DNA from: Ignicoccus hospitalis KIN4/I
Lineage (GTDB): Archaea > Thermoproteota > Thermoprotei_A > Sulfolobales > Ignicoccaceae
Assembly: GCF_000017945.1 (NCBI RefSeq)
Contig: NC_009776.1
Span: 900,001 to 932,000 of the forward strand
Direction: 5' to 3'
DNA: 32,000 bases
This document shows, piece after piece, positions 1 through 32,000 of the stretch (positions are counted from its first letter, which is position 1; each line of letters begins with the position of its first letter). Below the pieces are notes generated by a model. The model ran no database searches, had not been told where the DNA came from, and was given only the letters and a program-made list of their open reading frames with translations. A program made the translations under genes and the position numbers.

Positions 1-1295
1 TGATAGCTCAAACGGTCAGGAGGATGGCGAGGGACTACGGCCTCAAGCTTCCGGCATTAAGCGTGGAGAAGATAACTTACTACATAGTGAGGGACACCGT
101 CGGCTACGGGCCCATGGACGTCATAATCAACGACCCGGCGATAGAGGACATCTTCTGCGACGGCACCAACTTACCCATATACGTGTGGCACCAGAAGTAC
201 GAGTGGCTCAGGAGCAACGTGGTCTGGATAGACGAGGACGAGCTGGTGAGGTACGTGAGGAAGTTGGCCGTGAGGGCGGGCAAGGAGCTTAGCTACGCCC
301 AGCCCATACTGGACGGCGCCATACCCCCTTGGAAGTATAGGCTCCACGCCACGCACCCAATAGTCACTTATCGAGGGCCCTCCTTCACGATAAGGAAGTT
401 CCGCGAGAACCCATTCACCTTGCCCGAGCTCGTTAGGCTCGGGACCATCTCACCCGAAATCGCCGCTTACTTGTGGATACTCGTGGACTCCATAAACTCC
501 GCTCTAGTAGTGGGGGCCATGGCCTCTGGGAAAACAACAATGCTAAACGCGATCGCTATGATGATACCTCCGGAGAGCAAGATAGTCACCGCAGAGGACA
601 CCCCGGAGATAAGGCTCCCCCACGAGAACTGGGTAGCTATGGTTACTAGGCCCTCCAACGAGCCCGGCGTAGCCAACATAACTTTGTACGACTTGTTGAA
701 GTCAGCTTTGAGGCAGAGGCCGGAGTTCATCATCGTAGGAGAGATACGAGGCGAGGAAGCCTTCACCTTCTTCCAAGCGGTCTCCGTGGGCCACGGGGGC
801 TTGGGGACGGTTCACGGAGAAACTATAGACGCTGCGATAAAGAGGCTAATTACCAAACCTATGGACGTGCCTAAGGGACTTATACCGTCGGTGAAGGTAT
901 TCATTCACATGGCTAGGGTTAAGTACGGCGGCAAGATAGTTAGGAGGGCGCTGGAGGTAAGGGAAATAATTACCTTGGACGAGAGGGGAGACCTAGTTAT
1001 GAGCACCGCCTTCAAGTGGGACTACGAGACCGACACGTGGAAGGAGGCCCAACACTTGTACCTAATTGAGGACGCGGCCCAGAAGATGCTCATGGACTAT
1101 CACCAGCTGTACAACGAGATGAAGAGGAGGGCTGTTGTCATAAAGTGGATGGTGTGGAGGGAGAAAACGTCCGTAAAGGACGTAATGGAAATAACGAGGA
1201 AGTATAGGAGGAACCCCAACGCGGTCTACACTCAAGTAGCCTCGGAGCTGAGGGTGTCGGGGCTGGTGGAGGAGCTGGAGGTGCTCCCGATATGA
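1..1295 (+). CDS. Type IV pilus/archaellum assembly ATPase, FlaI/ArlI (PilB/VirB11 secretion ATPase superfamily), 5-prime partial
   Basis: ORF 24..1295, with its frame open back to the window edge (no stop in codons 3..23). Motifs: Walker A GAMASGKTT, Walker B/Asp box EFIIVGEIRGEEA, His box GHGGLGTVHG, and the FlaI-like YYIVRDTVGYGPMDVIINDPAIEDIFCDG. This last motif normally lies 150-200 aa into FlaI, so the N-terminal domain is probably outside the window. Confidence 0.85.
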   Translation, partial: IAQTVRRMARDYGLKLPALSVEKITYYIVRDTVGYGPMDVIINDPAIEDIFCDGTNLPIYVWHQKYEWLRSNVVWIDEDELVRYVRKLAVRAGKELSYAQPILDGAIPPWKYRLHATHPIVTYRGPSFTIRKFRENPFTLPELVRLGTISPEIAAYLWILVDSINSALVVGAMASGKTTMLNAIAMMIPPESKIVTAEDTPEIRLPHENWVAMVTRPSNEPGVANITLYDLLKSALRQRPEFIIVGEIRGEEAFTFFQAVSVGHGGLGTVHGETIDAAIKRLITKPMDVPKGLIPSVKVFIHMARVKYGGKIVRRALEVREIITLDERGDLVMSTAFKWDYETDTWKEAQHLYLIEDAAQKMLMDYHQLYNEMKRRAVVIKWMVWREKTSVKDVMEITRKYRRNPNAVYTQVASELRVSGLVEELEVLPI

Positions 1296-2272
1296 GCACC
1301 AAGGTAGTTTTAGAAGAGATCCTCGCGAAGTACGAAAGGAAGAAAAAGAAGGAGCTGGAGGCGCCGAGCCAAATATTCTACATCATGTATAGGATAGCCA
1401 AAGAGCTGGGTATAGAGAGGACTCTGGAGAAGTCCTTCAAAAGCTTGGAGAAGTACATAATAGGCTCCGCTCTCAAGGTGTCCTACCCGGTCTACGTCTC
1501 CACGATGGTGCTCCTCCCCCTGTTCATCGCTCCTATAATAGCCGCCTTCACGTTCTTCGTAACGTTTTACGTACTTTACTTGCCAGTTCCGATGGTATTC
1601 GCTTTAACCTTCCTTTCGTTCGTATTAGGCTACGCCATATTGTTCATGTTGTTCTACATGATACCTATAATGATGTTCTCGTCGAGAGCCCCCCAGCTGG
1701 AGAAGAGCTTGGTGGTGCTCTACGCTTACTTGGCCGCCCTAGGCGTCTCCGGGACCACTTACTCCGAGGCGCTGAGGAAGCTCTACGAGAAGAGCGAGAG
1801 CTTGGGCGCGGAGCCGGAGCTGGGCGAGGTTGTAAAGAGGGTGTTCATACTGGGCGAGGACATAGTTGAGGTCTTGAAGGAAGTGGCGGAGATGACCCCA
1901 CACAGGGACTTCTCGAACTTCTTGAGGGGCCTCGCCAACGTCATAGAGTCCGGCACCGGACTGGAGAACTTCGCCGATGTAGGCTTCGAAACTTCAATGG
2001 CCTCCATGGAGGCAAAAATGAAGGAAGTTATGGGAGCGCTGGAGATAATGAGCGAAATGTACGTCACCGGCGCGGCGGTCATGCCTATACTCGGCCTCTC
2101 CTTCGCGGTCGTGTTAAGCACCATGGGTCCGGCCGCCCAGAGCTTCGGCCTCTCCCTCCCCGTGCCCCCCGGGCTGCTGGCGGGACTCATGGCTTTCCTG
2201 GCCATACCGCTGCTCTCCATATTCGCGATATTGATGGTAGACGGAACTCTGAGCAGGGTGAGGGGGTGGTAA
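1292..2272 (+). CDS. Polytopic membrane protein with one T2SS-F-like domain (FlaJ/TadB-like, first half of the pilus platform protein)
   Basis: ATGA start/stop overlap with the ATPase gene. 326 aa with N-terminal and C-terminal TM clusters around a soluble helical segment. Its position directly after a FlaI-like ATPase is typical of FlaJ/PilC/TadBC platform proteins. Confidence 0.65.
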   Translation: MSTKVVLEEILAKYERKKKKELEAPSQIFYIMYRIAKELGIERTLEKSFKSLEKYIIGSALKVSYPVYVSTMVLLPLFIAPIIAAFTFFVTFYVLYLPVPMVFALTFLSFVLGYAILFMLFYMIPIMMFSSRAPQLEKSLVVLYAYLAALGVSGTTYSEALRKLYEKSESLGAEPELGEVVKRVFILGEDIVEVLKEVAEMTPHRDFSNFLRGLANVIESGTGLENFADVGFETSMASMEAKMKEVMGALEIMSEMYVTGAAVMPILGLSFAVVLSTMGPAAQSFGLSLPVPPGLLAGLMAFLAIPLLSIFAILMVDGTLSRVRGW

Positions 2273-2275
2273 GCC

Positions 2276-3211
2276 TTGAAGCTTTCGAAGGACGAGATAA
2301 TAATTTCAATTGTGTTGCCGATAGTTGGGATATTCGTGGGCGTTTTGCTCTACCAGCCCCCCGGGGACAAGGTGTTCGAAGCTCTGCCTAGGATATACTT
2401 GCCCTACAGGCCGGAGACCTTGAGGGCCATAGGAATAAGCTTGATGTTGATAATTGCCGGCCCAGCCATAGGGTATTACAAGTTCATGAGAAGGGTCGAA
2501 AGCGTAATTACCAACACCCCGCTAATGCTACAAGACTTGGCAGTAACGGTGAGGAGCGGAGTGAAGGTAAACGCGGCATTCGTGGAGATTTCCGACAGAG
2601 ACTACGGCGCCCTCTCGCCCTACGTGAGGAGAATAGCCTCCATGATATACCTCCTAGGCCTCGACTTGCTAGACGCCATAAGGCTAGTAATAAGGGAGTT
2701 ACCAAAAGAGACGAGGAAGTACTTCTACTTCATTGAAGAGGCCTACGAGAGCGGCGGGAGGGCTATGGAGGTGCTGGACAAGGCCTCCGAACTGGCCAGG
2801 AGGATAAGGGAGTTCGAACTGGAGAGGGAGAAGACGTTGAAGAACCAAGGCTTCATAATTCTGTTCAGCGTGCTCATCTTCGTAGCTACGGCAGCTATAC
2901 TTTACTACCTAGCGGTGCAGATGTACGCGTCTTCGATGGAAGTTAACAAGAAGCTCGGAAAGAACGAGCTCAAGCCCGTGGACCCGTTGGAAGTCCTCGG
3001 CTACGTGTTCTACATGGGCTTGAGCCTCTCCTTGACGGCCGGCATAGCCACGGGGAAGATAGTCAAGGGCACGGTCGCGGCGGGCTTGTTCTACGCGCTG
3101 ATAGTCATGGGACTGTCGTTGGGCATAGTCTTCACCCTCCCCATGATAATTCCCCCGTACCCGCAGGAGAGTCAAGCGCAAACCGTCAACCCGCTGACGG
3201 CAGCTCGATAA
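2276..3211 (+). CDS. Polytopic membrane protein with one T2SS-F-like domain (FlaJ/TadC-like, second half)
   Basis: TTG start 3 nt after the previous stop. 311 aa with the same layout as the preceding gene (TM, soluble helical domain, TM cluster). Together the two genes equal one canonical FlaJ of about 600 aa. Confidence 0.65.
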   Translation: MKLSKDEIIISIVLPIVGIFVGVLLYQPPGDKVFEALPRIYLPYRPETLRAIGISLMLIIAGPAIGYYKFMRRVESVITNTPLMLQDLAVTVRSGVKVNAAFVEISDRDYGALSPYVRRIASMIYLLGLDLLDAIRLVIRELPKETRKYFYFIEEAYESGGRAMEVLDKASELARRIREFELEREKTLKNQGFIILFSVLIFVATAAILYYLAVQMYASSMEVNKKLGKNELKPVDPLEVLGYVFYMGLSLSLTAGIATGKIVKGTVAAGLFYALIVMGLSLGIVFTLPMIIPPYPQESQAQTVNPLTAAR

Positions 3212-3243
3212 GGCCCCTCCCAGCGAGCGCCGCAAGAGGAGAG

Positions 3244-4329
3244 ATGAGGGAAGAGGCAGCCGCCTTCCTCCTGACCTTTGCAGCCGCTTCCGCCTTCGTC
3301 GCCTTGCCCTACTTGCTCCTCCAAGCCAAGGGCATACCGCTGGGCGAGAGGGTACCGGCCGACAGGATAGTGATCGAGCTCGGAACGATAAATACGGCTT
3401 TCATGCTTTCGAGGGCTCTGGGGAGCTCCAGGGCCTCCGAGGGGAGCCCTAAGGTCGGGGCGCTCTTGGTGGCCTCCGGCTTGGCTTTAATGACGTTGCC
3501 GTCCTTCCCCTCCCTCTTGCTGGGGAGGGCCTTACAAGGGGTGGGCTCGGGCCTCGCCTTCCCGGCCTTGGAGCGGGGCGCGGCGAGGAGGGGAGTCAAG
3601 GGCATGGTGAGGCTGACCGTCGCACAGAACTTGGGCTTCTCCACGGGCTCCCTCTTCGCCGGGGCAGTGATGGTGACCCCCTCCTTGCCCTTGGCAATCG
3701 CTTTGCCGGCGGCCGCCGCGGCCTCGACCTTGGTCCCCTCGGGCGCCAGGGGGAGGAGGAAGGGAGGTTCCAACAAGGTGTTGAAAATACTTTACTTAAC
3801 TGCCTTCATAAACGGCTTGTCCTTGGGTTCCAGGGGGCCGGCCCTCTCGGCGTACGTCATGCAGTACGTAAGCGCCCTCCCGGCCCACTACTCGGCCGCT
3901 TGGGGGGTCCCCGGCTTGCTCTCAATGGCCTTGAGCTACGCCTTAGCTTCTAAGCTCGACTCCTTAGGGACTGCAAGTAAGCTCTACGCCTCCTCCGTCC
4001 TCAAGCTGGTCCAAGTGCTCGCCTTAGCCCTAGTGCCCTTCGTAGCGGACTTGTGGTCCCTCTTGGCCTTGCTTACCTTGGGTAGGACCGCTTCCACTCT
4101 TTCCGTCTCCGCCTCCAAGGCGGCTCAAGGGAGCGTCTCGGGTAAGGTAGAGCACTTCGGCAACAGACAGACCGCCTTCAGCTTGGGCAACGCACTGGGC
4201 CCCTTGGTGGGGGCGTCTCTCTATAAAGCGCTCGGGCCGGCCTCCTTGTTCGCGGTTGCGGGGTTAGGACTGCTCTCCTCAGCTCTCTACGCTTTGGGAG
4301 GGAAGGAAGCGAAAAAATTGGGAGCTTAA
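3244..4329 (+). CDS. MFS-like multi-pass membrane transporter
   Basis: 361 aa, Ala/Leu/Gly-rich, with about 10 predicted TM segments. Contains an MFS-like [15 protein letters not shown] motif and a basic central loop (GARGRRKGG). Confidence 0.5.
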
Positions 4330-4484
4330 GCCGCTTGGGCGAGGAGCTTCTTCTGGAGCCTCAAGAACTCCCTCCTGTTCCTGACCCTGGGGGGCTTGTT
4401 CTTCCTGTTGGGGTTCTTGGGGGGTATCTTGGGGGTTTGGCTCCTCACCTTCCCGGCCTTGGTAAGGCTACCGTGGGACCCCAT
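4326..4484 (-). CDS. rps30e: 30S ribosomal protein eS30 (52 aa; below the ORF-track size cutoff)
   Basis: Manual translation of the minus strand: [52 protein letters not shown]. The [16 protein letters not shown] signature is characteristic of eS30. ATG at 4484, TAA at 4328..4326. A TATA-like TTAATAAA lies about 35 nt upstream. Confidence 0.8.
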
Positions 4485-4533
4485 CGCTTCCCACCAACCT
4501 TCATTATCCCGGACCGGGGTTTATTAAGATGGC

Positions 4534-4890
4534 ATGATAGTGGAGGAGCAGTGCTCCCAGCTGTTCAAGGCAATGAGCTTGAAGGGGGAGAGGTTCTGCA
4601 AGCCCTTCGCCGTTAGGGACGGAAAGTACGGCGTGGGAGGGCTCCTGGCAGTCACCAAGTCCGGCGAGCTGTTTGAGGTTTGTTTCATTTTTGAAGTGGT
4701 CCGCTTTTACGAGGGCGCCCAAGCCGGCCTCTTCTACACGGACCAAGCCCTCTGCGGTCTAGGGGGGAGGGAGGTCTTGGAGCGAGCGGCCGGGCTGGCT
4801 TACGAGATATTCAAAGAGGTAACTAAGAGGGAGTCGGAAAAGGTTAAGGAGGGGCTCCTCGCCGCGTTCTCTCTAAGTACTTCTTCTTGA
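4534..4890 (+). CDS. Hypothetical protein (118 aa)
   Basis: ATG start. An AT-rich element (cattatcc / tttattaag) lies just upstream, which suggests a leaderless mRNA. No motif recognised. The 3-prime end overlaps the convergent MazG-like gene by 47 nt. Confidence 0.4.
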   Translation: MIVEEQCSQLFKAMSLKGERFCKPFAVRDGKYGVGGLLAVTKSGELFEVCFIFEVVRFYEGAQAGLFYTDQALCGLGGREVLERAAGLAYEIFKEVTKRESEKVKEGLLAAFSLSTSS

Positions 4891-5113
4891 ATGCCTCGCA
4901 GAGGTCCACGTTCAGCAAGTTGGCCAGCGAGAGGAGCCAAGCTAGGACGTCCGCGAACTCCTCCTCCAAGCCCTCCCCCTTAATTATGGCCTCGGCCAGC
5001 TCCCCTACCTCCTCCACGAACCAGAGGGCGGTGGCCTCCACCCCCCTGTTGAAGTCCTTGAGGAAGTACTCGCTCTCCACGAACTTCTGGAGCTCTTCTA
5101 GGTCGCACCTCAA
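4844..5113 (-). CDS. Small MazG-like nucleoside triphosphate pyrophosphohydrolase (89 aa)
   Basis: C-terminal part of ORF 4844..5287: ALWFVEEVGELAEAIIKG...EEEFADVLAWLLSLANLLNVDLCEAFKKKY, a MazG EExxE/helical-bundle pattern. Proposed TTG start at 5113 overlaps the TGA of the upstream 61-aa ORF (TTGA). The longer ORF-track N-terminus is Arg/Gly/Pro-rich and looks non-coding. Confidence 0.65.
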   Translation of the reverse strand: MRCDLEELQKFVESEYFLKDFNRGVEATALWFVEEVGELAEAIIKGEGLEEEFADVLAWLLSLANLLNVDLCEAFKKKYLERTRRGAPP

Positions 5114-5295
5114 CAGAGTCCTCCCCGGGACATGGCGTCCCCGAGGACCTTTATCGACGCAGCGAGGAGGGCGTAGGCCAACAAGGAGAGCGCCGCGCCG
5201 CCCCAGTTCCCGGTGACCACCGAGAAAAAGAAGTACAAGGCCTCTCCGAAGGTTAGGACCGCTAAGAGCAAGAGGGCGCTCCAACACACGCTCAC
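5110..5295 (-). CDS. Small two-TM membrane protein (61 aa)
   Basis: GTG start overlaps the ileS TGA stop (GTGA). Two hydrophobic segments (WSALLLLAVLTF and AALSLLAYALLAASI). Wedged between ileS and the MazG-like gene with overlapping stop/start codons on both sides. Confidence 0.5.
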   Translation of the reverse strand: MSVCWSALLLLAVLTFGEALYFFFSVVTGNWGGAALSLLAYALLAASIKVLGDAMSRGGLC

Positions 5296-8200
5296 TTCAC
5301 CAGAGCTATGACCACCTTAGAGCCTTCTAAGCTCCATTCTTTGCCCTCCGGGGGCTCGCCGGAGGTCACCACCTCTTCTGCCCTCACCTCCTTGGCCACG
5401 TACTCCTTGAACTCTTCCACGGCCTTCAGTATCTCCTCGTTGTCGCTGAAAACTATTACCTTCTTCAGGACGTAGTCCAACGGTAAGTCCTCTTCCTTCC
5501 TCATTGTTTGTATCCTCCTTATCACCTCTCTTGCCAAGCCCAGCATCTTGGTCCTCTCGTCCAGCCTCACCTTGACGTAAACCTTCAAGCTCTCCGTCTC
5601 TATCACGTCGAAGTCGCCGGCCGGAGGCTCCTCCACAACCTTGACGTCCAACACGTTCGCGTACACGCCGAGCGCCTTGGCAGCCCTCTTAACGGCCACG
5701 ACGCTCAAGGCGGGTTTGTATATCACTTCTTCGGCCTCCTTGTTGCCCCTCTTCACCTTCACCCTCTCCGCCTTTTCTTCCCTGCTCTTCACCACCACGT
5801 AGGCCTCCGGGAGGGGCCACCTCCTCTTGACTCCCCTCTCCGTCCTAAGGGCCAACACCTTCTCCGCCGCCTCCAAGAGCTCCTCCACAGCCTTGGCCTC
5901 CTCCGGGTCGTACAAGCTGTTCTCCTCCGGCCACTGGAGCATGTGGACGCTCTCCTCCTCGAAGCCCAAGGCCCTCTGGAAGCGCTGGTACAAGTACTCC
6001 GCCAAGAACGGGACGAAGGGAGCGCTCATCCTTATTGCGGCGTCCAAGGCGAGGAACAGGGCGCTGTAGGCGGCCAGCTTGGAGGGGGTCTCCTCTTCCT
6101 CCCACACCCTAGGCCTCACGAGCGTTATGTACTTGTGGCTCAACACCTCAACTATGAACTCTTGGAGGGCTTGTGCGGCGCGGTGAATGGCGGACCTCTC
6201 CAACTCCTCGGCGACTCTCTTGGAGTACTCGTTTAGCTTCCAGAGGACCCAGCTGTCCTCCGGCTCCAAGCTCTTCAAGCCCTCCTCCAACTTCTCCAAG
6301 CTCCACTTGTCGAGCTCCATGTAGCTCTTCGCGAACTTGACGGAGTTCCAGAGTATGTCCAAGGTCCTCTTAGCGAGCTTTATGTCCTCCGGGTCGAAGC
6401 GTACCGAGTCCCAAGGGGCGCTCTTTATCGCGAAGAAGAACCTCACCGGGTCCGCCCCGTAAGTCTTGAACACGTCCTTAGCCCAGACCACGTTACCCTT
6501 GCTCTTGCTCATCTTCTTCCCGTGCTTGTCCAGTATGTGGCCTTGGGTGAGCACTTGCTTGTAGGGGGCCCTCCCGTGCCACGTGACGCCGGTAACCAAC
6601 AAGGTGTAGAACCAGCCTCTGGTCTGGTCGAGGGCCTCAGTTATCCAGTCGTACGGGTAGAACAAGTCCCAGTAGTCCTCCGCGCCTATCTGCTTGAGGG
6701 AGGCGGTGTGGGCTACGCCGGAGTCTAGCCACACGTCCACGACGTAGGGCTCCCTTACCATCACGCCCCCGCACTTGGGGCACTTGAGCTTCACCTCGTC
6801 GACCCAAGGCCTGTGGTGGTCCACCACGGCCTCCGGGTTAAGGGCTACTTTCTTGAGCTCATCTAGGCTGGAGACCGCCACGCGGTGGCCGCACGAAGTA
6901 CAAGTCCATATGGGCAGAGGGGTCCCCCAGAACCTCTCTCGGCTTATAGTCCAGTCCTTCGCGTTCTGGAGCCAGTCGCTCATCCTGTCGTAGGCCCACT
7001 TGGGGTACCAAGTAACCTTGTCGTTCTCGTTGACTAACGTCTCCCTTAAGTCCTCGACCTTTATGAACCACTGTTCGTCGGCGTAGTACATCAGCGGCGT
7101 GTCGCACCTCCAGCAGTGGGGGTACTCGTGCTCGATCGTGCCTACGTGGACGGCAAGGCCCTTCTCCTTTAGGTCCTTTATAACTTCCTTCTCCGCCTCC
7201 TTAAACCACATGCCCGCGTACTTGCCGGCCTCCTCGGTGAAGTGGCCGTCCTTCCTTATCGGCCTGAACACCTCTATGCCGACCCGCCTACAAGCCTCGA
7301 AGTCCTCCGCGCCGTGGGCGGGGGCCATGTGGACTATTCCGGTACCGGAGTCCATCGATACGAATATCTGCTTCTCCTCTATTTCTTTCCCGTTTACCAG
7401 TACTTTCTTCCTGACGACCGCGCCCTCGATCACGGTGTGGTGGGGCTTAGGGTGCTCCTTGTGGGCGGGGACCTCCTCTAACAACGGGTGGACGTACTCC
7501 TTCCCTATCAGCTCCTCCCCCTTGAACTTCTCGAGGACCTTGTAGTCCTTCAAACCTACTTCCTTCGCGAAGGGCTCTAGCCTCTTCTCAGCCAGTATCC
7601 ACTTCTCCTTCTTCCCGTTAGCGTCCACCTCTATTTTCACGTAGGTCTCGTAAGGGTGAACCGCGGCGGCCTCGTTGGCGATTATGGTCCAAGGGGTGGT
7701 GGTCCAAGCGACGAGGTAGGTCTCTTCCTCGTCTTTCAAGGGGAGCTTGAAGTAGAAGCTCGGGTCCTTAACCGTCTTGTAGCCCAAGGCGACCTCGTGG
7801 GAGGAGAGCGCGGTCTCGCAGCGCGGGCAGACGGCGACTACCCTCAAGCCCTTGTATATCCTCCCTTGATCGAACATCTTCTTCAAGTAGCTCCAGGCGG
7901 CGTCCAAGTACTTGGGGTGGCGGGTCTCGTAGGCGTTGTCGTAGTCCAGCCAGAGGCCCATCCTCTCGCTGTCGGCCCTCCAGTGGGAGATGTAGTAGTC
8001 CACCAGCTCTTGACACTCCTTGACGAACTTCTCTACCCCGTACTTGAGTATGTCTTTCTTGCTCTTGAAGCCGTGCTTCTTCTCCACCTCCAGCTCGACG
8101 GGGAGGCCTTGGGTGTCCCACCCGGCTTGGTCCCACACCCAGTACCCCTTCATCCTCCAGAACCTTAGGATCACGTCCTTGTAGGTCCTCCCCCTCATGT

Positions 8201-8369
8201 GGCCTACGTGCATGAACCCGTTGGCCGTGGGCGGCCCCTCCAAGAACCGGAAGAGCTTAACCTTCCCCCTCTTTTTGCTAAGCTCTTTAACTTTCTCGTA
8301 TATCTTATTCTCTTTCCAGAACTTGAACACTTCCTCCTCCACTTTGAGGGGGTCGTACTTCGGCTCCAC
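5292..8369 (-). CDS. ileS: Isoleucyl-tRNA synthetase
   Basis: 1025 aa. Class I HIGH motif (PTANGFMHVGH), KMSKS motif (KMSKSKGN), editing-domain region, and zinc-binding CPRC / CWRC / CTSCGH / CPKCGG clusters. Confidence 0.97.
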   Translation of the reverse strand: MEPKYDPLKVEEEVFKFWKENKIYEKVKELSKKRGKVKLFRFLEGPPTANGFMHVGHMRGRTYKDVILRFWRMKGYWVWDQAGWDTQGLPVELEVEKKHGFKSKKDILKYGVEKFVKECQELVDYYISHWRADSERMGLWLDYDNAYETRHPKYLDAAWSYLKKMFDQGRIYKGLRVVAVCPRCETALSSHEVALGYKTVKDPSFYFKLPLKDEEETYLVAWTTTPWTIIANEAAAVHPYETYVKIEVDANGKKEKWILAEKRLEPFAKEVGLKDYKVLEKFKGEELIGKEYVHPLLEEVPAHKEHPKPHHTVIEGAVVRKKVLVNGKEIEEKQIFVSMDSGTGIVHMAPAHGAEDFEACRRVGIEVFRPIRKDGHFTEEAGKYAGMWFKEAEKEVIKDLKEKGLAVHVGTIEHEYPHCWRCDTPLMYYADEQWFIKVEDLRETLVNENDKVTWYPKWAYDRMSDWLQNAKDWTISRERFWGTPLPIWTCTSCGHRVAVSSLDELKKVALNPEAVVDHHRPWVDEVKLKCPKCGGVMVREPYVVDVWLDSGVAHTASLKQIGAEDYWDLFYPYDWITEALDQTRGWFYTLLVTGVTWHGRAPYKQVLTQGHILDKHGKKMSKSKGNVVWAKDVFKTYGADPVRFFFAIKSAPWDSVRFDPEDIKLAKRTLDILWNSVKFAKSYMELDKWSLEKLEEGLKSLEPEDSWVLWKLNEYSKRVAEELERSAIHRAAQALQEFIVEVLSHKYITLVRPRVWEEEETPSKLAAYSALFLALDAAIRMSAPFVPFLAEYLYQRFQRALGFEEESVHMLQWPEENSLYDPEEAKAVEELLEAAEKVLALRTERGVKRRWPLPEAYVVVKSREEKAERVKVKRGNKEAEEVIYKPALSVVAVKRAAKALGVYANVLDVKVVEEPPAGDFDVIETESLKVYVKVRLDERTKMLGLAREVIRRIQTMRKEEDLPLDYVLKKVIVFSDNEEILKAVEEFKEYVAKEVRAEEVVTSGEPPEGKEWSLEGSKVVIALVK

Positions 8370-8435
8370 TGCGTGGTACCCTTAACGGGCAAAGGGGGGT
8401 CGGAAAAATTCTCTCCGGGGCGTCGCTTGTGCGAC

Positions 8436-8948
8436 TTGGTGTGTAACAAGGACCCCTGCTTCTGTTGGGACGACGAGGTCTACGCCCCGGCCGAGGACAC
8501 TTGGCTCGCGTGGAGGCTCTTGGAGGGCCTGCCGGAGGTCGGCGGCCTAGGGGTGGACGTGGGGACGGGCTCTTGTGTACTCATGAACGTGCTCGCGCGT
8601 AAGGTGGACTTCGCCATAGGCATTGACATAAACCCGTGCGCCGCCAAGGCTTGCAAGCTCTGCTCCTTCGAGGCGGCCTTGTGTAACTCTACCTCTTGCC
8701 TGTCCAGACCGGCCGACTTAGCGGTGGCGAACTTGCCCTACTTGCCGTGCGAGGACGACCCGGCCACGTGTTGGAAGTGGGGGAGGGAGGTCCTCGAACA
8801 CTTGAAGGTAAAGAAGGGGGGATACTTGGTCTTGGTCTGGAGCTCGTTGACCCCGGAGTTCGAGCTCCGAGGGTACGAGGCCTTGAGGGTCGAGGAGGTG
8901 AGCTTGGGGTTCGAGACCCTAAGGGGGGCGGTGTTCAGAAGGCTCTGA
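8436..8948 (+). CDS. SAM-dependent methyltransferase, HemK/Mtq2-like (N5-glutamine methyltransferase family)
   Basis: VYAPAEDTWL N-terminal signature, motif I VDVGTGSCV, and an NPPY-type motif ANLPYLP. The ORF-track start (8199) lies inside ileS. In-frame TTG 8427, TTG 8436 and GTG 8439 are more plausible, with an AAAAATT TATA-like element about 28 nt upstream. The exact start is uncertain. Confidence 0.7.
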   Translation: MVCNKDPCFCWDDEVYAPAEDTWLAWRLLEGLPEVGGLGVDVGTGSCVLMNVLARKVDFAIGIDINPCAAKACKLCSFEAALCNSTSCLSRPADLAVANLPYLPCEDDPATCWKWGREVLEHLKVKKGGYLVLVWSSLTPEFELRGYEALRVEEVSLGFETLRGAVFRRL

Positions 8949-9636
8949 GCAGCCTCCAAGCCCTCCTGACGACCTCAGCGACCGCAACTGTGGACAGCGC
9001 GGAGGCCAGCAGCTGGGCCGCGCCGGCCTCCGTTAGGGCGGCCCCGGGGGTGTTTAGGACCAAGTAAGCTAGTCTCCCCAAGCTGGGGGTCGAAGGGTCT
9101 TCCAAGCCCAAGGCGGATATCGCGGCCTCAGCGTAGATGGCTATGGCCGAGCTCAAGCCCGCGTAGGCGCTGACCAGCTCTAAGGCGTTCCTCGGCCCGT
9201 GGAGCCTCCAAGCCTCCCCCGGGGAGGCGCCGGAGGCGAAGGAGGCGAGCGCGAAGGGTTGTTCCCTAAGCCTCTCGGCGGCTTCCTTGATCACCTTGAC
9301 CCCCGCGGAGGAGGCAAGGGCCCCTACCAACGCCCCCACCAACAAGGGGGACAAGGTTACCTTCACGCCCAGCAAGACCAACAGCGGGAGGCGCGGGAGG
9401 GAGAGCAACAAGTCGCTCAAGGCCTCCGCTAGGACCCCCTTCCGCGCGAACGACAAGTAGTGGAGGGCCGTGAGCAACGCAAAGGACGTTAAGTAGGAGA
9501 CCGCGGCCACCTCCAAGCTCGTCCAGAGCCCCGCGGCCAGGGCGCACAGCGCGTCCTCCCCCAAGGGGGTGGTTCCTAACGGGTGGGAGGGGCTAGGCGG
9601 CTCCAAGGGCAAGCCTTCTCCGCACAAGGGCCTCAC
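8935..9636 (-). CDS. Divergent, short ABC-transporter permease (DppC/OppC-like)
   Basis: EAA-loop-like segment ASFASGASPGEAWRLHGPRNAL and a C-terminal AEAAISALGLEDPSTPSLG resembling the permease LSFLGLG..P..SWG motif. Follows the other permease on the same strand. Shorter than typical, at 233 aa. Confidence 0.45.
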   Translation of the reverse strand: MRPLCGEGLPLEPPSPSHPLGTTPLGEDALCALAAGLWTSLEVAAVSYLTSFALLTALHYLSFARKGVLAEALSDLLLSLPRLPLLVLLGVKVTLSPLLVGALVGALASSAGVKVIKEAAERLREQPFALASFASGASPGEAWRLHGPRNALELVSAYAGLSSAIAIYAEAAISALGLEDPSTPSLGRLAYLVLNTPGAALTEAGAAQLLASALSTVAVAEVVRRAWRLLRAF

Positions 9637-10372
9637 CCAGCGCGTTCAGTGCAATTACCGAAACCGCCACTGCTACGAACGAAGAGAAAGCGAGTTGGGG
9701 GTCGGCCTCCGTCACGGCCTTGCACAAGGCTTCCCCCACCCCCCAGTAGCCTACCAACGGCTCCACCAACACGGACCTTTCTAAGACTAAGGAGGTCAAG
9801 TTGAAGAACTGCGCCAAGAGCAGCCACTTGGAGGCTAACAAGAGCTTGGACCTCACTCCCCTCTCGTCCAGCCCCACAGCCTTCCAGAAGAGCCTTACTC
9901 CCTTGAGCTCCTCCCTCCCTTCGACCCCCTCCGACACCACGTACGCTACCTTAGGACACTCGGACATTATTATCACCAGTGCGTATTCTGCGGCCTTGGA
10001 GGGGTCGGCCCCGGGCAAGGGGGAGGGCCAAGGGAAGCGCCAAGAGAGGAGGTAAAGGAGCAAGGCGTACACGTACTCCGGGACGTACGCCAAGGCTTCG
10101 AACGAGGCCCTCTTGCCGAAGCGCAAGTAGCACAACGAACCCAAGAGGACCGACGCTCCCACCGCAATAACTACGACAGTTACGGTGTTCCTCAACGCTA
10201 CTGAGGCGACATCCCACGGGTCGAGGCCGTAGGTCAAGCTTCTGGAGGCGAGGGCCTCGGGGACTTCGAGCTCTTCCGAGCTCCCGAGGCCGGCCCCGGG
10301 GTTGCCTAGGTTACCGGACACGAGCGCCGCTATCAAAACACTAATGATTAGCGTTATTACCTTGCCTATCAA
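9593..10372 (-). CDS. Divergent ABC-transporter permease (DppB/DppC-like)
   Basis: 259 aa with multiple TM segments. Degenerate EAA-like loop (FWKAVGLDERGVRSKLLL) and a C-terminal VGYWGVGEAL motif. Lies immediately downstream of the substrate-binding protein gene (4-nt gap). Confidence 0.5.
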   Translation of the reverse strand: MIGKVITLIISVLIAALVSGNLGNPGAGLGSSEELEVPEALASRSLTYGLDPWDVASVALRNTVTVVVIAVGASVLLGSLCYLRFGKRASFEALAYVPEYVYALLLYLLSWRFPWPSPLPGADPSKAAEYALVIIMSECPKVAYVVSEGVEGREELKGVRLFWKAVGLDERGVRSKLLLASKWLLLAQFFNLTSLVLERSVLVEPLVGYWGVGEALCKAVTEADPQLAFSSFVAVAVSVIALNALGEALVRRRLALGAA

Positions 10373-10376
10373 CGGC

Positions 10377-11912
10377 TCACCTCAACAGGGCGAGCTTGTT
10401 GAAGGGCAGCGGCACGCCGCCGTCTATCCCTCCCTCGGTGAAGAACCACCCGGCCCGCGACGAGTCGAGCAAGAACTGGTAGGGGTAGTAAAGCGCTATG
10501 CGGGGCAGCTCCTCCGCTACGAGCCTCTGAATTTCCTTCACTACTTTGATCGCTTCCTCCGCGCTGGGGGCGTTCAAGAGCTCCCTCGCGAGCTCCAAGT
10601 AGCGGGGGTCCCTCCAAGGCGCGCTGAACCTCTCGAACCACCAAGCGGCCGCCAGAGGGTCGTTCCCCACCGCCCCGTGGCCGCTTATAACGAAGCCGTA
10701 CCCCCCGCCCTTAACTATTAAGTCGAGCTGCTTGGGCCCGGGAACCACCTTGACGTTCACACAAATCTTAACTCTTTTTAGCATCTTCTTAACTATTAGG
10801 GCTTCTTGCACGAACTGTTTAGTAGTTACTAACAGCGGCCTCCACGGCCTCCCTCGGAACTCCGCGCACCCGTCCCCGTTCACGTCTTCCACTCCCACGG
10901 ACTTGAGGAGCCTCGCTGCCGCCTCGGGGTCGTAGCGGTACTTAGGCACGTCGTCCTCGTAGAAGCGGCTGTACGGCGGCACGTAGCCCGGGGAGCCGGG
11001 CTCGGCGGCGCCCGGGCCGGCGCTGAGCTCTACTAGCTCCTTCAAGTCCAAAGACATTGCGACGGCCTTGCGAAACTCCTTGAAGGAGTAGGGCTCTTCG
11101 TCCAGGTTGAAGCCTAAGAAGAGCACCCAGTAGGAGGGCCCCCTCTTTACGATCAAGTCCGGCTTGGCCCTCTTGGCCAGCTCCACTAGCCTGTAAGCCT
11201 TTCCGAAGAGGGAGACGCTGTCTACCTCCCCCCTTATTAGGGCCGCCACGGCCTTCTGAGGCTGGAAGGGGCCTACGGCAGATACCACGAGCTCTTCGTA
11301 CTTCGGCTTGGGTCCCCAGAAGAAGGGGTTCCTCACGAAGACGTAGCGGGAGCCGGGGACGTATTCCTTCAGCACGTAGGGACCGCTGCAGACGAAGGCG
11401 TCCTTCCCTCTATAGGAGAACGGGTCCTTCACCTTCTCCCACACGTGCTTGGGGAGCACGAACACGGTCGTCGCGTACTCCTCCACGAAGAACGGGAAAG
11501 GCCTCGAGAGCTCTACGACCACCGTTCGGTCGTCCAAAGCCTTGACGTCCTTTATAAGGTCCTTAGGGATGTTCTTCCAGTGCCACCCGTGTTTCATGAG
11601 GTACTTGAACGTGAAGACCACGTCCTCTGCCGTGAGGGGCTCCCCGTCGCTCCACTTGGCCTCCCTCAAGTAGAACTTGACCGCGGTTCCGTTCGCCTCC
11701 CACTTGTACGCAAGCCACGGGATCACTCCCCTCTCGTCCTTCCACACCAGCGTGTCGAAGGAGAAGCTCGTCAGCACGTACCCTGGGCCCCTCGGGTAGA
11801 AGGAGAAGGGCGTCGGCAGCCCCCAGTCGCCCAGACCGACGCTCAGCGCCGAGGCTTGGAGACTAAGCGCCAAGGCGACGAGTAATGCACTCCTCAAGGT
11901 GTCACCGTGCAC
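10377..11912 (-). CDS. ABC transporter substrate-binding protein, family 5 (peptide/nickel type)
   Basis: 511 aa with an N-terminal signal-like LRSALLVALALSLQASA. Typical SBP_bac_5 features: LVWKDERG..PWLAYKWE, WSDGEPLTAEDVVFTF and a C-terminal YYPYQ. An alternative TTG start at 11897 gives MRSALLV. Confidence 0.85.
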   Translation of the reverse strand: MHGDTLRSALLVALALSLQASALSVGLGDWGLPTPFSFYPRGPGYVLTSFSFDTLVWKDERGVIPWLAYKWEANGTAVKFYLREAKWSDGEPLTAEDVVFTFKYLMKHGWHWKNIPKDLIKDVKALDDRTVVVELSRPFPFFVEEYATTVFVLPKHVWEKVKDPFSYRGKDAFVCSGPYVLKEYVPGSRYVFVRNPFFWGPKPKYEELVVSAVGPFQPQKAVAALIRGEVDSVSLFGKAYRLVELAKRAKPDLIVKRGPSYWVLFLGFNLDEEPYSFKEFRKAVAMSLDLKELVELSAGPGAAEPGSPGYVPPYSRFYEDDVPKYRYDPEAAARLLKSVGVEDVNGDGCAEFRGRPWRPLLVTTKQFVQEALIVKKMLKRVKICVNVKVVPGPKQLDLIVKGGGYGFVISGHGAVGNDPLAAAWWFERFSAPWRDPRYLELARELLNAPSAEEAIKVVKEIQRLVAEELPRIALYYPYQFLLDSSRAGWFFTEGGIDGGVPLPFNKLALLR

Positions 11913-11966
11913 AAGCCCTGTGCCGCGTAAATAGCCCTACCGCGCGCGGCCCGAGGGGGAAGAGAG

Positions 11967-12275
11967 GTGAGGGTCGCCGTCTTGTGCGAGTGTTACAAGG
12001 ACAAGTGCTGGGTGGCCCACCACTTCGGCATGGCGCCCTTCATCTGTTTGTTCGAGGACGGGAGGGAGGTGGAGAGGCTGAGGAACCCTTTCGTCACGGC
12101 GGAGAGGGGCAAGGGGAGGCTGTTGGCCGAGTTCTTGGCGAGTAAGGGGGTCCAAGTAGTAATAGGCCCCGAGGCCCAAAGCCACGGCGCGTCCAGATGG
12201 GTAGAGGCCTTGGGCATGAGAGTAATTTCAGCAAACCCGGGGACGCCGGTAGAAGAGGCCTTGAAGGCGTTGTGA
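11967..12275 (+). CDS. NifX/NifB-C-terminal-like (dinitrogenase FeMo-cofactor biosynthesis domain) protein
   Basis: 102 aa. (M)RVAVLCE...VAHHFGMAPFICLFE...GKGRLLAEFLASKGVQVVI...ALGMRVI matches the HFG-x-A-x-x-F pattern of the Nitro_FeMo-Co family. Confidence 0.6.
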   Translation: MRVAVLCECYKDKCWVAHHFGMAPFICLFEDGREVERLRNPFVTAERGKGRLLAEFLASKGVQVVIGPEAQSHGASRWVEALGMRVISANPGTPVEEALKAL

Positions 12276-12619
12276 AGGTCCTCTGGGCGCTCTACACGGC
12301 AGTCCTAGCCTACGGCCTCACCTTGATGCCTCCCTCCCAAGTAGCCCTCGCCGAGAGGGCCACAGACCCTTGGTCCCTCGACCCCGGCGCGTCCGCGAGG
12401 CACTTCCTCCTCTTCTTCTTGGAGGGCCTCCTCTCCCGCTCGTTCGGCTGGGACGGCCTCACGGCCTCGACGGTCTTAGCGGGGTCCACGGAGCTCTTCC
12501 AGACGTTCGTGCCGTGGAGGACTTACGACTGGAGGGACCTCTTCGCGAACTTCTTAGGCGCGCTCGTGGGCTTCTCGACGGCGAACATTTTAAAAAACAA
12601 ACTCAAAGCTAGGGCTTAA
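12272..12619 (+). CDS. VanZ-like membrane protein
   Basis: GSTELFQTFVPWRTYDWRDLFANFLGALVGF matches the VanZ E-x-x-Q...R...D...N..G signature. Proposed GTG start at 12272 overlaps the NifX-like TGA (GTGA). The longer ORF-track start (12197) lies inside the upstream gene. Confidence 0.55.
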   Translation: MKVLWALYTAVLAYGLTLMPPSQVALAERATDPWSLDPGASARHFLLFFLEGLLSRSFGWDGLTASTVLAGSTELFQTFVPWRTYDWRDLFANFLGALVGFSTANILKNKLKARA

Positions 12620-12641
12620 CGAATACGTACTGCAAGAAGGA

Positions 12642-13053
12642 GTGAGGGCGAAAGATGGAACAGACACGATTCTAGTGGGGTACAAGAACAACGAGCTCTC
12701 GGCGGCTTGCTCCCTCTTGAGCGAGGCGATCGCCGAGGCGGGGGAGAGGGCTATCCCCTTGAGAAGGGGAGCTGTTCATTTACTGGTTTTTCAGATCGAA
12801 GGAAGCGGGCTTCGAGAAGGCGATTAAGGAGTTGGAGGACCTGATCGCCGCTTTTAACGAAATCATGAAGGCGTTGGGGATGGGCGAGCCCTTCAAGAGA
12901 GGTAGCTTGAAATTCTACGTTCTTTCGATAGACCCCAAGAAGTTGGAGCAGCTGAGAAAAGAATTCGTAAAGAAGGTGGACGACTTGTTCAACGACGTCG
13001 ACCCCGGGAAGGCTCAGACTCTGATGTCGGCTATGGTCGACAGGTGGGGGTAA
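12642..13053 (+). pseudogene. Hypothetical protein split over two frames (ORFs 12642..12827 and 12832..13053); apparent +1 frameshift near 12760
   Basis: The frame of the second ORF is open from 12763. It reads EGELFIYWFFRSKEAGFEKAIKELEDLIAAFNEIMKALG with no start codon before TTG 12832. The first ORF tail after ...AGERAIPL looks non-protein-like. The minus-strand 172-aa ORF here has antisense-type composition. Confidence 0.35.
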
Positions 13054-13093
13054 GGGGAGTTGAGGTGAGCGATCAGGGTAACGAGGAGGGCTG

Positions 13094-13327
13094 ATGTGCG
13101 GCATCATCCTCTTCGGCCCGTGGAGCGCCTTAACCGAGCCGTCCCTCAGGAACGAGGAGTTTAGGGGGCTCGTGAAAGAGGACATAGAGCGGGTGATGGA
13201 CAGAAAGGTAATAGAGCGGGTCGGGAAGGCCCTTAAGATAGAAGGGTACATAACCAGTAAGACGTACACAGCGCCCCAGGAAACCAGCCCCCTCCTCCCC
13301 CGAGGTTCAACGTCTCCAGCTACTTAG
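13094..13327 (+). CDS. Hypothetical small protein (77 aa), N-terminus MCGII
   Basis: ATG preceded by a GAGGAGGG Shine-Dalgarno-like element 4 nt upstream. The first ~58 aa are charged and helical. The last ~18 aa (APQETSPLLPRGSTSPAT) are low complexity, which suggests a frame problem or decay. Confidence 0.35.
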   Translation: MCGIILFGPWSALTEPSLRNEEFRGLVKEDIERVMDRKVIERVGKALKIEGYITSKTYTAPQETSPLLPRGSTSPAT

Positions 13328-13338
13328 GCCTAGCTTGA

Positions 13339-13488
13339 TTGGCAATAGTTTTCGACTTGTACCCTTCCGGGTCGATACTGGAGGCGGAGTTCGCTAGGAA
13401 CGCCGGCGTTCCGGCGGTGAGGCTAGGCTGCTCCGCCGGATACCTCTGTTACGAGGAAGGCCCCAAAACTACGGGGGCGGAGTCCTAG
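13339..13488 (+). CDS. Small ORF (49 aa; not in ORF track), possible remnant
   Basis: Manual translation from TTG 13339: MAIVFDLYPSGSILEAEFARNAGVPAVRLGCSAGYLCYEEGPKTTGAES. Its stop TAG (13486-13488) overlaps the GTG start of the next ORF by 1 nt. Confidence 0.25.
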   Translation: MAIVFDLYPSGSILEAEFARNAGVPAVRLGCSAGYLCYEEGPKTTGAES

Positions 13489-13673
13489 TGGGCTCTTCGG
13501 ACACGCTTAACAGCCACGTGGGCACTGCCTTCGCCGTCCTCCCGGTAGGCTTCGTCCGCTGTCTCAAGGGGACGGAGGGCTGTAAGGGGGCGAGGGCCGA
13601 TTTCCGGAAGTCCTTGAGGGACGCGATTAACTGCTTGAATCAGTCAGTTAAAAGAGCGGGACGAGGTATATAA
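13488..13673 (+). CDS. Small ORF (61 aa), hypothetical
   Basis: ORF-track entry, partly protein-like (ADFRKSLRDAINCLNQSVKRAG). Its stop codon lies inside the TATATAA element of the downstream promoter. Confidence 0.25.
   Translation: MGSSDTLNSHVGTAFAVLPVGFVRCLKGTEGCKGARADFRKSLRDAINCLNQSVKRAGRGI
13665..13672 (+). promoter_or_regulatory. TATA-box-like element (TATATAAG) upstream of the RAM-domain gene
   Basis: A strong AT-rich octamer in otherwise GC-rich DNA, about 135 nt upstream of the proposed start at 13806. This implies an unusually long leader. Confidence 0.4.
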
Positions 13674-13805
13674 GGCACCAAACCGGTTGAGCGCTAACTC
13701 GAGGGGAGCGTTCGAGGTCAGGCTGAACTTAGAGACCGTGGAAAGGACGTGCCTCGGGCGGGCTTCCTAATTACGCCCCCCGCCCCGCTAGGGCGGGGAG
13801 AGGCG

Positions 13806-14045
13806 TTGGTGGAGGCTTTGGTATTCATGGTTGTCGAGCCACAAGCGGTAACTGAGATACCAAAGAAACTCAAAGATATGAAGGAGGTCAAGGCAATATA
13901 CGAAGTTACCGGCGACTACGACTTCGTTATAATGATGGAGGGGGAGAGCTACAGCGACATAGCCAAGACGTTGAGGGAGAAAATATTAAAGATACCGGGG
14001 GTGGTTAGGACTACCACCTCCTTCATAGTCGCTAAACACAAATAA
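13806..14045 (+). CDS. Stand-alone Lrp/AsnC ligand-binding (RAM) domain protein
   Basis: (M)VEALVFMVVEPQAVTEIPKKLKDMKEVKAIYEVTGDYDFVIMMEGESYSDIAKTLREKILKIPGVVRTTTSFIV is the classic AsnC_trans_reg/RAM pattern. No HTH domain is present. The start is taken at TTG 13806 (GTG 13809 also possible) rather than the ORF-track 13749. Confidence 0.7.
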   Translation: MVEALVFMVVEPQAVTEIPKKLKDMKEVKAIYEVTGDYDFVIMMEGESYSDIAKTLREKILKIPGVVRTTTSFIVAKHK

Positions 14046-14050
14046 AAGCC

Positions 14051-14938
14051 CTACCTCTTCAAGAGTTCTAGTATTATTTTCACGCCCCTCTCGCTCAAGG
14101 CGCCTAAGGAGGCCACCGCTTCCCCGCTCGTGCGGTTAACGAACACGTTGCCGGGGGTGGCTACATAAGGGAACAGCCTCTGGGCCAGCTCCAAGGCCTT
14201 CTGGTTAGCTTCCCTTAGCTCGCGCTCGCCCGCGGTTACGTTAGAGAGCTTTATCTGGTTCTTGTACAAGTTCTCGAAGTTCTCTGCTATCTTGTGTTCT
14301 AAGTTGAAGAACTCCTCGGCGGCCCCCCTCTTCCTCAGCTCGTTCTGTTGGTAGGCCAAGCGCAAGCTCTCCTCGAAGCCCGGCGCGTTGGTGTGGAAGG
14401 CAACGACTATGGGTATTAGGTAGGCCTTGCCTTCTTTGACCATCTCTTCTATTATTTTAGCTCCCCCGCTCCTGTAGAACAATGCGCAGTAGGGGCAGAG
14501 GGGGTCCAAGAGCTCCACTATCCAGACCCCCGCCCGCGGGTCCCCCAAACCCCCGGTGACGTTGAGCTTCAAGAGCAGCTCGGTGTAGTTCCCGGCATAA
14601 ACGTAGAGGGGCGCCTGGGGGGCAGGGTACAAGCAGTACTTGGAGCCGTCGCAGCCCTCCAGAAGCTTCCCGAACCTCTCGCACTCACCAACTTGCTTTT
14701 CATTTATCTTGACCACGACGGCCGGCAGCCAGCCGGTGTAGTTGCCTAAGGCATTTTTATAATCGTCTACGTATATATACTTTATATACGTCCCTGGCTT
14801 GAGCTTCGGGTAGATCTTGGTGACGACGTCGCTTGTTAGGTAGGTGACGTTGGAGTGTGCGCGAAAGCACTGGGCCCCCAAGGCGCCCAGCGCGAGGGCC
14901 AAGACTATTGCGATAGCCCTCAACCCTCTTTCCCACAC
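14051..14938 (-). CDS. Secreted/membrane-anchored thioredoxin-fold thiol:disulfide oxidoreductase (DsbA-like) with N-terminal extension
   Basis: N-terminal signal/anchor RAIAIVLALALGALGA. CxxC active-site context VELLDPLCPYCALF. C-terminal ATPGNVFVN (cis-Pro loop-like). About 130 aa of extra N-terminal domain containing 4 Cys. Confidence 0.7.
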   Translation of the reverse strand: MWERGLRAIAIVLALALGALGAQCFRAHSNVTYLTSDVVTKIYPKLKPGTYIKYIYVDDYKNALGNYTGWLPAVVVKINEKQVGECERFGKLLEGCDGSKYCLYPAPQAPLYVYAGNYTELLLKLNVTGGLGDPRAGVWIVELLDPLCPYCALFYRSGGAKIIEEMVKEGKAYLIPIVVAFHTNAPGFEESLRLAYQQNELRKRGAAEEFFNLEHKIAENFENLYKNQIKLSNVTAGERELREANQKALELAQRLFPYVATPGNVFVNRTSGEAVASLGALSERGVKIILELLKR

Positions 14939-14954
14939 GCGGCCGTCGGGGAGG

Positions 14955-14965
14955 ATTAAATTTTA
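14955..14965 (-). promoter_or_regulatory. TATA-like element for the DsbA-like gene (near-leaderless spacing)
   Basis: attaaatttta lies 17-27 nt upstream of the ATG at 14938 on the minus strand. It is flanked by the GGAGG/CCTCC inverted repeat. Confidence 0.4.
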
Positions 14966-15179
14966 CCTCCGTAACGCGCCCCTCGCTAAGCTCATCAGAT
15001 TCAAAGTCGAGCCCCTCTCACATGCGCTGTTGGACCTAGACCGCTTTCGGCAAAGCGGAGAGCCGTTGCGCACTCCGAAGACGTCCCTCGCGGACCAACG
15101 CGGTCGAGTCTCCGGTTTCGTTCCTAAGAGGCAGACCTTGAAGCGGCCTGCTTCAAGCTTCACTGCGTTGCTTCTTTCG

Positions 15180-15467
15180 TTTTGTCTAGCTACGTAGATC
15201 TAGTATTACAAATCGCCAAACTTTTGTATTTGTTTATTTCTCTTTCCACATTCACCCACATGGGAACATCTTATATTCGAAAGCGCACCATTACTATTCA
15301 CTCTCTCAAACCCCCTTATATCTTTTCATGGGAACGCTGAAGATCGTGGAGGGAAGGGCAGAGGAAAAATTTCTTGAATAAAGGGAAAAGTTTGGGGAAT
15401 TGTAAACTCGCAGTAGAATGCAATTCTTTTAAGGGAAAGACCTTGGAGCTTTATATGGAAGGCTTCG
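15180..15467 (+). promoter_or_regulatory. CRISPR leader (AT-rich)
   Basis: About 290 nt of markedly AT-rich DNA abutting the non-degenerate end of the array. Internal direct repeats: CATGGGAAC at 15259 and 15327, and AAGGGAAA at 15381 and 15431. TATA-like cttttaagg at ~15425 and tttatatgg at ~15450. Confidence 0.55.
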
Positions 15468-15892
15468 GTGGAGTCTCAAGAGAGAATGGAAAGGTACTAA
15501 TGCCGTATTACCAAATCTAAACGATAGGCGAGATGTGGAGTCTCAAGAGAGAATGGAAAGTGTACTTGTGCTACTGATGAAGAAGATGGGGTGAGAGCGT
15601 GGAGTCTCAAGAGAGAATGGAAAGAACAGGGTCAGTATCTTCGGCAGGAACGTGTCCGTCACCTTCTGTGGAGTCTCAAGAGAGGATGGAAAGATCACCC
15701 GCCGGCCAGGCGGCACCTTCTTCCTAGCTCTTTTGTAGAGTCTCAAAAGAGGATAGAAAGTGGTAAAATCATTCCGGTGGGAATAGAAATTCGGGAAGTG
15801 GAGTCTCAAAAGAGGATAGAAAGAAGACTAGTTTTATTATATCGTCTACGTCTATTCTTAACACTTGTAGAGTCTCAAGAGAGAATAGGAAG
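15468..15892 (+). CRISPR. CRISPR array: 7 repeats of 26 nt, 6 spacers (41, 38, 43, 41, 37, 43 nt)
   Basis: Repeats at 15468, 15535, 15599, 15668, 15735, 15798 and 15867. Consensus GTGGAGTCTCAAGAGAGAATGGAAAG. R1-R3 are identical; R4 has 1 mismatch, R5 has 4, R6 has 3 and R7 has 3. This places the leader on the left and transcription on the + strand. The 3-prime ATGGAAAG resembles the crenarchaeal ATTGAAAG 8-nt crRNA tag. Confidence 0.9.
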
Positions 15893-16102
15893 CGAGCAAG
15901 CGTCACAAAAATAGAACCAAAATCCCTTAAGGGAATAATCAAGAAGTAACGTTCCTTAAGCTCTACACCGACGTGTCCTTGCGAACCCCTAACGTACACT
16001 TAAAGACAAATAAAGCACCTCCGTTCCTTCTCGCGAAGCAACTAAAGGGGATGCGGGGCGGAGGGGACCAAAACTTAGTACGCCTTTGGTCCAAGGCCTC
16101 AC

Positions 16103-18298
16103 GTGAAGTTCGAAATGCTCGAAAGGGGCTCCGCGCCGACGCTGCTACTCATAGGGATTGCCTTATTCATACTTGCCATCATATCCTCGATTATATTTGA
16201 ATTGCTCAGGGTCCACGAGACGCACTCAATTAAGGTCGTCCAAGGCTTGGAGAACTTCGTGCCCTTGAAGGGCTGCGACCTCCACCTCAAGAGTTACAAG
16301 TATACAACCTTGAAAAAGGTAGGAAAGGGGCTCTTGATTTTAACCTTCCTAAAGCCTTCGACTCACATAATAGTAACTGAGAGGTGCCCCCTAGCCGACG
16401 TTACCTACGATATAGAGGTGACGCCCAACGTATACTCCTACGGTCCGGTGTCAGTCAACGTGTTGAAAGTCGGGAGCTACACGAAGGTTATCTTTGGGTA
16501 CGACTGCTCCGGCTGTAAGGTCAAGTACTCGGTCCGGGGAGGGGGAGTGGCCAGCAAGGAGGAGCTCCCCGGGCTGTTGGCCCTCACCGTAGTGGGCAAC
16601 GCGACGATAGAGTTCAAGCTCCTCGACGATAAGGGCTCCCTCAAGGGCTACGCTAAGGTCTATCCCTATAGCGACTCCGACGGGGACGGGCTGAGCAGCT
16701 TCCTAGAGGTTTTGAAGGGTAGCAGCGATAAGAAGGTTGATACCGACGGGGACGGGGTCGGCGACTACGAGGAGGCGGTGGTTTACAACACCGACCCCTC
16801 CAAGCCGGATACGGACGGGGATGGCTTAAGCGACAAGGTCGAGCTCGTCCTCAAGACCAGCCCGACGAGCCCGGACACGGACGGCGACGGCTTGACGGAC
16901 GGCAAGGAGGTCTCCCTCAAGACCGACCCCTGGAACCCGGACTCCGACGACGACGGCCTGAGCGACGGGGAAGAGCTGGTTTACGGCACCAACCCCTTGA
17001 GCCCCGACACGGACAAAGACGGCTTGGACGACGGGGAGGAGGTGTTGAAGTACAAGTGCGACCCCTCCAAGCCGGATACCGACGGGGACGGCCTAAGCGA
17101 TTATAAGGAAGCGAAGCTGGGCACCGACCCCACTTCGGAGGACACCGATAAGGACGGCTTGGACGACGCGAAGGAGCTTTCCTTAGGGACGAGCCCTACT
17201 TCCGCCGACACGGACGGGGACGGGTTGAACGACTCGGAGGAGCTGGAAGCGGGCTTGGACCCGAAGGACCCCGACGTGGACAACGACGGTTTGCCGGACG
17301 GCAAGGAGCTCAAACTGGGCACGGACCCCAAGGACCCGGACACGGACGACGACGGACTCCCCGACGGCAAGGAGGCGAAGTTGGGTTCGGACCCCTTCAA
17401 GGAAGATACCGACGGGGACGGGTTGAAGGACGGGGAGGAGGCGGAGCTCTGCTCCTCTCCCACTTCCTTAGACACCGACGGCGACGGGGTGCCGGACGCG
17501 AAGGAGGTGGAGCTGAAGACCTCCCCGTGCGAAAGGGACACCGACGGCGACGGGCTGGACGACGGAATAGAGCTGAGGCTCGGCACCGACCCCCGGAACC
17601 CGGACACGGACAAGGACGGCCTGCCGGACGGGGCCGACTACAAGCTGGCCGACCCCTTCGACTACGACACTGACGATGACGGCATACCAGACGGGAAGGA
17701 GTACGAGCTGGGCACGGACCCCAAGAGCGGCGACAGCGACCACGACGGCTTGAGCGACCTCGAGGAGCTTCGAATGGGGACCGACCCGACCAGCCCCGAC
17801 ACCGATGAGGACGGCTTGAACGACTACTACGAGTACGAGCGCGGCTTGGACCCTAGGTCCTCCGACACGGACGGGGACGGGTTGGGCGACGGGAGGGAGC
17901 TGGAGTTGGGCACCGACCCCAAGGACCCGGACAGCGACGGCGACGGCGTTCCGGACGGGGAGGACCGGTGCCCGCTGAGCCCGAACGTGGGCGAGGTTAT
18001 CCTAAGGGTCCCCGAGCCCTTCGAAATAGACCGGGCTTGCGTCGAGGGGGAGTGTGACAGCAAGGCCTTTGATAGGGACATATACGTCTTCGAGCTCTCC
18101 TCCAGTCCCCCTGAGGTGTACGTCAAGGCTAAGATAATGTTGTGCAAGTACAGGACGATATTCAACATATGCGTGGACGCCGACTACTGGGGGGTGGAGG
18201 GGCGCGTGGGGAGGGACGAGAGCGCGAACTTGTGCGTCTGGACGGACCTCTTCCGGTACGTGTGCGTTACGGTGACCTACAAGAGCGTCTGTCCGTGA
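16103..18298 (+). CDS. Membrane-anchored acidic surface protein with 20 thrombospondin type-3-like Ca-binding repeats and a Cys-rich C-terminal domain
   Basis: N-terminal TM APTLLLIGIALFILAIISSIIF. About 150 aa of beta-rich domain. 20 tandem units of 22-24 aa built on D-[TSV]-D-x-D-G-[LVI]-x-D, the most conserved adding E and LGTDP to give DTDGDGLxDxxE..LGTDPxxP. The last unit, DSDGDGVPDGEDRCPLSPN, matches the TSP3 DxDxDGxxDxxDxCP form. The C-terminal ~110 aa contain 10 Cys. An alternative ATG start lies at 16115. Confidence 0.85.
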   Translation: MKFEMLERGSAPTLLLIGIALFILAIISSIIFELLRVHETHSIKVVQGLENFVPLKGCDLHLKSYKYTTLKKVGKGLLILTFLKPSTHIIVTERCPLADVTYDIEVTPNVYSYGPVSVNVLKVGSYTKVIFGYDCSGCKVKYSVRGGGVASKEELPGLLALTVVGNATIEFKLLDDKGSLKGYAKVYPYSDSDGDGLSSFLEVLKGSSDKKVDTDGDGVGDYEEAVVYNTDPSKPDTDGDGLSDKVELVLKTSPTSPDTDGDGLTDGKEVSLKTDPWNPDSDDDGLSDGEELVYGTNPLSPDTDKDGLDDGEEVLKYKCDPSKPDTDGDGLSDYKEAKLGTDPTSEDTDKDGLDDAKELSLGTSPTSADTDGDGLNDSEELEAGLDPKDPDVDNDGLPDGKELKLGTDPKDPDTDDDGLPDGKEAKLGSDPFKEDTDGDGLKDGEEAELCSSPTSLDTDGDGVPDAKEVELKTSPCERDTDGDGLDDGIELRLGTDPRNPDTDKDGLPDGADYKLADPFDYDTDDDGIPDGKEYELGTDPKSGDSDHDGLSDLEELRMGTDPTSPDTDEDGLNDYYEYERGLDPRSSDTDGDGLGDGRELELGTDPKDPDSDGDGVPDGEDRCPLSPNVGEVILRVPEPFEIDRACVEGECDSKAFDRDIYVFELSSSPPEVYVKAKIMLCKYRTIFNICVDADYWGVEGRVGRDESANLCVWTDLFRYVCVTVTYKSVCP
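16673..17965 (+). repeat. In-frame tandem coding repeats (about 66-72 nt units, x20) encoding the TSP3-like motifs
   Basis: Recurrent gacaccgacggggacggc-type cores at regular ~69-nt spacing. Units have diverged at the DNA level and are not identical copies. Confidence 0.85.
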
Positions 18299-18358
18299 GC
18301 TCCGAGCGCCCACAAACCCTCATAGAGATCCGGTTCGGAACCGGCTTAGGCGAGGCCC

Positions 18359-19921
18359 TTGAACGCGCTTAAGGCCTTCGTTATAATGGTAGCGTTGAGC
18401 GCAATAACCTTGGCACAGCTGAAGGAGGTGAGCGACGGGGTCTGGGCCCTCGAGGTCGAGGGGAAGAAGAGCGTGAAGGTTAAGTTGCGCTTCGAGCACG
18501 AGTGGACCTTCGTGGCCTACACCGAAGAGCTCTGCGACGGCAAGCCCCACTGGCTCTTCCAAGTGATCAAGGACTTCCCGGAGGACATGCCTTGCTTGAG
18601 GGAAGGCGAGCCCCGCTGCCTCAAGGCCTTCACCGGCTCCTCCCCGTTGGCGAGGCCCAAGGAGTGGGTCGTGGTGATGAGAGGGGGAGAGTGGTACTGG
18701 TGCGACGGCTGGAAGAAGGGGGGCTACGCGGAGCTCCACGCGGACGTTGCGCTCCCGAAGGTCAAGCCCCTCTACTTGGTGGTCTCCGCGGCGGAGGTCG
18801 GGGGGTGGAGCGAGTACTCCCAAGCCTTCTACGACGCGTACTTGGTAATAAAGGTGTATGACATAAGCGGCTCCGAGCCAGCGACGGTCAAGGAAGTCTA
18901 CTTGGGCGACGACAACCCCGGCTGGTTGGAGGTAAAGTTAGACCTCTCGAAGTACGCCGGCCACAAGGTGAGGATATCCATAGGCCCCAAGGCAGGGGGG
19001 CACGTGCAAGCTTGCGCGGGCTGCACCGGCACTTGGGACGGCGAGGATGTGGGGATCGACTACGTGGAGATAGTTGACGGAAAGGGGAGGAAGGTGTTCT
19101 TCGAGGGCTTCTCCTTGGAAAGACACAGCCCCCCTCCCGCGGCCGGAGGGGGCTTGGTGGCGCGCTACTCCTTCGACGGCTGCAGCTTGAAGGACTTCAG
19201 CGGCAACGGGCACCACTTGAGGGTTCTCAAGGGCGAGTTCGCTTGCGTCCCGGGCCCCCGCGGGGAGGCCGCTTGGTTCGACGGCTCCACAGCTCTGGCC
19301 AGCGAAGACTTCTCTTGGAGCTCCGACAGCTTCACTATAGTTTACTTGGTCAGGTTCGACAAGCCCTACGAGGGTTGGCTGGTGACCCTCGTGAGGGGGA
19401 AGGACTCCTCCGACTTCGCGGATCCGGGCGAGCACGGCTTCGCCTTGCAGTTCCACGTAAGGGACTACGACAGTGCCGAGATAGAGGCGGTCCCCCACTT
19501 GAGGCTCACCGGCTATGATAGCTACTTCGCGAGGGACTTGGGCGTCACCTTGAAGTTCCGGAGGGGGGCTTGGACCTTCGTCGCGGCCACATACGACGGC
19601 AGCAACTTCGCGCTCTACGTCAACGGCGTCAAGGTGTACGAGGGGTACGTGGGGAAGGTGACTCTCAGCAAGGAGCCCATGCCCTTGCTCTTGGGCTACG
19701 ACCCCCAAGGTTTAACGGAGTACTTAATAGGAGCCTTGGACGAGGTAATGGTTTACGACAGGGCCTTGAGCGAGGGCGAGGTCGAAGCACTCTACCGGGC
19801 GCTCCTCTTCGGCGGAGCCCCTCAAGCGCCCCCGCGCCCCTCCCCGGTGGTCGCCCTCATAACCGGGACCGTGACCATAATCCCGTGGAAACCGGTCACG
19901 GTGACGGTCGTAAGTAGGTAA
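18359..19921 (+). CDS. Secreted protein with C-terminal LamG/concanavalin-A-like lectin domain (Laminin_G_3 type)
   Basis: Signal-like (M)NALKAFVIMVALSAITLAQ. LamG_3 hallmarks: LVARYSFDG...DFSGNGHH, WTFVAATYDGSNFALYVNGV and LIGALDEVMVYDRALSEGEVEALY. Pro-rich linker and hydrophobic C-terminal tail. Start uncertain (TTG 18359 or ATG 18386). Confidence 0.8.
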   Translation: MNALKAFVIMVALSAITLAQLKEVSDGVWALEVEGKKSVKVKLRFEHEWTFVAYTEELCDGKPHWLFQVIKDFPEDMPCLREGEPRCLKAFTGSSPLARPKEWVVVMRGGEWYWCDGWKKGGYAELHADVALPKVKPLYLVVSAAEVGGWSEYSQAFYDAYLVIKVYDISGSEPATVKEVYLGDDNPGWLEVKLDLSKYAGHKVRISIGPKAGGHVQACAGCTGTWDGEDVGIDYVEIVDGKGRKVFFEGFSLERHSPPPAAGGGLVARYSFDGCSLKDFSGNGHHLRVLKGEFACVPGPRGEAAWFDGSTALASEDFSWSSDSFTIVYLVRFDKPYEGWLVTLVRGKDSSDFADPGEHGFALQFHVRDYDSAEIEAVPHLRLTGYDSYFARDLGVTLKFRRGAWTFVAATYDGSNFALYVNGVKVYEGYVGKVTLSKEPMPLLLGYDPQGLTEYLIGALDEVMVYDRALSEGEVEALYRALLFGGAPQAPPRPSPVVALITGTVTIIPWKPVTVTVVSR

Positions 19922-19929
19922 AAAAGATT

Positions 19930-20583
19930 TTAGAGGTACAACACGCCGGCCAGCAACAACACGTCGCTTATTATCCTCAGCACGTACCACGTGTTCAGCA
20001 TCGGGGTCCCCTTCCAAGCCGCGTACAAGGGCAGTATCGCCGCGTACACCAAGAAGCTCAGGCCGAGCAGCAGCCCGCCGAGCACCTTGAGTTTGTAGTA
20101 TATCTGAAAGCCCGCGGCGGCGGCAACCAAGCTCCCGGGGATCAAGAAGACCCACTGGGCCAGCGCGAAGAAGGGGTGCTTCACGTCCTCCGCGACCCAG
20201 ACGCAGTAAAGCCTCAGCGCCAAGAACGCCAAGGCTCCTACCGCAGCGTAAACCTTAACGTATTCCGCTACCTTGCTCTTCAACAAGTCTTTTACGAGCT
20301 GTGATATTACCATCAAGGACAAGGCCATGAAAGACGCCACCAACACGTTCCTCAAGCTCTCGAACACCTTGTAATTGACGTCCTTCACGAACTTAGCCAT
20401 CTCGTAGTTGTACTCTTGCCTTATCCAGCTCAAGACGGTGCCGCCCAGCGTGTGGGCCAAGGCGTAGGTGAGCACCCCGAGCCCGAAGTACAAGGCGGCC
20501 TTGTCCTTGGACTTCGCGTAAAAGTAGAGGAGCGCCGCCGCTATGGCGTACTCTATCAAAGAGCTGACCTCGGCCGCGATCAT
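19930..20583 (-). CDS. Integral membrane protein (about 7 TM), function unknown
   Basis: 217 aa with seven hydrophobic segments spaced regularly. No motif recognised. Convergent with the LamG gene. Confidence 0.6.
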   Translation of the reverse strand: MIAAEVSSLIEYAIAAALLYFYAKSKDKAALYFGLGVLTYALAHTLGGTVLSWIRQEYNYEMAKFVKDVNYKVFESLRNVLVASFMALSLMVISQLVKDLLKSKVAEYVKVYAAVGALAFLALRLYCVWVAEDVKHPFFALAQWVFLIPGSLVAAAAGFQIYYKLKVLGGLLLGLSFLVYAAILPLYAAWKGTPMLNTWYVLRIISDVLLLAGVLYL

Positions 20584-20716
20584 GGTCCTTTCAAGAACGT
20601 TCTCTTTATGCCTACTAATTTGGGTATGGTTCCCTTTGCGAAACAGAACGGTACCGGACGGTCAAGGTTGCCGATATATAGACGCGCGCGAAGGCGTAGC
20701 TTGAGGACTGGCGCCC

Positions 20717-22570
20717 TTGAGCGAGTTCAAGCTCCTCCGCGTGAACTTGAGCTCCCAAAAGGTTAGGGAGGAGAGAGTAGACGAGAAGACCTTGAGGAGG
20801 TTCTTGGGCGGAAGGGGGCTGGGCGCCTACTTGGCCTTGAAGGAGATACCCAAGGGCGCCGACCCCCTGGGCCCGGAGAACAAGCTCTTCATCATGTCCG
20901 GCCCCGTAACTGGCACTGCAGAGGGCTTCGAGGCCGGGAGGACCCACTTCGTGGGCAAGAGCCCCCTGACGGGCCTCTTGGGAGAGAGCAACATGGGCGG
21001 GCGCTTCGCCCCTTGGATGAGGTACTCCGGCTACGACGGGATAGTGCTGGAGGGCAAGTCCGACGAGCCCGTCTGGATAAGCGTAATTGATGGGGAGGTG
21101 AAGTTCCACAGCGCCAAGGAGGTTTGGGGGAGGGGCACCCACTACACGGAGTACTACGTGAAGAAGCAGCTAAACGCCAAGCCCAACGAAGGGGCCGTGT
21201 TGGCCATAGGGCCCGCCGGGGAGAACGGGGTCCGCTTCGCCAGCTTGATCCACGCCGGCGGGAGGGCCGGCGGGAGGACGGGCCTGGGCGCAGTGATGGG
21301 CTCTAAAAAGGTCAAGGCGATTTACGTGTACGGCACTAGGAAGCCCGAGGTGGTCGACGAGGAGAGGTTCAAGAAGGGGGTGGAACACCTCAAAGAGAAG
21401 ATAGGCAACCACCCGGTCAAGAAGGCCTTGAACAGCTACGGCACGGCCGTCTTGGTGAACATCATCAACAAGATAGGCGCCCTCCCCACCAAGAACTGGA
21501 GGAAGGGGACCTTCGAGAAGGCCGAAGAGATAAGCGGGGAGAGGATGGCGGAGAAGTACTTGGTCAAGACCAGGGGGTGCTGGGGCTGTCAGATAGAGTG
21601 CGGGAGGCTGGTCAAGACCTACTCCCCGGAGTGGGGAGTGCCGGAGGGCTCCAAGGGGCCGGAGTACGAGACCATATTCGCTATAGGCTCCAACTTGGAG
21701 CTCTCCAACTTGGAGGCCATAATTAGGATAAACCACGTTCTGAACGACCTGGGAATGGATACTATAGAGTTCGGGAACACGGTTGCTGTACTCATGGAGT
21801 TGTACGAGAGGGCCGAAGAGCTCGGCGAGAAGTCCGAGGAACTGAAGAAGCTCTTGGACGGCCTCAGGCCGGTTTGGGGGGTGCCCAACCCGGTGTTGGA
21901 GCTCGCCTACAAGGTCGCCAACAGGGACGGCATAGGCAACGTCATGGCTAACGGCGCGAAGGCCTTGGCGGAGGCCTTCGGCTGCGACTGCGTGGCCGAG
22001 GCGAGGGGCATGAGCTTGCCGGCCTACGACCCCAGGGCTATAAAGGCTATGGCATTGGCCTACGCCACCTCCAACAGGGGAGGGTGCCACTTGAGGGCCT
22101 ACGCGGTGAGCTTCGAGGTGTTAGGCATACCAGTCAAGACCGACCCGCTTGAGGTAAACAAGGAGAAGGCTAAGATGGTGAAGGAGCAGCAAGACTTCTT
22201 CGCCTCCATAGACAGCATGATAGTGTGTAAGTTCAACACCTTCATGACCCCCTCGCCGGAGGACTACGTGGACTTGTTGGCCGGAGTTACGGGCTGGGAC
22301 GTAACTGCGGACGAGATAATGGAGATAGGCGAGAGGATATACAACGTGGAGAGGCTGTTCAACGTCCGCGAGGGCGACCCCGGAGACTACTTGAGCAAGA
22401 GGCTGTTGGAAGAGGCCCTCCCCGACGGCCCAGCGAAGGGGGAGACCGCGAAGGAGGCCTTGGAGGTCATGCTCCCGGCCTACTACGAGTACAGAGGGTG
22501 GGAGGACGGCAAGCCCACAGAGGAGACCTTGAAGAGGTTAGGCCTCCAAGAGTTCCTCTACATAATATAA
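20717..22570 (+). CDS. aor: Tungsten-containing aldehyde:ferredoxin oxidoreductase (AOR family)
   Basis: 617 aa. AOR N-domain LLRVNLS...GGRGLGAYL, pterin-binding EYETIFAIGSNL, 4Fe-4S ligands in GCWGCQIECGR plus DSMIVCKF, and the C-terminal YYEYRGWDE-like YYEYRGWEDG. TATA-like gatatatag lies ~40 nt upstream. Confidence 0.93.
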   Translation: MSEFKLLRVNLSSQKVREERVDEKTLRRFLGGRGLGAYLALKEIPKGADPLGPENKLFIMSGPVTGTAEGFEAGRTHFVGKSPLTGLLGESNMGGRFAPWMRYSGYDGIVLEGKSDEPVWISVIDGEVKFHSAKEVWGRGTHYTEYYVKKQLNAKPNEGAVLAIGPAGENGVRFASLIHAGGRAGGRTGLGAVMGSKKVKAIYVYGTRKPEVVDEERFKKGVEHLKEKIGNHPVKKALNSYGTAVLVNIINKIGALPTKNWRKGTFEKAEEISGERMAEKYLVKTRGCWGCQIECGRLVKTYSPEWGVPEGSKGPEYETIFAIGSNLELSNLEAIIRINHVLNDLGMDTIEFGNTVAVLMELYERAEELGEKSEELKKLLDGLRPVWGVPNPVLELAYKVANRDGIGNVMANGAKALAEAFGCDCVAEARGMSLPAYDPRAIKAMALAYATSNRGGCHLRAYAVSFEVLGIPVKTDPLEVNKEKAKMVKEQQDFFASIDSMIVCKFNTFMTPSPEDYVDLLAGVTGWDVTADEIMEIGERIYNVERLFNVREGDPGDYLSKRLLEEALPDGPAKGETAKEALEVMLPAYYEYRGWEDGKPTEETLKRLGLQEFLYII

Positions 22571-22578
22571 AATTTTAT

Positions 22579-22830
22579 TTACTTGTTGAAGTATAAGGTC
22601 GCCAACACCGCGTATATCGCAGAGGTCGCGGCCGAGGTGGCGCAGGCCCCCGCGCAAGCGGGGCAGCAGAAGAGGCAAGCTAGGTAGCCCCCAAGCCCGC
22701 CGAAGAGCGCGGCGACCGGGGCCCCCTTCGAGAAGGGCCCGGCGAGGCCTAGGGCTTGGGCGAGGAGGAGGGCGGTTAGGAAGCTTAAGGCTAGGGGGAG
22801 CAAGTAGCTCAAGCCCCTCCCTCGCTCCAA
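22579..22830 (-). CDS. Small Cys-rich membrane protein (83 aa)
   Basis: Hydrophobic throughout, with 3 predicted TM segments. Cysteine cluster YLACLFCCPACAGACATS. TTG start. Convergent with aor, separated by an 8-nt T-rich spacer. Confidence 0.45.
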   Translation of the reverse strand: MERGRGLSYLLPLALSFLTALLLAQALGLAGPFSKGAPVAALFGGLGGYLACLFCCPACAGACATSAATSAIYAVLATLYFNK

Positions 22831-22877
22831 ACTTTTCTAAGCTTTCGATAATTAGTTAACGTCCCGGAGCTGGGCGC

Positions 22878-24122
22878 TTGGAGGGAAGGAGCTCAGTGCG
22901 GGCCAAGCTTCGCTGCGTCCGGTGCGGGGCCGAGTACGACGTACAGCCCAAGATGTTCTCGTGCCCCAAGTGCGGGGGCTTGCTGGAGGTGGTAATAGAG
23001 CCGGAGGAGCTGCCCCCCTTCTCTGAGTTCACCAAGAGGAGCAGGATGAAGGGGATATGGCGGTTCGCGGAGCTCCTCCCGGTCAAGAGCGGTTCCCCAG
23101 TAACGATGGGCGAGGGCAATACCCCCCTCATAAGGTTGGAGAAGCTGGAGAAGGTGATAGGCGTAAGGAGGCTGTACGCGAAGTTCGAAGGGGCCAACCC
23201 TACGGGCTCCTTTAAGGACAGGGGCATGAGCCTGGCGGTGACCGTAGCCAAGGAGGTTAAGGCCAGAGCGGTTGTGGCAGCCTCCACTGGCAACACGGCT
23301 GCTTCCGCTGCCGCCTACTCGGCCAGGGCGGGGCTCAAGACGTTCTTGATACTCCCGAGCGGCAAGGTGGCCTTGGGCAAGCTGGCCCAGAGCTTGTTGC
23401 ACGGGGCGGTGGTGGTCGAGCTGGAGGGGAACTTCGACGCGGCCTTGGAGGCGGTCAAGGAGCTGGCCAAGATGCCGGAGTTTTACCCGTTGAACTCCTT
23501 CAACCCTTGGAGGCTCGAGGGTCAGAAGACCTTGGCCTTCGAGCTGTTCGAAGAAATAGGGGTCCCGGACGTGGTCGTGGTGCCCGTGGGCAACGCGGGC
23601 AACATATCCGCCATATGGAAGGGATTCAAGGAGTTGAAGGAGTTCGGCTACTCCGAGGCCTTGCCCAAGATGGTCGGGGTCCAAGCGGAGGGGGCCTCGC
23701 CCATAGCCTCCGCCTTCAAGGCCGGGCTGAACGCCCCGCTCTTCACCGACTCGCCCGAGACCGTGGCCACTGCAATAAGGATAGGGAAGCCCGTGAACTG
23801 GATGAAGGCTTGGAAGGCCGTGACGGAGTCCGGGGGAACCTTCGAGGTAGTTTCGGACTCTGAAATCATAAGGGCCCAAAGGCTCCTCGCGAGGGAGGAG
23901 GGCGTGGCGGCCGAGCCGGCGGGCGCGGCGAGCTTGGCCGGGGTGGTGAGGCTGGCCTCTGAGGGCTACTTCAACGGGGACGAAGTGGTAACCGTGGTGG
24001 TCACGGGCCACGGGCTGAAGGACCCGGACAGCGTGAAGTTCCACCCCGCGAACAAGCTGACGGCCTTGAACGTAGAGGACGCGGTGGAGAAGGTCGTAAG
24101 CGCGTTGAAGGTGGTCGCTTGA
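22878..24122 (+). CDS. thrC: Threonine synthase (archaeal type with N-terminal zinc ribbon)
   Basis: CVRCGAEY...FSCPKCGG zinc ribbon, PLP-lysine motif NPTGSFKDRG, glycine loop PVGNAGNISA and C-terminal TGHGLKD. Confidence 0.93.
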   Translation: MEGRSSVRAKLRCVRCGAEYDVQPKMFSCPKCGGLLEVVIEPEELPPFSEFTKRSRMKGIWRFAELLPVKSGSPVTMGEGNTPLIRLEKLEKVIGVRRLYAKFEGANPTGSFKDRGMSLAVTVAKEVKARAVVAASTGNTAASAAAYSARAGLKTFLILPSGKVALGKLAQSLLHGAVVVELEGNFDAALEAVKELAKMPEFYPLNSFNPWRLEGQKTLAFELFEEIGVPDVVVVPVGNAGNISAIWKGFKELKEFGYSEALPKMVGVQAEGASPIASAFKAGLNAPLFTDSPETVATAIRIGKPVNWMKAWKAVTESGGTFEVVSDSEIIRAQRLLAREEGVAAEPAGAASLAGVVRLASEGYFNGDEVVTVVVTGHGLKDPDSVKFHPANKLTALNVEDAVEKVVSALKVVA

Positions 24123-24463
24123 GGCCTCCCAAGCTCTTCCTCCTCCTCTCCTACGCGCTGATCTTCGCTTCCCTCCTCTCCGGCCCCCTCTTCTGGGCCC
24201 TCTTCGCCTCCGGCGCGCTCCTCGCAGTCCTCTCCTACGCGGCCTTGGTCCTAGAGCTTAAAGCGGAGGTCAAGTGGAGGGAGCTGGAGCTGGCCTCCCG
24301 AAGGGTGGAGTCCCTTGCTGGTGGGCCTTCCCGAGGGCTTGGAGGGCTATCGGGTCCTAGAGAGGGTGGACGTGATAGTCCTCGGGGAATTCGAGGGGGA
24401 GAGAGAGCTGGAGCTGAGGGCGCTCTTGGAGGTGTTAGAAGGGGTGGGGACGAGGAGGGTTAG
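24119..24463 (+). CDS. Possible small 2-TM protein; only the first ~65 aa look genuine
   Basis: The TTG start overlaps the thrC TGA (TTGA). The N-terminus KLFLLLSYALIFASLLSGPLFWALFASGALLAVLSYAALVL is a TM hairpin. After ~24310 the frame becomes Gly/Arg-rich while the overlapping frame (24315..24881) becomes protein-like. Confidence 0.3.
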   Translation: MRPPKLFLLLSYALIFASLLSGPLFWALFASGALLAVLSYAALVLELKAEVKWRELELASRRVESLAGGPSRGLGGLSGPREGGRDSPRGIRGGERAGAEGALGGVRRGGDEEG

Positions 24464-24881
24464 GACCCCGTGGGCGGGCGAGGGCTTGGTGATACCGCCG
24501 TGGAGGAAGAGGAGGGACTGGAGGACCAAGCTTTTGCCCTACGAGGTCGAGGGGGACTTCGAGCTGTTGCTCTGGTTTCAAAGCCCCCACCCGTGCGGAG
24601 GGGTGCCGGACATCATGATATCCCCTCCCCCCTGGGAGCTCAAGGGAGGGGTGCTCAAGTTCTCCGGCTCCCCCGCTTGGAGGCTCCCCCAAGAGCCCTT
24701 GGGGTGGAGGCCGGAGGTCGTGGTGGAGGTGAAGAGGAGGCCTAAGAGCTGCAAGAAGTACCTTGCCCCGGTGAGGATAATGGCGGTGCAAGAGCCGGGG
24801 GAAGCGGAGGGCTGGGAGGTGGTTAGGTTAGGGGAGCTGGGGAGGAGGGTGAGGGAAGTGTTAGAAGAGCGTTGGCACTAG
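24315..24881 (+). CDS. Hypothetical protein (188 aa), possible PD-(D/E)xK-like motif
   Basis: Protein-like composition. GVPDIMIS ... EVVVEVKRR could be a PD...ExK nuclease-fold signature, though the spacing is longer than typical. The 3-prime end overlaps the convergent SDR gene by 21 nt. Confidence 0.45.
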   Translation: MLVGLPEGLEGYRVLERVDVIVLGEFEGERELELRALLEVLEGVGTRRVRTPWAGEGLVIPPWRKRRDWRTKLLPYEVEGDFELLLWFQSPHPCGGVPDIMISPPPWELKGGVLKFSGSPAWRLPQEPLGWRPEVVVEVKRRPKSCKKYLAPVRIMAVQEPGEAEGWEVVRLGELGRRVREVLEERWH

Positions 24882-25655
24882 CCCCCCGTCCACTTGCAAG
24901 GAGACCCCGTTCACGTAAGAGGCGGCCTCGGAGGCTAGGAACACCACAGCCCTAGCCACCTCCTCCGGCTCCGCCAGCCTCTTGAGGGGTATAGCGTCGC
25001 TCAGCTCCCTGAGGGCTTCCTCGTAGCTCTTCCCCTCCATTTCCGCCTTCTTCTTGATGACCTCCTTAACCCTCTCGGTGAGGGTGTAGCCGGGGAGGAC
25101 GGAGTTGAACGTAATCCCCTTCCCGGCGTACTCCTTAACCAAGGTCTTCATTAAGCCCGCTATCCCGACCCTAACCGCGTTGGAGAGCACCAAGCCCTCC
25201 AAGGGCATCTTTATGGCCACGCTAGTTATGTAAACTACCCTCCCCCACCCCCTCTCTACCATCTCCGGGAGGACCAGCTTGGTCAAGTGGGCGGCACTCT
25301 CCAGCAAGAGCTTATACGCTTCTTCCCAGTCCTCCAAGGTCGTCTCCTCGAAGGCCTTGGCAGGGGGGCCGCCGGAGTTGAAGACGAAGACGTCCACCCC
25401 GCCGAGGGCCTTCCTGGCCTCCCCCACCAGCCTCTCCCTGTCCTCCTTGGACCTCAAGTCCGCCGTAGTCCCCCGGACCTCGCCCAAGGGGGAGAGCTCC
25501 TCCAAGGCTCTTTTGACGTTCTCCTCCCTCCTGGAGCTTATGAACACCTTCGCGCCCTCCTTTAGGAACTCCCTCGCCACAGCGAGGCCTATGCCCTTAG
25601 TGGAGGCCGTGACCAAGACCCTCTTGCCCGCCAGCCCCAAGTCCACGGGGGGCAC
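24861..25655 (-). CDS. Short-chain dehydrogenase/reductase (FabG-like), non-canonical active site
   Basis: Rossmann motif VTASTKGIGLA, NSGG (NNAG-like), and a C-terminal ASYVNGVSLQVDGG. At the position of YxxxK the sequence reads S-N-A-V-R. Confidence 0.88.
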   Translation of the reverse strand: MPPVDLGLAGKRVLVTASTKGIGLAVAREFLKEGAKVFISSRREENVKRALEELSPLGEVRGTTADLRSKEDRERLVGEARKALGGVDVFVFNSGGPPAKAFEETTLEDWEEAYKLLLESAAHLTKLVLPEMVERGWGRVVYITSVAIKMPLEGLVLSNAVRVGIAGLMKTLVKEYAGKGITFNSVLPGYTLTERVKEVIKKKAEMEGKSYEEALRELSDAIPLKRLAEPEEVARAVVFLASEAASYVNGVSLQVDGGLVPTLF

Positions 25656-25658
25656 CGC

Positions 25659-26621
25659 TCACTTCAGTATAACCACCTTAGTTAAGTCCTCCGCGGCGTA
25701 GGAGCGGGGGAAGACCCTCCTAGCCTCCTCCAAGTGCCTCCTCAAGTCCTTGTACCTAGCGGAGAAGTGGACCATCAAGAGCTGCTTGACCCCGGCCCTA
25801 GCCGCTGCCGTCGCCGCGTCCTCCGCGGTGGAGTGCCCCCTGTCGTGGGCCTCCTCCTTTAACTCCTTGGTGAAGGTGGCCTCGTGGACCAATAAGTCAG
25901 CCCCCTCGGCCTCTTCCACCAGCCTCTCGCAAGGAGCCGTGTCGCCGCTGTAGACCACCTTTATCCTCTCGCCCTCGAACGTGAAGTCCTCGTACTTGAA
26001 CACCCTCCCCTCCCAGACCACGTCCTCCCCGCGCTGGAGCCTCCCCCAGAGCCTCTTGGGCAGCCCCTCCCTTTCCAACACGTCTGCCCTCACCTTCCTC
26101 TTGGAAGCGGTCTCCACCGACACGCCGAAGGCGGGGACCGTGTGATTCACTGGAAACACCTTTAACTTCAAGTTCCTATAAGTTATTTCTGCATCCCTAA
26201 GGACTTCCACTACCTTTATCGGGTAAGGGGGGTAGAAGTAAGTGAGCTCAAAGGACGAGAGGAGGAAGTCCTTCAACCCCTTGGGTCCTATCACCAGCAG
26301 CTCGTCCCTCCTGGAGGCCATGGCCATGGTCTGGAGCAGGCCCGGGAGGCCGAGGACGTGGTCCCCGTGGAGGTGGGAGACGAAGACTACCTTTATCCTC
26401 GAGAAGCTTATCTTGGCCTTCATGAGCTGGAACTGCGTCCCCTCGCCGCAGTCCAAGAGCGCCCCAACCCCTTCGTACTCGAAGTAGTGGGCTGGCAGGG
26501 CCCTCTCGGGGGCCGGGGAGGCGGCGCCGCTGCCCAGCACTACGAACCTCGCCCTCTTCAAAGCCCCTTTCCTTTGAAAGGGGGAGCGGAAGGCCCCCTT
26601 ATGGGGGATGCCCGAATGCAC
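25659..26621 (-). CDS. rnz: Ribonuclease Z (tRNA 3-prime endonuclease, metallo-beta-lactamase fold)
   Basis: FVVLGSGAASP...LLDCGEGTQ, the HxHxDH motif SHLHGDHVLGLPGLL, and C-terminal LVHEATF and HSTAEDAA. A TTG at 26561 (MKRARFVVLGSG) is probably the true start rather than 26621. Confidence 0.9.
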   Translation of the reverse strand: MHSGIPHKGAFRSPFQRKGALKRARFVVLGSGAASPAPERALPAHYFEYEGVGALLDCGEGTQFQLMKAKISFSRIKVVFVSHLHGDHVLGLPGLLQTMAMASRRDELLVIGPKGLKDFLLSSFELTYFYPPYPIKVVEVLRDAEITYRNLKLKVFPVNHTVPAFGVSVETASKRKVRADVLEREGLPKRLWGRLQRGEDVVWEGRVFKYEDFTFEGERIKVVYSGDTAPCERLVEEAEGADLLVHEATFTKELKEEAHDRGHSTAEDAATAAARAGVKQLLMVHFSARYKDLRRHLEEARRVFPRSYAAEDLTKVVILK

Positions 26622-26660
26622 CTCCTCCGAGGGGTGAGGAGAAGGTAAGGAGGGGGACCC

Positions 26661-26876
26661 TTAGCACCTAAGCGCGGGCTCCAGCGCGTTCTCGGCCAAG
26701 ACGTCCGTGTTCAACACTAATGGGTCGTCAGTGCCTAGGAGGACCCTCAAGCCCTTTGAGACGAAGCACCCGAGCGGGTGAACCCCGGGCTTCAAGACTA
26801 TGATCATGTTAGAGGTGGAGCACGTCTCTATGATAACCTCCCTCTTCTTTCCTGAACGCCTTATGGAGTTCTTCAA
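26661..26876 (-). pseudogene. Adenosine/AMP-deaminase-family C-terminal fragment (71 aa remnant)
   Basis: EVIIETCSTSNMIIVLKPGVHPLGCFVSKGLRVLLGTDDPLV matches the ADA motifs E-x-C-P-x-SN ... HP ... G-x-x-V-x-x-x-TDDP. Only 105 nt separate it from the upstream gene, so roughly 250 N-terminal residues, including the metal-binding His motifs, are absent. The C-terminus also looks short. Confidence 0.55.
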
Positions 26877-26981
26877 GCGCTGAGGCCTCTGAAGGGTTGA
26901 CGTCCTGCAAGGTTTGGCGTAGAGAACCTCGCTACAGCACTACAACGCAAAGGTTTTCTATAAATAAGCTTTCGGAGGATA

Positions 26982-28511
26982 TCATACCTGCAAGACCCAA
27001 TTCAAAGCGGCTTTTAGAGCTTCTTTGTACGCATCCTCGATGTTATCAAAGGTCCTCGGTCCTTGAGGCGTCATGACGCCGTAGAGGACCGGCGGGCAGA
27101 AGCGGCCCACGTTCCTCCTTCCCCGTCCGATCAACACTTCCTTTACCGCCACGAACCTCCTGTCGCACGAGATTCTGGGCTTCCCGCCGACAAACACCGA
27201 GACCCCGCCCACGTGGTAGAGCTTCTTGCCCTTGGGATCCCCTTCTATGACCTTAAGGAGGGACCAGTCGAAGAGCGGTAACACCGCTGCCCCCTCCCTT
27301 ACGGGTACGAACCAAATGGTGGAGACCCTCCTACCCTCCTCCGCGCTCACCCTCATCCCGCCGCCACAAGTCCTCTCGCAGTACATCTCCGGAATGCCGG
27401 AGGCTAGGAGGTAGCCGTAGAAGTTGAAGTCCTCGCGTCCGGGACAAGAACACCTTATCTTAGACCGCCTCGGGAGGCCCAAGGGCCACGTGTGGATGTT
27501 GCTCCCTATCTCCTTCATCGGCCTCCTCGCCTTCCTCTTCCACTCGCTCTTTAACACGGACTTGGCTATCTCTTCTATTATCATTCCGTAATCGTTTGTG
27601 GGGATCCGCTTGAGGTACTCAGTACAGAGGTCCTTCGGGTCGCCTAGGTGCGGGACCTCCCTCCCGTCGCTGAAGTCCCCCAAGGCCTTTGGGTTGAGTT
27701 GCTCTGCTAGCTCACCCGCGCTAATCAAAAGATCTTCAACGCTCCTCAAGAGATTTTCAATAATCTTCTTGACGTCCTCACAAGAGGGTCCGGAGGGGCT
27801 TTCCCAGAACCTGCCGAAGCCGCGGGACGCGGCCTTCCCAATTCCTATTACCGTCAGGGCTGCCTTTACGCTGTTAACGAAAGCTCTCTCCAACGCTTTC
27901 GCGTAACCGCTAAGCCCGAGCCTCCGGAGGCGCCCCTCATCAATGGAATAGTAAACCTTTAGGCGAAGCGCCCCCGGGGGCAAGGGGGCCTTCGTCCCGG
28001 ACTTGTCGTCCCTCCTTATCAACGCGTGGTAGCGGTTCTTCTTGGCGTACTTCGGGTTCCAAGCGTGCTCCTTTAGGACTTCCACCTCCACCCTCAACCC
28101 GAAGAGGGACGCTACGCTCAAACACCCGAAGAGCAAGCACAAGATCGAGTGTTCCCCTATCTTTAACTTCAACTTCTTCTTTTGCCTTTTTTCTTCCTCT
28201 CTCTTCCCTTCTTCGTAAGCTTCCTTCTTCAGCTTCTTCTTTGACTTCTCCTCTTCCCTCTCCTCCCCGTAAGCTTCCCTGTAGCTCTTCGGGGCATCTA
28301 AGTAGGCGTTGAGGGCGAGGGTGAAGGCGTACCTAGCCCTCGCGAGCAGGGCTTGGGAGGTGGGCAGGCCGGTGACAACCCTCCTCCCCCTGAAGTCAGT
28401 AAAGGTCTCGCCCTTCCAGTCGCCCACCATTATGGGAGTGTAGTTGACGTAAGTCCCCAGGGGCTTCCACGGGTCAGCCAAGCTCTGGCGCACCAACTCG
28501 GTTAGGTCCAA
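26982..28511 (-). CDS. RAMP-superfamily protein with two RAMP/RRM-like domains (Cmr1-like), solitary
   Basis: Domain 1: YTPIMVGDW (compare Cmr1 TPlf.GG), SQALLARARYAF, SILCLLFGC...SLFGLRVEV, and G-rich loop GIGKAASRGFGRFW. Domain 2: WPLGLPRR, GRRVSTIWFVPV (compare RraSPl) and G-rich loop IGRGRRNVGRFC. Recognised by eye only. TTG start. Confidence 0.55.
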   Translation of the reverse strand: MDLTELVRQSLADPWKPLGTYVNYTPIMVGDWKGETFTDFRGRRVVTGLPTSQALLARARYAFTLALNAYLDAPKSYREAYGEEREEEKSKKKLKKEAYEEGKREEEKRQKKKLKLKIGEHSILCLLFGCLSVASLFGLRVEVEVLKEHAWNPKYAKKNRYHALIRRDDKSGTKAPLPPGALRLKVYYSIDEGRLRRLGLSGYAKALERAFVNSVKAALTVIGIGKAASRGFGRFWESPSGPSCEDVKKIIENLLRSVEDLLISAGELAEQLNPKALGDFSDGREVPHLGDPKDLCTEYLKRIPTNDYGMIIEEIAKSVLKSEWKRKARRPMKEIGSNIHTWPLGLPRRSKIRCSCPGREDFNFYGYLLASGIPEMYCERTCGGGMRVSAEEGRRVSTIWFVPVREGAAVLPLFDWSLLKVIEGDPKGKKLYHVGGVSVFVGGKPRISCDRRFVAVKEVLIGRGRRNVGRFCPPVLYGVMTPQGPRTFDNIEDAYKEALKAALNWVLQV

Positions 28512-28544
28512 AACGCGCGCCCCCTAGCTTCTCTACCTCGTGCT

Positions 28545-29225
28545 TTAATAGCCCTCGCCGTCACAGAACTCCTCCAACACCTTCTTAATTATTAAGCTTG
28601 AAGAGCAGAGGCCGCCGGGTATGCACCTCTTCTCCTTCATCCTCACCACTTCCACCTCCAGCCCCCTCTTCCTCAGCTCCTCCTTCAGCTCCTCCTCGTC
28701 CCACGTCTGGTCGGGGCCCAAGAAGATGACGTCCGGCTTGAGCTTGACTACGGTCTCTATCGGGTCCTCCCCGCCCACGTAAGCCTCCTTGACGTACTTC
28801 AAGCTGCCCACCACGTACCTCCTCTGCTCTTGGGGCACCACCGGCCCCCTCCCCTTCAGCCTCTTCACGGTCTCGTCCCTAGCGACCACAACTATGACGT
28901 CGCCGAGCTTGGAGGCCTCCTTCAACAGCTCCACGTGTCCGGGGTGCACGATGTCGAAGGTCCCGCCGACGAAGACCCTCTTCCTCCTCTCCCTCTTCCA
29001 CTCGAACTCGGCCTTTCCTATCATCCTTAAGGCGTCTAACAAGCCCTCGGCGTAGGAAGCCGTCACCAGCGCGGTCTCGCAGTCTCCGGAGTTCAAGTAG
29101 TACTCGGTGTCCTCCACGTACCTCTTGGCTAGGTCCACCACCTCGCTCGCTTCGGGAGAATACTTAATATTGCTAATTACTCCCTTCAGGTTGTTCAAAT
29201 ACTTCGCGGCCCTCTCGCAGCTCAA
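28545..29225 (-). CDS. ribL: DUF357-like N-terminal domain fused to FMN adenylyltransferase (archaeal FAD synthase RibL, cytidylyltransferase fold)
   Basis: Nucleotidyltransferase signature VFVGGTFDIVHPGHVELL, followed by VVVARDETV...KGRGPVVPQEQR. The TTG start overlaps the upstream TGA (TTGA). Confidence 0.78.
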   Translation of the reverse strand: MSCERAAKYLNNLKGVISNIKYSPEASEVVDLAKRYVEDTEYYLNSGDCETALVTASYAEGLLDALRMIGKAEFEWKRERRKRVFVGGTFDIVHPGHVELLKEASKLGDVIVVVARDETVKRLKGRGPVVPQEQRRYVVGSLKYVKEAYVGGEDPIETVVKLKPDVIFLGPDQTWDEEELKEELRKRGLEVEVVRMKEKRCIPGGLCSSSLIIKKVLEEFCDGEGY

Positions 29226-29650
29226 GCTCTCTCCGAGGGGCTTGGCTGGGGAACCTTAACCGCTGAGGCCTCCGAGACCCCCTCCAGCGCCCTCAGCCGC
29301 TCCTCCACCTCCTTGGGGTCCAACTCCTTGGGCACCTCCGCGATTATCTGGCACTCGGCGCTCTCCCCCTTCTTCACGGTCTTGCAGCTGGTGGCGAGCT
29401 GGTTCACCCCCATTTCGGCTAGCTTCTCCGCTATCTCCGCCAACTTGCCCTTTTCGTCCTTGAACAACACAAATATTTCCAATATGACCTTGTCCTCGCT
29501 CACGCTGGGAAGGATGGTTATTTCACCCTTGTTGAGGTCGGCTATCATCACGACGTAGCTGCCGCCCTCTATGTTCAGCGCGTCCCTCACAGTCCTAGGT
29601 ATGGTAATCCTTCCCTTCATATCGACCTTCAACAACTCTACTAGCCTCAA
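29222..29650 (-). CDS. AbrB/SpoVT-type DNA-binding domain fused to an ACT-like ligand-binding domain
   Basis: The N-terminus VDMKGRITIPRTVRDALNIEGGSYVVM is the swapped-hairpin AbrB motif. The C-terminus ILEIFVLFKDEKGKLAEIAEKLAEMGVNQL...CQIIAEV...LRALEGV is ACT-like. Confidence 0.68.
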   Translation of the reverse strand: MRLVELLKVDMKGRITIPRTVRDALNIEGGSYVVMIADLNKGEITILPSVSEDKVILEIFVLFKDEKGKLAEIAEKLAEMGVNQLATSCKTVKKGESAECQIIAEVPKELDPKEVEERLRALEGVSEASAVKVPQPSPSERA

Positions 29651-29695
29651 GACGGCGTTTCCCGTGGGACCGTTGTGGTCTGAGCTTCTAAAACG

Positions 29696-30103
29696 TCACT
29701 CGGGGGGCTTGGACGCCTCCTCCGAGACTTGCTCGGCCATCTCCTTTAACTCCTCAAGCTTTTCCTCGTCCAAGTAAGGAGCTACCAAGTAAACTACGTA
29801 GGGGGAGCCTTGGTAGGCGTACTTGGGGAAGGTTATGACGAAGTAAGGCACCTTCACCACCGCTACCTTCCCCTCCTTCCTCATGTCGTACTTGCTCAGC
29901 GCTTCGTACTGCTCCGGGGTCAAGGGGAGCTCGTACTCGAACTCCACGAAGTCCCCCATTATCATAAAGTCCTTGCTCTCGGGCTTCCACTCGTCCTTCA
30001 ATGCGGCTATGGCCTTCTGCCTCACCACCTCGTTCATGTCGCCCTTTATAACAACGGCGTTCGCGCCGGTCTCCGGATCGTACTTCACCAAGACTAACCT
30101 CAT
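29696..30103 (-). CDS. Hypothetical protein (135 aa from ATG 30103)
   Basis: MRLVLVKYDPETG... has good coding composition. The ORF-track N-terminal extension to 30166 would start only ~5 nt from the TATA element, so it is unlikely. Confidence 0.55.
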   Translation of the reverse strand: MRLVLVKYDPETGANAVVIKGDMNEVVRQKAIAALKDEWKPESKDFMIMGDFVEFEYELPLTPEQYEALSKYDMRKEGKVAVVKVPYFVITFPKYAYQGSPYVVYLVAPYLDEEKLEELKEMAEQVSEEASKPPE

Positions 30104-30166
30104 GGCCCCTTCCTCGAACGGGCTCGAAGGGAAGGCTTTATGGTTTGAGCGCCCCCGCAACGTCAC

Positions 30167-30178
30167 TTAAATTTAAAT
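30167..30178. promoter_or_regulatory. Palindromic TATA-like element (TTAAATTTAAAT) between divergent genes
   Basis: Its centre lies ~22 nt upstream of the GTG 30194 start of the PHP gene, giving leaderless spacing. TTAAATTTAA is its own reverse complement, so it could also serve the divergent 29696..30103 gene. Confidence 0.4.
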
Positions 30179-30193
30179 GAAGTCGGAATCTCA

Positions 30194-30883
30194 GTGGGGT
30201 TCATTTTGCGCGCTCTAAAGGCAGACCTCCACGTGCATACCACCTACAGCGACGGCCTGGACCCGGTCGAGGTAGTCTTGGAGGCCGCACTGGAAAAGGG
30301 ACTTGACGTAATAGCCATAACCGATCACAACACTTTTAAGGGCAGCTTGGCGGCCTCCAAGGTTATAAAGGAAAAAGGGTTGGACTTGGTGCTCGTGTAC
30401 GGAAACGAGGTGAGGGCAAGCTACTTGGGAAAGTTAATGGACGTGCTCGTCCTCTGCCCGGAGTACCCGGGGGAGGGGTGGCCGAGGGACGCCTTGACCC
30501 TTTACGACTGGGCGGAGAAGAGGGGCTGCCTTTACGTCCCGGCCCACCCCTTCGACTCCCGGAGGTACGGCTGCGGGGAGCTGCTCTACGACTTGGAGGT
30601 CCACGCGATAGAGGTCTGGAACGCCAGAGCTCCTAGGTCGTTGAACGAAGAAGCCTTGAGGGCCGCGGAGCTCCTCGGCAAGCCCGGGATAGCTAACAGC
30701 GACGCCCACGAGGCCGAACAAGTCGCCTTGGCGCACAGCGTCCTAGAGGCCGAGCCCACCCCCGAAGGGGTCTTGGAGGCCATCTTGAAGGGGAGGGTTA
30801 GGGTGGTGAAGGGGAGCGTATCTACCATGGGCTACTTGAAGTACGTAAAGAGGAAGCTCTTAAACAAGAGGAGGCGTTACTGA
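30194..30883 (+). CDS. PHP-domain metal-dependent phosphoesterase
   Basis: ADLHVHTTYSDG (PHP motif I), AITDHNT, VPAHPF and NSDAHE histidine/aspartate motifs. Overlaps the convergent srp54 by 7 nt. Confidence 0.8.
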   Translation: MGFILRALKADLHVHTTYSDGLDPVEVVLEAALEKGLDVIAITDHNTFKGSLAASKVIKEKGLDLVLVYGNEVRASYLGKLMDVLVLCPEYPGEGWPRDALTLYDWAEKRGCLYVPAHPFDSRRYGCGELLYDLEVHAIEVWNARAPRSLNEEALRAAELLGKPGIANSDAHEAEQVALAHSVLEAEPTPEGVLEAILKGRVRVVKGSVSTMGYLKYVKRKLLNKRRRY

Positions 30884-32000
30884 AGTTCGAACTTCTCCAT
30901 CAACTTGTTCAGCATTCCCCTCTTCCTCTTTAGTTGCCTTATCATCTTCCGAGTCATCTGGTAGTGTTTGAGGAGCTCCTCCACGTCCTTAACGCTCGTG
31001 CCGGAGCCTATGGCTATTCTCCTCATCCTGGACCTGTCTATAATGTTAGGCTTCTCGAGCTCCTCCAAGGTCATGGAGTTCAGTATCGCGAGCCACTTGT
31101 CGAGGACCTTGTCGTCCACTTGTCCTAGGACCTTGTCGTTGAGCGCCAACCCCACCCCCGGGAGCATCTGGAGCAGCTTCTTGAGAGACCCCATCTTCTT
31201 AACTGACACTATTTGGTAGTAGAGGTCCTTCAAGGTTATGTCTCCCTTCTCCAGCACCTTCTGGCTTATCTCCTCCAGCTTGTCGGCCTCTTCCAAGCCC
31301 TTGAGCCTCTCCAGCAGCCCCTCCAGGTCGCCCAGCCCCAGTATTCTTGCGACGAACTTCTTGGGCTTGAACGGTTCCAACTCCTCCAGCTTCTCTCCGG
31401 TGCCCACGAACTTTATGGTGGCCCCCGTGACCGCGACCGCGGAGAGCGCGCCCCCGCCCTTCGCCGTTCCGTCCAGCTTCGTTACCACTATGGACCCTAT
31501 AGGCGTGGTCTTGTGGAAGGCCTCCGCCAACGCCTTCGCTTGCTGACCTATGCTGGCGTCTATAACCAACATGACCTCGTCAGGCTTTATTGCCTCGCTC
31601 ATCTCCTTCATCTCCTTGAGGAGTTCCGCCTCGTTCTTGTGCCTCCCCGCGGTGTCAACTATTATTATTTCAGCGCCTTGGGACTTGGCCCACTCCACCC
31701 CCCTCTTCGCTATGCCAACCGCGTCGTCCCCGGGCTCGGTGTAAAACAAAACCTTCGCCCTCTCGGCGAGCTGGCGGAGCTGGTCCTTCGCCCCCGGCCT
31801 GTAGGTGTCTGCGGCCACCAAGGCGACGCGGTAACCCCTGACCTTGTAGAACCTAGCTAGCTTGCCGGCGGTAGTGGTCTTCCCGCTTCCTTGGACGCCG
31901 ACCATCATTATGACCCACGGCACCTTAGGGGGCTTCAGCTCGGGCTCCTTGTCGCCCCCGAACAAGTTGGCCAGCTCTTCGTAGACTATCTTTACGAACC
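30877..32000 (-). CDS. srp54: Signal recognition particle protein SRP54 (5-prime partial; continues past window end)
   Basis: G domain with [20 protein letters not shown] and TKLDG motifs. Met-rich M domain (LLQMLPG...RIAIGSGT). The frame is open to position 32000 and reads [14 protein letters not shown]. Confidence 0.95.

What the first reader, a model, noticed from the sequence alone, without database searches (positions are those of the whole stretch)
26982..28511. Solitary Cmr1-like dual-RAMP protein embedded in a housekeeping gene string
The 509-aa ORF shows two RAMP-type modules, each ending in a glycine-rich loop (GIGKAASRGFGRFW and IGRGRRNVGRFC). It also carries Cmr1-like landmarks: TPIMVG near the N-terminus, LFGC, LGLPRR, and RRVS followed by a beta strand. 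No Cas10, other Cmr/Csm subunits, Cas6 or CARF genes occur anywhere in the window. The gene sits 33 nt downstream of ribL and upstream of an ADA remnant and RNase Z, all on the same strand. Three readings are possible. It may be a RAMP exapted for a non-CRISPR RNA-binding or RNA-processing role. It may be a stand-alone Cas6-like processor for the orphan array 11 kb away. Or it may be a leftover from a lost type III-B module. Either of the first two would be unusual.
Basis: inference. Interest (0 to 1): 0.7.

Follow-up and report, generated by a model that had tools for sequence, protein, structure and literature searches.

The report
Displaced Cmr1 subunit of Ignicoccus hospitalis
The lone 509-aa gene is a genuine, intact and expressed Cmr1 subunit of a type III-B CRISPR complex in Ignicoccus hospitalis, left behind when its own CRISPR module decayed and most likely serving a Cmr operon elsewhere in the genome that lacks cmr1, so it is an ordinary displaced subunit and not a new kind of system.

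Summary
The ORF (26982-28511, minus strand, 509 aa) is real and is a divergent Cmr1. It hits Pfam RAMPs above cut-off. All 16 family members match PADLOC Cmr1 models. The family profile's only significant PDB hit is S. islandicus Cmr1, and the AlphaFold model's top Foldseek hits are all solved Cmr1 structures. No Cas6 match appears anywhere.

The window is Ignicoccus hospitalis KIN4/I and the gene is Iho_1039/Igni_1039 (arCOG07302). Nearly every homologue with enough flanking DNA lies in a cmr operon. The closest relatives have cmr1-NTPase-ADA-cmr6, and the window's 71-codon 'ADA remnant' aligns to the last ~70 residues of that ADA gene. So cmr1 plus the stub is the wreck of a type III-B module.

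The gene is not decaying. It keeps 40 of 41 near-invariant family positions. Published proteomics detected the protein (94/88 spectra) at the level of single-copy Cmr subunits.

According to the published annotation table, the genome has 37 cas genes elsewhere. They include operon Iho_0460-0464 (cmr4-cmr5-cmr6-cas10-cmr3), which is the canonical order minus cmr1, and no other Cmr1 is annotated.

Best reading: a trans-encoded Cmr1 retained to serve that complex. Ordinary biology; low novelty.

The parts
26982..28511 (-). cmr1 (Iho_1039/Igni_1039, arCOG07302), 509 aa, TTG start; a long-form crenarchaeal Cmr1 with two RAMP/ferredoxin-like domains
   Evidence: ORF. Pfam RAMPs 28.3 bits against a 22.1 cut-off. 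PADLOC Cmr1. AF2 model with pLDDT 84 and pTM 0.87. Foldseek top hits are Cmr1 4w8x, 9l7c_A, 4l6u and 6s6b_J. Family profile against PDB hits Cmr1 6s6b_J at 5.6e-7. Proteome row Iho_1039.
27804..27845 (-). Glycine-rich loop of the first RAMP domain (residues 223-236, GIGKAASRGFGRFW)
   Evidence: G223, G225 and R230-F235 are invariant in 16 homologues. The loop aligns to GIGRKTSRGFG of S. islandicus Cmr1.
27468..27494 (-). HTWPLGLPR signature of this Cmr1 subfamily (residues 340-348), at the start of the second RAMP domain
   Evidence: Invariant block in alignment A1. It was used as the scanning pattern that recovered relatives.
28158..28265 (-). Lys/Glu-rich low-complexity insertion (about residues 83-118), unique to the I. 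hospitalis protein
   Evidence: Gapped in all 15 homologues. About 65% K/R/E over the slightly wider residues 75-122. Lowest-confidence part of the model.
26877..26981 (-). Deletion scar between the cmr1 stop and the ADA stub. In relatives this position holds about 4-4.5 kb: the NTPase gene(s) plus the first ~610-675 codons of the ADA gene
   Evidence: Gene orders in L001 and L002. tblastn finds no NTPase or N-terminal ADA remnant. Sequence.
26661..26876 (-). ADA stub (Iho_1038, 71 codons): the C-terminal remnant of the ADA-domain accessory gene of the former III-B module
   Evidence: 48% identity to residues 681-735 of the 747-aa I. pacificus protein and 40% to residues 614-682 of the 689-aa L002 protein, E about 5e-11. 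Pfam A_deaminase profile positions 234-287 of 330 only. Zero spectra in the proteome.
28512..28544 (-). 33-nt spacer between ribL and cmr1, with no TATA-like element but a G-rich SD-like stretch; this is the upstream rearrangement junction
   Evidence: Sequence. Synteny with I. islandicus and I. pacificus ends immediately after ribL.
28585..28595 (-). Possible archaeal TATA-like element (TTAATAATTAA) inside the 3' end of ribL, 74-84 nt upstream of the cmr1 start. Inference only
   Evidence: Read from the sequence. It is suggested by Iho_1039 being more abundant than RibL and staying constant in co-culture while RibL falls to zero.
28545..29225 (-). ribL (Iho_1040, FAD synthase; DUF357 + cytidylyltransferase): a housekeeping neighbour, not part of the system
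   Evidence: 100% identical to the I. hospitalis protein. Pfam labels.
25659..26621 (-). RNase Z (Iho_1037): a housekeeping neighbour downstream of the stub. The cmr6 gene that follows ADA in relatives is absent here
   Evidence: No Cmr6 match in the window.
15468..15892 (+). CRISPR array, 7 repeats of 26 nt ending in ...AATGGAAAG and 6 spacers. It is a likely source of crRNAs for the genome's Cmr and type I-A complexes, not a private partner of this gene
   Evidence: The genome has nine arrays (PMC3149612).

Best explanation
The gene encodes the only Cmr1 subunit annotated in Ignicoccus hospitalis.

Origin. It once belonged to an 'Ignicoccus-type' type III-B module with the order cmr1 - NTPase - ADA-domain accessory protein - cmr6. 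Deletions and rearrangements removed everything except cmr1 and the last ~70 codons of the ADA gene, leaving cmr1 behind ribL.

Function (inferred). The protein is still made and joins, in trans, the Cmr complex encoded by Iho_0460-0464 (cmr4-cmr5-cmr6-cas10-cmr3). It may also serve the partial Iho_0326-0329 set. [quoted passage not shown] Target capture switches on Cmr4 RNA cleavage and the Cas10 activities.

Shown here: Cmr1 identity, the origin as a module remnant, intactness of the gene, and expression (from the literature).
Inferred: physical assembly with the 0460-0464 complex.
For: Cmr1 identity:
- Pfam RAMPs hit above cut-off.
- 16 of 16 family members match PADLOC Cmr1, and none match Cas6.
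- 8 of 16 match TIGR01894 Cmr1. More distant family representatives pass its curated cut-off.
- The family profile's only significant PDB hit is S. islandicus Cmr1.
- The top Foldseek hits of a confident model are all Cmr1.

Operon position of homologues:
- cmr4-cmr5-cmr1-cmr6-cas10-cmr3 in L003, L006, L007, L012, L013, L015, L018, L021 and others.
- cmr1-NTPase-ADA-cmr6 in the closest relatives L001 and L002, and cmr1-NTPase in L034.

Remnant origin:
- The ADA stub matches the C-terminal end of those ADA genes.
- Synteny breaks right after ribL in sister species.

Not decaying:
- 40 of 41 near-invariant positions are kept, as good as the operon-embedded homologues.
- The ORF is intact in the window, in L005, in L035 and in 4 similar assemblies.

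Expression (PMC3149612 supplement):
- 94 and 88 spectra; normalised 54, against Cas10 73, Cmr3 45, Cmr6 94, Cmr5 129 and Cmr4 285.
- This fits a single-copy subunit of a complex with roughly 1:1:1:4:3:1 stoichiometry. That stoichiometry is from my own knowledge of the T. thermophilus and P. furiosus complexes.
- The level is unchanged in co-culture, like the other Cas proteins, while the upstream RibL falls to zero.

Genome inventory by arCOG counts in the same table:
- Cas10 x2, Cmr3 x2, Cmr4 x2, Cmr5 x1, Cmr6 x1, arCOG07302 x1, and no other Cmr1.

Separability:
- Cmr2-6 form a stable core that Cmr1 joins as an activation module (PMC5737701).
- Cmr1 and Cmr6 are required for target capture (PMC4215187).
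- A second solitary family member exists in an Acidilobaceae MAG (L016).
Against: - The composition of Iho_0460-0464 rests on a published annotation table. I could not fetch those sequences, so a very divergent unannotated Cmr1 elsewhere is not excluded.
- Iho_1039's nearest relatives belong to the Ignicoccus-type module. A search with that module's Cas10 (I. pacificus) found no I. hospitalis Cas10. The I. hospitalis Cmr core may therefore be of a different lineage, and compatibility with this Cmr1 is unproven.
- There are no interaction data.
- Proteomic detection shows expression, not function.
- One assembly (L036) has a 1-nt deletion in a G5 run that splits the ORF. It is probably an assembly error, but it could be a real null variant.
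- The lineage-specific K/E-rich insertion could reflect relaxed constraint.
Confidence: 0.62

Rival explanations
1. Expressed but functionless relic. cmr1 survived the decay of its module by chance, is transcribed by read-through from ribL or a fortuitous promoter, and contributes nothing to the Cmr complexes encoded elsewhere.
For: It sits next to an obviously dead gene fragment from the same module. Its closest relatives belong to a module type whose Cas10 has no close counterpart in I. hospitalis. One assembly shows a frameshift. It carries a unique low-complexity insertion.
Against: It keeps 40 of 41 near-invariant residues, while everything around it was deleted to within ~100 nt on one side and 33 nt on the other. 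Its protein abundance equals that of single-copy Cmr subunits and is stable across conditions. The 1.3-Mb genome is strongly streamlined (my own knowledge). The main cmr operon lacks cmr1 exactly where relatives have it.
Confidence: 0.2
2. Exaptation. The RAMP protein has been recruited to a CRISPR-independent RNA-binding or RNA-processing role linked to its new neighbours (ribL, RNase Z).
For: Same-strand, tightly spaced arrangement with housekeeping genes. The protein is expressed. A second family member also sits among housekeeping genes (L016).
Against: The neighbourhood is not conserved. In I. islandicus and I. pacificus, ribL is followed by unrelated genes, and their Cmr1 (where present) is in a cmr locus. 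L016 has different neighbours. All family-defining motifs shared with operon-embedded Cmr1s are retained. RNase Z and RibL show very different abundances from Iho_1039.
Confidence: 0.07
3. Stand-alone Cas6-like endoribonuclease that processes the nearby array's repeat RNA.
For: It has a dual-RAMP architecture like Cas6, and an array lies 11 kb away with no cas genes around it.
Against: No Cas6 model matches in Pfam, NCBIfam or PADLOC for any of the 16 family members. No Cas6 structure appears in the top 50 Foldseek hits, while Cmr1 tops the list. The proteome table lists two other stand-alone RAMPs of arCOG01440 (Iho_1070, which was detected, and Iho_1151). I recall this arCOG to be a Cas6 family. 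Homologues always sit at the Cmr1 position of cmr operons.
Confidence: 0.03

Closest known systems
Cmr1 of Saccharolobus/Sulfolobus islandicus type III-B complexes (Cmr1-beta, PDB 6S6B/6S91 chain J; Cmr1-alpha studied genetically in PMC5737701)
   Same: A long (~470-510 aa) crenarchaeal Cmr1 with two RAMP domains. It is the only significant PDB sequence-profile hit and among the top structural hits. It shares the G-rich loop GxGxxxSRGFG and the basic/aromatic first helix. The expected role is binding the crRNA 3' end and target RNA as a separable activation module.
   Different: About 11-12% sequence identity in the structural alignment. It has a subfamily-specific HTWPLGLPR/LYHVG second domain and a unique K/E-rich insertion, and it is encoded away from every other cmr gene.
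Cmr1 of Pyrococcus furiosus (PDB 4W8X) and Archaeoglobus fulgidus (4L6U, 9L7C chain A); NCBIfam TIGR01894
   Same: These are the best Foldseek matches (E 6e-5 to 4e-4, probability 1.0). Half of the family members reach TIGR01894 at E<1, and remoter family representatives pass its cut-off.
   Different: They are shorter (~290-340 aa) euryarchaeal forms. The window's protein itself has no NCBIfam hit. TM-scores are modest (0.35-0.51) because of extra insertions and a different domain orientation.
Ignicoccus pacificus IPA_01630 and its type III-B locus (IPA_01610 = Cas10)
   Same: It is among the closest full-length homologues (35% identity by BLASTP, 40% in the alignment; metagenomic P0002, P0003 and P0005 are about equally close) and the only one from a complete named genome. 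Its locus shows what the I. hospitalis locus looked like before decay: cmr1, NTPase, a 747-aa ADA-domain protein and cmr6, next to cmr4-cmr5-cas10-cmr3.
   Different: In I. pacificus the module is complete. In I. hospitalis only cmr1 and 71 codons of the ADA gene remain, at a different chromosomal location.
Cad1/CAAD, the CARF-fused adenosine deaminases of type III systems (PMC11645235, PMC12993439)
   Same: This is an adenosine-deaminase-fold accessory gene embedded in a type III-B locus. The window's stub derives from a gene of that general kind.
   Different: The relatives' 689-747-aa proteins match ADA models only over about 60-100 C-terminal residues. They show no CARF domain in Pfam and no PDB sequence match to Cad1, and they are paired with a STAND/AAA-like NTPase. 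The window keeps only a non-functional stub.

Membership tests
Cmr1 (type III-B large RAMP subunit) | Two RAMP (ferredoxin-like/RRM) domains in one polypeptide | tested here: met
   Pfam RAMPs on residues 88-235. The AF2 model (pLDDT 84, pTM 0.87) has beta-alpha-beta-beta-alpha-beta-type elements in both halves. Foldseek aligns 427-527 columns to two-domain Cmr1 structures.
Cmr1 (type III-B large RAMP subunit) | Glycine-rich loop at the end of the RAMP domain | tested here: met
GIGKAASRGFGRF (223-235) is invariant in the family and aligns to the S. islandicus Cmr1 loop.
Cmr1 (type III-B large RAMP subunit) | Match to curated Cmr1 sequence models | tested here: met
   Met at family level: 16 of 16 members hit PADLOC Cmr1 PDLC01416 (best 1.3e-18; the window protein 2.5e-5). 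8 of 16 hit TIGR01894. Profile-linked representatives P0240, P0260 and P0281 pass the TIGR01894 cut-off. On its own the window protein is weak, with no NCBIfam hit.
Cmr1 (type III-B large RAMP subunit) | Structural similarity to solved Cmr1, better than to other RAMPs | tested here: met
   Foldseek ranks 1, 2, 4, 5 and 6 are Cmr1 of P. furiosus, A. fulgidus and S. islandicus. Csm3/Cas7-type subunits follow at E>0.01.
Cmr1 (type III-B large RAMP subunit) | Encoded within a cmr operon, typically between cmr5 and cmr6 | tested here: not met
   Not met for this gene, which is flanked by ribL and an ADA stub/RNase Z. Met for most homologues with enough flanking DNA. One other exception is L016. This feature concerns location, not protein identity.
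Cmr1 (type III-B large RAMP subunit) | Physical subunit of the Cmr crRNP that binds the crRNA 3' region and target RNA | not testable with these tools
   Indirect evidence only: protein abundance comparable to single-copy Cmr subunits, and a cmr operon without cmr1 in the same genome.
Cas6 (crRNA-processing endoribonuclease) | Match to Cas6 sequence or structure models | tested here: not met
   No Cas6 family in Pfam, NCBIfam or PADLOC for the protein or any of its 15 homologues. No Cas6 chain in the top 50 Foldseek PDB hits.
Cas6 (crRNA-processing endoribonuclease) | Sequence-specific cleavage of repeat RNA | not testable with these tools
   Needs a biochemical assay with the 26-nt repeat.
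Cad1/CAAD-type CRISPR-associated adenosine deaminase (for the stub 26661-26876) | Complete ADA TIM-barrel with catalytic residues, plus a cOA-sensing CARF domain | tested here: not met
   The stub covers only Pfam A_deaminase positions 234-287 of 330. It has zero spectra. Even the full-length relatives show no CARF in Pfam and no Cad1 match in PDB by sequence.

The most novel reading that the evidence does not exclude
Iho_1039 is no longer (only) a Cmr subunit. After its module was lost, it was kept in this streamlined symbiont-host genome for a CRISPR-independent RNA-binding role. Alternatively, it acts as a single Cmr1 shared by two different Cas10 cores (Iho_0460-0464 and Iho_0326-0329). 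Either way, recurrent solitary cmr1 genes (also L016) would mark Cmr1 as a free-standing, exchangeable RNA-capture module.
Probability: 0.1. Interest if true: 0.55.

Novelty: new member of a known kind. Interest (0 to 1): 0.25.

Why it matters
The practical gain is a better annotation. Igni_1039, listed as 'hypothetical protein' (arCOG07302, RAMP), can be named Cmr1, and Igni_1038 can be flagged as a pseudogene fragment of a type III accessory deaminase gene. This completes the Cmr1-6 set of I. hospitalis.

It is also a clean example of how a type III module decays in a streamlined genome while one subunit is kept. That agrees with biochemical evidence that Cmr1 is a separable add-on to a stable Cmr2-6 core.

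The relatives' NTPase + ADA cassette between cmr1 and cmr6 may deserve study as a type III accessory pair, but it lies outside this window.

Tried and rejected
- Single-sequence searches were uninformative: no NCBIfam hit, and phmmer against PDB gave only low-complexity noise from the K/E-rich segment.
- The GTDB species-representative scan and the JGI metagenome scan with the HTWPLGLPR pattern did not return the source genome or any close relative. The organism was identified through RibL instead.
- The search with I. pacificus Cas10 found no I. hospitalis Cas10. I could therefore not fetch or inspect Iho_0460-0464 or Iho_0326-0329, and had to rely on the published proteome table.
- No paper in the library mentions Igni_1039, Igni_0460, Igni_0463, Igni_0328 or arCOG07302.
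- Rfam found nothing in the window.
- I treated the L036 split ORF as possible evidence of pseudogenisation. I rejected it as probably an assembly error, because it is a single G lost from a CCCCCGGGGG run in an otherwise identical 8-kb contig while six other copies are intact.
- I considered that the ADA stub might be a genuine small gene, because L033 also has a short ADA C-terminal ORF after cmr1. The junctions differ by about 54 codons and the stub was not detected in the proteome, so independent truncation is more likely. This remains unresolved.
- The bacterial promoter/terminator scanner was not used, because it does not cover archaeal promoters.
Full report
OBSERVATION. It lies 33 nt after the ribL stop. 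A 71-codon adenosine-deaminase-like fragment (26661..26876) and RNase Z follow on the same strand. Every quoted motif is present.

In an alignment of 16 homologues, the following are invariant or nearly so: the first glycine-rich loop (GxGxxxxRGFGRF, residues 223-235), the G of LFGC (G129), HTWPLGLPR (340-348) and R394/S397; TPxxxG near the N-terminus is conserved in most members. The proposed second glycine-rich loop (461-472) is not conserved; only G478 is. A Lys/Glu-rich stretch (about residues 83-118) is an insertion unique to this protein.

The window contains no other cas gene. The array at 15468-15892 is real, with seven repeats that degenerate away from an AT-rich leader.

WHAT THE PROTEIN IS. 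Taken alone, the sequence gives a Pfam RAMPs hit above the gathering score (28.3 against 22.1 bits, residues 88-235) and weak PADLOC Cmr1 hits. It gives nothing in NCBIfam or in PDB by phmmer.

At family level the picture is clear:
- All 16 members match the PADLOC Cmr1 model PDLC01416 (best 1.3e-18), and none match Cas6.
- 8 of 16 reach NCBIfam TIGR01894 'Cmr1'.
- An exhaustive profile search finds 403 representative clusters. Remoter ones (P0240, P0260, P0281) pass the curated TIGR01894 cut-off.
- The family profile's only significant PDB hit is S. islandicus Cmr1 (6s6b_J, E 5.6e-7), with the G-rich loops aligned.
- An AlphaFold2 model built on the alignment is confident (pLDDT 84, pTM 0.87).
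- Its best Foldseek matches are Cmr1 of P. furiosus (4w8x), A. fulgidus (9l7c_A, 4l6u) and S. islandicus Cmr-beta (6s91_J, 6s6b_J). Cas7-type subunits follow, and no Cas6 appears in the top 50.

GENOMIC CONTEXT OF RELATIVES. Most homologues with enough flanking DNA lie in cmr operons. The common layout is cmr4-cmr5-CMR1-cmr6-cas10-cmr3 (L003, L006, L007, L012, L013, L015, L018, L021, L028, L030 and others).

The closest relatives (35-40% identity) have an 'Ignicoccus-type' layout. In I. pacificus, cmr1 - NTPase (split) - a 747-aa ADA-domain protein - cmr6 runs divergently from cmr4-cmr5-cas10-cmr3. In L002 the order is cmr1 - 844-aa AAA/STAND-like NTPase - 689-aa ADA protein - cmr6. In L034 it is cmr4-cmr5-like-cmr1-NTPase.

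The window's 'ADA remnant' aligns to the extreme C-terminus of exactly these proteins: residues 681-735 of 747 at 48% identity, and 614-682 of 689 at 40%, with E about 5e-11. Nothing else from those loci has any trace in the window. So cmr1 plus the stub is what is left of such a module. About 4-4.5 kb is missing between them, and cmr6 and the genes upstream of cmr1 are gone as well.

SOURCE ORGANISM AND GENOME-WIDE CONTEXT. RibL is 100% identical to the Ignicoccus hospitalis protein on a 1,297,538-bp contig. Independent assemblies are identical over 9.4 kb.

In I. islandicus and I. pacificus the MazE/ACT-ribL pair is conserved but the downstream genes differ. The remnant therefore sits at a rearrangement breakpoint.

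The proteome table of Giannone et al. [quoted passage not shown] The stub Iho_1038 has none.

The paper reports nine arrays and 37 cas genes. From the table:
- Iho_0460-0464 = Cmr4, Cmr5, Cmr6, Cas10 (983 aa) and Cmr3-type RAMP, all well detected.
- Iho_0326-0329 = Csx1 (DxTHG), Cmr4-family, Cas10 and Cmr3-type.
- A type I-A and adaptation cluster at Iho_1132-1141.
- Stand-alone arCOG01440 RAMPs Iho_1070 and Iho_1151. I take these to be Cas6-like from memory of the arCOG; I did not test this.

arCOG counts over the whole table give Cas10 x2, Cmr3 x2, Cmr4 x2, Cmr5 x1, Cmr6 x1 and arCOG07302 x1, with no other Cmr1. Iho_0460-0464 thus has the canonical gene order minus cmr1, and Iho_1039 is the only candidate to fill that slot.

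IS THE GENE ALIVE? It keeps 40 of 41 positions that are identical in at least 14 of the other 15 homologues. That is as good as or better than the operon-embedded members, for example I. pacificus, which loses 6.

The ORF is intact in the window, in L005, in L035 and in four similar assemblies. One assembly (L036) lacks one G in a CCCCCGGGGG run, most likely an error.

Its normalised abundance (54) lies among the single-copy Cmr subunits: Cas10 73, Cmr3 45, Cmr6 94. It lies below the multi-copy Cmr4 (285) and Cmr5 (129). This fits the roughly 1:1:1:4:3:1 stoichiometry of characterised Cmr complexes, a figure taken from my own knowledge. Like the other Cas proteins, it does not change in co-culture, whereas the upstream RibL and AbrB/ACT proteins drop to zero. 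That hints at its own promoter. An AT-rich TTAATAATTAA element lies 74-84 nt upstream, inside ribL; this is inference only.

MECHANISM. [quoted passage not shown] In S. islandicus, Cmr2-6 form a stable core with low activity, and Cmr1 joins it as an 'activation module' through its first alpha-helix region (PMC5737701).

A subunit that is peripheral and separable can be encoded in trans. I therefore propose that Iho_1039 assembles with the Iho_0460-0464 core on crRNAs carrying the repeat-derived 8-nt tag (the repeat here ends in AUGGAAAG) and promotes target capture.

What is shown: identity, origin, intactness and expression. What is inferred: assembly and activity.

Supporting the idea that cmr1 can live apart from its operon, a second solitary family member exists in an Acidilobaceae MAG. 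L016 2595-4388 encodes 597 aa, matches the family profile at E 3e-44, and lies among DUF1464, cupin, ZIP-transporter and oxidoreductase genes.

RIVALS.
(a) Expressed relic without function. This is possible because its parent module differs from the surviving ones. It is disfavoured by conservation, abundance, genome streamlining and the cmr1-less operon.
(b) Exaptation with ribL/RNase Z. The neighbourhood is not conserved, and nothing distinguishes the protein from operon-embedded Cmr1s.
(c) Cas6-like processor. There is no sequence or structural support, and other stand-alone RAMPs are present in the genome.

COMPARISON AND NOVELTY. This is a divergent, long-form crenarchaeal Cmr1, and a new named member of a known family. 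arCOG had already flagged it as a CRISPR-related RAMP. What this analysis adds is the assignment as Cmr1, the recognition of Iho_1038 as the stub of a III-B accessory ADA gene, and the link to the cmr1-less operon. For a specialist it is unsurprising; the interest score is low (0.25).

LIMITS. I could not read the rest of the I. hospitalis genome with the available tools. The operon compositions are taken from a published table. The stoichiometry and the Cas6 assignment of arCOG01440 are from memory.

Noticed in passing
L001 11619-17217 (I. pacificus); L002 2762-8224; L034 2377-3456: In the Ignicoccus-type III-B loci, a STAND/AAA-like NTPase (844 aa, or split 338+473 aa) and a 689-747-aa protein are inserted between cmr1 and cmr6. 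Only the last ~60-100 residues of the larger protein match adenosine deaminase. Pfam finds no CARF domain, and there is no PDB sequence match to Cad1. This may be an uncharacterised type III accessory pair.
   Followed up: partly
L033 2300-2596: In the contig of P0002, one of the closest homologues, cmr1 (preceded by the cmr4 C-terminus and a Cmr5-like gene) is also directly followed by an ORF that matches only the C-terminal part of the ADA protein. That ORF starts about 54 codons earlier than the window's stub. This is either independent decay of the same cassette or a real short form.
   Followed up: partly
L016 2595-4388 (Acidilobaceae MAG, contig JALSQM010000153.1; same as L032): A second solitary, apparently intact family member: 597 aa, GLGKAASRGFGHF and HTWPLGLPR present. 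It is flanked by DUF1464, cupin and ZIP-transporter genes upstream and oxidoreductases downstream, with no cmr gene within 3.4 kb upstream (to the contig end) or about 9.5 kb downstream.
   Followed up: partly
window 28158-28265 (-): A lineage-specific Lys/Glu-rich insertion of about 36 aa (…EEREEEKSKKKLKKEAYEEGKREEEKRQKKKLKLK…) inside the first RAMP domain. It is absent from all 15 homologues and modelled with low confidence.
   Followed up: no
L036 about 7255 (= window ~27971): One Logan assembly (ERR9765779) has G4 instead of G5 in a CCCCCGGGGG run, which splits cmr1 into 183- and 303-aa ORFs. The contig is otherwise identical over 8 kb. This is probably an assembly error, but it could be a real null allele.
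   Followed up: partly
The last three or four repeats are degenerate, and an AT-rich leader-like region (GC 0.46) lies upstream. It is flanked by a thioredoxin-fold gene and a TSP3-repeat protein, with no cas genes.
   Followed up: partly
window 16103-18298 (+): A 731-aa protein (Iho_1029) with ten bacterial thrombospondin type-3 repeats, encoded by 66-bp tandem DNA repeats. It is followed by a LamG-domain protein. Both were essentially undetected in the proteome.
   Followed up: no
L037 2882-3703 (I. islandicus): A Cas_APE2256-family gene lies about 4.3 kb upstream of ribL in I. islandicus, among housekeeping genes. It is another isolated CRISPR-associated gene in this genus. I. hospitalis likewise has an isolated APE2256-family gene, Iho_0665.
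   Followed up: no
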